From Mobula birostris (taxonomy: Eukaryota), in contig NC_092389.1 of NCBI RefSeq assembly GCF_030028105.1, positions 14,185,180 to 14,249,179 of the forward strand: 64,000 nucleotides of DNA, read 5' to 3'. Under the pieces are notes generated by a model, which was given only the letters and a program-made list of their open reading frames with translations, did no database searches and was not told the DNA's origin. The number at the start of each line of letters is the position of its first letter. The first letter of the stretch is position 1. Positions 1-64,000 of the stretch are shown one piece after another. The position numbers and the translations under genes are program-made.

Positions 1-1883
1 GTTTTGTTTTTTTCTTTTTCATGATTTTTTTTCCAGTGTTTTTTTTTGCTTTGTATTATCCGTTGTTAGTTCTACATGATTGGGAGCTTTGTTAATTTAC
101 ACTATTTGGTTTTGCAACTACTTTTTTAACTGTAACAATATATCTCCTATTTGTATTATTGCTATGTTTTTCTATATTTTGAAATTAATAAAAAGATTGA
201 AAAAGAAAGAAAGAGAATAGACAGACAGAATTCTTAATTTGTCAACGCAGTATCTGATTATTTTACACCGTTGGGAAAGGAGAGGAGAAAATTTTAAAAG
301 ACGAAGTACCTCAGAACATTCTCACTTATTAAGCTGCCATGTAATTACTTACTTGAATTATCAAAAGATGTTTTCTACTTTGAATATTTTCAGAAAAGTT
401 TAATAAGAACACTTAAAAGACAAATAACATTTAAAAGACTTTTGGATAAGTTCATGGATAGGAAGGGTTTAGAGGGATAAGGGTCAAATGCAGGTAAATG
501 GGCCTTGGTGGGCACCATGGTAAGTATAGACAAGTAGGACCAAAAGGCATGTTTCTGTGCTGTGTTACCCTGACTCTAAAACTTGCTGATACTTAACTCC
601 TTCAGAGTTCAAAATCAAAAGTGCTTGAATGTTCAAAAGACAAATAACAGCAGTCTGGAGTGCAGGAAGGCCAGAGGAGATTCCTGTGGAATTGGACCAT
701 CTACATTTATCAAGTGCACCAAAATAATCTAAAGAAAAATTCCACTCTATTATATACCCTCTCTTTGGCTTTTATTTTGGCTTTGAATTAAAAGCTCTTA
801 CTTTCATTTGTGCTTAAGTTTTTTTGAATGAATTTATCATTTTGGAATGTAACAATTAAACTTGAGCACCAATCCACACTCTGCATTCAGAGCTCGAATT
901 CCAGTGACATGGATGGGCGACAAAGGACATCCACAGTCCATGCTTCCACTCCACGTTCGAAGGCTGGTGACCAAGAATCCTCGTGAGTAGGTGGCACGAG
1001 GGTTGGTCAGTCAGCGCGCTTGGAGTTTGAGCCTGGAGGTTGCGGTCCCATCATTGGCTAGTCCAGAGGTCAATGCTGAAAATCAGAGCTTGAATGTCAA
1101 TTGGTAGTCTGGAAGTCAAAGACCAATAGACTGGATCCTGTCCTGGATTTGGAGTATTTTCCATATGGATGGGTAGTTAAAAATGGAGGGTGGGAGGGAG
1201 GAATGGAGCTCATTTTGTTGCTTGCTGTGTTTTGCGTTCTTCTGCTAAGCATTGTGGGCATGCTAGTTGGCATCAGAATGGGTATTGACACTTGCACTTG
1301 AATCTGCAATCTCAACCTAAACAATAAGTTATACCAATCAATGATTAGATCAAAGAGTAAGGATGCAGCTTCAAAAAATTGAACAAAATATTCAAGGGGA
1401 TATGAGGAAACAAAAACAACCAAGATTATCAAAATGGAATTCCAGAAGGCAAAGGCTTAGGATAGAGGGATGTCCACTTGGAACAGAAATGAGGAGGAAT
1501 TTCTTCAGCCAGAGGGTGGTGAATCTGTGGAATTCATTGCCATGGATGGCAAGTCATTGAGTATATTTAAACCAGAGGTTGATAGGTTCTTGAATAGCCA
1601 GGGTATCAAAGGTTACGGGGAGAAGGCAGGAGAATGGGCTTGAGAGGGATAATAAATCAGCCATGATGAAATGGTAGAGCAGACTCAATGGGTTGAATGG
1701 CCTAATTCTGCTCTTCTGTCGTGGTCTTATGGTGTTATGGCATTTGTGGGAAAATAATGTGAAAACAATTGGGAAGAGGCGAATCATGAACACAGTTTCT
1801 GCAAATGCTGGAAATCCAAAGCAGCGCACACAACATGCTGAATGAACTCAGCAGGCCAGACAGTAACTATGGAAGTGAATAAA

Positions 1884-1920
1884 TAGTCAAGTTTCGAGCC
1901 GAGACCCTTCATCAGGACTG
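1884..1920 (-). ncRNA. Minimal type I hammerhead ribozyme motif (Penelope-associated), decayed copy
   Basis: Minus strand reads CAGTC-CTGATGA-A-GGGT-CTCG-GCTC-GAAAC-TT-GACTA. The CUGAUGA and GAAA core and stems I and II are present; stem III has a 1-nt deletion relative to the family consensus. Confidence 0.7.
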
Positions 1921-2479
1921 GAAAGGAAGGGGGATGATGCCAGAATAAAAAGATGGGGGAGGGGAAGGAGGGTGGTTAGAAGGTGATAGGTGAAGCCAGG
2001 TGGGTAGGAAAGACAAAGAAGTGATATTGATGAGATTGTGAAACTAGGAACTGGCACAGATTTGAGGGGTTGAATGGCTTTCTTCTGTGCCCTAGTGACT
2101 CCCTGAGCTTAACCATAACAGGAGGACCTTTGTGCTAGTATGCACTCTTGGAAATGTTCTGAAGAGCTGATGCAAGTGATAATGAACCAAAATGGCTGCT
2201 TATCCACAGAGCAGGAACCTGCTATGGTTAGCAGCCAGTTAGCAATTTGATTGGAATCTATGCAATAAAAGAATTAAAAGAATCAAAGACTTTGCAGTTA
2301 CAAAGGTAGTTATTTTCCCAGTTAAGGAGACACAGGTGATGGCAGATGATGAATCTGGAGTAATATACAAAACACTGTAGGAGTTCAGTAGGAGGAAAAA
2401 AGACGGTCAATGTTTCAAATCAAAACGCTTCCTTAGGATCCAATCAGTCCTGTGCCTGTGCTATCTTTTCAATCTAATC

Positions 2480-3010
2480 CTTGGAGTATTTGTGAGCATT
2501 TTTGGGTATGGTGGCACTGGAGAGGGTCCAGAGGAGGTTCATGAGAATGATCTGGGGAAAGAGAGGGTTAACATGCGAGGAATGTCAGATTTCTCTGGGC
2601 CTGTACTTGCTGGAGCTCCGAAGCATGCGGAAGGATCTCATTGAAACCTATCGAATATTGGAAGACCTAGATAAAGTGGACATGGAGAGGATGTTTCCAA
2701 TAGTGGGAGAATCTAGGACTAGGGGACACAGCATCAGAATAGAAGGACGTCCCTTTAGAAAAGAGATGAGGAATTTCTCTAGCCAGAGGGTGGCAAATCT
2801 GTGGAATTCACTGCACCGAAGGTTGTGGAGGACAAGTTATTGGATATATTTAAAGCAGAGGTTGATAGACCCTCGATTAGTGAAGGCTTCAAAGGTCATG
2901 GGGAAAAGGCAGGAGAATGGGGTTGAGAGGGAAATAAATCTGCTGTAATGGAAAGGCAGAGCAGACTCGATGAACTAAATGGCCTAATTCTATTCATATG
3001 TCTTTATGTT
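2480..3010 (+). mobile_element. CR1 3' fragment (similar fragments at ~1445-1740 +, ~11993-12420 -, ~35770-36180 +)
   Basis: LERVQRRF...DLIETY...ESRTRGHS peptide and CR1 3' UTR. Confidence 0.85.
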
Positions 3011-3791
3011 ATAATTACAGACTACCAGGCTTTGATTACAGTCCTAGAATACCAATCCTCATTAATTTATCTAACATCCTACCATGTTTTGTTGTTGGGT
3101 GCGCCAGGACAAAGCAAGTACTGCATATTTCCTGACACACAAGATGCTATTTTAACACAACGGGTCTGCGCTAGTTTACAGAGAAATACCATTTCCTGCT
3201 AATTTTCCCTGTAATCTATTCCCCTCATATTCCCAGGTTCTACCTCAATGCACTATGGGCTACTTACAATAGCCAATTAACCTACAAACCTGCACATCTT
3301 TGGGATGTGGGACAAAACTGGAGCACCTGGTGGAAATCAATGTGGCCGCAGGGAGAATGTATAAAACCCAAACCATAAAAACATGAAATTAGGAGCAGGA
3401 ATAGGACCCCCAGCCCCTCTATCCAGCCCCACCATTGTATAAAATCATGTTCTGACCCAGCCTTGCCTTCTCTTGTGCTGATTCCCCTGAGCCCTTAATA
3501 CTCCTTAAAGGGGGTCACTTGAGTTGCGAAGTAGCCATTTTACCAGCTACAGCACATTCGACGAAGCTGAGAAAATGGTGGACATCTTGGCTTTGCATCG
3601 GACCTGAAAGATGGTGCCTCCAACTGCGAAGCACTCTCTCAAGGCAGCAGTGAAGTGAACTACCCCTCAGCACTGCTCCTTCATGAGCACAACTCACAGT
3701 GTGACTTGCAACCCCCAACCTCTGATGTGAAGCTTATTCAGAAATAACAAACTTTTCCTTTAACATTTGCCCTAATGAAAGTTGAACTCAC

Positions 3792-3843
3792 CCTGTAAGA
3801 GCAAGGTTGCAGTTAGGACAATTCCAGTGAATGTCCACAACAT
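3792..3843 (-). CDS. Signal-peptide coding exon (MLWTFTGIVLTATLLLQ-G) of a divergently transcribed gene, candidate CD3-family chain; downstream exons not identified in the window
   Basis: The minus strand reads aaagATG TTG TGG ACA TTC ACT GGA ATT GTC CTA ACT GCA ACC TTG CTC TTA CAG G|gtgagt: A at -3, 17 mostly hydrophobic codons and a canonical phase-1 donor. A strong acceptor (ccttttgcttattttctgaacag) places the exon start at 3904. The CD3 identity is inferred from synteny and from resemblance to the CD3G leader end 'LLQG'. Confidence 0.55.
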
Positions 3844-5428
3844 CTTTGCTCCTAGATCCTTGGGAGTCACAGCTTCCTGCCTCCTTGCACACCGAGTCCG
3901 TTAGCTGTTCAGAAAATAAGCAAAAGGCTCAGGCCCCTACCCAAACTTTGCGAGTTTCTCGCTCAGAGCTGGTAGCTGCTGGAGTACTTAGCGTTGAACA
4001 GGAAACAAGAGCATCAACTGACTTCACAAACCACGGCCTGGTGTGTGCAGCTTCTCAAAAACACGCTGAAAGCCACATCCCCCGCATCACACAGTTTCCA
4101 TGCTGATTCCAAATCGCTCTCTTTACATTGACATTAACAAATCTACAAATAACAGAGCAGCAGTGGAAAAGAGATTGAAATCTAATTGAGGGGTAGTGTT
4201 GGATTAACTGAGTGTGTCTTAGATGGTGGGAGGAAGGTGAAGGGGAGACTATAGGGAGGGGATTAGAGGGCAAGGTATGGTAGGGAAAGTGAATGAGAGG
4301 AGGTGTGAGGGAGGAAAGAGGATAGGGGACAGAGTGAGCTACGCATCAGATAGGGAGTCATGTTCACAGGAGCTGGATTATTAGAACAAGGAGTGCTTTG
4401 AGATCCTTTGCAAATCAGGTTCTGAGACCTCAAAGATACCTTCAATACCTTGAAGATAAATGTTAAAATTGTTTCTGTAGCCCCTTCAAGACCAGCACTA
4501 TATCTCCCATTTCAAACCCAGTGCAAAGTGAAAATACTGGAATATTGTCATACTTGACTTGTGATCTTCGTTGGTACTAACCTTTGATTTAAAACATTAA
4601 CTCTGTCTCTCTCTCTCTTCACAGATGCTGCCTGACCTGCTGAGTGTTTCTAGCACATTTTGTTTGTATTTCCAACATCTGCAGCTTATTGTTTTTCAAC
4701 ATTTTGTAGAATTTTGCTGCCTGGGTCTGAATTGAATTCAGCCTCTGTTTACCCATTGCACCTGTGCTCACTGACCTATATTGGCACATGTATAAAACCT
4801 CAGAATCAATATCTTTGCTTCCAAATTGCTCTGTGATTTTGCTCCCACGCCACTCCACCTCCGCAACTCCTCTCTTCCCTCTCCTCATGCCTAGTATTTC
4901 CAAGGCTCCAACCATCAAAATTCCCTTCCTCAATCTTTTCTCTCTCAGGACACTTCATAAAACCTAATTGTTTTTGTTTTTTTTTGTCCCAAGTTAAACT
5001 TGGACACAAATTTTGTCTTGTCAAACAATTTTTCTGTTAATGAACCTATACAATTTTTGAACATTTCTTGACTTCGAGTCATTTTTATCTCAGTTTATTT
5101 TTGGGGGAAAAGATATCCTTTGATTTGAATCTATGTTCTATTCACAACCACTCCCTATAGATAAACGTTTAATTGGTCTTGGTTTTCATACAGTCGTGTT
5201 TTCTGATAAACTGAAATGGAGTGATCATCGAACGCTGCATTTTACATTTTGTTCAAGCTTCATATTTATTGGCTTCAAACACCTGCAGGATTGAGGGCTC
5301 TCCATTTTAGAAGGAGTCAAAGTCGATCAACAATGTCACCTCAAAATGGTAGCCAAATACCATGAAGCTCTTTCAGTGTGACTGCAGGGGCGCTGTTGTT
5401 CCTTTCTGCATTGATAAGCAGTTTATAT

Positions 5429-5442
5429 CGCCACCTGCTGAC
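5429..5442 (-). promoter_or_regulatory. Candidate CTCF site
   Basis: The reverse complement GTCAGCAGGTGGCG matches the CTCF core CCASYAGRKGGCR with one mismatch, and it lies in non-repeat sequence. Confidence 0.45.
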
Positions 5443-6618
5443 AAGAAACTAGTACTACAGAGAAACTGGCACCTTGAGAGACTTCTTAAGATCCATCCTC
5501 TGCCTACAGTTACTCTCTGATTTTGGTGTTGTTGGACTGGCAGACTGCTTGCATGTGGTGGTTATCTAGGACAGTCCAGAAGCAGGCATACAGTCCCTTC
5601 ACTTTTTATTCTGGTGACGTCCTCCTTCCTTCTCAGTCCTGAAGAAGGATCTCAGCCTGAAACATTGACCGTTGATTCATTTCCATAGATGCTGCCTGAC
5701 CTGCTGTGTTCCTCCAGCGTTTTTTTTGTTTGATGCATAAATTAGCATGAACTTAAATTAATATATAAATGATGCATAATTTACATGTGCAAAAATAAAC
5801 GATATCATTCTATACATTTAATATTTACTATCACTTTTTTCTTGTAAATGCTAAAATCTTTCCAAGCCTCAGGTTTACTGCTCTTTTTTTGTTCTATTAC
5901 TATCTTGTTTTGTTAGCTTCTTCCAGAACAATTTTCCTGTGCGGTTTAAAAGGACACATATTTATTATAAGCTACACTTTAATTTGTGTTTACTGTCATG
6001 ATTTTTAATATCATTCCCCAATCTACCAGAGCCAGGCCATGCTTTGTTAATGTTAAGAGACTGAGGAGATATCAATGTCATATGTATCATTCTGACTGGT
6101 GGCATCATGGCCCTGCTATGGAGACTGCGATACACAGGATCGAAAGGGGCTTCTATCGAGGACATCTTCAAAAGGTGGTAACTCAGGAAGGCAGCATCTA
6201 TCATTATCTGGGATATGCCCTCTTCCATTACTATCATCAAGGGGAAGGCATTGGAGCCTGAAGAACTACACTCAATGTTTTAGGAACAGCTTTTTCCCTT
6301 CTGCCATCAGATTTCTGAATGGCCCATTAACAGTACCTTACTATTCCTCTTTTGCACTATTTGTTTATTTATCTATTCAACGATTGTTTGTGACTTTTGG
6401 TAATTTGTTCCACCTGCACTGTACTGCTGCCTCAAAACAACAAACCTCACAACTAATAAATAGAGATTCTACAGATGCTGGAAATCTAGAGCAACACACA
6501 CAAATTGCTGGAGGAACTCAGTAAGTCAGGCAGCATCTACAGAGAGGAATAAAGAGTTGACTGATTTCACGTCTTAAGCCAGTGACAATAAACCTGATTG
6601 GATTCTGATTCTGTACAG

Positions 6619-6637
6619 TGCTGCCCTCTGTTGGCCA
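6619..6637 (-). promoter_or_regulatory. Candidate CTCF site
   Basis: The reverse complement TGGCCAACAGAGGGCAGCA is a near-consensus CTCF motif, in the same orientation as the 5429 site. Confidence 0.5.
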
Positions 6638-6709
6638 TGGTGAGTAGATCTTCTGGCACACATTCCTTTCCCTGAATGTAGTGCGCCAAGTGGCAGCAGC
6701 TTGTGTTAA

Positions 6710-7460
6710 ATTTAGAGCAACACACAAAAAGTACTGGAGGAACTCAGTGGGTCAGGTGTCAAAGGAAGGAAATGGACAGTCAAACTTTCCAGTTGAAACC
6801 CTGACCTGGAATGAAAGATAGCTGTATAAAAAGATGGAGGGAAGGAGTGGTGATGATAGGCAGATGGGGGAGGGGAGAGTGGGAATAGTGCCAGAAGCTG
6901 GGAGGTGATAGGAGGAAATGACAAAGGGCTAAAGACAATAGAATCTGATAGGTAGGTGGACTATGGAATTGAGGGAGGGAGGTGGGGAAGCCAATAGGAA
7001 TGGCGGGAGAGGGGAACCAGTGTGAGAAGTATGTGGGGGATGTGCAGATGGAGAGGAAAGAGGCAATGTGATGGGGAACAGGTAGATCGAGAATAGAGAG
7101 AAAGGGGGCAAAGGGGGGCAGTTACTGGAACTTGGAGAATTCAACATTAATGCTATCAGATGGATTATGATGTGCTGTTCTGCTAGTTTGCATTTAGTCA
7201 TGTGGAGGAGTCCAGAGACAGACATGTTGGGGTGGAAATGAAGGGGAAGGGTCCGATTTGAAAATGGCTCGCAACCCAGAGATCAACGAACAGCAGGTGG
7301 AGCAGAGGTGCTCAGTGAGGCAGTCGTCCAGTCTGCTTTGAGGCTCGTTGATGTCAAGGAGGCCTCTTTGGGAGCACTGGATGCTATAAGTACCACTGCG
7401 GCATTTGTATGAGAAATACTGCCTCCTCGGAAGAGTTACTTAGGGCCCTGCATGGTGGTG
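6710..7460 (-). mobile_element. Penelope-like element 3' region with a GIY-YIG endonuclease remnant and terminal repeat
   Basis: The minus strand encodes decayed YSIQCSQRGLL.I.E..SRLDDCLTEH and MSVSGLLH..KCKLAEQHII, matching the PLE GIY-YIG C-terminus, followed by the shared terminal module. Confidence 0.75.
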
Positions 7461-7653
7461 AAGGGGGAGCATAGGGAAAGGCTCTTCACAAGAAGAGTGA
7501 ACTTTGCCTGGCCTGGTCCATCCACGTTGATGTCAAGGCCAAGAAAGGTCAGCAATGCTTCTACTTCCTTAGGCAGCTTAAGAAATTTTGCAAATCCCTG
7601 TCAACCTTTACCCTTTTTATTGATGCAACATAAAAAGCATCCTGTCTGGCTGC

Positions 7654-7838
7654 GAGCAACACACACAACGTGCTGGAGGAACTCAGCAGGCCAGGCAGCG
7701 TCTATGGAAACGGTCTCGGCCCGAAACGTCAACTGTACTTTTTCCCCCCCATAAGACGCTGCCCGGCCTGCTGAGTTCCTCCAGCATTTTGTGTGTGTCA
7801 CTCGGATTTCCAGCATCTGCAGATTTTTCTCTTGTTTG
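7654..7838. mobile_element. Short Penelope terminal insertion with inverted arms
   Basis: Arms 7659-7707 and 7749-7798 are reverse complements. A ctgtctgg(c/a)tgc TSD (7642-7653 and 7839-7850) flanks the insert inside a LINE fragment. Confidence 0.8.
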
Positions 7839-8339
7839 CTGTCTGGATGCATCATGGCCTTGAATGACAACTGCTCTGCACGTGACTGCAAGAAACTGCA
7901 GAGAGTTGTGGACCCAGCTCAGCACATCACAGAAAGCACCCCCTCCTCCCTGGACTCTGCCAACACTTCTCGCTGCCCCAGTAAAGCAGCCAGCGTATCA
8001 AAGTCCTCACTGACCCCAGATATTCTCCCTTCCTCCTCTCCCATTTGGGAGAAGATACAAAAGCTCGTGTCACAAAGTTTAAGTATAGTTTCTACCCCAA
8101 TGTTATCAGACTCTTGAACAGACCTCTTGTACAATAAGGTGGACTCTTGGTCTCAAAATCTTGCACTTTATCACTTACTGCAATCTTTCAGTAGCTTTTA
8201 CACTTGATTCTGCATTGTTATTGTTTTACCTTGTTCTAGCTCAATGCACTGTGTAGTGATTTGATCTACATGAACAGTATGCAAGACAAGCTTGTCATTG
8301 AATCTTGGTACATGTGACAAAAATAAACCAATTCCAATA

Positions 8340-9230
8340 TCATTTCCTCTTGTGGTTCCAGTAGAGTGTCTGGGGTGGGAGGGAGGGATGAGCTGGCCAG
8401 GGGATCATGGAATGGTTCCTGTAGAAAGGGCAGGGGCGAGGAAGGTGATTAGTGGCAGAGGTTTTGAAGGATGATATGCTGGATGCATAGACTGATGGGA
8501 TGGTAGTTGAGGACCAGGGGTTCTCTGCCGGGGGTGGGGGGGGGAGGGGATTAGATGAGGGCAGAAATGCAGGAACGAGAAGGAAAATGCGTGTGTGGGG
8601 AGAGGGGTGAGGCATTTTCTGAAAAAGGAGGACATCTCAGATGTCCTGGAGTGGACGGCTAGATGTCAGTGGATATTCTGTCTTTTGAAGTTGCGACAGG
8701 GAGATCAAGAAAGGGGAAGGAGATGTCAGAGATGGACATGGTCAGGGTAGAAGCTGGTGGTGGAGTTGATAAAATTGACAAGTTCTGCACTCGGGCTCCC
8801 TCTGCACCTTTTGTCGCCCTTCCTGAGCTACCTCATCCCCATCACCTTGCCTCATTCCCCTCCTCCATCTGCCCATCACTCCTCACTCCTCTCACTGGTT
8901 CCCCTTCCCCACCATTCCCCCCTGACCTCCCCACTCCCCACTCCCTCACCTCCCTGATTCCACCGTTTGCATCCCTTTGTCCCTTCCAACAGCGATTCCC
9001 AATCTCTCCTCTACCGTTTGCCTATCAGCCCGCCCACCTCACTTGGATCCACTATCACCTGCAGCTCTTGTTTTCCCTTTATACTGGCCATCTCCCCTCT
9101 TTCTAGTCCAGATGAAGGATCTCGACCCAAAAGGTCGACTGTTTCCCTCCACAGATGCTGCCCAACCCGCTGAGCTCCTTTGGCGTTTTATGTGTCGCTC
9201 CCGCGTCCCGATTCTGAAGCCACTTGTGCC
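8340..9230. mobile_element. Penelope-like insertion with an inverted RT fragment (-) joined to a 3' terminal module (+)
   Basis: The minus part encodes ELVNFIN...ISDISFPFLDL...STDI (PLE RT). The plus part has the pyrimidine tract and a decayed hammerhead motif at ~9103-9141. Confidence 0.7.
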
Positions 9231-9659
9231 TCCGGTGTTAAATTTTGGCCGATCCTTTGGGGGAGTTACAGCAAGCAACGCTGTAAGTCGACTGCCCTGC
9301 AACACTATTTTTGGAACGGAACTCCGAATTGACGCGAATGCCACACCCTAAAAATATTTCTGGTTCCCAAAAGAAAACCTGTTGCATCCTAGTTTCGTGC
9401 TGTTTCTGAGAACTTGCTTTCCTTAAATTATCTGCCGCAATTTCTACTCTTAACGATGGTGTCTGTACTCCAACATCTTAGACGTTGCGAAGTACTTGTA
9501 ACGTCTCCAAAGGCGTTCCAACTCAATAAACTGAAGTACAATGTTTTAAAACATTGTTTGATTCACACCTTCTAGACATGTAAATATATTTTACATTGTA
9601 TAAAACATTCCAACAAAACATTGTAAACGTTGGCGCCCTGACACGTCCGCAAACTTCGA

Positions 9660-9800
9660 CTGAGTAAACACTTTTTAGGCATTGATTTCGCGAGAGGCTC
9701 CGCCTCCCAATTCCATGTTTGAACTTGTGATCCACCAGTTGTTCGCCTGCCTGGAGGTTCCCAATCTCCACGACTCCGCCTGTATATAAACCCAGAGAAT
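9660..9800 (+). promoter_or_regulatory. MPZL2 proximal promoter
   Basis: TATATAAA at 9783-9790, CCAAT at 9707 and 9761, GC boxes (ggctccgcctccc 9696-9708, ctccgcc 9774-9780) and forkhead-like GTAAACA at 9664-9670. CpG is locally enriched, and the ATG lies ~50 nt downstream of the TATA box. Confidence 0.7.
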
Positions 9801-9842
9801 AATAATTTTTTAAAAAAGCAGCGAAGGTGGATCTGCGGCTCG

Positions 9843-9894
9843 ATGTGGCCCCATACCTCGTCGCGGGATCTGCTGGTGGCGGTGATACTCGCAG
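9843..9894 (+). CDS. MPZL2: MPZL2 (EVA1) coding exon 1, signal peptide MWPHTSSRDLLVAVILA-G
   Basis: ATG follows the TATA promoter, the leader is hydrophobic, and the donor gcag|gtgagt is phase 1, compatible with exon 2. Confidence 0.8.
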
Positions 9895-10833
9895 GTGAGT
9901 CTAAGGGGTTTAACACAGAGTCACGGGCAGGTTTAAAACATTTGAAAAAACCACCTGAAACCCTGTCAGTTTCAGGGGGCTCCCAGTCAGTCAATGACAG
10001 CGAAAGATATTTCATTTGGAACTTATTTTGTGAGGTAGATTTCGTAGGGCGTGGGGGAGTTATTCTTAACATTTCTGGATTCTGTCGCGTCGTCTTTCTA
10101 CACGTTTGGAAGTATTAAAAGTAGAGGGTTCCCTTAAACTCTGTCCCAGTAGCAAATAGAAATTTGGAATCGAACTGTATTTGAATATCGAGTTGAATGT
10201 TGGACATATTGAAATCTCGATCGCACAACGTCCGCCTGATGAACCTGTCTGTAGCATTCCAGAGGGAGAAGTCGGCTACAGGTTGGAGCCGGCGGAAACA
10301 GCAGGGTGGATTTTGAATGCCGGTCGGCCATGATGTGAGTTCATGGCAGAACAGGTTCTGAGATGAATGGCCTTATCAATTTCTCCTGTGCTTGGCTTCT
10401 GGTAAATTACGCCTGTATGTGAGAAATTTGGGGCAAAAGATGAGATAAGTCCCCGATAGCTTGAAAGCGCGTACCACCAGTAACAAGAATACTCCGGTAT
10501 TATAAGATTCTTGAACGAACTCCCTTACGCTAAAGATTCTAGATCGCTCAATCGATTTCGTTGTAACCCTTGTACTTTATTCTTTACCTGCGTTGCTCTT
10601 TATCTGTATATTCTATATATTTTTATTTTTATTACCTTGATGTATTTATGTATGGTATGCAAACAAAATCCATAAGACATGGGAATGGAGTTGAAGCATC
10701 GAGTCATCTGTGACATTCAATCAAGGCTGATTTATTTTCCCTCTCATCCCCATTCCCCTGCCTTCTCCCAGTAACCTTTGCCACCCAAGAACCTATAAAC
10801 CTCTGCTTTAGATATATTTTAATATATTAGATA

Positions 10834-11358
10834 CAGTACTCTGTGAAAGTCTTGGGCATATATATAGCTAAGACTTGCACAGAAATGTAGTAATTTTATG
10901 TAGTTAATTTATGTAGTGAATTTTATGTATTGCACTGTACTGCTGCAAAAGAAGCAAATTTCATGATATGTGAGTGATGATAAACCTGATTCTGATATGG
11001 GTCTCTGTTGTGGACTGAGAGTGGGAAGGGAGCAGGGAGAGGGGAATCATGGTTGGGAAAAGGGGGATGGGGAAAGGGAAGCACCAGAGAGACATTCTGT
11101 AATGATCAATAAACCAATTGTTTGGAATCAAATGATCTTGCCTGGTGTCTCAGGGCTGGGTGTGTCTGCACCCACAGCACCAGCATTCCCCTGGCACTCC
11201 TCTGCTACCTGTCCCACACCCCTCCTGGTGTTCCACCCTCACCATTCCCAATATCCTTTGCTCCTGTCAGATTTACAACCTCACTCTCTGCTCCATGTTG
11301 ACAAAAGTCTTAGGTACCCTAGCTATAGAAATGTGTCTAAGACATTTGCACAGTACTG
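10834..11358. mobile_element. Tc1/mariner-type MITE carrying a captured LINE 3' end
   Basis: TA|cagtactctgtgaaagtcttgggca ... tgtctaagacatttgcacagtactg|TA imperfect TIRs with TA TSD. The interior contains the LINE tail tattgcactgtactgctgc...aaacctgattctga. Confidence 0.75.
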
Positions 11359-12967
11359 TATATTAAAAATATTTATACTGTGATATTAAATCAGGAACTG
11401 GTTGGGTTATTGTGTCAGGTCATTGTTGAAGGACAGTGTCACTGTGCTGATACAATGCGTGTTTGAAGCTTGCTGTGTGGGACCGAGCTGTACACGGCCA
11501 AGTGAGTGGAAATGCTGTGAGCTGCCCTGTGGAGGGGTGAGTGTGATGAATGGGAACACTGGCTGAAGGGCAAAGCCACAGCTCTGGCTGGAAACTGAGG
11601 TTGTGATCCCAGCCTGTGGTACCATTGAAAAGCCAGAAAATGCTGGAAAGGTCTTAAGTTCTGGTGGTCTTCAGACCTGAAACATTGACTCTGTTCTTTC
11701 TTCCACTGATGCTGCCCAATCTGTTGAATATTTCTAGTATTTCCTGTTTTCATTTCAGACTTCCAACATCTGTATGTTTTGAAGTCTTTGGTTGACCCAA
11801 CAAGACATCAGACCAGCTTCTGGTCAGTTCTTTGCTTAGGGAGAGGTTGGATAGATTCCAGATAAAGCTGGGACATGCTGTGATTCCAGCAGTAGAACCG
11901 TCCAAGAGCAGATTGGCCAGGCTCAAGGAGATGCATGGGCTGGTCCTGTCCCTGTTTAAGTACTTCTGAAAGACCTGTTTATAAAGTGCTTTGACCATAA
12001 GACATAACAGTAGAATTAGGCCCTTCAGCCCATCAAGTCTGTTCTGCCATTCCATCATGGCCGATTTATTTTCCCTCTCAATCCATTCTCCTGCCTTCTC
12101 CCCGTAACCTTTGACTCCCTGACTAATCAAGAACCTATCAAACTCCGCTTTAAGTATACCCAATGATTTGGCCTCCACAGCTGCCTGTGGCAATTAATTC
12201 CACATCCTCTGGCTAAAGAAATTCCTCCTCGGCCCTGTTCTAAAGGGACACTCTTCTGTTCTGAGACTGTGCCCTCTGGTCGTAGACTCCCACACTAAAG
12301 GAAGCATCCTCTCTACATCCACTTTATCTAGGCCTTTCAATATTTGGTAAATTCCACCCCCCCCCCCCCCACATCATTATTCTGAACTCCATTAAGTACA
12401 GGCCCAGGGCCACCATTTTGATGTGATCAAGATGCTAAAAAATGTTGAACAAATACACTTCTCACTTTTCTTTTTACTCAGTCCTAGAAGCCCTTCTCAC
12501 TATCTCCTGTTGAACAGTTCCAATACATGGAAATCTTTCCTACTCGTACAAACATTCAATGTTTGTTAAACTAATATTAAACCTCCATATGGTCAGGTTC
12601 ATTCTTGAGCTCGGGGATCAAGTTTTGGTTGCTGAAATTTATCTCACTTTAGTCCATATATCCATCTACCTCAGCTTTTATCGAATCTACCTCCGCAGCT
12701 TTCGGTGGCAGGTGAGGCAAGAGGTAGAGAATTCCAGAGATGGTTTTCCTCCTTCTCCTCCAGTCCTAAGCAGGTGGTCCCTTATGTTGAAACTACACTC
12801 ATAGATCGAAGCTTCCCACCGCTACCCTAAAAGGAGAAAACAAACCTACAGCAGTTGCTCTTTCAGTTCCCCCTTTGAAATTTGTATGTTTTCAAGATGT
12901 TACTCATAATTTTTTTTATAAGGAAGAGGTTAGGCTAATTCATAGGACAGCTTCCTCGTTCCAGGAA

Positions 12968-14280
12968 TAGACAATAGGTGCAGGAGTAGGCCATTCGGCC
13001 CTTCGAGCCAGCACCGCCATTCACTGTGATCATGGATGATCATCCACTATCAGTATCCAGTTCCTGCCCTATCCCCATAACCTTGGATTCTGCTATCTTT
13101 AAGAGCTCTATCCATCTCTTTTTTGAAAACATCCAGAGACCTGGCCTCCACAGCCTTCTGGGACAGAGCATTCCATATATCCACCACTCTCTGGGTGAAA
13201 AAGTTTTTCCTCAACTCCGTTCTAAATGGCCTACCCCTAATTCTTAAACTGTGGCCTCTGGTTCTGGACTCACCCATCAGCGGGAACATGCTTCCTGCCT
13301 CCGGCGTGTCCAATCCCTTAATAATCTTATATGTTTCAATAAGATCCCCTCTCAGCCTTCTAAATTCCAGAGTATACAAGCCCAGTCGCTCCAATCTTTC
13401 GACATATAACAGTCCCGCCATCCCGGGAATTAACCTTGTGAACCTACGCTGCACTCCCTCAATAGCAAAAATATCCTTCCTCAAATTTGGAGACCAAAAC
13501 TGCACACAGTACTCCAGGTGTGGTCTCACCAGGGCCCTGTACAACTGCAGAAGGACCTCTTTGCTCTTATACTCAATTCCCCTTGTTATGAAGGCCAGCA
13601 TGCCATTAGCTTTTTTCACTGCCTGCTGTACTTGCATGCTTGCTTTCAGTGACTGATGTACAAGAACACCTAGATCTCGTTGTGCTTCCCCTTTTCCTAA
13701 CTTGACTCCATTTAGATAATAATCTGCCTTCCTGTTCTTACCACCAAAGTGGATAACCTCACATTTATCCACATTAAACTGCATCTGCCGTGCATCTGCT
13801 CACTCACCTAGCCTGTCCAAGTCACCCTGCATTCTCATAACATCCTCCTCACATTTCACACTGCCACCCAGCTTTGTGTCATTGGCAAATTTGCTAATGT
13901 TACTTTTAATTCCCTCATCTAAATCATTAATATATATTGCAAACAGCTGCGGTCCCAGCACTGAACCCTGCGGTACCCGACTGGTCACCGCCTGCCATTC
14001 CGAAAGGGACCTGTTAATCGCTACTCTTTGTTTTCTGTCAGCCAGCCAATTTTCAATCCATGTCAGTACTCTGCCCCCAATACCATGTGCCCTAATTTTG
14101 CCCACTAATCTCCTATGTGGGACTTTATCAAAGGCTTTCTGAAAGCCCAGGTACACTACATCCACTGGCTCTCCCTCGTCCATTTTCATAGTTACATCCT
14201 CAAAAAATTCCAGAAGATTAGTCAAGCACGATTTCCCCTTCATAAATCCATGCTGATTCCGACCAATCCTGTTACTGCTA
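12968..14280 (-). mobile_element. CR1 LINE 3' portion (RT C-terminal half)
   Basis: ORFs 13800-14243 (KSCLTNLLEFF, FQKAFDKVPH, VPQGSVLGP) and 13050-13784 (LVRPHLEYCVQFWSP). Confidence 0.92.
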
Positions 14281-15329
14281 GTGAATTAATAGTGAATTCT
14301 TCTTTCCTCCTAATGCATGTATTGTTCCTAAACTTCCCTGTGCAGTTTAGCAAGGCTTCAGTACTGCATTTCACTTGCACTGAAGTCCAATACCCTATTG
14401 ACCTATTAAGTTGTTTTATACAAAACTTCTACTTTCTTTTCTTCCGAACAAATGGATAAATTCAAGCTTTGATGTATTACAAACTTGAGCACTATGGAAG
14501 AAAGGGAAGGAGGAGGGGCACAGAGGGCTTTCTTCCCCCCCACCCCTTTTTTTCCATTCCCCATTCTTGTCCCCCTTTCACCCTTTCTCTTCTCCTCACT
14601 GCTCATCACCTCCCTTTGGTGCCCTCCTCTTTCCCTTTTTCCCATCTATGGTCCACTGTCCTCGCCTATTAGATTCCGTCTTCTTCGGCCCATTACTTCT
14701 TACATCTATCGCCTCCCAGCTCCCCACCTCCCCCACACACCTACCTTCCCCCTCACCTGGTCTCACCTGTCACCTGCCAGCTTGTACTCCTTCCCCTCTT
14801 CCCCCCCCCCCCACCACCTTATTCTGGCTTCTTCCCCCTTCCTCTCCAGTCCCGATGAACCGTCTCAAACTGAAACTTTGACTGTTTTTTCCCCTCCATA
14901 GATTCTGTCTGACTTTCTGAGCTCCTCCTGCACTTTGTGTATGTTTACAATTAATTTTCCCACAGACCCTCCCCTTGTTGTCCTGTTGGAGACCTGAGTT
15001 CTTTACAGTTGTCCTTTTCATTTAGTTCCCATGTAAAGGTGTAACTAGTTCCTGATGCTTGCTTCCAGATACAGCTTGTCTACTTGTGACTTGCTTCTTC
15101 ATGCTCACTTGATATCTAGAATGACGTAGTAGGAGGAGGTTTGGCAAGCTCTGAGAATCAGCAATGTGATTAGGACTGGATAATCCATTATTAGTGATGT
15201 TGATTGAGAGATGAATATTGGCCAGAAGGCCAAGGAGATTATCTCATGTTTTCCTCAAAATGGTGGCATGAAATTCTTTGCAACCACCTCTGAGAAGGAA
15301 TAGGCCTTCAGTATCACATTGAAGAGCTC

Positions 15330-15620
15330 AAACAACTTTTATTTATGTTGATATACAGTGCGGAACAGGCGCTTCAAGCCCCCCCCCCCCCCAGCAAACC
15401 CCCTATTTAATCCTAGCCTAATCCCGGGCCAATTTACAATGGCTAATTAACCTACCAACCCTTGTGTCTTTGCACTGTGGGAGGAAACCGGAGCACCCGG
15501 AGGAAACCCATGCAGTCACGGGGAGAGCGTACCAACTCCTTACAGGCAGTGGCGGGAATTGAACCTGGGTCGCTGGTACTGTAAAGTGTTGTGCTAAATC
15601 ACTACACTACCGTGGTGCCC
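15330..15620 (-). mobile_element. V-SINE (HE1-like); other copies at ~3200-3370, ~20930-21200, ~21840-22100 and 48380-49058
   Basis: tRNA-like head (ggtagtgtagtg...ggttcaattcc) plus V-domain tgggtttcctccgggtgctccggtttcctcccacag. Confidence 0.8.
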
Positions 15621-17384
15621 ACTTTGAGTGCGATTTGAACACATGACCTCTGAGAATGTTAGCAACTGAGGTAAGGTAATTCTGTCCAATTAGTCCACTT
15701 GAATATAAGTGGGAAACACATCTGTAGTGGTTGGGTTTCAAATTTAGAGAAAACATTGGTCCTCCTGCTTTTTATAAGCTGTATATTTGAACATTATAAA
15801 GGCATTTGGATTGATCCCTGAATCCACAAAGAACCTTGTGAGTGTGCAAGGTTTGAAGTTAATTTCTAACTGTGCTGTTACTCTGGACTGGCCTTCAGGA
15901 TTTTGCTTAGTTTTGCAAATGCTGCAGATATGTTTGGATAGTGAGGAAAAAGTTGGAGTTGGAACAAATTAGTTGAAGTAAATGAACTCGGAAACGAAGC
16001 ATAGAACTAACGACAAATACAAATAATTTACTGCAATAACATGTTGTTGTGTCAGGAGTAGCGTGTGGGGGGTGCCATATCTTGCCCTATCAGCATGTTA
16101 TGTAATTATTTCTCCCTTGTGCTTGTTTACTGCCTCGTAAATTGAACCTGTGCTATTTAGTTCAATTACTCCTTGTGTTAGTGAGTTCCAGATACCAGAC
16201 TGAGAGTGTCGGAAGGGTGGCTATTAATGGAAATGGTTTGGGTACAGTTGGTTGGTTGTAATTTTAGTCAATGAGAACAGTGCTGTTAAGGTTGGGGTGG
16301 AGGAGAGATACTGCTGGAGTATAAGTGGGGAGTTTAATCGCGTGACATTATAATAACTCTCTGATCAAATCATCCTCAATTTTCTGACCAGTAAGGATAG
16401 GTGGTAACACCAGTGCCATGGTTAGTCTCAACAGTGGTGCACCACAAGCCCCCGACTCTACACTCACAGTGTGGCCAGATGCTGCTCCAGGTTTGTAGTG
16501 GGCTGCATCTCAGATAATGATGAGTCAGAGTACAGGAAGGAGGTCGAGTGCTTACTGACTTGGTGTTGTCACCAATGAACTGGAACCTGACAACTCGCAC
16601 TCATTCCTCAACCGTGCTTCGTTTGCTTGTGCGCAAGGAGAACAGTATGGCCCCTGTCACCACACGGTTCTGACGTTATTGACAAGATGGATACAGATAT
16701 TGATCCAATAGAAACTTCAGGTACTTTTGAATTCCATAATTAGCATATTTAAGTACCAATCCTAATAGATATTTTGGGTGCTAATATCCATTTAAATCTT
16801 GTGGTAAAGGTCAATAATACTTGAGAGTTAGTAAAATAACGATCCAATAATTAGTGTTGCCCTCAAATCCTTTATTTACATCTTTATCCAGTCTTGGTAC
16901 ACTTAGTGACTTTGGTTCCAAGGATTGAACATAAAAACTGTGCAAAGGAGAGTTGGGGTTTGAAGGCCATGTTCAGCCTAAGTGACTGCACTACATCTGC
17001 ACACTGTCCCTCTCAGCTTATCATTTTGACTCTTGCTTTACTGAACTTCCACACTCACAAAAGGCTGTACAAAGTGTCTGCACTCTGTTCTGCCAGCTTA
17101 CAGTTTTAACCCTTGCCTTGCTGTAGCCTTCACTCCAATGTCAGTAAAACAAAAGAGCTGGCCACTGACTTCAGGAAGGGGATGGTGTGCGTGCTGCTGT
17201 CATCATCAGCAGCTGAAGTTCAGAGGGTTGACAGTTTCAAGTGCTCAGGAGCTAAGATCACCAACAGACTGTCCTGATCCAACCATGTAGATGTCGTGGC
17301 CAAGAAAGCTCACCAAAGCCTCTACTTCCTCAGTAGGCTTAAGAAATTTGGCATATCCTTGCCAATTTTTGTCGATCTTTGTGC

Positions 17385-18070
17385 AGCCTGACCAGTGTCT
17401 TATAAAGACTCAGCATTATCTCATTGCTTTTATATTCTATTCCCCTTGAAATAAATACCAACATTGCATCACAGACTCAACCTGTGAATTAATCCTCTGG
17501 GAGTCTTGCACGAGGACGCCTAAGTCCCTCTGCACCTCTGATGTTTTAGTTTTCTCCCCACTTAGATAATAGTCTGCACTCTTGTTTCTTTTACCAAAAT
17601 GCATTATCATACATTTCCCAACACTGTATTCCATCTGCCACTGTTTTGCCCATTCTTCCAATTTGTCCAAATCGCATTACTTCCACCTACCCTTCCATCT
17701 ATCTCCATACCATCTGTAAGCTTTGCCACAAAGCCACCAATTCCATTATCCAAATCATTGACAATGTGAAAAGTAGCTGACCCAATACTGACCCTTGGGG
17801 AACACCACTAGTCACTGGCAACCAACTAGAAAAGGCCCCTTTTATTCTCACTCACTGCCTCCTGCCTGTCAGCCATTCCTCTATCCATGCCAGTGTCTTT
17901 CCTGTAACACCACAGGATTTTATCTTGTAAGCAGCCTCGTGGGTAGTACCTTATCAAATGCCTTCTGAAAATCTATGTAAATGACATCTACTGCCTCTCC
18001 TTTGTCCACCCTGTTTGTTACTTCTTCGAAGAATTCTAGCAGATTTGTCAGGCAAGATTTCCCTTTACAG
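17385..18070 (-). mobile_element. CR1 RT fragment
   Basis: KSCLTNLLEFF, DFQKAFDKV and WQMEYSVGKC motifs. Confidence 0.85.
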
Positions 18071-19449
18071 AGCCTGATGGTTGAGGGGTAGTAACTGTTC
18101 TTGAACTTGGTGGTGACCCTTGCTTTTTCTTCACAAACATCCACGAAAACAGAGGAATGCCCCAAAGAATGAACGACAGTTAAATGTTAGATCCCCAAAG
18201 TAACCCCCCCCCCCAGCTCACCTCTCTCCTGCGCGCAAGTGGCGGCAAACACGATCCCCCCTTCTCCCACCAGCAAAAAAAAAGTGGGAAGAGATTCGAT
18301 AAAAGGAGAAAAGGGTAAGAGCTGAGAAAGGAAAAAAGAAATTCTGCTTGGTGAGGAGAAGCTGGTATGATGAATGCTTCTGAACTTTAGACTGTGGAGT
18401 GCAGAGGACTCTGGGATCTGTGACGTTGCAGGTTGTTTGAGGAGCGAGATGGGTAGTGATGGTACAGAGGAGGGAGATCTTCAGAGAATATGTAGTTGGT
18501 GACCTGAAGTACCAAATGGGAAGGGACAATCCAGGGCATTTGTTAAATGAGGTATATAAACAAAAACGATTAAGGAAATGGGTGCAAGAATCAGGTTTAA
18601 TATCACTGGCATATGTTGCAAGATTTGTTAACTTTATGGCAGCAGTAAAATGTAATACATAATATAGAAAAAAACTGAGTTACATTAAATAGTTAAGTTA
18701 AAATAACTAGTGCAAAAAAAACGCAAGAAATAAAAAAAGTGTTGAGATAGTGTTCATGGGTTCATAGAAATCAGATGGCAGAGGGGAAGAAGTGGTTCCT
18801 GAATCATTGAGTGTGTGCCGTCTTCCTTCCTGATGGTAACAATGAGAAGAGGGCATGTCCTGGGTGGTGGGGGTCCTCAATGATGGGAGTTGCCTTCCTA
18901 TGGCACCGCTCCTTGAAGATGTCTTGGATACTACGGAGGCTGGTACTCATGATGGAGCTGACCAGTTTTACATGTTTCTGCAACTTACTTTGATCTTGTG
19001 CAGTAGCTCCCCCCAATACCAAACAGTGATGCAGCCAATCAGAACGCATCATACATTACAATAAGTGTCCAATCCACTACAGATGACTGATAATTTCAAA
19101 AAGTGACTTGAATCTCATAACTTTGGGCAAATCCCAAACACTTTATTGCCATATCTCTTTACAGTCACTGTCCGACACAGGAAGTATAGCAGCCCTTTTG
19201 TACACAGCAAACCCTGCCAACTTCACACACAAAATGCTGAAGGAACTCAGCAAGTCAGGCAAAATCTATGGAGGGGAATAAACAGTCGCCGAGAACTTTC
19301 ACCTGACTTGCTGAGTTCTTCCAGCATTTTGTGACTGTTGCTTATGATTTCCAGCATCTGCAGAGTGTTAATCACTTCTTTCGTGATGCTTGTGAGGGGT
19401 AAATTTTGGCAAGGACAGAGAGGAAGAAGTATTCTTATGGAATCTACAT

Positions 19450-20402
19450 TCACTGGCAGCATCTCCAAGTTTGCGGATGACACGAAGCTGGGCGGCAGTG
19501 TTAGCTGTGAGGAGGATGCTAAGAGGATGCAGGGTGACTTGGAAAGGTTAGGTGAGTGGGCAAATTCATGGCAGATGCAACTTAATGTGGATAAATGTGA
19601 GGTTATCCACTTTGGTGGCAAGAACAGGAAAACAGATTGTTATCTGAATGGTGGCCGACTAGGAAAAGGGGAGGTGCAACGAGACCTGGGTGTCATTGTA
19701 CACCAGTCATTGAAAGTGGGCATGCAGGTACAGCAGGTGGTGAAAAAGGCGAATGGTATGCTGGCATTCATAGCAAGAGGATTCGAATACAGGAGCAGGG
19801 AGGTACTACTGCAGTTGTACAAGGCTTTGGTGAGACCACACCTGGAGTATTGTGTGCAGTTTTGGTCCCCTAATCTGAGGAAAGACATTCTTGCCATAGA
19901 GGGAGTACAAAGAAGGTTCACCAAATTGATTCCTGGGATGGCAGGACTTTCATATGATGAAAGACTGGATCAACTAGGCTTATACTCTCTGGAATTTAGA
20001 AGATTGAGGGGGGGATCTGATTGAAACGTATAAAATTCTAAAGGGATTGGACAGGCTAGATGCAGGAAGATTGTTCCCGATGTTGGGGAAAGTCCAGAAC
20101 GAGGGGTCACAGTCTGAGGATAAAGGGGAAGCCTTTTAGGACCGAGATGAGGAAAAACTTCTTCACACAGAGAGTGGTGAATCTGTGGAATTCTCTGCCA
20201 CAGGAAACAGTTGAGGCCAGTTCATTGGCTATATTTAAGAGGGACTTAGATATGGCCCTTGTGGCTAAAGGGATCAGGGGGTATGGAGAGAAGGCAGGTA
20301 CAGGGTTCTGAGTTGGATGATCAGCTATGATCATACTGAATGGCGGTGCAGGCTCGAAGGGCCGAATGGCCTACTCCTGCACCTATTTTCTATGTTTCTG
20401 TG
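19450..20402 (+). mobile_element. CR1 LINE 3' portion
   Basis: SKFADDTKLGG through LVRPHLEYCVQFWSP, with a 3' hairpin and ttctatgt tail. Confidence 0.92.
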
Positions 20403-21453
20403 AATGAAATATCTCATTGTCCACACCAATATGAACGCTGTAAATCTAGACTTGTGTTTCAGAGGTGAGGAATCCAACTCCACAGATGTAACTTTGAGAA
20501 TTTGTTAATCTCAAAGTGAAAAGATGGGTTCTCTAAAAATGAACATAACATCTTCTGAATATTGGGCAACTTGATATCCCTACCAAGTTACCTATTTTAG
20601 CTCCTATATGATGCCAGTCTCATGACTAACATGTTATTCAATTGTATTAAACTGCCAGCTCTTGGACAAAGGGTGAGTGACTATTTGACAGTGAGCACAA
20701 TTTCCTAAAAAAAACAATTAACTCTTTCATAGTTTCTGATAAAATTAATGGGTCTCCTTACAGCACACTTCCAGGATGTTAGGAAATTAGCCATTTATTC
20801 AGAACTGATACAAGGAGACAGAACAGAGGCTATATGTGCACAGCATTAAGTTTGTATTTGCTATAACATACTGGAGGGCATTTAGACCGTTTCTGACTTT
20901 GTCAGTTCTCAGAGCAATCTCATTTCCTCTGTAATTCCCCTGTAACTCATTCCTTGTCATATCTGTTCATTATTGCAGCCCCTCCCTAATTCTCTCAGAT
21001 CCCCCTATATAAAGGGCAATGTACAGGAGATAATTAGTCTACCAATTAACATGTTGTTGGAATGTGAGAGGAATCCAGAGCACCCAGGGGAAGCCTACAC
21101 AATGCAGGGAGAACATGAAAACTCTGCACACAGACAGCAGCAGTTGAACCTAGTTTGCTGAGGCTGGTGAGACAGCTGTACTCCCTGTAGTGGCACTGAC
21201 CCACTTCTTGTCATAAAGGTTAAATATTAAAATCAGATGGTATGTCCCATGCTGAGTGTTTGAAATGATACTGCAAGGAATGTTAGCGTGGGCAAGCAGG
21301 GACATGTTTGGGCGATAACATTCTGCTATGCGAAGAAATAGAATTATCTTATTGACTCTTTGGGGTTTGGCCCAAGAAACGTCATGAATACTTGGCACCA
21401 CAATGCACTGAGCTGATGAAATGGTCCGTTTGCAAGTTAGGTGAAATATTTGA

Positions 21454-21488
21454 TCCTGATGAAGGGTCTCGGCCCGAAGCGTCGACTG
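21454..21488 (+). ncRNA. Minimal hammerhead motif, decayed (GAAG for GAAA)
   Basis: tc-CTGATGA-A-GGGT-CTCG-GCCC-GAAGC-GTC-GACTG. Confidence 0.65.
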
Positions 21489-24400
21489 TATGCTCTTCTC
21501 CATAGATGCTGCCTGGCCTGCTGAGTTCCTCCGGTATTTAGTGTCTGTTGCTTGGATTATTTCATATGACTAGTTTTGCGTTTTGAGATTGTGAAACATT
21601 GGGAAATTGTTTCGATGTTATAATTGTTGATTAACAGGGTTTGGGGTAATCGGGGAAGAAAAGCTGAGGTGAGAAGATTCCTTTTCCCCAGTGTAAGAAA
21701 ATGGTGCGTGATAATTCCATAACAAGTTTCCATAAGGATTTCAAACTGTATCACTGAAGGATTGAAATTGCAGAGCTGTAGTGAAAGAATAGGGGAAGGG
21801 ATTAACTGGATAACTTTTCCAAAGAGATGGCATGTGCAATATTAGGCACAGAAATAGATCCTTTGTCCCGCTGAGTCTGTACTGACCATTGAGGACTTAT
21901 TTACACATTCTATTTTTCACTCCCCACATTCCCATCTAGCCTTCTCCTTCACACTCGAGGCAACTTGCAGTGGACAATTAACACCCCAATTTTCATGCTT
22001 TCGGGATGAAGGGTGTTTTCGCATGGTCACAGAGAGAATCTCTGTCTGTGCCTGACACACAGACAGCACTGGAGGCAGGGATCGAACCTGTTCACTGACC
22101 TTAAGCCACATCCTCTGACCGAATCTCAGGCAGATATCCCATTCACTCAAAGTGTGGTTTGAAGGGACAGTTGTTGGATTCAGGTTTCAGCTGGAATGAC
22201 CTTGAAACTTGTAGCTTGACCTAAAACCTTGAAACATATTTTGTGGTGCTAATATTTGTATGTGCCAAAAGTACTGGTGTGAGGTGTTTATCTGTACTTT
22301 GCAGCTAGTGATTGTTCTGACATTTTATTTCCTGCAGTATTTAGAGCACGAGATGCTAATTGATAAATTGTAATCTGAGCCCAGCTAGTGGTACCACCTC
22401 TTCAGTCTTTTACCCAGTTGATCCTGTTTGCCACAATGCTGAAAATAAAACTCCCATGACTCACTTGCAGTTGACTCAATAGTTGCACAAAAAAAAATTG
22501 TTTTTCACTAGGCTAAGTTTGGATGAAGCAGGTTGCTTTTGTTAATCACACTGGCTTCACATTAAGATTAATTGCCCTTATTTTTAGGACCTGGGCAGTA
22601 TTGTTGGAGACATACCCTCCCCAGTGTTTGTCAAGGATTAACTTTATTTTCCATTTACCTTTACATGTATTGGGCATTTGCTGTGAAGTGTTGGTCAGGG
22701 TGCAACATGTAACGAAAAACAACATTCAACAATTATAAAGTATAAAGAATTATATAAAAATAAAGTTAAAGTACAAATATGGAATCAAATGTGCATAAAT
22801 AACAGCATGTATTTATAGTTCAAAGTAAATTTATTAAAGTACATGTATGTCACCGTACACAACCCTGAGGTTCATTTTCTTGCGGGCATACTCAATATAA
22901 CCAATAACCATAATAGAATCAATGAAAGACTGCACCAACAGGGCGGACAACCAGTGTGCAAAATGCCACAAACTCTGCATGAACCTACAAAAAGAAAGAA
23001 AAATAATGATAATAATAAATAAACTATAAATATTGAGAACATGAGATAAAAGAGTCCTTGAAAGTGAATCCACGGGTTGTGGGAACATTCCAGTGATAGA
23101 GCAGGTGAAGTTACCCCCTCTGGTTCAAGAGCCTGATGGTTCAGGATTAAAAACTGTTTCTGAGGCTTCTGACCTTCGTCCTGATGACAGCAGCAAGAAG
23201 AGAGCATGGGGGTCCCTGATGACGGATGCTGCTTTCCTGCAACAGCACTCCATGTAGATGTGCTCAATGGTGGGGAGGGCTTTACCTGTGATGGACTCGG
23301 CCATATACACTACTTTTTCTGGGATTTTCCGTTCAAGGACATTGGAGTTTCCATACCAGACCTTGATGCAGCCAGTCAATATACTCTCCACCACACATCG
23401 ATTGAAGTTTGTCAAAGTTTTAGATGTCATGCTGAATCTTCACAAACTCCTATTGAATTAGAGGCGCTGCTGTGCCTTCCTCTTAATTGTACTTGCGTGC
23501 TGGATGCAGGACAGGCCCTCTGAAATGATAACGCTGAGGATTTTAGAATTGCTGATCCTCGATAAGGACTGGCTTGTGGACCTCCTCTTGAACTCAATAA
23601 TCAGCTCCTTACGTTCTAAGTGTTTACAGGGCAGTGCAGTAATAGAGAGGGGGGGGGGTGGGGGGCTAACTAGAATGGTTGATCAAATTTAACTGCATGG
23701 GGGAAGAAACTGTTAAAATGGTGTGAAAGCTTTGTTTTAATAGCTGTATAGCATTTTCTAGGAAGGAGCTTTTAGAAAAGGCAGCTTGCTGGGTGGATGG
23801 TGTCTGCAATGATTTTCCTTGTCTACTTTTTTGTCCTGGACGCATACAAGTCTTGCAGTGATGGAAGACTGCAGCCAATTACCTGTTCTGCTGACCTGAT
23901 AGCTTGCTGTAGTTTTTGGCTATTGTGAGAGGATATGCTGCACAAAACCAGACAGTAATAGCTGTTGTGAGGATGCTTTCTATGATGATAAAATGCAGAA
24001 TTGCTCTAGTATGTTCTGTGGAAGATAGAATTTTACCAGCTGCCACAAGAAGTACATCCTCTGCTGAACCTTTCCATTAGTGAAGTGGATGTGGTTCTCC
24101 CACATGGGGTCCTGTGAAATAATGGTGCCCAGGAACCTGTTAAAATGGTGCTAATTATAGAGTTGTTGATGATTGGGCAGCGAGGAGACACATTTCACTT
24201 GAAATTGAATATGCATCTCCATGGCTTTGAGGGCATTCAGCTCCAAGCTGCTGTGATTGCACCAAGACAATAGGTTGCTTATTTGTTGATGGTAGTTGGA
24301 TTAGTCATCTCCTGTAATTAATCTAATGTCAGTAGATCATTGGAGTGCAGTCATTGGTGTAGGTAGAAAATAGGAGATGGGAGGGAACACATCTATGTGG

Positions 24401-25667
24401 TGCTCCAGTGCTGAGTCTATCCTGAGTTGTTACAGGATCAGGGAGGCCAGTCTGACAACTTCTGTTCACTATCATCACACCCACCATTGTGCTCAGTCCT
24501 ACTTATCAAATCTTTTTGTGTTTGGGAGCTGTCATTGCATTTTTCATGCCAGTGTTTCCATATCTCATTAAAGTTAGTGTATTAACAGCGGTTGGTCTGG
24601 GTAAGTTTCGGTGTGGGGTGTAATGTGAGAATGGTTTGAGAAGTGAGGTCTTTCCTATTGGTACCTGGAGTCAAGGATGATGTTTGTTTATACCAGGCCA
24701 CCTTGTCCTCTCTCAAAGGAGAGAAATCTTCCCCATTGTCATATTCCATATTCTTCAACCAATATCCTCATAGCAGACAATATGCTCAATGTCTCATTGC
24801 TGTTTACTACAGAGACTTGCCCACTGGGATGGATCATTATTTCTGTTAGAATATTTGCCTTCATGTGGTATTAGAAATAGGAACAAAAGAGTGGGTGAAT
24901 GTTCTGTGGAACAGCAGAAACAAGCTAGGCAATCTTTGCAACCTGTCTGTCCCATATCCAACCCTTTCCTTTTCATGTACCTGTTCAAATATCATAATTG
25001 TACTCGCCTCTACCACCTCCCCGGCAGCTCATTCCACATATTCACGTGAAAAGGTTGTCCCTTGAGTTCTCTTAAAATTTTCCGCTCTTACCTTAAACCT
25101 AATCGCTCTAGTCTTGGACTTCCATAATCTGGGGAAAAGACTTTGGCTATTCATCTCATGATCCGCCTGTTCATCTATGACCCTACATGATTTTCCCTCA
25201 ACCTCCTACACCCCAGGGGAAAAACAGTCCTAGCCTATCCAATCTCTCCTTATTCCCATTATCCATGGTAGGATGATTGAGGTTTTGACTGCTTTTAGAC
25301 TATTAATACAAGTGGTCTTTCTAAGGGAGGCTCCCTCCAGATTGGCAGCATCTGCTAAAGGGTGAAGTGTTCTTTTTTTAAGAGATTGCCTAACCCATTC
25401 CTTGTGACCAATGAATGGTTACTTCTGTTGTAAACGATGTTGTAAATGAGTGTATGTTTAAAAATAATGTCAAGGAAGTATTCACAGGAATTAAGATTTA
25501 TGCAAAGTGAAGTTAATAATCAGAACATTAGCTGTTGTGTAATAGTTGAATACACAGGAACTGTGCATTTGCACAGTACATGACTCTTATCTGAGAAACT
25601 GTAACTCTGTACATTTGTGAAGTGAGTGGTGCTAATCTTGCTGAACGGTGATCTATTTCCTGTGCAG

Positions 25668-25834
25668 GTATCGGCAATGTTGCTGGTGTTCACGTGTACA
25701 CAGAAGGCAATGTTGAGGCCCGAAATGGCACCGAGCGCCGTCTAAAGTGCACATTTCAATCCAGCTCCCCTGTTGGGAAACAGACGACTGTTACCTGGTC
25801 CTTCCGACCCGAGAACAGTGGCACTGAGGAAGTT
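25668..25834 (+). CDS. MPZL2: MPZL2 exon 2, first half of the Ig V domain (GIGNVAGVHVYTEGNVEARNGTERRLKCTFQSSSPVGKQTTVTWSFRPENSGTEEV)
   Basis: Acceptor tttcctgtgcag| and donor GTT|gtgagt. The peptide matches the MPZL2 pattern EAVNGTDARLKCTFSS..PVG...TVTWNFRP. Confidence 0.93.
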
Positions 25835-26598
25835 GTGAGTATTCTGGGTGGAGCTCCAGCACAAAATGAACTCTCGGACTGGGAATGCACCGACAGAACA
25901 ACACAAGCTCAGTGTTACATTGATTAATCCCTTCCCAACAGGTGTCTCCTGCCCCAAATACTGTGGCTTGGACTCGCTTCACTAGATACGGTTTGAATCC
26001 TGTGCCACACAAACTGCATGTCTCTGGCAAGACCAGCATTAGAGTCATTGAGTTAGAAAGCACAGAAACAAGTCTTTTTGCCCAATTCGTCGATGCTAAG
26101 CTAGGAGTCTCCCTGAGCAATCTCCTTTGCCTGCATTTGGCCAATATTCCTCTTACTCTATCCTAATCACACCCACCGCCACCACTCCTTCTGGCAGCTC
26201 GTTTCAGATACCCCTTGCCCTCTGTGTGGGAAAGCTTGCCTCTCATATCATTTATAAATTGTTCCCTCTTGCGCTAAACCTGCGCACGCTAGTTTTGTGG
26301 ACACAGCTCAGCACATCACAAAGGCCAGCCTCCCCTCTCTGGACTCTGTCTAAACTCCTCATCTCGTTAGTAAAGCAGCCAGCATTTTAAAACAATATTT
26401 TTATTAAATTCTACCTATATTTCACATATACAAATAAACTATAATAATTAAACTAAATAGTGAAACATGTCATTATGTTTTTCACCATCAAAGGAAAAGA
26501 AATATAACATTACACATATTTCACATATTTAACAAAACAAAATAAAAACACATCAGGAAAAAAAAACCATTAAAAGCACTCAACAACACACAGCTATT

Positions 26599-29500
26599 TC
26601 AAAATGACTGTGCACCTTGACGTCCAAGAAAGTCCAATAAAGGTTTCCACACATTTTCAAATTCTCCTGCCCTTCCTCTGGTTATGTAAGTCAGTCTCTC
26701 CAATATAATACAAGATGCCATCTCCTTCACCCATACATGTATGGAAGGTATATCCATTTTTCTCCAAGATAAATTTATCATCCTCCTGGCCTGCAGGAGT
26801 CCAAAGTCAATTAAAGTTGACTGTTTTGAACTAACGGAAAAGTTTTTTGGATATATACCTAGTACACACATTTTTGCTTGGTGAGGCACCTTTATTCCAA
26901 CAATCTCCGATATAGTCTGAACAACTATTTTCCAGTATTTTTTAAATTTTGGACAGTCCCATACACAGTGAAATAGAGTACCTTTTTCTTCTAAACATTT
27001 AACACAAGTGTCTGGGATGTCAGGGGACCAATGGTTCAGTTTGACCAGGGTAATATAAGTTCTCATTAACCATTTGTATTGTAATAGCTTCATTCTCCTG
27101 TTAATTGATTTTTTGGGCTTTTAAGCACGCCATTTCCCACTCAGTTTCTTGTATGTCCTCTTGAACATCCATTCTCCATGCCTCTAGCCTGTCAATGGTG
27201 GACTCCTTATCATATGACATCAAAGCTGTATAGAATAAAGAAATCTGACTCCTCCCCGTTAGGTTTCAAAGCGTAAGAGTTTCAAGATGTGATAGTGGTG
27301 GGTCAGATATTAAATGCTTATATTTTGATAATATGAAATGTTTCAGTTGCAAATATTTAAAAAGTGTTTTTTAGGAATATGGTGTGTCTGACACAATTGA
27401 TCAAATGTCATAAGATTACTATTCATATAAAGGTCCTCTATTTTCTGCACACCTTTGTCTGCCCAGATTGTGAAACCACCATCTGCTCTTCCTGCCCTGA
27501 AGTATGTGTTGCCCCATACCAGGGAGAAGCGAGAAATGGGAGGAGTATCTTTAATATGCTGATGTGCTTTATACCAGATGTCAATAGTATTTTTGAGGAA
27601 AGGGTTCTCAGTTGTTCTTTTCAGATTTCTGAGGTCTGCAGAGTATAGACAGAGCTATAATGGGAGGTTTGGTACTGATGCCTGTTCCACACTCACCCAG
27701 GCTGGAAGGGCCTCCATTGAGAAATAAAACAATGCAGAACGTAACTGAGCAGACCAATAATACCATTTCAGGTTCGGGAGCCGTAGCCCTCCCCTTTCAT
27801 ACGGCAGATATAGCAGCCTAAGTCTCAGTCTAGATTTTTTATTATTCCAAATGAATTTACTAAAGATACTATTAAGCTTATCAAAAAATAATTTTGGTAG
27901 TGGGAGAGGAAGTGATTGGAAAAAGGTATAGAAATTTTGGTAATATATTCATTTTGATCATATTTGTATGGCCATTGATATGGGCATTGTTATTTATCGA
28001 TCCAACATCTCCTTCACTTCGCCCACTAGTGGGTCATAGTTTGTAGGGACGATCGTTTTAATTTCAGGAGTAATTTTGACACCAAGGTACGTTTGTAGGT
28101 AAATCCTTCCTAAATGGGGCTTTTATGACTGGTTTCAATCTTTCTTCTTTGTTGATGATTTTGAGTTGTTAATGTTATAACCAGAGAACTGTGCAAACAA
28201 TTCAATCTGTTGCACTAAGTTTGGAATACTGACGGATAAATTTGTTAAAAAAAGAATCACGTTGTCAGCATATAAGGATATTCTATGTTCCTGTTCTCCT
28301 AACTGGACGCTCGACAGGCTTGTCTGCGTTCTTATTGCCATAGCCAGGGGTTCTATGGCCAGTATAAACAACATTGGTGACAAAGGGCATCCCTGGCGAG
28401 TAGATCGTTCCAAGTTGACTGGTTTAGAAACTATATATTTGTTAAGACACTGGCTATTGGGTTTGTATATAAATTCTGAATCCATTTAAGGAAGTTCTTT
28501 CCAAATCCAAATCTAGGCAATACATTAAATAAATATGGCCATTCTATTGTATCGAAGGCCTGCCAAGCATCCAGTGATAATACTGCTGTATCTTTAGCAT
28601 CAAATTTTTCATGAATTATGTTAAGAACTCTTCTACTATTATGGAATCCTTGGCGTTTTTGCACAAAACCATTCTGATCATTATGAACTAGATGTGGAAT
28701 ATAAGGATCTAATCTTCTTGCTAAGGCTTTACAAAGTATTTTTGTGTCCGATCCAGTTAGACTTATCAGTCTAAATGAGGAACATTCTGTAGGCAGTTTG
28801 CCTGGTTTCAGGATCAGCGTTATCATTGCCAGCCTTAAGGAGGGTGGGAGAGTTCCATTCCGATAAGATTCGTCATGCATATTTAAGAGTGGGACAGTAA
28901 TTTTTCTTGAAATGTTTTGTAGAATTCAATTGGTAGGCTGTCAGGCCCTGGTGCTTTACCACTGTTAATACTTTGGATAGCCTGTGATATCTCTTCAATT
29001 GTTTTCCCTCTATCTAACTCCTTTTTTGCATCTTCTGTCAGTGTCTGGAATTGAAACTGATAAAGAAATGTGTCCCGTTCTTCTGAGGCTTGGGGGCATT
29101 CTGATCTATATAAATGTTCATAAAATTCTCTAAAAATGTTATTAATTTCCAGTGGGTCTACTGTTAGGCTTCCTGAAGAGGTTATTCTACTGTTAATTGC
29201 TCTATCAGACTGTATTTTTTTAATTCTCCACGCCAAGAGTTTCCCAGCTTTTTCTCCTTGATCGTAATAAGATTGCTTCAGCCACATTAAACTTTTTGCA
29301 GCTTTATCAGCAGATAATTTATTATATTTGGCTCTCAAAGGTAGCAAATCTCTTTGTTTTGTTGGATCATCCCTTTGTTTTGTTGGATCATCCCTTTCAT
29401 TTAGTTCTATCTCTAAAGATTTAATTTGTTTTTACAAAGTTTCCATCTCTGTTTTTTGCTGTTTGGCCTTAAAGCTTGTGTAGCTAATGATTTCTCCTCT

Positions 29501-30340
29501 AATATATACCTTGAACGCCTCCCATCTCGTGCTGGCGCTAGTTTGATCTGTATTTAACTCAAAATAACTATCTATTTTAGTTCCCACAAACTTAACAAAG
29601 TCTGGGTTTTGTAGCCATCTCACCTGAAATTGCCAGTTAGGGGGACTGTGAATAAATTTCTCTCTATGAATACTTAATGAAATAGCAGCATGGCCGCTTA
29701 TTGCTATGCCATCATACCAGCAACTTTTAATCTTTGATAAGAGCTCTCTTGAGACAAGAAAATAATATGAGAACGAGATTTACATATACTTGAATGGCAA
29801 GAGTATTCTATTTTGCCAGGGTTTTGTTCTCTCCATACTTCAACCAAATTTATATCCACAATGTATTGTTTTAGTAACTTTCTAGTTTGTGCCTTATAGG
29901 TATCACAGCCTGTAGAGCGATCCATTGCTGGGTTTAAAGTACAATTAAGGTCTCCTCCAATGATATAAAAGCCTCGTAAAGTGGACACAGTAAGGAAAAA
30001 ATCTTCAAAAAATTTGGGATTATCCTCATTTGGGCCATATATTGTGACTAGGTTTAATGTGAAAGAAAGGATTTTACCTTGCTTAATAACATACCTTCCG
30101 GCTGAGTCTTGAATTGTTTTTATAGTTTGAAATGGTATCGTTCTATGAATAAGAATAAGTACACCTCTAGCATAGTTGTTGTATGTTGCATAGATTACTT
30201 GGCCTGGCCGTCTATTCCATACCAGTTTAATATCTGAGACTGTCAGATGGGTTTCTTGAAGAAAAATTATTTTGGACTTAAGCTGTTTGATCCTATTTAT
30301 AACCTGTTTCAATTTGGTTAACTCCTTTGGTCCCCTATAA
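26599..30340 (-). pseudogene. L1 ORF2p (endonuclease and reverse transcriptase), broken by frameshifts and stops
   Basis: Motifs FLQETH, GGDLN, KAPGPD, QNGFV, LSLDA..AFD and RQGCPLSP are spread over several frames. Confidence 0.9.
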
Positions 30341-30527
30341 CATTCCAGCTTGTGACTTTTATATTAAAGATATTCTGAGTGCTCGTTTGTTCCATATATA
30401 GTACATGTCAATTATACCAGGAAAAGGAGTGAGAAATATTACTGCTGTGTTGGGTGCATGACATACATATAGAAAAAGAAAAAACACATATACATTTACA
30501 CATATAGACATTTGAACTCTTGAATGT

Positions 30528-30684
30528 TCAGATATGGCCCTTGTGGCTAAAGGGATCAGGGGGTATGGAGGGAAGGCAGGTACAGGGTTCTGAGTTGGAT
30601 GATCAGCTATGATCATACTGAATGGTGGTGCAGGCTCGAAGGGCCGAATGGCCTACTCCTGCACCTATTTTCTATGTTTCTATG
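30528..30684 (+). mobile_element. 5'-truncated CR1 3' end inserted in the L1 inter-ORF spacer
   Basis: Near-identical to 20248-20400 and ends in the ttctatgtttctatg tail. Confidence 0.85.
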
Positions 30685-31375
30685 AATTCCCCCTCCCTTA
30701 CTCAAAACAAAAAACTATACGGCTTGTGCTGATCCATTCTGTGGAAGAGCAGCCAACTGTGTGAACCTAACTCCATCGGCAACTAGTGATGCCCATCAAC
30801 CATGCACCTTATTATATCTTGAACGTTATATACTCAACCCACTTAGCATAGAAATAAAATCAAAGTAGCCACTGAACTATATGCCAGTATTGCCTATTTT
30901 AAATGTTCGTTCAGATCTATGGAGTTCCATCTCAATAGAATTAAGGTTTCAACAAAAATGTTATAAATAATGAAAATAGGCAAAATAATAAAGCTAATCT
31001 GGCGGCATAAACAACCTCTTAAATACAGTATCTTTTCAAGACTAGAATAAAAGAGGCTAAAGTGGCAGTTCTAGAAAAAGAAAAATAAAGGAAGGAAAAA
31101 AAATGTCTTCTGGGACTCAGTGCAGGCTTATACCTGTTAAGCAGTCAGTATCAGCTGATTCTCATGGGTATGGAAGTAAACAAATCTGACCACTGCCTTA
31201 ATCAGACCCCTCAGGTGTGTCCTCGATGGAAATGTTCTGCCTCTGCATCTGGTGATGTAAACGGGAGTATTTTCCCATTGTGAAGGACCCTCATCTTGCA
31301 TGGCTTATGTTGAAATCCGCGGAATGTTCCTTTTTCGACAAGCACTCTTCTGACCGTGTTGAACTCATTTCGCTG

Positions 31376-31978
31376 TCACATGGTCTCAGCTGAGAGGTCC
31401 TGAGCGAAGAAAAGCTTGTTTCCCTCATACATGATATCACACTGTTTAGTGAAGTGAAACTCCCGATCCTGAAATCTCAGGAACTGAATGAGAACCGCTC
31501 TGTTCTGGTTTGGTTTCGGCGGTGCGAGAGTTCGGTGAACTCTTTCTAGAATGAAGGATCTGTCGGTGTCCAGCTCCAGCCAGCACGGCAGCATGTTTTG
31601 TATAAACTCCAGCAGAGGTTGGTTTCCCTCAGTGCCCTCCCGGAGGCCGAACAACCACAAGTTTTCCCTTCGACTCCGATTCTCCAGGTCTTCAGTCTTG
31701 GATTCCAAGTGGGCGATTCGTTTCATGGCATTGGTTAGTTCAGTCTTGTTCTTTTCCAGGTGCTCCTCTGTCGTCATTATTCGTTTTTCAGCCTCTTCCA
31801 TCCGTGTGGTATTAGAAGCAACATTTCGTTTCACCCCCGACATCTTGTTTTCCAAGACAGCGACAGAGCTGGCCATCTTACCTAGGCGGTCATCTATACT
31901 GTCCAGTTCTGATCCAAATCCTCCAAGCTCAGAGTGAAGTAACTTTAGTTCAGCTAGAACTGCCGTTAGCTCCGTCAT
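31376..31978 (-). pseudogene. L1 ORF1p fragment (coiled coil plus LENRSRR.N motif)
   Basis: Heptad-rich segment followed by KTEDLENRSRRENLWLFGLREG, typical of L1 ORF1. Confidence 0.85.
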
Positions 31979-34256
31979 GTTACTAGTAGCTTCCTCATCT
32001 TGCTCTGTTGATGGAGTGTTGATTTTCAGTTTTTGGGAGCCGCGTCTTCAGGTGAAGATATCACAGTCCTTGATTGTAGTCATTTTTGACATAGTCCGGG
32101 TTCAGTTGGTATTGTTAACTTAGGGTTTTAAAGCTGTTTAGTGCAAGGTCGTACGCAGCCTCCACGTTAAGCTGCCATCTTAGATCATGGCTCCAAAGCA
32201 CCCCCAAAGCAGCCAGCATATTCAAGGACCCCCCCTCCATGCCAGACATTCCCACTTCTCCTATCTCCCATTGGAGGAATAGATACAAAAGCCTGAAAGC
32301 ACCTACCACCACACTCAAGGGACAGCTTCTAATCCCACTGTTCTTAGACTCTTGACTGGGCCTTTTGTACGATAAGATGGTCTCTTGGCATTCACATCCT
32401 ACCTCATTATGATCTCGCACTTCATCCTTTACATGCACTGCACTTTTTTGAGTTGCCTTTTGCACTTTATTCTGCGTTCAGTTATTGTTTTACCTTGTTT
32501 TACCTCAACACACTGTGTAATGATTTGATCTGTATGAACAGTATGCAAGACAAGCCTTTCCCTCTATCTCAGTACATGTGACAATTTGAGACAATAAACC
32601 AATGGATTCCTTACCTTGGGTAAAAGACTGTGACTATCCACCTTATGTATGCCCATCATAATTTTATAACCTGTTTTGTCACCGCACCCCCAACTTCCTT
32701 TGTTCCAAGGAAAAAAGTTCCAGTCTGTCCGGTTTTTCCTCATAAATCAAGCCCTTCAGTCCTGTCATCGTCTTTGTGAATATTTTCTCCACCCTGTCTG
32801 ACTTAAATTGTCCATCTCTAACTGCCTTTGAAGGTGGAGGTGGACCACTGTTGCAGCCCTTTGAGTGAATGTATTTCCCTGATGTTTCTGGGCAGGGAGT
32901 TCCAAAATTTAGACCCGGCAGTGATAAAGGGCCATTAATGTATTTGCAGATCAAGATGGTGTTCTTGAGTTGCTGACTTCCCATGCACCTATTCACCTTG
33001 TCTTTCTCCATGGTAGTGGCTTGGGTTTGGAAGGTCCTGCTGAAGCAGAGCTTCCCAACCTGGAGTCCACTGACCCCTTGGATAATGGTAAGGATCCAAA
33101 GCATATATATATTAAAAAAAATGGGAAACTCTGTTCTAGAGTAACTGTAGTGCATCTTATAGATAATAAACTGTGGCCTAGTGGTGGAGGGGATACTTGT
33201 TTGGGGCTGTGGATGGGGTGGTAAAATCATAAGACCTAGGAGCAGAAGTAGGCCACTCAGCCCATCATCTGCTCCACCATTCCATTATGGCTGATTTATT
33301 ATCCCTCTAAATTCCATTCTCCTGCCTTCACCCCAAAACCTTTGATACCCTGACTAATCAACCTCCACCTTAAATACACTCAATGAGTTGGCTTCCACAG
33401 CCATCTGTGGCGATGAATTTCACAGATGAACGCAATCCAGCTTGTCTTCCACCCAGAGAACGCTGGATGACAGGCCTCTGCTCCCTCCCACACCAGCGTC
33501 TCCAGGCAACTGTCAAGCACTCCGTCATGAAGGAGTCCTGTATTCCACCATATCGAAGGAAGGATGTGCTGGCATCTGAGAGGGTCCAGAGGAAGTAAAG
33601 ACCTTGGGGTGTCAGAATGGGAGTCGCTCACCACAAGATACCTACTTTGGGAGATGAGAAATTTTAATTGTAGTGAATTATAATTTGGAGTGCCCTGTCT
33701 GAGGGAATATGGAAACAGAGGCCAAAGTCTCCTATAAAAACGAATCTGATGAACAATGGTAAAGGAAGAGATTTTACGCACTACTGCAAGAATGGGATTA
33801 ATTGCATTACCGAAGATGGAACATAATGAACAAAATAACTGCTTTGTTAAGGGGGAGAGAAACAGGAGCAGCAGTGGGCTGAGAAAGGAGGGCTAATGAC
33901 TTGTTTACAAGTAAAATCTTCCACACTCTCCCATTCATTTCATGCCTTATTATGGTCGTCCCTTAACCATGGAATATTCTGTCCCTGAATCAGTGTGTTG
34001 TGTAGTCACTTCTCCCTGTGCACCTAACAAGGAGTGGTTAGATATTGCACAAAAATCCCTCTGCACTGCCCCACGTGTCAAACTAATTCCAGTGCAGGCA
34101 CAGCACTGGTTAGATTCAAAAATCCTTTATATTGTCACACCAAAGATTCTGAGGGCAGGAACAGCATTGGTTAGGGACAAAGTGAAGTTCCTCGAGCACC
34201 ATGCTAATGGGGATACTGCCCAGGTTAAGTGAATCAGCTTCTCTTTCTCTCCATAG

Positions 34257-34467
34257 GTCCTGTATTATCTTGAGCAGCCGTATGCAACTTCAAAGGGACG
34301 GTTTAAGGAACGGGTGGTGTGGTCAGGAAACATCTGGAGAAAAGATGTATCGATTACCATCATTGATCTACAGTTTTCAGACAATGGAACCTTTACGTGT
34401 GCCGTGCTGAATCCCCCTGATGTGGACCTGGTCTTTGGTGAAATCAAACTTAACGTTGTGCATAAAG
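34257..34467 (+). CDS. MPZL2: MPZL2 exon 3, second half of the Ig V domain (VLYYLEQPYATSKGRFKERVVWSGNIWRKDVSITIIDLQFSDNGTFTCAVLNPPDVDLVFGEIKLNVVHK)
   Basis: Acceptor ctctttctctccatag| and donor AAAG|gtttgt. Contains the P0-family motifs GRFKERV.W.GN, DNGTFTC and NPPDVD. This frame is absent from the ORF track. Confidence 0.95.
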
Positions 34468-35059
34468 GTTTGTTTTAAGTTGCCCCTATTGTGAGCCTAG
34501 CATACTTCCCAATATTACATGGGTGGAGTTACAATGCATTTTAGCTCTTAATCTGCTGTTTTGCTTCATTACATGATAAAAATGAATTAGAGGTGAATCT
34601 GCTGGAACACAGTGACATTTGCAGGCTGCGCCCAGCACACCCTCGGCACAAAAGATGCGTTTCCCAGTATGATTCGATGTTTCAATGTACGTGTGGCAAA
34701 TAAAGCAAATTTTTAAAAAATAAACCTGAACTCCTTTCTACATCAGGGAAAGCTGGATAGTGGTCCAGACCGGAATGGGGCTGTTTCAGACTATTTCTGA
34801 CATCTGTCTGCCTGGATTGAGTTTGGGAACCTGTCTGGGTTCAGAGAATTCATTCAAATTCAGTAATGTATTCTCATGATGCGCTCTCTCTCTGTGTCTT
34901 GCACCTTATCTTCCACCTGCATCGCACTTTCTTGGTAGCGTTTGTATCACATCAACATATTGATGTGATGAAATTAGCTGTATGGATGCATGCAAAACAA
35001 AGATTTTCACTGTACCTTCGTGGTGTGGCCATAATAAACCATTTTGCCCAATCCCACAG

Positions 35060-35240
35060 TCACTTACTCAGAGATGCTGATCCTGGGGATTGTGATCGGA
35101 GGAGCGACAGGACTGGTGATCCTGATCGTGGTCGTGATGGTTACTGTGCAGCTCTGCCGGAAATCGGGGCATTTCATAGACGACGAGGAAATGATGCAGG
35201 AGCCACAGAAAGGGGAACTAGAATACAAACACAAAGATGG
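35060..35240 (+). CDS. MPZL2: MPZL2 exon 4, transmembrane segment and cytoplasmic tail (VTYSEMLILGIVIGGATGLVILIVVVMVTVQLCRKSGHFIDDEEMMQEPQKGELEYKHKDG)
   Basis: Acceptor cccacag| in phase 1 and donor GG|gtaagg in phase 2. A long hydrophobic helix is followed by CRK. Confidence 0.92.
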
Positions 35241-36316
35241 GTAAGGAGCAACACTCTACCTCTCTCTGTAGAAGGGTGACATCAGGTCCCGATGCCTCAG
35301 AGTCCACAGGTAAAGCTCTTGTTGCTTTGTCCTCTCAACAGCCTCGTTTTGGGTCATCTGGCAATTAATCTGGGGTTTAGAAAAGAATATGAAAGTCATT
35401 GAGTTCCCCCCACCCCCACAACTGTCTCCCCTCTCCCCCCCACGTTTTCCCTCAGCTCTCACCTCTACCGTTTGTTCTCTAACCCCTCTTATTTTTGCCA
35501 CCTCACCCTTTCGTGCCTTCCTTCCTTCCTTCCTCTATTCTCGCTCTTCCCACTCCCGATTAATTCCCAAATTTCTCCAACTGCTAAAATATAACTTGCG
35601 ATCTTTCCACCACGAGGGAACAGAAATACCAAGGCCCTGTTCTCAAATGCCGCGGTTTACAATATTTAAAGTGGACAAACCAACAAGCAAGAATCAGCAG
35701 CATTAAGATTTGCAGAGGCTTTGTGGCTCAGTCCTGGTGTGGATTCCTAAAGGGAAGTTGTGTGAACCCATTTTCCATCACTTAAGCGGGCTTTCCAGAT
35801 TTGGGTATGTATTTTTTGGAGTTTAGAACTAGTGGTGATCATATCGAAACATAGAAGATCCGAAGGGGTCACGAGAGGGGAATTGTTTTCAATAGTTGGA
35901 GAGTCTCGAATGAAGTGATGATCGTTTAAAACAAAGTTAAGTCAACATCACTTCTCTCAGAGGAGAGTGAATCTCTGGAATTCTCTACTTCAGAGGGTAG
36001 AGGAGGCAAATTGTTAGAGGTGCTTACAATGGCAGTTGATAAATTTTTGAAAGATCAAAAGACTGAAGGCCATGAAGATCTGGCACAGAGGAGTTGAGGC
36101 CTAGGGTTGATCAACTATGATCATACTGAATGGTGGGCCAGGCTTTGGGGACCAGGTGGTCAACCCCCCTGCTCTTGTTTTCACTCCCATGAACTTGCCG
36201 GGCTCTGCATCCTAGGCCTCGAGTCTTGGTACTCCCTGAAATACCAGTTGCCAAGGTCATGGGTTGATCCTGTTCACCTGCTTCTCCTTCATCTTCCCTC
36301 TGTATTCTTTTAACAG

Positions 36317-36339
36317 TACGGAAATGGAGAAGTTAAATG
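36317..36339 (+). CDS. MPZL2: MPZL2 exon 5, 23-nt micro-exon (TEMEKLN)
   Basis: Acceptor tgtattcttttaacag| and donor AATG|gtgaga. Phase 2 in and phase 1 out join exons 4 and 6 in frame. Confidence 0.7.
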
Positions 36340-36479
36340 GTGAGATGATTTTTGCGGAAGAGGCCAAGTCAGCAAGGGTTCTCTGAAGACTGACAGAGTA
36401 AGGTACCTGACTCAGCAGTTTGTTTTATAAAACACCTATAGCCCATGACCCAGTGTGATCTTTCCCACCAGCCACATCT

Positions 36480-36840
36480 CAGCTGGTAAATCATAGGCTC
36501 GAAGCCTACTCCTGAGACTGTGCGAGCACTGCCAGAGAAACTATTGATGAGGTAATTCACTGTTTCTGGAACAGCACTGAGGCATAGCTGGGATTTGGGT
36601 AAGAAATTCTGACCTTTTAGACTGCTGTAAAAGATCCTCCGGTTTTTGAAGAAAAGAGGTATTCCTGACTCAGTGAAAGGCCAATATTTTTGTTCCCTGA
36701 ACTAACATCACTGAAACAGGTTTGCTGTGTGTAATTTATCCGCTTTATTTCCTGCACTGCAACGGTACTGTGTTGAATGTGAAGCACTTCGTAATGTCAT
36801 ACCATGCCATAAAAGTTACTGTAGAAATCAAGACTTCCTT
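36480..36840 (+). mobile_element. Old Deu-domain SINE (SacSINE1/AmnSINE1-like); other remnants at ~3540-3730, ~15190-15330 and ~47075-47210 (-)
   Basis: The gtaaaagatcc...tttgaagaa...ggccaatattt...aacatcact...gaagcacttt pattern resembles the Deu core. Recognised from memory and strongly diverged. Confidence 0.5.
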
Positions 36841-37451
36841 TGCTTCCCCATGCTGCCACCCTCTACTGCACCCCTCACCCCACCTTTCCCATACGGCCCC
36901 ATACTGGCCTGCTGAAGTGCTAGCACATGTGGGAGAATCCTTGTTGTTGTGTTCCTTCCCCTTTCCATACCCATCCCTACCCTGGTTGCAACTGAATTTC
37001 AATTTGCATTTGAAAACTATCATGTCTCTCCCCCTCTGTGCCTTGCCAAATTCCCACTTGCTTTTTAGGATTGCAATCCCACATTGGGATGGGAATTCCA
37101 GTGCCTTGCTGAAGGTGTACATGCCAAGAAGTTGTTGGCTAGGTAATGGAGAACTTTGGAGAGAGGGGTCAGTCACAGTGCAGTCCTGTCCAACCCTTTA
37201 TCATTCTTAGCACCTCTGATTAGTTCTCAGCCTTTGAAACTCAAGGGAATGAAGTCTGTTCTCCTTAGAACTAAAGAAATTCCCCATATAGGATCTGACC
37301 AGCACCAAGATCCATAACTCCCAGTATTCCCAGAGCTTCACTGGCAAGATTACTCAACCCTGGCTAACCTTCAGTTGGAGAAGATGCTCCCATATTACTG
37401 TTGGGTTGGATATCCTGGATTTTGATCCCGTGACCAGCTGGTGTAATGTTA

Positions 37452-37605
37452 CAGGTCGACCTTCACTAATCTGGCTACCTGTAATCCAGTTCCTTCGATA
37501 ATCCGGCACTGATTATGCTTAATGTGACCCTTCTGTAATTCGGCATTTTCATTAATCGGGCACTCCTCAGATCCCAATGGTGCCAGATTTGTGAAGGTCG
37601 ACCTG
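37452..37605. mobile_element. 154-bp pogo/Tigger-like MITE
   Basis: TIRs caggtcgaccttcactaatctggc / gccagatttgtgaaggtcgacctg, with TA on both sides. Confidence 0.88.
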
Positions 37606-37743
37606 TAGTGAGATGTTGGTGATCCACGGTTTCTGGCAAACCTGGGAGAGCAAAAAATGCATCTGATGCTCCTGAAATATCAAACATAACTGTAACCATG
37701 GACCCTCTGTCTTTTATAAAATGGTGTTCTTTGTCTTTTCCAG

Positions 37744-37766
37744 ATCAGTTGCAGAACAAAGTTTAA
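37744..37766 (+). CDS. MPZL2: MPZL2 exon 6, C-terminus DQLQNKV* followed by a ~1.1-kb 3'UTR
   Basis: Strong acceptor tctttgtcttttccag| and in-frame TAA at 37764-37766. The total CDS is 657 nt (218 aa), the typical MPZL2 size. Confidence 0.7.
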
Positions 37767-38886
37767 TTTTAACAAGAGAAGAAGCAAGATTTTAAAATAT
37801 ACCTCGTGTCTCTCACCTTCTATAGAGGGAACATTTCAGACTATTATCCTCCTGCTGTTCAGCACTTCATGCCTGATGCTGAAGTCATTACATTAACAGT
37901 GTTATCCTTAAACCCAGAGACCAACATCGGTCTGTTGCAGGTAGCTGAGGCCCAAAGCATGCCAGGAATCTAGCGACTCCGTCAGAGAATAATCCAGGCA
38001 CAAGAAATGTAACGGTCACATCACTGGAATATTAATCCACAAAATTTGAATTTTAAATCTCACCAGAGAAATGTGAGAATAGAAAATTTTAAAAGAAAGA
38101 TTCTGATGGAGGCAATGCTAAAGCTGCTGGATGTTTGGAAAATTCAACAGGTTTATGAATATTCTTTAGAGAAAGGAACATGCTGTTCTTTCTCACATTA
38201 GTTCTATATGTGACTCTAGCTTGATGTTACTTCTTTTTAACTGTCCTCTGAATGAGCTACTAAATAGTATCAAAGGCAGCTTCCCAGGCACCAGTATTTC
38301 CAAACGAAGGTCTGCCATGTTTGCTGGACATCCAGGGCTGGACAATAAACACCAGCTTTGCCTGACAGCACGATCAAGCTCTAGATTTGGAGATTCTTCA
38401 CCGCAGTGAGATCCCTACACAGAGCAGCTTTATCTGCTGATCTGCTGCATTCCCTTTCTTCAGTTTACTTGCCTCCATCCTCTCCAAGAGGCAGTAACTT
38501 GCTGAGTTTGAGACTGCTGGAAACCTATGGGCCTTTTGTACTATAGAAACTCCTCAGCTGCTGCCCCAATGACGATCCCAAAATAATCCAGGTTCTGCTC
38601 CTGAGGTCCAAGGCAATAATCAAGAGTTATTAATGGAAATTATTATGTCTCTCTGATTTTCTTTTCAATTTTAAAGCGATTCAGGATCTCGGTTTAGTTC
38701 TCCCTTTAAAGTTAATACAGAATGGGGAAGATCGTTACAACAGCTGAACATCTGTTACTGATCTGTAAATATTAAAGCAAACTTGAACACTTTTTAAAAT
38801 TGCTCTTAAAAGATGTATAGATTTGTATTTAATTGTTGATAAATTTCTTGTATGTGAAATGTATTTTCACGTTTGCAATTGCATAA

Positions 38887-38892
38887 AATAAA
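38887..38892 (+). terminator. MPZL2 polyadenylation signal
   Basis: AATAAA preceded by several TGTA elements and followed by a GT-rich tract (ggtgttggtatttggttg). Confidence 0.6.
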
Positions 38893-40789
38893 ACAATGAA
38901 CATGGAGTTGTAGTTAAAAGCAAGGTGTTGGTATTTGGTTGATAGTACCATTAGTTGAACTATCAACCACTCATGAAGTTTGAATCAATTCTAAACAACA
39001 AGTTGGGAACAATCAACAATCATTGGTGAAAGGATTCAATGTCTGAGAGAGGACCGTTGAACCATTAAAACCAGACCAAAATTTCAGAGTGAAAATGAGG
39101 AAATGGACTGGATCAGGATGTGCCTTACAAGGCACTACTAGAAAGGATAGTGGGAGCAGATTTTCAAATGGGATTATGAAAAAAGGGTGAAATATTGGAG
39201 AAACAGGTGAAAAATTATTTAGCTAGCTCTTCTCAGCAATAGCCCTAAAGACTACTTCCTGTGCTGCAAGATTGAAGTGCAGAATGGGGTCAAACAGGGC
39301 TGTAGCTTCAAACTTCCCTTTTCAATCTTCCTCGTTACAATACCGCACCTCAGCTCCAACAAGCCACTTGCTGGAGTTAATCAACTGAACCCATGAAATC
39401 TTTTCCACCATTGGTTCAGGCATGAAACTGAAGATACAATAAATCAATGGCTTCCTACCAACTGGCCTTGCTTGATCTTCCCTCCAACTCTTGCCCACCA
39501 CTCTACCCAGAGTAATTCACTTTCTGTGTTTTGAAAGACTCATCTGAATGAAGACATATTACTAACGAAATTTACCATCTCCAGTGGATTAACAAAAGTG
39601 GGTAAAGGGTGGTTAAAGACAAAACCTGAAACCCCACAGCATGCTCACAGTCTATCAAGCAGATTGAGTCTCAACTTCTTGTATGTGTTAGAGCATGGAT
39701 ATCTTACTGTAGGCACTTCACTCTAGTGGAGAATTGCCACTAACATGTCCCTACAGAGTCTACCAAGTTCACTGGCAGATTGGTGAATCAATATCAGTGT
39801 GCTCTCCCATGCCAATACACACTTAAAAAGACTCTGATTGCAGTCAACCAGCTCCAGCATGTTGACATCATCGTCCACATGCTGACAGCCAATTCCCAAA
39901 TCAAGCACTTTGAGCTCATTCTCAAAGAGATTTCCTGAAGAGCACAGGTTTCTCTTCAAGGACCACCTCATAGACCACTTTATATAAGAAAGCGTAATTC
40001 CTGAGAGTAACCATCCTTGTGCTGGGATGGTTCAAAAGGAGCATTTGCAAAGGCTCTGAGACCTTTTAATATTAGGTGCTGAGGCCATGCATAAACAGCA
40101 GGAACAGGCACCATTTCAAATAACCCTCCCCTATCTCCCATGGCCTAGTCTCCTCTCCTATCATATTGCTTCTTCAATCCTTTACCTCTTCTACCATTTC
40201 CCTCCCAGTTTCTCACTTCATCCGTCCCACTTCCCCACCCTCCCCCGGTTTCAGCTATCACCTGCCATCTTGTACTCCTTCCCCTCCCCAACCCACCACC
40301 TTACTCTGGCTTCTTCCGACTTCCTTTCCAGTCCCGATGAAGGGTCTCGGGCCGAAGCTTCAATTGTGCCCTCTCCATAGATGCTGCCTGACCTGCTGAG
40401 TTCCTCCATCATTTTGTGTGTGTTATTCCAAATAACACACTTATTTACTAATCGTAGACCAACTGCCCTATCTTTGATCTCAGAACTGGAGTAGAAGCAA
40501 GCCATCATCATTGCGAAGGTACTGCCAGAGAGATATAGTGAGGCCTCTGCTGGTCAGAGTTGACCACAGTGCGTCCTAGCTCTGTAGCTATGCAAACCTG
40601 GGCAGCACGTTATGGAGAGCAAGCTCTTTCTCTCTATGCATCTGCTGAAGTCTAAGGAATGGCAGAGACTGATTCCGTTTCCAGGCTTAAGGAACATTTA
40701 TTATCAAAGAATGGATATAGTATACAACTCTGAAATTCGTCTTCTCCAGACAGCCATGAAACAAAGAAAATTATGGAACAGTTCAAAGA

Positions 40790-43550
40790 AAAGCATCAAC
40801 CCTTCCACACAAAAAATAAAACGAATAGTGCAAATGGCAACAAGGACATCAATCCCACCACATGGGGAAAAAATAAATTGCGCAAAGAGCAACAAGAACA
40901 TCAAAAACCATATAAACCCCACTGCGCTCAAAAAAAATTGCGCAAACGGCAACAAGAGCATCAAACCCCAACCCCCCCCCCGAGCAAAAAGCTAATCACA
41001 CAGACAGCAACAAGAGCATCAAACCCCATACCCCCCCTCGTACAAAAAGCAAATCTCGCAAATGGGAACAAGACCTTCAAACCCCACCCCGCGCAAAAAA
41101 ACTAATCACGCAAACGGCAACAACCATCAAATTCCAAACACCCCCACACAAAATACAAGTTGCGCAAACGGCAACAAGAGCATCAAGCTCTCAAACCCCC
41201 TGCGCAAAAAGCTATCATGCAAACAGCAAAACGACCTTCAACCCCCCCCCACGCAAAAAACAAGCAAATGGCAACAAGAGCTTCAACCCCCCCGCACAAA
41301 AAACAAATCGTGCAAACTGCAACAACACCTTCAAACACCCCCTGCACAATAAACTAATCACGCAAACGGCAACAAGACCTTTAAACCCCCTCTCGCGCTA
41401 AAAGCAAATCTCGCAAATGGCAACAAGAACTTTAAACCCCCTCTCGCGCTAAAAGCAAATCTCGCAAATGGCAACAAGAACTTTAAACCCCCTCTCGCGC
41501 TAAAAGCAAATCTCGCAAATGGCAACAAGAACTTTAAACCCCCTCTCGCGCTAAAAGCAAATCTCGCAAATGGCAACAAGACCTTTAAACCCCCTCTCGC
41601 GCTAAAAGCAAATCTCGCAAATGGCAACAAGAACTTTAAACCCCCTCTCGCGCTAAAAGCAAATCTCGCAAATGGCAACAAGAACTTTAAACCCCCTCTC
41701 GCGCTAAAAGCAAATCTCGCAAATGGCAACAAGAACTTTAAACCCCCTCTCGCGCTAAAAGCAAATCTCGCAAATGGCAACAAGACCTTTAAACCCCCTC
41801 TCGCGCTAAAAGCAAATCTCGCAAATGGCAACAAGAACTTTAAACCCCCTCTCGCGCTAAAAGCAAATCTCGCAAATGGCAACAAGAACTTTAAACCCCC
41901 TCTCGCGCTAAAAGCAAATCTCGCAAATGGCAACAAGAACTTTAAACCCCCTCTCGCGCTAAAAGCAAATCTCGCAAATGGCAACAAGAACTTTAAACCC
42001 CCTCTCGCGCTAAAAGCAAATCTCGCAAATGGCAACAAGAACTTTAAACCCCCTCTCGCGCTAAAAGCAAATCTCGCAAATGGCAACAAGACCTTTAAAC
42101 CCCCTCTCGCGCTAAAAGCAAATCTCGCAAATGGCAACAAGACCTTTAAACCCCCTCTCGCGCTAAAAGCAAATCTCGCAAATGGCAACAAGAACTTTAA
42201 ACCCCCTCTCGCGCTAAAAGCAAATCTCGCAAATGGCAACAAGAACTTTAAACCCCCTCTCGCGCTAAAAGCAAATCTCGCAAATGGCAACAAGAACTTT
42301 AAACCCCCTCTCGCGCTAAAAGCAAATCTCGCAAATGGCAACAAGAACTTTAAACCCCCTCTCGCGCTAAAAGCAAATCTCGCAAATGGCAACAAGAACT
42401 TCACACCCCCCACACAAACGGCAACAAGACCTTCAAACCCCCCTGCACAAAAAACTAATCACGCAAACGGCAACAAGAGCATCAAACCTCAACCCCCCCA
42501 CACAAAACACTATCACGTAAATGGCAACAAGACCTTCAAAACCCCCGCGCAAAAAACATGCAAACAGCAACAAGAACTTCAAACCCGCCCCCCCCGGCGC
42601 AAAAAACAATCATGCAAACAGCAACAACACTTTCAAACTCTCCCGCACAAAAAGCAAATCTCGCAAATGGCAACAGTCCCCCTCGCGCAAAAAAACTATT
42701 CACACAAATGGCAACAAGAGCAACAAATTCCAAACCCCCGCCCACAAAAAAAAGTTGCGCAAACTGCAACAAGAGCATCAAACCCCAAACCCCTGCACGC
42801 AAAAAGCTATCATGCAAACGGCAACAAGAACTTCAACCCCCCCCGCGCAAAAAACTAATCACACAAACGGCAACAAGAGCATCAAACCTCAAATCCCACC
42901 TCATGCAAAAAGCAAATCTCGCAAATGGCAACAAGGCCTTCAAACCCCCCCCCGCACAAAAAACTAATCACACAAACGGCAACAAGACCTTCAAACTCCA
43001 CCCCCCACGCAAAAAGCAAAGCAGAGAAACGGCAACAAGAGCATCAAATCCCAAACCTTCCCTCGCAAAAAAATCACGAAATCAGCAACAAGTCCTTCAA
43101 ACCCCAGACATCCCCCCCCCGTGCGTAAAATTCAATTTGCACAAACAGCTTTAAGAGAATCAAACCCCAACCCCCCCCCGCACAAACGGCAACAAGAGCA
43201 GCAACCCTCAAACTCCCTCTTGCGCGGAAAACAAATCGTGCAAATTCCAACAAGGCCTTCAAACCCCCAAACCCCACCCCTCTGAGCAAATGGCAACAAG
43301 AGCATCAAACACCAAACCCCCCGGCACAAAAAAAACAATTTGCACAAACGGCAACAAGAACACCAAACACCAAGCCTCCCTCTTCGTGCACAAAAAAAAT
43401 CGTACAAATCTCACAAACAGCAACAAGAACATCAAGCCCCCCATGTGCAAAATAACAAATCATGCAAACAGCAAAAAGAACATCAAAACCCAAACTCCAA
43501 ATCCCACCTCCCGCGCAAAAAAACAAACAAATCGCGCAAACAACAACAAT
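40790..43550. repeat. A/C-rich minisatellite with conserved core GCAAA(C/T)GGCAACAAGA.C.TCAAACCCC and degenerate flanks
   Basis: The core recurs every ~45-60 nt, and one more unit resumes at 44770-44838 after a nested insertion. Confidence 0.95.
41361..42380. repeat. Homogeneous core of 20 x 51-bp units
   Basis: Unit cgcaaatggcaacaaga(a/c)ctttaaaccccctctcgcgctaaaagcaaatct. The C variant occurs in units 1, 5, 9, 15 and 16. Confidence 0.98.
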
Positions 43551-43960
43551 AACCTCTGGTAAGATGGCGGCGCGTTTGGTCGCAGCGGCTTCTACAAGAG
43601 GTGTTACAGTCCTATTTAAACCTATTTTTAATGATCGTGCGATCCTGTTATACATAACGGACATGAAGTATTTTGTGCGGTTGTATTTTCTACTGATATT
43701 CTATATGGGCTTGTTGATCGAGACCGGTGCATTCCACCAGGGGCGTTGTGGTCGACTGAAGTTTTCGATGGGTATTTTGTGCAGTTGTTTTTTTTCCTGA
43801 TATTCTAGATGAGCTTGTAGTTGTGTATATGCGTGGACTGGACCTCAAGCCACAGCCAGGAGCTGGTGTCGGGGCTGGTGCACTCCACTGGGGGCGTTGT
43901 GGTCGACTGTAGTTTCGATGGGCTGCCGGGTGGGAGTATCTGACTAATACAAGTTTATTT

Positions 43961-44445
43961 CCATCTGGGTAGCCTCCAACCTGATGGCATGAACATTGAC
44001 TTCTCAAACTTCTGCTAATGCCCCACCTCCCCTTCGTACCCCATCCCTTATTTATATGCACACATTCTTTTTCTCTCTCTCCTTTTACTCCCTCTGTCCC
44101 TCTCACTATACCCCTTGCTCATCCTCTGGGCTTTTCCCCTTCCCCCTTTTCTTTCTCCCTGGGCCTCCTGTCCCATGATCCTCTCATATCCCTTTTGCCA
44201 ATCACCTGTCCAGCTCTTGGCTCCATCCCTCCCCCTCCTGTCTTCTCCTATCATTTTGGATCTCCCCCTCCCCCTCCCACTTTCAAATCTCTTACTAACT
44301 CTTCTTTCAGTTAGTCCTGACTAAGGGTCTCGGCCCGAAACGTCGACTGTACTTCTTCCTAGAGATGCTGCCTGGTCTGCTGCGTTCACCAGCAACTTTT
44401 ATGTGTGTTGCTTGAATTTCCAGCATCTGCAGATTTCCTCGTGTG
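43961..44445 (+). mobile_element. Penelope-like 3' end containing a hammerhead motif
   Basis: 13-bp TSD tacaagtttattt (43948-43960 and 44446-44458). Starts with the GIY-YIG C-terminal LGSLQPDGMNIDFSNF. Hammerhead-like motif at 44312-44349. Confidence 0.85.
44312..44349 (+). ncRNA. Minimal hammerhead motif, decayed (CUGACUA for CUGANGA)
   Basis: TAGTC-CTGACTA-A-GGGT-CTCG-GCCC-GAAAC-GTC-GACTG. Confidence 0.65.
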
Positions 44446-45246
44446 TACAAGTTTATTTTATATGGTTGTATTTTTTTCTAATATTCTGTATGGGCTTGTA
44501 GCCTTGTATATGCATGGACTGGGCCTCAAGCCGTGGCCTGGGGTGCTCATGGAGTCTAGGCTGGATGAGATGGGCTCTTTTGTAGTTGATTGTGGATTGA
44601 TGACATGAGTTTTTAGATTCTCTTATTGCTTGATGGTAATACTATTTGTGCTTGCTATCTTTTGTGTACTTTGTGCTGTGTTTTACACCTTGACACTGTT
44701 CTGTCTAGCTGTATTCATGATTATTTATGTATGGTTGAAATGACAATTAAACTTGAATTGAATTGAATAATGTCAAACCCCAACCCCACCTCCCCCACAG
44801 CGTGCAGAAAAAAAAACAAATTGTGCAAACGGCAACAGTCTTCCTCAACACTTTAACGACAAGATCAGTGAAAAGTGGAGTCGATCATTGGCTCGCACTC
44901 AGTCTCTTAAGCTTCCAGACCTCGTGGCTGCTCGCCTCATAGAATCTTCACGGAGACAGCAAAGCACCGGATCGCTCAATTTTTCTTCAAACTGTGGATC
45001 ACAGGCTCCAACGGTACCAGAAACACATTTAGGATAAAAAGAATACATAGAAGTGAAAGAAACTGTTTTGTGGACTATCTGGAAGATGTCGTTCGAGGAA
45101 GTGTTGTTCACTGGCGTCATCTTGACTGGAACGAGCAACTTTGTAGGAGTTGCCAGTCAGCGCTGAAGGCAACATGGCACTGCCTTAGGAACTCCAGCTC
45201 TGGAATTTTCCCTCAGGGTTTATTCCCAAGTATCCCCCATGAGTGG

Positions 45247-45475
45247 TGCCGGCTGGTGGCGTAGTGGCATCAGCGCCGGACTTCGGAGCAAAGGCTCCAG
45301 AGTTCGAATCCAGCCGGCTCCCTAAGCACGCTTTCCATCCATGCTGGGTTGAGCGCCGAGCTAGCAACTCGACCTCGTAAAAAAGAAATGGCCTGCGACA
45401 GAAACACCAACAGCAAAAAGTTGATGGCCTATGCTCTCTCGTGAGTTTGAAAGCAATTTCTTCTTCTTCTTCATT
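45247..45475 (+). mobile_element. Young tRNA-derived SINE (tRNA-Arg(TCG)-like head) with a (TTC)n tail
   Basis: A box tggcgtagtgg (45257-45267), anticodon-like gacttcgga, B box gagttcgaatcc (45300-45311), and 12-bp TSD ccccatgagtgg (45235-45246 and 45476-45487). Confidence 0.85.
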
Positions 45476-48400
45476 CCCCATGAGTGGATATAGCCACAAG
45501 GCAGCAGGTTTGAGATCGGAATTTTTTTTCTCCAAGATGAACTGCCAACCACAGCTGATGAGCCCTGTCTGCCTGAAGCAACTGGCTTTAAGGCACCAGT
45601 CACCTGCCTTTGCCCCTTCTCCTGTCAGTAGAAACAGTCCCACTGGGCTTAGTAGCTCAGCCACATGTGAAGGCCAGGAGCTGGACTTGGTTGTCAGAGG
45701 CTATTTGAGGCACATACCATTGGGAAAACTTAATAGGTAGTGGGAGCTTGTCCCAGTACTATCCCTGTCTTTTACAGCCTTAAGGAACCAAGGCAACCAG
45801 AGAAGTATACTCAGTAAGGATATCAATAATCTACTGAAGCACCACTAAAACCAGAACACTATATTTATATATCGAAAAACAGCTAGTTATAAGACCATAA
45901 GAGAAAGGAGCACAATTAGACCATTCAGCCCATTGAATCTGCTCTACCATCCAATCATTTACTTACCCTCTCAACCAATGTTCCCTCTAATTTGTAATGA
46001 GCAGTATGCGCAAAAATCTTGTGCTGTGCAATTTTTTGCCCAGTAACACCAACATGTGCACACTGAATAATTTCTTCAAGAAAAACAGGACAAACAGCTT
46101 GTTCTAAAACCTGCAGACAAATCACCGCAAACTCCATGCTTAACCAGGCCAGTCTGAAAAAATCACTCAGCAATTACTATTAACAGATCAGTTGCAATAT
46201 CAGAGGAAACACTGGACCATTGCTACACCATCATCAAGAATACCTACCGTGCTATTTCACGCCCTTACTTTGGGAAGTCTGATCACCAGGCTGTACTTCT
46301 ACTCCCTGAGTATACACAGAGACTGAAGACTGCTGCACCAGTAGTGAGGACCAAGAAGGTATGGACAAGGGAAGCACAGGAGCCCTTACAGGACTGCTTT
46401 AATCGGTGGACTGGACTGTATTCAGGGATTCATCTTCAAACCGGGATGAGTATGCTGCAGTTGTTACCGACTTCATTAAAACCTGTGTGGATGAGTGTGT
46501 GCCTACTGTACATTCCCAAACCAAAAGCCATGGATGAACCAGGAGGTACGTTATCTGCTGAAGGCTAGATCTGTAGCATTCAAGTCTGGTGACCCAGGCC
46601 TGTACCAGAAAACCGGGTATGATTTGCAGATCATGTGAAAGGAAATGTGATTGTGTACAGTTGTGAAATACACTTAACACGCCGATGATGTAGGGGGTGA
46701 CAACCTCTTGTGCACACGCACACGTGCACACCTTAGAGGGAACATTGCTCTCAATCTCATCAGTCAGCCTTCTCCCCTAATTTTAACGCCCTTAGTAATC
46801 AAGAATCTATCAACCTCTGCTTTAAATATACCCAATGGCTTGGCCTCCGCAGCCATATGTGGCAGTAAATTCCACAGATCCACCACTCTGGCTAAAGAGA
46901 TTCCTGTTCACCTCTGTTCTAGTTTTGAATTTGCAAAAGTCAGAAGAATCTACATTAAAGACCTCAGAATCTCCTTTGTTTAGTGGCTTTGCAAAAAGCA
47001 ACCAAACTGCACGTAACAAAGTCCCACAAAACAAAAATATGGAGATAAAAGGTAAGATTTGTGTGCTGCAGTGACCTTAACTGAGGATAATATTTTACAG
47101 ACTTATCTACAGAATTGTACCATGGAATCATCCGCCTCAGAGAGACACACGGAATTGCTTTTTAATGTCTGATCCCAAGGATACCATGTCTGAGAGTGTA
47201 GAAATCTTGTGTAACAGCCCACCAGTTGCGCAGTGCTTAAATTGCACAACTGGTGGTCGAGACATGCCAAGGGAAGTGTGCCACAAAAGCAGTGTCTTCA
47301 TAACTTTAACATAATTGGGAGAAGTGGAACAGTTTGTGAAATCATGTAAGTGAACTTAAAAAGGGCAGTTAGGTTAATTTTATACAATGCATTTTAGTCA
47401 GGGGAACAAGCTAGATTAAAGAGAACAAAAAGACAAGGGGTCAACAATCAGATAGTAAGTGAATATTTTGTAAATAATACAATGGAACAATTGAATATAA
47501 TGTTTGCATTAACAGAGAAAAGATATGAAGGATTTAGTCTTCATGACTCTTCAAAATGGCTGTTTTGTTCCTGTTGGTTGGGCACAAATTGATGAATCTC
47601 AGAGCCTATAGCAAAGTCCTTGTGAATCAACTGAGTCAGAACAAGGTTCATTCTTGTGCAGTACTGTCACTTGATCGGCTTGTCTGGCTTATTCCATTTT
47701 ATATTAGCAGTATTTTGCAAATAGTGCCCTGGCAACTCAGCTCCACCCAAACAATGTTGTGCTTACTGCTTTACTGGTTCACAAAGAACATCTCACATTT
47801 CAGGAAGATTAAATACCTACAGCACAACAGTCTTTGGCTACTTACACAAACGATCTGCGAACCTGCTGGACTATCAAAGATCATTTCTTCTCCTCCCTTC
47901 ACACAGAACCAAACTGCAATCTGCCAAACTTATCAAAATACAAACTCCCATTGAATTTTCTTTTAAACGAGGCTGCATCGGAAAGAATTCTCCTGAGGCC
48001 AGACCAAAAGATGGTGTTGGAATAAAGTGAAACGCTCGTCAATGAGGAGAGAGAGTTGGATACTCATTACCATTTAGGAGGGGAGTGCATCAGATCGGTC
48101 CCGGTTTCTAAAAGCTCACAGAACTATGTTGCTGCCAAACTGGGAGAAACAAGGAGGCTTTTGTAGAAATGCCTTTATGGGGAGAGTAACGGCTCAGGCT
48201 AAATGGGCCAAAGGGCCTGTTTCTGTGCTGTAGTGTTCGATGACTCTAATAAAGTCATGGTGTAACAGCAGAGTGATCCCTGCCCTCCTATAAGCTTTTG
48301 ATACCAGGACTACTTACAACAGGCATAACAAGACATGATAACATACCCCCTGTGCTGTCTCCACAATATTGTACCAACATTTATTTATTGATTGATTGAG

Positions 48401-48479
48401 ATGCAGCAGAAAGTCGGCCCTCCGGCGCTCCAGGCTACGCCGCCCAGCAATCCCCTGATTTAATGCGAGCCTAATCAGG

Positions 48480-48857
48480 AGACAGCAGTACCCTACAGAG
48501 AACTCTCTACGGGCAAGAAAGATCGTGGTGCCCCGCGCAAGAGATACAAAGACCAACTTAAGCAGCAGCTCTCTCACACAAATATCAAGGTCAATGAGTG
48601 GCAGCAGCTAGCTTGTGGCGGAGGGTAGGCATGGAGAAGCCAAGAACTTTGAGGAATTCAGAAGAGCGACTGCTGAAGAGAAGAGGAGACGCAGGAAGGA
48701 TCCTAGTACCATGCACCTGCATCCCGGCTGCTCTCATGTCTCTACTGTTCCAGAGTCTGCAGATCCAGAATTGGCCTCTACAGTCACCAACAATCGTGCC
48801 TTCGCTCCTGAGGACTCTTCTTCCCTCCTGATCTTCACAAGTGAAGAACCAGCCATC
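48480..48857 (+). mobile_element. RTE-clade LINE 3' fragment inserted into a V-SINE
   Basis: Encodes ELSTGKKDRGAPRKRYKDQLK (RTE C-terminus). TSD aatcagg at 48473-48479 and 48858-48864. Confidence 0.75.
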
Positions 48858-51137
48858 AATCAGGGGACAATTTACAATGACTAACTAGCCTACCAATCAG
48901 TTCCTCTTTGGACTGTGGAAGGAAACCGGAGCACCCAGAGGGAGCACACGCGGTCACGGGGAGAACGTACAAACTCCTTACAGACAGCGGCGGGAATCGA
49001 ACCTGAGTCACTGGTACTGTTAAACATTGTGCTAACCCACTACACTACCGTCCCACCCATAAACGTAGAAGCATTGAAACAAGAGCACAGGTAGGCCTTT
49101 TGCCCTTCATGCTTCACTGTCATTTAATACAATCACAACTGATCCTTTATCCTACCTTTGGTGCCTTTTATGTCTAGAATTCTAACCACCTTCTTAAATA
49201 TAGAAAGATAAGACCATAAGACATAGGAGCAGAATTAGGCCATTTGGCCTATCATGTCTGCTCCATCATTCAATCATGGCTGATCCTTTTTTTCCCTTCC
49301 TCAGCCCCACTCTCTGGCCTTCTCCCCATAAACTTTAATGCTATGTCCAATCGAGAGCCTATCAAGCTCTACCTTAAATACACTCAACAACCTGGCCTCC
49401 ACAGCTGACTGTGGTAATAATTTCCACAAATTCACCACCCTCTGGCTAAAGAAGTTTCTGTTTTAAATGGATGCCCCTCTATCCTGAGGCTGTGCCCTCT
49501 TGTCCTAGACTCTCCCACTATGGGAAACATCCTTTCCACATCTACTCTGCCTAGGCCTTTCAACATCTGAAATGTTTCAATGAGATCCCCCCTCATCCTT
49601 CTGAATTCCAGCGAGTACGGACCCAGAGCTATCAAACATTCCTCATATGATAACCCTTTCATTCCCGGAATCATCCTTGTGAACCTCCTCTCCAATGCCA
49701 GCACGTCTTTTCTTAGATGAGGAGCCCAAAACTGTTCACAATACTCAAGGTGAGGCCTCACCAGTGCTTTATAAAGCCTCAGCATCATATCCCTGCTCTT
49801 GTATTCTTGACCTCTTGAATTGCATGCTAATATGGTATTTGCCTTCCTCACCACTAACTCCACCCGCAAGTTAACCTTTAGGGTGCTCTGCACAAGGACT
49901 CCCAAGTCCCTTTGCATCTCAGATTTTTGGATTTTCTCCCCATTTAGAAAGTAGTCTGCATATTTATTTCTACTACCAAAGTGCATGACCATGCATTTTC
50001 CAACATTATATTTCATTTCCCACTTTCTTGCCCATTCTCCTAATCTATCTAAGTCCTCCTGCATCCTACCTATTTCCTCAACACTACCTGCCCCTCCACC
50101 AATCTTCGTATCATCTGCAAACTTGGCAACAAAGCCATCTATTCCAACATCTAAATCATTTATATACAGCATAAAAAGAAGTGGTCCCAACACCGACTGC
50201 TGTGGAACAACACTAGTCACTGGCAGCAAACCAGACAAGGATCCTTTTATTCCCACTCGCTGCCACCTACCAATCAGCCAATGCTCTAACCATGTTAGTA
50301 ACATTCCTGTAATACCATGGGCTCATAACTTGGTAAGCAGCCACATGTGTGGCACCTTGTCAAAGGCCTTCTGAAAGTCCAAATATACAACATCCACTGC
50401 ATCCCATTTATCTATCCTATATGTAATCCCCTCAAAGAATTCCAATAGGTTTGTCAGGCAAGATTTTTCCTTAAGGGCACCATGCTGACTTTGACCTATC
50501 TTGTCCTGTGACACCAAGAAACCATAACGTCATCCTTAACAATTGACTCCAACATCTTCCCAACCACTGAGGTCAGTCTAACTGGTCTCTAATTGCTTTT
50601 CTGCTGCCTTCCTCCTTTCTTAAAGACTGGAGTGACATTTGCAATTTTCCAGTCCTCTAGCACCATGCCAGAGCCCAATAATTTTTGGGAGATCATTACT
50701 AATGCCTCCATAATCTCTACCACTACCTCTTTCAGTTCATTTGGTCTGGGTGACTTATGTACCCTTAGGTCTTTCAGCTTTTCTCCCTTGTAATAGTAAC
50801 TGCACTCACTTCTTTTCCCTCACACCCTTCAACATCTGGCACACTGCTAGTGTCTTCCGTGGTGAAGACTGACGCAAAACACTCATTTGGTTCATCTGCC
50901 ATCTCCTTGGCCCCCATTATTATTTCTCCAGCCTCACTTTCTAGCGGTCCTATATCCACTCTCATCTTTCTTTTATTTTTTACATATTTGAAAAAGCTTT
51001 TAGTATCCACTTTGATACTGTTTGCTAGCTTGCTTTCATATTTCATCTTTTCCCTCCTAATGATTTTTGTAGTTGCTGTCTCTAGGGTTTTAAAACCTTC
51101 CCAATCCTCTGTCTTCCCACTAATTTTTACTTTGTTG

Positions 51138-51694
51138 GGTGTATGGGGTGTCTGGGAGGGGTAGCACCTCTGGTGGGGGAATATGTTGCGTCCTTTTCAA
51201 AGCAGTTAGTCCACCTTTGGTCCCCACCTGGCACTCAGCTCTCACCTGTGGCTCCCCGTAGCTGTTTGCATGCGACAGCGGCCACACCCCAGGCAACGGC
51301 TTCGACAAGCCGGCTAAACCAGGTGAGGGTAGCCGACGAGTCTCAAACCCTCAGTGAGATAGGGAGTTGTCTATCCCAGCATGTGAAGGTAGACTCTGGT
51401 GGATTGAGCGGACGAGACCAATGGAAGGTCCAACGGTCAACAAGGCGGTCTCTGCAAGCGTCGTGGAACGTGTAGAGCAGGACAAGACACAGAAGACGTC
51501 CTGGTCATCCACTGCGCCTAGTCCCATCTCCAGCCGCCTCGACTCTGTCTTGACACTGGATCCAGATGGGAATTGGGAAGAGAGAGTGAGGCTGACGCTG
51601 CACAACTCTCCCTCACTTAAATCCAAATCACGTGCTTGCCTCGACACTATCATAATGGTGTCGAGGTCCTCATCGACATCGACGATGGACGAAC
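51138..51694 (+). mobile_element. 557-bp non-autonomous retroposon with a 5' HDV-like ribozyme fold and 3' stem-loops
   Basis: 9-bp TSD actttgttg (51129-51137 and 51695-51703) inside a CR1. No tRNA A/B boxes and no recognisable protein. 3' hairpin cctcgacacta/tggtgtcgagg at 51639-51666. Confidence 0.85.
51145..51327 (+). ncRNA. Candidate HDV-like (nested double-pseudoknot) self-cleaving ribozyme
   Basis: P1 ggggtgt 51145-51151 / acacccc 51284-51290. P2 ctcacctgt 51241-51249 / accaggtgag 51318-51327 (one bulge). P3 ggc 51250-51252 / gcc 51281-51283. L3 begins UCC. J1.1/4 aggcaa (HDV has GGGCAA). P4 cggctt-cgac-aagccg. J4/2 gCtaa with the candidate catalytic C at 51314. Confidence 0.7.
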
Positions 51695-52696
51695 ACTTTG
51701 TTGTATGCCCTATCTTTTGCTTTTATATTAGCTTTGACTTCCCTTGTCAGCCCCAGTATTGCTATCTGATTATTTCTTTGTTTTTGGAATACATCTATCC
51801 TGCACCTTCCTCATTTTCCCAAGAAGTTCATGCCATTGCTGCTCTGCTGTCATCCCTGCCAGCAGCTCCTTCCAATTTACTTTGGCCAACTCCCCTTTCA
51901 TACCACTGTAATTTCCTTTACTGAAATAACGCTACATCAGACTTTACTTTCTCCCTATCAAATTTGAGGTTGAACACAATCATATTGTAATCACTGGTTC
52001 CTATGGGTTCTTTTACCTTAAGCTTCCTAATCATCTCTGGTTCATTACATAACACCTAATCCAGTATAGCTGATCCCCTAGTAGGCTCAATGACAAACTG
52101 CTCTAAAAAGCCATCACGTAGGCATTCAACAAACTCACTCTCTTGAGATCCATTTCCAACGTAATTTTCCCAATTGACCTGCATGTTGAAATCTCCCATG
52201 ACTACCATAACATCGCCCTTTTGACATTTCTATTTCCTGTTGTAATCTGTGGACCACATCCCAGCTACTGTTGGGAGGCCTGTATATAACTGCTATCAGG
52301 ATCCTTTTACCCTTGCAGTTTCTTTACTCAACCCACAAGGATTCAGCGTCTTCTGATTTTATGTCACATCGTTCCACTGACTTAATGCCATTCTTTACCA
52401 GCAGAGCCATGTCACCATCTCTGCCTACCTTCCTAACCCTCCGATATATTTCATGTGTTGGCCCCTATTTCTTCTAAGGTGCAGAATTCTGCCAAATATA
52501 TGAAGAATTGTGTTCTTCATCTCCGTCCTAAATGTCTACAGGAGGACTAGAATTAAAAGCAAGGCTGAACTGCTGAGGCTTCATAAGGCATTGGACAGAC
52601 TGCATTTGGAATATTCCGAACAATTTTGGGCTCCCTATCTAAAGAAGGATGTACTGGCTGTGGAGAGGGTCCAGAGAAGGTTCATAAAATGATCCC

Positions 52697-53520
52697 ATGA
52701 CTGGTTCCTCAGCTTCCTAACCAGAAGACCACAATCTGTGTGGATTGGAAATAACATCTCCACTTCACTGACAATTAACACTTGCGCTCCTCAGGGGTGT
52801 GTGCTTAGCCCACTGCTCTACTCTCTATATACCCACGACTGTGTGGCTAGGCATAGCTCAAGCAACATCTAGAAATTTGCTGATGATACAACCATTGGTG
52901 GTAGAATTTCAGATGGTGATGAAAGGGAGAGATATTCCAGTTAGTTGAGTGGTATTGCAGTAACCACTTTGCACTCAATATCAGCAAGACCAAAGATCTG
53001 ATTGTGGACTCCAGGAAGGGTAAGATGAGGGGACTCACACCAGTCCTCACAGAGGGATCAGAAGTGGAGAGAGTGAGCAGTTTCAAGTTTCTGGGTGTCA
53101 ACATCTCTGAGGATCTAACCTGGCCCTAACATAGTGAAGCAGCTAGAAACAAGGCAAGCCAGTGGCTATATTTCATTGGAAGTTTGAGGAGATTTGGTTT
53201 GTCAACTAAAACACTCAAAAACTTCTACAAATGTACTGTGGAGAGTGTTCTGACTGGCAGCATCACAATCTGGTATGGGGGTTGCCGGCTGGGGCTTACT
53301 GCACAAGATCGAAATAAGTTGCATAATCTTGTAAAGTTAGTCAGCTCCATCATGGGTACTAGCCTCTGTAGTACCCAAGACATCTTCAAGGAGTGATGCC
53401 ATAGGAAGGCAGCGCCCATCACCGTTACTGCCTGAAGGCACACACTCAGCGATTCAGGAACAGAAGTTAACAAATTTCATGACATATGCCGGTGATATTA
53501 AATCTGATTCTAATTCTGAT
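52697..53520 (+). mobile_element. Rex1/L2-like LINE RT 3' fragment (related decayed copies at ~5980-6455, ~7490-8335, ~18585-19050, ~22655-23600 and ~46110-46630)
   Basis: [23 protein letters not shown] and FYKCTVESVLTG motifs, with a tctgat-type tail. Confidence 0.75.
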
Positions 53521-55248
53521 ATAAGGACTGTTTGATATCTCTTCCTACTTGTAAACTGCAGTAAATGAGTGCCCACCTAACACGATCTCTCCTCAGATGA
53601 CAGTCCCGCAATCTGAGGACTCAGTCTGGTGAACCCTTTCTACATACTATGTAAGGAGACTAAGAGAGCACACAATATCCCTAGGCACTTTACGATTATA
53701 GCAAGGCAGTCATTCTGTACTCACCCTCTTGCAATGAAGGCCTACATCTCATTTCCATATTAATTTCAGTGATAGGAAGGATTAGTTAAGTGCAAGTGCT
53801 TTCTTCCAAGCCAATAGACCCAGCACTGATGCCCCAGCTGTGTTAGGGAAACCACATCGCTTGTGTACACAAGATTCCCATTTCCATTTTGAACTTAGTC
53901 ACTGGAAGATGTTTCCAGATTGGCAAAGGAAAAGTCTCAACTTACTGCTTCAGCATCTCCTTGAAAAATTGCAGCATCCCCTCTGACCCTTGGGAATCTC
54001 TGTCCCAGGACCACTCAAAGTGGAGAGGGAACACCTGGGATGGTAATGAGAACCGCAAGTCCATGCAGTGGGAGCCCATGGTATTCCAGTCTAAACCACC
54101 TTACAAGTTACCCACCTCCCTCCCCGGTCAGGCAGCTGTGGAGAGTTTATGGTTCCGATGACAGCCTCATCAGTCATCTCAGAACCATAAAGCTGGAGTG
54201 GAAGTAGGCCATCCTCGATTCTGAGGGCCTGACTAAAAAGGGTGAAGTTTGTGGCTGAGGGTGTCAACAAAGCTGGAGTAACAGAAGACATGACAAGCAT
54301 TAAACTGGAGCACTCACAGTGGAAATACTATTATATATTTTTATAAGCAAAGTTAATTCCATTAGTTGCATTTTGGCTCGTTTCCCTGTCTGCTGCTCCT
54401 TTTCCTGAATATTTGTTGTTCCATAATCAGCCATGATATTTGACTCTCCCTGAATTAGATTCCTCTCTGTCATTCATTTCTGGTAAAATTTAAAGCACCA
54501 CCAACCTCCATGCTCTCTAAACCCTTTTTGTTATAGCCTGTAACTCACTTTCAGTATTTTGATAAATATACACCATTCAAATCAACATAGTTTCTCATCT
54601 GCCACTCTGCGTCTTGAATCTGGTGGTCACCGCTTCATGTTTCTTTCTGGCCTGGTCTGACACGACACAACTGTGCTATGACAGGAAATGTCACTGCGCC
54701 AGCTGACTGATGGAATCCTCCCAGTTCTGCTGAACATTTCCTCCTATGCATTCAAGGGTAAACATTTTGCAACTAATGAGTCTCCGGCACTGCCCAACTC
54801 CACAAGAAAAAGATCAAATGAGGTTGAAATCACAAAATGGCTCCAGCTATAAATAAAATGCCTGCTGAGTGCAGTTTTGCAAAGTTTTGTTAATCTATAA
54901 TTGGATTAGTCAAACATTGTTTTGAAAGATGCAGGATGTAAGTGAGGCCCAGATAATTTATTGATTTAAGCATTAAAAAAAATCTGAAAATCCTTGACTA
55001 GTCCAAAGCGTGGTTTTATTGCTCCATGTCTTGAAATGTACAATCCAAAAAGAAGTCATTAAACCCATCATACTTAAGCTAACTTAACTAAAATGTATTT
55101 TCTATGCTCCCTTGAATCTCTTTATATTTGTTCCTGGTATATTCTCTTTTAAATGATTTACTGTACAGTTTAAGATCTTAGAAATGTAAGGGTTTGGAAA
55201 AGAATTAATAAGGAAAATAGTAACTTTTTCCATTGGTGGGAGGAATCT

Positions 55249-58200
55249 ATAGTCATAGTCATAGTCATAGTCATAGTCATACTTTATTGATCCCGGGGGA
55301 AATTGGTTTTCGTTACAGTTGCACCATAAATAATAAATAGTAATAGAACCATAAATAGTTAAATAGTAATATGTAAATTATGCCAGTAAATTATGAAATA
55401 AGTTCAGGACCAGCCTATCGGCTCAGGGTGTCTGACCCTCCAAGGGAGGAGTTGTAAAGTTTGATGGCCACAGGCAGGAATGACTTCCTATGACGCTCTG
55501 TGTTGCATCTTGGTGGAATGAGTCTCTGGCTGAATGTACTCCTGTGCCCACCCAGTACATTATGTAGTGGATGGGAGACATTGTCCAAGATGGCATGCAA
55601 CTTGGACAGCATCCTCTTTTCAGACACCACCGTCAGAGAGTCCAGTTCCATCCCCACGACATCACTGGCCTTACGAATGAAATTGTTGATTCTGTTGGTG
55701 TCTGCTACCCTCAGCCTGCTGCCCCAGCACACAACAGCAAACATGATAGCACTGGCCACCACAGACTCGTAGAACACCCTCAGCATCGTCCGGCAGATGT
55801 TAAAGGATCTCAGTCTCCTCAGGAAACAGAGACGGCTCTGACCCTCTTGTAGACAGCCTCAGTGTTCTTAGACCAGTCCAGTTTATTGTCAATTTGTATC
55901 CCCAGGTATTTGTAATCCTCCACCATGTCCACGCTGATCCCCTGGATGGAAACAGGGGTCACCGGTACCTTAGCTTTCCTCAGGTCTACCACCAGCTCCT
56001 TAGTCTTTTTCACATTAAGCTGCAGATAATTCTGCTCACACCATGTGACAAAGTTTCCTACCGTAGCCCTGTACTCAGCCTCATCTCCCTTGCTGATGCA
56101 TCCAACTATGGCAGAGTCATCAGAAAACTTCTGAAGATGACAAGACTCTGTGCAGTAGTTGAAGTCCGAGGTGTAAATGGTGAAGAGAGAGGGAGACAAG
56201 ACAGTCCCCTGTGGAGCCCCAGTGCTGCTGATCACTCTGTCGGACACACAGTGTTGCAAGCACACGTACTGTGGTCTGCCAATCAGGTAGTCAAGAATCC
56301 ATGGCACCAGGGAAGCATCCACCTGCATCGCTGTCAGCTTCTCCCGCAGCAGAGCAGGGTGGATGGTGTTGAACGCACTGGAGAAGTCAAAAAACATGAC
56401 CCTCACAGTGCTCGCTCGCTTGTCCAGGTGGGCGTAGACACGGTTCAGCAGGTAGACGATGGCATCCTCAACTCCTAGTCGGGGCTGGTAGGTGAACTGG
56501 AGGGGATCTAAGTGTGGCCTGACCATAGGCCGGAACAGCTCCAGAACAAGTCTCTCCAGGGTCTTCATGATGTGGGAGGTCAATGCCACCGGTCTGTAGT
56601 CATTGAGGCTGCTGGGACGTGGCGTCTTCGGCACAGGGACGAGGCAGGACGTCTTCCACAGCACAGGAACCCTCCGGAGCCTCAGGCTCAGGTTGAATAC
56701 ATGGCGAAGTACTCCACATAGCTGAGGGGCACAGGCTTTGTGCACCCTGGTACTGACACCATCTGGTCCTGCAGCCTTGCTTGGGTTGAGACGTTTCAGC
56801 TGTCTTCTCACCTGTTCAGCTGTGAAGCCCACCGTGGTGGTTTCGTGTGGGGGAGGGGTATAATCATGAGAGCAGGGTGGGGGACTGTGAGGAGAGGTAG
56901 GAGGGGAGAGTGGAATATGTGTTGGTTGGGGGCTGACAACAGATGGCTCATGTGGGGGATGGGCAGCAGGGGTCACAATGTCAAATCTGTTAAAGAACAA
57001 GTTAAGTTCGTTGGCCCTGTCCACACTGCCTTCAGCTCCTCTGTTGCTAGTTTGCCAAAACCCAGTGATGGTCCTCATCCCCCTCCAGACCTCTCTCATG
57101 TTGTTCTGCTGGAGTTTCCACTCAAGCTTCCTCCTGTACCTGTCTTTAGCCTCCCTGATCCTGGCTTTCAGGTCCCTCTGTATTGCACTCAGCTCCTCCC
57201 TATTTCCATCTCTAAACGCCCTCTTTTTAGCATTCAGGATGTCCTTAATGTCCTTTGTCACCCATGGCTTTTTATTTGAATAACAAAGGACAGTTCTTGT
57301 CGGAACATTGCAGTCCACACAGAAGTTGATGTAATCAGTGATGCACTCTGTGAGCCCATCAATATCCTCTCCATGTGGCTCACAGAGTGCCTGCCAGTCT
57401 GTCACCTCAAAACAACCCTGGAGGGCCTCATAAGGCCCCTCCGACCATTTCCTCACTGTCCTCGAGGTTGCAGGTTTACTCTTCACTAGAGGCACGTAGC
57501 AGGTTTTAGATGCACCAGGTTGTGATCTGACCTTCCCAGTGGGGGGAGGGGAGAGGAGCTGTATGCATCCTTAACGTTAGCATACATCAAATCCAGAGTC
57601 CTCTCCCCTCTGGTTGTACAGCTCACATACTGCGTGAAGTTTAGCAGTGTTCTAGCCATGGTAACCTGGTTGAAGTCACCCGAGATGGTAATGAGGGCAC
57701 TCGGGTGCTGGGTTTGTAATCTGGCTATGATGGTGTAAATGATGTTACACGCCGACGTCGGGTTGGCAGAGGGAGGGATGTACACAACAACCACAATTGC
57801 ATGTGAGATTTCCCTTGGCAAATAATATGGCCGGAGTCCAACAGCAAAAAGTTCAATATCTGGGCTACAGACACGTTCCTTGATCGTAATATGACCAGGA
57901 TTGCACCATCTGTTATTTACCAGAACCGCAAGCCCCCCTCCTTTACGCTTACCGCTCTCAGTGCAATTCCGGTCAGCCTGAACGGTCTGGAAGCCCTCTA
58001 TGGAAACGTTTCGATCAGGTATGTCCTCGTGCAGCCATGTCTCAGTGAAGCACATGACACTGCTCTCCCGAACTGTTCTCTGACTCCTGACAAGCGCAGT
58101 CAGTTCGTCCATTTTATTCCCCAGCGATCTCACATTTCCCATGATGAGAGAGGGGAGACACGGCTTATAACTTCTCTTCTCCATAAGCCTCTGTTGTCTC

Positions 58201-58575
58201 GACCCGGTCCTCTTCCCTCGCCTTTTTGATCCCCCTCTGCATCCTCTGTGTGTTTTCCTCCAGATTTCAGCCGGGATGTCCGCTGCTCTGTTCACTAAAC
58301 CGGCGGGCATGAGCGCAATCAATTGGTCCCTGGAATAAACAATGTGGCCATCCTGCTGCCACGCTAACGAGACGTGTCCGAATGTAACTAATTCCAGCGC
58401 TAAAAAAACAAGTAAAACTCTCTCCACCAGCATGTTAGAGAGGGAGCAGCTTCAATGTGTTACCGTGAGAAATAAAATACAACAAATAACTAAATTAAAG
58501 TTTAAAAGTAAGAAATTACGGAGCAACTGTAACCGGCTGCATGCACGACTGGTGCATGTGCACATCAGGACGTCA
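55249..58575 (-). mobile_element. Near full-length Rex1/Babar-like LINE (APE endonuclease plus RT, about two frameshifts) with a (CTATGA)n tail
   Basis: ORFs 57486-58433 (MCFTETW, GDFN, SDH), 55819-57495 (KAAGPDG, FFDFSSAFNTI, GAPQGTVLSP, FSDD) and 55415-55786. The (atagtc)n tail starts at 55249. The element sits inside an old CR1 fragment. Confidence 0.88.
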
Positions 58576-59663
58576 GGCAGAGGACACAAACCTCAAAGGA
58601 GACCATGACGATTTTGTAGTGAATTATGGGAAGATATCCGTATTTAGAACAACACATTTTTGCTCCTCGAAAGGAGATGAAGCCAAGGAGAGTGATGTTA
58701 GATTGTCAATCTCCTGTGATCTTGCTGAATGGCGGAACAGCCTCAGCATAGGAAAAGCTGGGAATGGCTGTTCATCTGCTCAAACTGGCTCTGCCGTAAG
58801 TTCAGCGCTCATCTTTCAGCACATTGCTATTTTCCAGTATTAGCTCCATTTTTTAATTCCTCAAAATTCCAAAAATCTATCGATCTCAGTCTTGACCGAG
58901 CCTCCACAGCCGTTTGGGAGGGAATTCCGAAACTGAAGAACTTTATTCCCACCTCCTTGCTGAATGGCCGACCCTTTGTACTGAGACCATGATGTCCGGT
59001 TATGGAAGCCCCAGTCAGAGAAAACATCAATTTTGCATTCACTCTTATTCAAATCCTGTGAATATTTGAATATTTCATTCACATCCCTTTCTTCTAGACT
59101 CTAGATAGTAAATGTCCAGCCTGCTTATCTCTCAACAGTTTCTCATTCTATCTTCTTCATTGAATGTTGCCCCATGGTTACTGGAAAGGCCAAATGGGGT
59201 CAGCTATTAGAACCAATTCCTCCAGTAATTATACCTTGGCTGATTTGGCGTATTAGGCTCAAACTAAAGTCACCCTGGAATCAGATATTTGTGGGTTCAA
59301 GGCTCAATCAGGTATCACAGACAGCACAGAAACAAGGCTGCATTATCCCAGGTGTCATCATATAGACCAGAGGATACCTTGAGTCTTTCTATCATTTACA
59401 ACGGTCGAGAAGGACTTCCAGCTGCCATATTGAAAAAAGATGGAATGCCTGGACCACCTCCCAATGGGAGGCAACAAAATAAACAGGTTCGAAAAAGGAT
59501 GTAGGCAAAAGGCAGGTAACTATAAATAGTTAGTTTAACATCTGTATTTGGGAAAATGTAGTCTAGCAGATGGGGTACAATGTTGGTAAATGCAAGGTCA
59601 TCCACTTTGGAAGGAAAAATGGAAGATCAGATTATTATTTAAATGGTAAAAGATTACAGCATG

Positions 59664-60274
59664 CTGGTCTAAGAACACTGAGGCTGTCTACAAGAAGGGT
59701 CAGAGCCATCTCTATTTCCTGAGGAGACTGAGGTCCTTTAACATCTGCTGGACGATGCTGAGGATGTTCTATGAGTCTGTGGTGGCCAATGCTATCATGT
59801 TTGCTGTTGTGTGCTGGGGCAGCAAGCTGAGGGTAGCAGACACCAATAGAATCAACAAACTCATTCGTAATGCCAGTGATGTTGTGGGGCTGGAACTGGA
59901 CTCTCTGACGGTGGTGTCTGAAAAGAGGATGCTGTCTATGTTGCATGCCAACTTGGACAATGTCTCCCATCCACTACATAATGTACTGGGTGGACACAGG
60001 AGTACATTCAGCCAGAGACTCATTCCACCGAGATGCAGCACTGAGAGTCATAGGAAGTCATTCCTGCCTGTGGCCATCAAACCTTACAACTCCTCCCTTG
60101 GAGGGTCAGACACCCTGAGCTGATAGGCTGGTCCTGGACTTATTTCATAATTTACTGGCATAATTTACATATTACTATTTAACTATTTATGGTTTTATGA
60201 CTAATTATTTATGGTGCAACTGTAACGAAAACCAATTTCCCCTGGGATCAATAAAGTATGACTATGACTATGAC
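59664..60274 (+). mobile_element. 5'-truncated copy of the same Rex1/Babar-like family
   Basis: The peptide at 59755-60123 is almost identical to that at 55415-55786, and the copy ends aataaagtatgactatgactatgac. Confidence 0.9.
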
Positions 60275-60561
60275 TTGGGAGTGCTTGTGCATGAATCACA
60301 AAAGGTTGGATTGCAGGTGCAGCAGGCTATCAAGAAGGCAAATGGGATGTTGGCCTTCATTGCGAAAGATTGAATTCAAGAGCAGGGAGGTTACGCTGCA
60401 ACTGTACAGGGTACTGGAGATGTCGCATCTGGAGTACTGTGTGTAGTTCTGGTCTCCTTACTTGAGGAAGGATATACTGGCTTTGGAGGCGGTGCAGAGG
60501 AGGTTCGCCAGGTTGATTCCAGAGATGAGGGGATTAGACTGAGGAGAGATTGAGTCGCCTG

Positions 60562-61463
60562 TGTCATGGTCTGGTCTGTGAAGTCTGTATTCCGGTTCAC
60601 GGTCCGGTCCATCGACCCTTGCTCCAGGTTTTCCTGTTTACCCTGTTTCTGTCTTGTTGAGCTCTAATTGAGGCAGCTGATGCTAGTTGGGGCTGGCTGC
60701 ATAAATACCTCCAGAGACCAGGGCATGGTTGCTGGATTGTTCTTGTCCTTATTCTCTGTATCTCTTCCCCTGCCTTCTGTTTCCTCGCCTGAAGCCCTGC
60801 CTTGTCTTGCCGGTAACTCTCGCCTCGCCTAAAGTTCTCGTCTCGCCATGCTTTGCCAGAAGCCTTGCGTTGTCTTGCTGGTAACTCTCGCCTCGTCTTG
60901 CCTGCAGTCTTGTCCTGGAGCCACCCTGTACCTAGCTCCCTTCCTGTCCCTTGATTCCGCCCAGGTAAGCCAGGCCGTCTTGCCGCTACCTGTGGTTGGT
61001 TCTGTCCCCTCCTGTCCCTTGCCTCTGTCGGGTGGTGATCCATGCCCTGCCCAGGAGGAGCCTGCCTAGCCTCAAGCCTGAAGACGCCAGCCTCCTGCCT
61101 AGCCTCAAGCCGGAAGACTCCAGCCTCCTGCCTAGCCTCAAGCCGGAAGACTCCAGCCTCCTGCCTAGCCTCAAGCCGGAAGACTCCAGCCTCCTGCCTA
61201 GCCTCAAGCCGGAAGACTCCAGCCTCCTTGCCTAGTTCTGGGGTCCGAGCCAGAGGCAAGACCCAGGTGCTAGGTGCTGGGTCCTAGTCCAGTCTCTGGC
61301 TTGGAGTCCAAGCCCGGCCCATAGCTCTTTTGTCCAGTCCTGTTCCAGGTTCCTGGTTTTCCTGTCCATGTCCTTGCCCTCACCCTGTATCCTAGTCCTG
61401 TCCCTAGTACTTCAGTGTCTGTGTCTTGCACTTGGGTCTGTTCCCAGCCACCGCCCAATGACA
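60562..61463 (+). mobile_element. Solo LTR (Gypsy- or BEL-type), 902 bp
   Basis: Termini TGTCAT...ATGACA, 5-bp TSD gcctg (60557-60561 and 61464-61468), and TATA-like cataaata near 60700. Confidence 0.85.
61061..61225. repeat. 5 x 33-bp tandem repeat within the solo LTR
   Basis: Unit cctgcctagcctcaagccggaagactccagcct; four copies are identical and the first has two differences. Confidence 0.95.
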
Positions 61464-61889
61464 GCCTGGGACTGTACTCACTGGAATTCAGAAGGATGAG
61501 AGGAGATCTTATAGAAACGTATATAATTATGAACGATGTAGATAAGATAGAGGCAGGAAAGTTGTTTCCACTGATAGGTGAGACTAGAACTAGGGGTCAT
61601 AGCCTCAAGATTTGGGAGAGTAAATTTAAGGCAGAGATGAAGAGAAACTGCTTTTCTCAAAGAGTGGTGAATCTGTGGAATTCTCTGCCCAATGGAGGCT
61701 ACCCCAGTAAATATATTTAAGACAAGGTTGGGTAGATTTTTGCACAGTGGGGGAATTAAGGGTTATGGGGAAAAGGCAGGTAGATGGAGATGAGTCCGTG
61801 GCCAGATCAGCCATGAGCTTATTGAACGGGGGAGCAGGCTCGACGGGCCAGATGGCCGACTCCTGCTCCTGTTTCTTGTGTTTCTTACG

Positions 61890-62560
61890 TTCAATCGTAT
61901 TGCTGTTCGTGCAAGAGGAAAGGATAACACTGAACCGTGCCTTCCTGCCTAGATTGGGAAAGGGGTCAGAACAAAGTATGCCCGCTGCCTGGGGCAAAGG
62001 AGAGCGGTGCTGGCCAAGGTGTCTCTGTCTACCGGGGGGCTGGTGTATTTAGTGGCACCTTTAGGCAGTGAAGATGTCCCTGCGTGATCGTGAGCTGCTC
62101 ATGGGGTATGGCGGCGTGGGAAAGGTCTGATCAGCGAGGCGACTCGCTTGTGCCAGGACGGCGCGAGCAGTGACTGCACCTGAGTCTCCTCCCTCCTTCA
62201 TCTGGGACACGCGTTTCCTGCCTTTGCTTCCGCTGTCACCTGAGGTCGCGTCGATCAGGGTCGGAATGAGCCTGAGGTTTCGGAATCTGGATCCTGATCG
62301 GACCCCACACTGGATCCCTGCCCTGCTGCTCTTCCCCTTGTTGCTACTTCCAGGTGAGTCCAGGGCGCCTCAGCGGCCCGGGACCCAGAGTAAAACTTGA
62401 AGCAAACTTCCCCGGAGTGAGGAATGTGCCCATTCGCCACAGTTTCGCTTCGATTTCGGGGGCCTTTTCGCCTCATTTCCGGGGTTGCTTTCGTTTTAAA
62501 CATCCCGATTCAGTCCCAAGACACAGAGCTGAAACGTTCGTCACTCTCCTCGCCCCCCCC
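61890..62560 (+). promoter_or_regulatory. CpG-rich, TATA-less promoter and first-exon region of MPZL3
   Basis: GC and CpG content rise sharply relative to the flanks. ETS-like ttcctg/cttccg motifs lie just upstream of the ATG at 62266. Confidence 0.6.
62266..62353 (+). CDS. MPZL3: MPZL3 coding exon 1, signal peptide MSLRFRNLDPDRTPHWIPALLLFPLLLLP-G
   Basis: ggaATG start, Leu-rich leader containing LFPLL, and phase-1 donor ccag|gtgagt within a CpG-rich region. Confidence 0.8.
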
Positions 62561-63124
62561 CCCCCCCCAGCACCTCTCTTAAAACTGTCTCCACCTCGGC
62601 CCAGCACTCTTCTTCGGGATGCATCCCCCCACCCCTAGCTCGAGATATCCTCCTCGACATCAATCCAACTTCCTCCTCAACTTCTTTCTTAACCCTCCTC
62701 CTCCTACCAACCGTCCTTCTTCCCATTAGCTTCTCATCTCCCCCTTCATCCCTTCCTGTTGCCCATGTCCACCCCTCACCACTCCCCCCCCACCCCGTTC
62801 TCCCTTCCCCATTCATCCTCTTTCCAGGCCTGGCCCCATCATACCTATTCTCTTTGCCCTATCCATCCTTCCCATCCCCACCTCCTTGGCAACTTTGAAA
62901 CTAGCTTGTTTTCTCTCTCTCCCAGTTCTGTCAGTCTTTGACTTGAAACCTTGACCCCATTTCTCTCTCCACAGGTGCTACCTGGCCTGCTGAATGTTTT
63001 GCATTTTCACTTTTATAATTTAAACTGCCAGAACAATAACCTTGCTCCTGAACTCGAACTGTTTTATGCTATTGAATGTCAAGGATTTGCATAATCACAG
63101 TTTAAACAATTTCAGTTTACATTA

Positions 63125-63441
63125 CAAATGAGAAAATCTGCAGATGCCGGAAATCCAAGCAACACACGCAAATTGCTGGAGGAATTTAGCAGACCAGGCG
63201 GCATCTATGGAAAAAAGTACAGTCAACGTTTTGGGCCGAGACCCTTCAGCAGGACTGTACCCACCTGGCTTCACCTATCACCTTTCAGCTAGCCTCTTTC
63301 TCCTCCCCCCCTCCTTTTTAATCTGGTATCTTCCCCCTTCTTTCTCAGTCCTGCTAAAGGGTCTCGGCCCGAAACGTCGACTATACTCTTTTCCATAGAT
63401 GCTGCCTGGCCTGCTGAGTTCCTCCAGCATTCTGCGTGTGT
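63125..63441. mobile_element. Inverted pair of Penelope terminal repeats in MPZL3 intron 1
   Basis: 63162-63257 is the reverse complement of 63346-63441, and each arm carries a hammerhead-like motif. Confidence 0.85.
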
Positions 63442-63546
63442 CAGTCAGTTTATGTCAGCTGTGTTAGGTTAATATAGATACAAAACTATATTGCACTAGT
63501 TAAGTCTTTCCCCTCAGTGTTGACTGCTGCATTCTTTGCAAAACAG

Positions 63547-63704
63547 GTGCTGCTTCTATCGAAATTACTTTGCCATCAAAGGTCAGAGGCTTCATTGGAG
63601 AGGACATAGAACTGAATTGTAAATTCAAGACGTCTTCTCCCATCACAGAGCGTCTGACAGTGAATTGGTCTTTCCGACCAGCAAGTGGCGGATCAAAGCA
63701 TGGT
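63547..63704 (+). CDS. MPZL3: MPZL3 exon 2, first half of the Ig V domain (GAASIEITLPSKVRGFIGEDIELNCKFKTSSPITERLTVNWSFRPASGGSKHG); gene continues beyond the window
   Basis: Acceptor ttctttgcaaaacag| and donor GGT|gtgagt. The peptide matches MPZL3 VRGYVGEKIKLKCTFKSTSDVTDKLTIDWTYRP, and the gene lies tandemly downstream of MPZL2 as in mammals. Confidence 0.88.
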
Positions 63705-64000
63705 GTGAGTATCATTGATAATGTTGGTAGCAATGGTACCTTTTTTGAGAAAGCATTTCATAGAATTGATGTACAGTGACAATGTTTGCTCGTAATGGGT
63801 TTGATTGTACTTTCTTGCTCAATTTAAAGATTTTTGAAAAGATATGTAGATAATCACTTTCTTCCAACAAGAAATATGGTGAGTGTTTCAGTATAGTGTA
63901 AATTATTTGCAACAAGTCTTCTTGGCAATTTTTCATTGTTACATTCTAATGTGGGTTAATGGAAATCTGGAACTTTTTCCTGAAAACTGCGATGAATCAA

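What the first reader, a model, noticed from the sequence alone, without database searches (positions are those of the whole stretch)
51138..51694. Non-coding retroposon headed by an HDV-like ribozyme with an atypical hairpin inserted in L3
Seen in sequence: a 557-bp insert with a 9-bp TSD whose first ~190 nt contain every HDV element in the correct order. P1 (GGGGUGU/ACACCCC) starts 7 nt inside the element's 5' boundary. J1/2 is 89 nt and itself structured (ggtgggg 51172-51178 with ccccacc 51222-51228). P2, P3 (GGC/GCC), L3 starting UCC, (A)GGCAA, a perfect 6-bp P4 and G-C-UAA follow before P2'. Established: HDV-like ribozymes process the 5' ends of R2, RTE and L1Tc/ingi retrotransposons, and large insertions are tolerated in J1/2 and P4. 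Unusual: L3 is 28 nt instead of about 7-8 and carries its own stem-loop (GCUGUU...GACAGC, 51261-51279). I do not recall this variant being described, and standard descriptors would miss it. A51291 replaces the P1.1 G, consistent with CpG decay (CG>CA) in this copy. With no Pol III boxes and two 3' hairpins, the element looks like a ribozyme-defined, promoter-less SINE-like unit released from host transcripts and mobilised in trans (inference).
Basis: partly seen in the sequence, partly recalled or inferred. Interest (0 to 1): 0.85.

Follow-up and report, generated by a model that had tools for sequence, protein, structure and literature searches.

The report
Ribozyme-headed deletion copy of a LINE
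This 557-base insert is a decayed copy of a very abundant stripped-down jumping gene whose front end folds like the self-cutting hepatitis-delta RNA with an extra hairpin; the arrangement is known, the hairpin is unusual, and cutting is untested.

Summary
Insert-free copies of the host repeat confirm the boundaries.

It is not a free-standing SINE. It consists of about 520 nt of the 5' UTR plus the 35-nt 3' end of a single-ORF LINE (endonuclease and reverse transcriptase), seen complete on public contig L002. That makes it a SIDE-like internal-deletion derivative.

P2 through P2' is conserved in three relatives that are 70-77% identical. Compensatory changes occur in P1, P2 and P4.

Copy 5' ends in three genomes cluster at 51137.

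A51291 is private decay: 78-92% of family depth reads G.

The hairpin follows an otherwise canonical 8-nt L3. It is kept in all four sequences, including the LINE with an intact ORF.

Against: Rfam finds nothing significant, only four nucleotide sequences were available, and no cleavage or RNA 5'-end data exist.

This scan has already reported the same family on other DNA of this genome. Verdict: a new variant of a known kind, and this copy is dead.

The parts
51129..51137 (+). 5' copy of the 9-bp target-site duplication (ACTTTGTTG). G51137 could equally be the element's first base.
   Evidence: In one search, insert-free copies of the host repeat align up to 51137 and continue with the sequence found after 51703.
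51138..51694 (+). Non-coding, internally deleted LINE derivative (SIDE-like). This copy is decayed.
   Evidence: It is 70-77% identical over about 490-515 nt to the 5' ends of L001-L003. Its 3' end matches the L002 3' UTR. It has no RT or endonuclease coding.
51136..51142 (+). Outermost 5' unit, the family's P1 5' strand. Here it is TGGGTGT, pairing 6 of 7 with 51284-51290.
   Evidence: The outermost units of L001, L002 and L003 each pair 7 of 7 with their own P1', with two compensatory changes. Loose ends lie before 51137 in 132-146 contigs per run.
51145..51151 (+). It pairs 7 of 7 in this copy and may be an alternative or back-up P1 strand.
   Evidence: In relatives it shows no compensatory change, and 3 cells are unpaired in L002.
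51152..51240 (+). J1/2 domain, which folds on its own.
   Evidence: The RNAalifold consensus hairpin domain has 3 pairs changed on both sides. A subfamily with a different sequence before 51212 is seen in 209-249 contigs per DNA run.
51241..51248 (+). P2 5' strand (CUCACCUG).
   Evidence: It pairs with 51320-51327 in 96.9% of cells, with C-G changed to A-U in L003.
51250..51252 (+). P3 5' strand (GGC).
   Evidence: It pairs with 51281-51283 and is invariant in 4 of 4 sequences.
51253..51260 (+). Canonical part of L3 (UCCCCGUA): U51253, C51254 and C51255 for P1.1, and G51258.
   Evidence: U, CC and G are invariant in 4 of 4 sequences. The roles of the L3 U and G are taken from passages of PMC3774820 and PMC6326823.
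51261..51279 (+). Extra hairpin between L3 and the 3' strand of P3 (6-bp stem, 7-nt loop).
   Evidence: 100% of cells are paired in 4 sequences, with two one-sided changes. L002 keeps a 6-bp stem despite two deletions. The frequent family variant 51279 C>U keeps a G-U pair.
51281..51283 (+). P3 3' strand (GCC).
51284..51290 (+). P1 3' strand (ACACCCC).
51291..51292 (+). P1.1 3' side. It is A-G here and G-G in the family.
   Evidence: A51291>G in 88%, 92%, 84% and 78% of depth in X1, X6, X5 and X15.
51297..51312 (+). P4 hairpin (CGGCUU / AAGCCG, loop CGAC).
   Evidence: the second pair is G-C in the window and L002, U-G in L001 and C/A in L003. A ray subfamily has C-G at that pair (loose end behind 51289).
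51313..51317 (+). J4/2 GCUAA, with the candidate catalytic C at 51314.
   Evidence: GGCUAAAC is invariant in 4 of 4 sequences. It is the best-matching part of the weak Rfam HDV-F-prausnitzii alignment.
51320..51327 (+). P2 3' strand (CAGGUGAG).
51328..51656 (+). Remainder of the LINE 5' UTR-derived body.
   Evidence: It aligns to L002 up to about 599.
51640..51665 (+). First 3' hairpin.
51660..51694 (+). 3' module homologous to the LINE's 3' UTR. It holds a terminal hairpin and ends GGACGAAC.
   Evidence: Alignment to L002 4136-4168 scores 31, against a shuffle mean of 14.4 and maximum of 26; 0 of 500 shuffles reach it. Loose ends lie behind 51695/51696 in 107-181 contigs per DNA run.
51695..51703 (+). 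3' copy of the target-site duplication.

Best explanation
Window 51138-51694 is an old, inactive copy of a very abundant non-autonomous retroelement.

**Origin.** The family arose by internal deletion of a roughly 4.1-kb single-ORF LINE (endonuclease plus reverse transcriptase, RTE-like in architecture). It keeps only about 520 nt of the LINE's 5' UTR and the 35-nt 3' UTR.

**The fold.** The first ~190 nt of both the LINE and the short element fold as an HDV-like nested double pseudoknot. Three features depart from the textbook form:
- a long structured J1/2
- an extra hairpin between a canonical 8-nt L3 and the 3' strand of P3
- one to three tandem ~9-nt units at the very 5' end, each able to serve as the P1 5' strand

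**Inferred mechanism.**
1. The element has no Pol III promoter motif (B box or tRNA-like head) that I could detect; Pol II or other internal promoters were not scanned for. It is read through from upstream transcription.
2. The ribozyme cuts 5' of the first G of the outermost P1 unit and so defines the RNA's 5' end.
3. The LINE's protein recognises the shared 3' hairpin and GGACGAAC end.
4. The protein copies the RNA into an AT-rich target by target-primed reverse transcription, leaving a short duplication.

**What is shown and what is not.**
- Shown: the anatomy, the homology to the LINE at both ends, conservation and covariation of the helices, and clustering of copy ends.
- Inferred: self-cleavage, read-through transcription and trans-mobilisation.

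**Why this copy cannot work as drawn.** P1.1 has A51291, the outer P1 has lost its first G, and at least 11 listed positions differ from about 99% of family depth.
For: **Deletion-derivative anatomy**
- L002 carries the same head at 78-276.
- It has an 843-nt 5' UTR and a 1070-aa ORF with Exo_endo_phos and RVT_1 domains.
- Its 33-nt 3' UTR ends GGACGAAC.
- The window element aligns to its 5' UTR (76.6% over 499 nt) and to its 3' UTR (0 of 500 shuffles score as high).
- The window holds no close relative of that ORF.

**The short form is itself amplified**
- Diverged contigs bridge the junction region: records 8, 16 and 24, each with 16-25 differences.
- 10,511-13,418 contigs per DNA run were laid on the stretch, in three organisms.

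**The fold**
- 89.7% of 155 cells pair across 39 pairs, against 30-52% when partners are slid by 1-3 columns.
- Four pairs have changes on both sides; 12 of 500 shuffles reach that.
- The changes are: P1 G-C to U-A (L002), P1 G-C to A-U (L001), P2 C-G to A-U (L003), and P4 G-C to U-G (L001).
- A ray subfamily carries C-G at that P4 pair, and a U opposite G1.
- RNAalifold, which had no knowledge of the HDV model, predicts P2, P3, the extra hairpin and P4.
- The descriptor finds 1 locus in the window and none in 100 of 100 shuffles.
- U, CC and G of L3 and GGCUAAAC are invariant in 4 of 4 sequences.
- L002 has an uninterrupted ORF and keeps every element, including the hairpin.

**5' ends**
- In 4 of 4 sequences the unrelated, 60-90% AT flank stops at the outermost unit.
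- Loose ends lie before 51137 in 144, 132 and 146 contigs.

**Precedent**
- HDV-like ribozymes at the 5' ends of R2, R4/Dong, L1Tc and RTE, and SIDEs (passages of PMC3774820; abstract of PMC3414825).
Against: - Rfam gives nothing at gathering score in the window.
- Under permissive settings there is only a 14.6-bit partial HDV-F-prausnitzii match, E = 7.6 against a gathering score of 44.
- Under the same settings there is no HDV-family match in L001-L003.
- None of the 3 relatives passes my strict descriptor. L001 has a P2 mismatch, L002 a one-base bulge in P2', and L003 a C/A in P4 and an A in P1.1.
- Only four nucleotide sequences were available, so the covariation statistics are thin. The tool warns that related sequences can beat shuffles without any structure.
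- The MFE z-score is 0.12.
- I found no HDV-like ribozyme with a hairpin at this place in the papers I could search, so its compatibility with catalysis is unknown.
- The base opposite G1 is C in most copies, not the usual U.
- All runs were contigs, so no RNA 5' end could be seen. Run X15 is only guessed to be RNA.
- The autonomous LINE was seen only on a contig of unknown organism, not in this genome.
- Loose ends at 51145/51146 could be hidden among the 1435 rows not shown.
Confidence: 0.7

Rival explanations
1. P1 is the inner unit 51145-51151, cleavage is 5' of G51145, and the 7-8 nt upstream are carried along or added at integration.
For: - In this copy the inner unit pairs 7 of 7 and the outer only 6 of 7.
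- My descriptor picks the inner unit.
- Translated relatives include copies that start with a single unit: P0001, P0002 and P0005 of 12. Inner-site ends therefore exist in some lineages.
Against: - The inner unit has no compensatory change. In L002 it has 3 unpaired cells, while the outer unit covaries twice.
- With the inner register, pairs changed on both sides fall from 4 to 2, and 82 of 500 shuffles reach that number.
- Copy ends cluster at 51137 in three genomes.
- An RNA cut at 51145 could not pass on the outer unit.
Confidence: 0.12
2. The conserved pseudoknotted 5' UTR is a real RNA or DNA element but not a ribozyme. It could be a binding site for the LINE protein, a translation-initiation structure or an internal promoter. 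The HDV likeness is partial, and the hairpin insertion is incompatible with catalysis.
For: - Rfam models do not recognise it.
- L3 is 28 nt with an insertion I found no precedent for.
- Review passages say HDV-like folds in R2 also bind the R2 protein and may act like an IRES (PMC6765202).
- The L1Tc 5' end is both promoter and ribozyme (PMC3383444, search listing only).
Against: - The residues that matter only for catalysis are the most conserved: the L3 U, CC and G, the GG of P1.1 in the family majority, and GGCUAA.
- P1 starts exactly at the element's first base in 4 of 4 sequences, as expected if cleavage defines the end.
- The roles are not exclusive.
Confidence: 0.2
3. The HDV resemblance in an ordinary repeat is due to chance.
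For: The single-sequence fold energy is unremarkable, and Rfam gives E = 7.6.
Against: - None of 100 shuffles gives a descriptor hit.
- The core is conserved at 70-77% overall identity, with compensatory changes.
- The fold sits at the 5' end of an intact LINE.
Confidence: 0.03

Closest known systems
R2 SIDEs (Short Internally Deleted Elements) of Drosophila (Eickbush & Eickbush 2012, PMC3414825; abstract read)
   Same: - A non-autonomous element made of the parent LINE's 5' HDV-like ribozyme joined to its 3' end.
- It is propagated by the parent's machinery.
- Its 5' junctions are variable.
   Different: - The parent here is a dispersed endonuclease-type single-ORF LINE, not the rDNA-specific R2.
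- The family is enormously abundant (more than 10,000 contigs per run), whereas SIDEs are described as rare.
- About 520 nt of the 5' UTR are kept, not just the ribozyme.
HDV-like ribozymes at the 5' ends of RTE, Baggins, R4/Dong and L1Tc LINEs (passages of PMC3774820 and PMC6765202; the primary report, Ruminski et al. 2011, is not held and is recalled)
   Same: - The ribozyme fold begins at the element's first base.
- The element has no Pol III promoter motif (B box or tRNA-like head) that I could detect; other promoter types were not scanned for.
- The proposed role is release from read-through transcripts.
   Different: - There is an extra hairpin between L3 and P3'.
- The 5' end carries tandem alternative P1 strands.
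- The host is vertebrate (a ray, per earlier notes of this scan).
- RTE clade membership of the parent was not tested by phylogeny.
NARTc / L1Tc pair of Trypanosoma cruzi (PMC3383444, PMC4035085; search listings only)
   Same: An autonomous LINE and its non-autonomous partner share a 5' HDV-like ribozyme.
   Different: - That ribozyme is a minimal 77-nt element that is also a promoter.
- Here the fold is about 190 nt, and promoter activity is unknown.
Canonical HDV and CPEB3 ribozymes (descriptor in PMC6326823, passages)
   Same: - G1 pairs with a pyrimidine.
- P1.1 is CC/GG.
- The L3 U and G are present.
- A catalytic C sits in J4/2.
- The topology is the same nested double pseudoknot.
   Different: - L3 is 28 nt rather than 7-8.
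- J1/2 is about 90-98 nt.
- J4/2 is C-U-A-A, as in the Rfam F. prausnitzii consensus.
- The base after the conserved L3 position is A, not C, in L001, L002, L003 and about 19% of family depth.

Membership tests
HDV-like self-cleaving ribozyme | Nested double pseudoknot in the order P1, J1/2, P2, P3, L3, P3', P1', P1.1, P4, J4/2, P2' | tested here: met
   The coordinates were read. Cells pair at 89.7% across 4 sequences. The descriptor hit is unique in the window and absent from 100 of 100 shuffles.
HDV-like self-cleaving ribozyme | P1 opens with G1 paired to a pyrimidine, with the cleavage site at the 5' end of the unit it releases | tested here: met
   The outermost units of L001-L003 start with G and pair 7 of 7. 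In the window the inner unit has G51145-C51290, and the outer unit has lost its first G. Copy ends cluster at 51137. Cleavage itself was not tested.
HDV-like self-cleaving ribozyme | P1.1: two C-G pairs between L3 and J1/4 (this copy) | tested here: not met
   A51291 leaves one pair. L003 has the same defect.
HDV-like self-cleaving ribozyme | P1.1: two C-G pairs (family majority) | tested here: met
   G at 51291 in 78-92% of depth in 4 runs. G in L001 and L002.
HDV-like self-cleaving ribozyme | Conserved U and G in L3 (the reverse wobble pair) | tested here: met
   U51253 and G51258 are invariant in 4 of 4 sequences. Their role is taken from PMC3774820 and PMC6326823 passages. The pairing itself is not testable here.
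HDV-like self-cleaving ribozyme | Short L3 (about 7-8 nt) closed directly by P3 | tested here: not met
   L3 is 28 nt. A 19-nt hairpin plus one base lies between the canonical 8 nt and P3'.
HDV-like self-cleaving ribozyme | Catalytic C in J4/2 followed by N-A-A | tested here: met
   C51314 lies in GGCUAAAC, which is invariant in 4 of 4 sequences.
HDV-like self-cleaving ribozyme | Match to a curated covariance model at its gathering score | tested here: not met
   0 matches at gathering score. The best match is 14.6 bits against 44. None in L001-L003.
HDV-like self-cleaving ribozyme | Site-specific Mg2+-dependent self-cleavage | not testable with these tools
   All runs were held as contigs, so no RNA ends could be seen.
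SIDE-like internally deleted non-autonomous LINE derivative | 5' end homologous to the parent LINE's 5' end, including the ribozyme | tested here: met
   76.6%, 74.2% and 70.5% identity over 488-516 nt to L002, L003 and L001. L002 continues into a 1070-aa ORF.
SIDE-like internally deleted non-autonomous LINE derivative | 3' end homologous to the parent's 3' UTR | tested here: met
   51660-51694 aligns to L002 4136-4168 with score 31; 0 of 500 shuffles reach it. Both end GGACGAAC.
SIDE-like internally deleted non-autonomous LINE derivative | No coding capacity of its own | tested here: met
   Only short ORFs without RT or endonuclease similarity. tblastn of the L002 ORF finds nothing in the element.
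SIDE-like internally deleted non-autonomous LINE derivative | An autonomous partner with both ends in the same genome | not tested
RTE-clade LINE (the parent) | Single ORF with N-terminal endonuclease and RT, very short 3' UTR, simple-repeat tail | tested here: met
   The tail letters after the 3' end are A/C-rich in other copies.
RTE-clade LINE (the parent) | RT phylogeny places it inside the RTE clade | not tested
   No reference sequences were at hand. Source names gave no clade. The RTE label comes from earlier notes of this scan.
Pol III SINE | tRNA, 5S or 7SL-derived head with internal A and B boxes | tested here: not met
   No B-box-like match with 1 mismatch or fewer inside the element. 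No tRNA-like gene. The motif was recalled from memory.

The most novel reading that the evidence does not exclude
The family's master copies carry an active HDV-like ribozyme of an undescribed architecture, with two new features.

- **Extra hairpin.** A conserved helix (a 'P3.1') is inserted between a canonical L3 and the 3' strand of P3. It is invisible to Rfam and to standard descriptors.
- **Tandem P1 strands.** One to three tandem ~9-nt units at the 5' end are each a usable P1 strand. The ribozyme can therefore cut at alternative sites, and an inner unit serves as a spare when reverse transcription erodes the 5' end. The window copy shows exactly this state: outer unit eroded, inner unit perfect.

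The LINE's ORF has 1734 relatives at E <= 1e-20, including a frog entry. The variant could therefore be widespread in vertebrates.
Probability: 0.4. Interest if true: 0.6.

Novelty: new variant of a known kind. Interest (0 to 1): 0.45.

Why it matters
Ribozyme-headed LINEs and their deletion derivatives are established, so the principle is not new.

Three things would matter to ribozyme and transposon specialists if cleavage is confirmed:
- The HDV fold tolerates a whole helix next to its catalytic loop. That widens the search descriptors and explains why covariance models miss this family.
- A vertebrate genome holds tens of thousands of copies of such a unit, a rich natural mutational data set for the fold.
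- Repeated P1 strands may buffer the element against 5' erosion.

For genome annotation, the practical result is that this repeat should be labelled a LINE-derived non-autonomous element, not a SINE.

Tried and rejected
**More copies.**
- The window has no second copy.
- A spurious 110-aa ORF across the ribozyme (51143-51472) found 12 translated copies.
- I aligned 11 of the 12 with the window ORF, leaving out P0004, and scanned three collections:
  - metagenome contigs: 3 loci confirmed from 120 pattern matches
  - viral contigs: 0 confirmed from 9
  - prokaryote genomes: 0 confirmed from 18
- A DNA pattern of invariant columns found nothing in viral contigs.
- In prokaryote genomes it found 9 bacterial places. 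Two of them share 22 and 34 nt with the element; the other seven gave no alignment at E <= 0.01. I set all nine aside as chance.

**Alternative fold.** I considered the conserved hairpin as P3, with its 7-nt loop as L3 and a G-C/G-C P1.1. I rejected it for two reasons:
- L001 and L003 change the J1/4 partner to U-A without any change in the loop (read).
- The fold would need 12- and 4-nt linkers that the HDV topology does not have.

Not supported.

**Single-sequence thermodynamics.** Uninformative.

**Clade of the parent LINE.**
- The names attached to 120 listed relatives gave only 'reverse transcriptase', 'hypothetical protein' and 'exonuclease III'.
- No phylogeny was made.

**Organism of L001-L003.** Unknown. 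The window's SINE core is absent from them: 0 hits against 14 in the window.

**Deleting J1/2 and the hairpin in silico.** Re-scanning the shortened sequence with Rfam would have been informative. It needs a joined sequence, so I left it out.

**Literature for an L3 or P3 hairpin variant, or for rays and sharks.**
- Searches found none.
- Webb et al. 2009 and Ruminski et al. 2011 are not held.

**Runs.** 4 of the 24 listed runs were laid.
Full report
**What is in the sequence.**
- Window 51138-51694 is a 557-bp insert flanked by ACTTTGTTG on both sides.
- It lies inside another, LINE-like repeat on the minus strand.
- Public runs of three coded organisms hold copies of that host repeat without the insert. 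Joints run from 51126-51128 to 51696-51699, and contigs aligned up to 51137 continue with the sequence that follows the 3' duplication. The insertion and its boundaries are therefore real.
- A relaxed HDV descriptor that I wrote allows J1/2 up to 130 nt, L3 up to 40 nt and one purine at P1.1. It finds this locus alone in the 64 kb on both strands, and nothing in 100 of 100 dinucleotide shuffles.

**Relatives.**
- The window has no second copy.
- A spurious 110-aa ORF running through the ribozyme found 12 translated copies among 17 candidates.
- Their core, from P2 to P2', is nearly invariant at the peptide level.
These are 70.5%, 76.6% and 74.2% identical over 488-516 nt. Their organisms are unknown.

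**The parent.**
- L002 is a complete LINE. It has the same head at its 5' end, an 843-nt 5' UTR, and an uninterrupted 1070-aa ORF with endonuclease and reverse-transcriptase domains.
- Its 33-nt 3' UTR ends GGACGAAC.
- L001 and L003 also run on into LINE body sequence that the window element lacks.
- The window element follows the LINE's 5' UTR to about 51656. Its last 35 nt then align to the LINE's 3' UTR and end in the same GGACGAAC (score 31; shuffle mean 14.4, maximum 26; 0 of 500 shuffles as high).
- The element is therefore an internal-deletion derivative, as R2 SIDEs are (PMC3414825, abstract). It is not a SINE: it has no B-box-like motif and no tRNA-like head.
- The short form is itself a family. 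Diverged contigs bridge the junction region (records 8, 16 and 24), and 10,511-13,418 contigs per DNA run lie on the stretch.

**The fold and its register.**
- I counted pairs on a four-sequence alignment with the outermost 5' unit as P1. Of 155 cells, 89.7% pair, against 30.5-51.7% when partners are slid by 1-3 columns.
- Four pairs change on both sides; 12 of 500 shuffles reach that number. They are:
  - P1 G-C to U-A in L002
  - P1 G-C to A-U in L001
  - P2 C-G to A-U in L003
  - P4 G-C to U-G in L001
- Taken unit by unit, the outermost unit pairs 7 of 7 in L001, L002 and L003 and 6 of 7 in the window. The window's inner unit pairs 7 of 7.
- In all four sequences the unrelated, 60-90% AT flank stops at the outermost unit.
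- In the three DNA runs, 144, 132 and 146 contigs have loose ends just before 51137.
- The 5' end carries two units in the window, L001 and L002 and three in L003. Among the 12 translated copies:
  - 3 start with one unit
  - 5 start with two
  - 4 are uninformative

A51291 is read as G in 88%, 92%, 84% and 78% of depth in X1, X6, X5 and X15. Nine of 12 translated copies have Arg where the window has Gln.

**Other family variants.**
- A subfamily in X5 (86 contigs) has U opposite G1, GG, and a P4 whose second pair is C-G where the window has G-C. That is a further compensatory state.
- The frequent variants inside stems keep pairing: 51279 C>U and 51308 A>G both give G-U pairs.

**The hairpin.**
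- L3 begins with eight bases that match the canonical loop: U, CC, two variable bases, G, and two more. U51253, C51254-C51255 and G51258 are invariant in 4 of 4 sequences.
- Passages of PMC3774820 and PMC6326823 name this U and G as the conserved reverse-wobble pair.
- The 19-nt hairpin 51261-51279 follows, then one base, then the 3' strand of P3. The extra helix therefore lies at the L3/P3' junction, not in the middle of the catalytic loop.
- It pairs in 100% of cells. L002 keeps six pairs despite two deletions.
- L002 has an uninterrupted ORF and keeps the hairpin, so the hairpin is not a feature of decay.

**Evidence against.**
- Rfam finds nothing at gathering score.
- Under permissive settings there is a 14.6-bit partial match to the F. 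prausnitzii HDV model at E = 7.6.
- Under the same settings there is nothing for HDV families in L001-L003.
- None of the 3 relatives passes my strict descriptor, each through one or two defects.
- The fold energy of the single sequence is ordinary: z = 0.12.
- Four sequences are few, and the tool warns that related sequences can beat shuffles without any structure.
- All runs were held as contigs, so no RNA 5' end, strand or level could be read.
- Catalysis is untested.

**How it most likely works.**
1. Master copies are transcribed by read-through (inferred).
2. The ribozyme cuts before the first G and defines the 5' end (inferred from anatomy, covariation and the position of copy ends).
3. 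The LINE's protein recognises the shared 3' hairpin and terminal GGACGAAC (inferred from the shared ends; the hairpins fold with z = -3.94).
4. Target-primed reverse transcription into AT-rich DNA leaves a short duplication (the duplication is shown).

This particular copy is dead. It has A51291, a truncated outer P1, and at least 11 listed positions where about 99% of family depth reads another letter.

**Comparison with what is known, and novelty.**
- HDV-like ribozymes at the 5' ends of R2, R4/Dong, L1Tc, RTE and Baggins elements are in print, and so are SIDEs.
- My five literature searches found no HDV-like ribozyme with a helix at this place, and none in rays or sharks.
- Earlier notes of this scan already report the same family, the hairpin and the outward shift of the cut site on other DNA of this genome. 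I re-derived these points from my own calls. I did not test the RTE clade label those notes use.
- Verdict: a new variant of a known kind, well supported as a conserved fold, unproven as a catalyst.

Noticed in passing
window 40850-43400: A long tandem array of 51-bp C/A-rich units, at least 21 near-identical copies with degenerate copies on both sides (families D1-D7).
   Followed up: no
window 61028-61261: A 33-bp tandem repeat, about 6 units at 97% identity (D9).
   Followed up: no
window 4615, 5679, 7746, 9145, 11699, 14892, 21496, 40371, 62965, 63389: A SINE-like repeat with a conserved ~60-nt core (D8). Its 21-nt core occurs 14 times in the window with 4 or fewer substitutions, and never in L001-L003.
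   Followed up: partly
window 55332-55845 and 59696-60209: A 514-nt inverted repeat, 95% complementary, with arms 3.85 kb apart (I1). It may be a DNA transposon or foldback element.
   Followed up: no
window 50774-51046 and 51770-51901, minus strand: The host of the insertion is itself a LINE-like repeat with ORF remnants on the minus strand. Its insert-free copies elsewhere in the genome appear in the runs.
   Followed up: partly
window 48494-48787: A weak match (34% over 107 aa) to the C-terminal, zinc-finger-bearing end of the L002 LINE ORF. It is probably a fragment of a different, related LINE.
   Followed up: no
L002 923-4135: This LINE's ORF has 1734 relatives at E <= 1e-20 among 8000 scored. 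Many sit on ~4-kb contigs from many samples, and one is a UniRef entry from the frog Leptobrachium leishanense. The family is widely distributed.
   Followed up: no
window 51136-51154; L001 178-193; L002 78-93; L003 1264-1290: The element's 5' end holds 1-3 tandem ~9-nt G-rich units, each a potential P1 strand. The number differs between copies.
   Followed up: partly
window 51212 (family level): In 209-249 contigs per DNA run the sequence before 51212 is replaced by a different, fairly uniform sequence (agreement 0.7). This is a subfamily with another J1/2 5' half but the same core.
   Followed up: no
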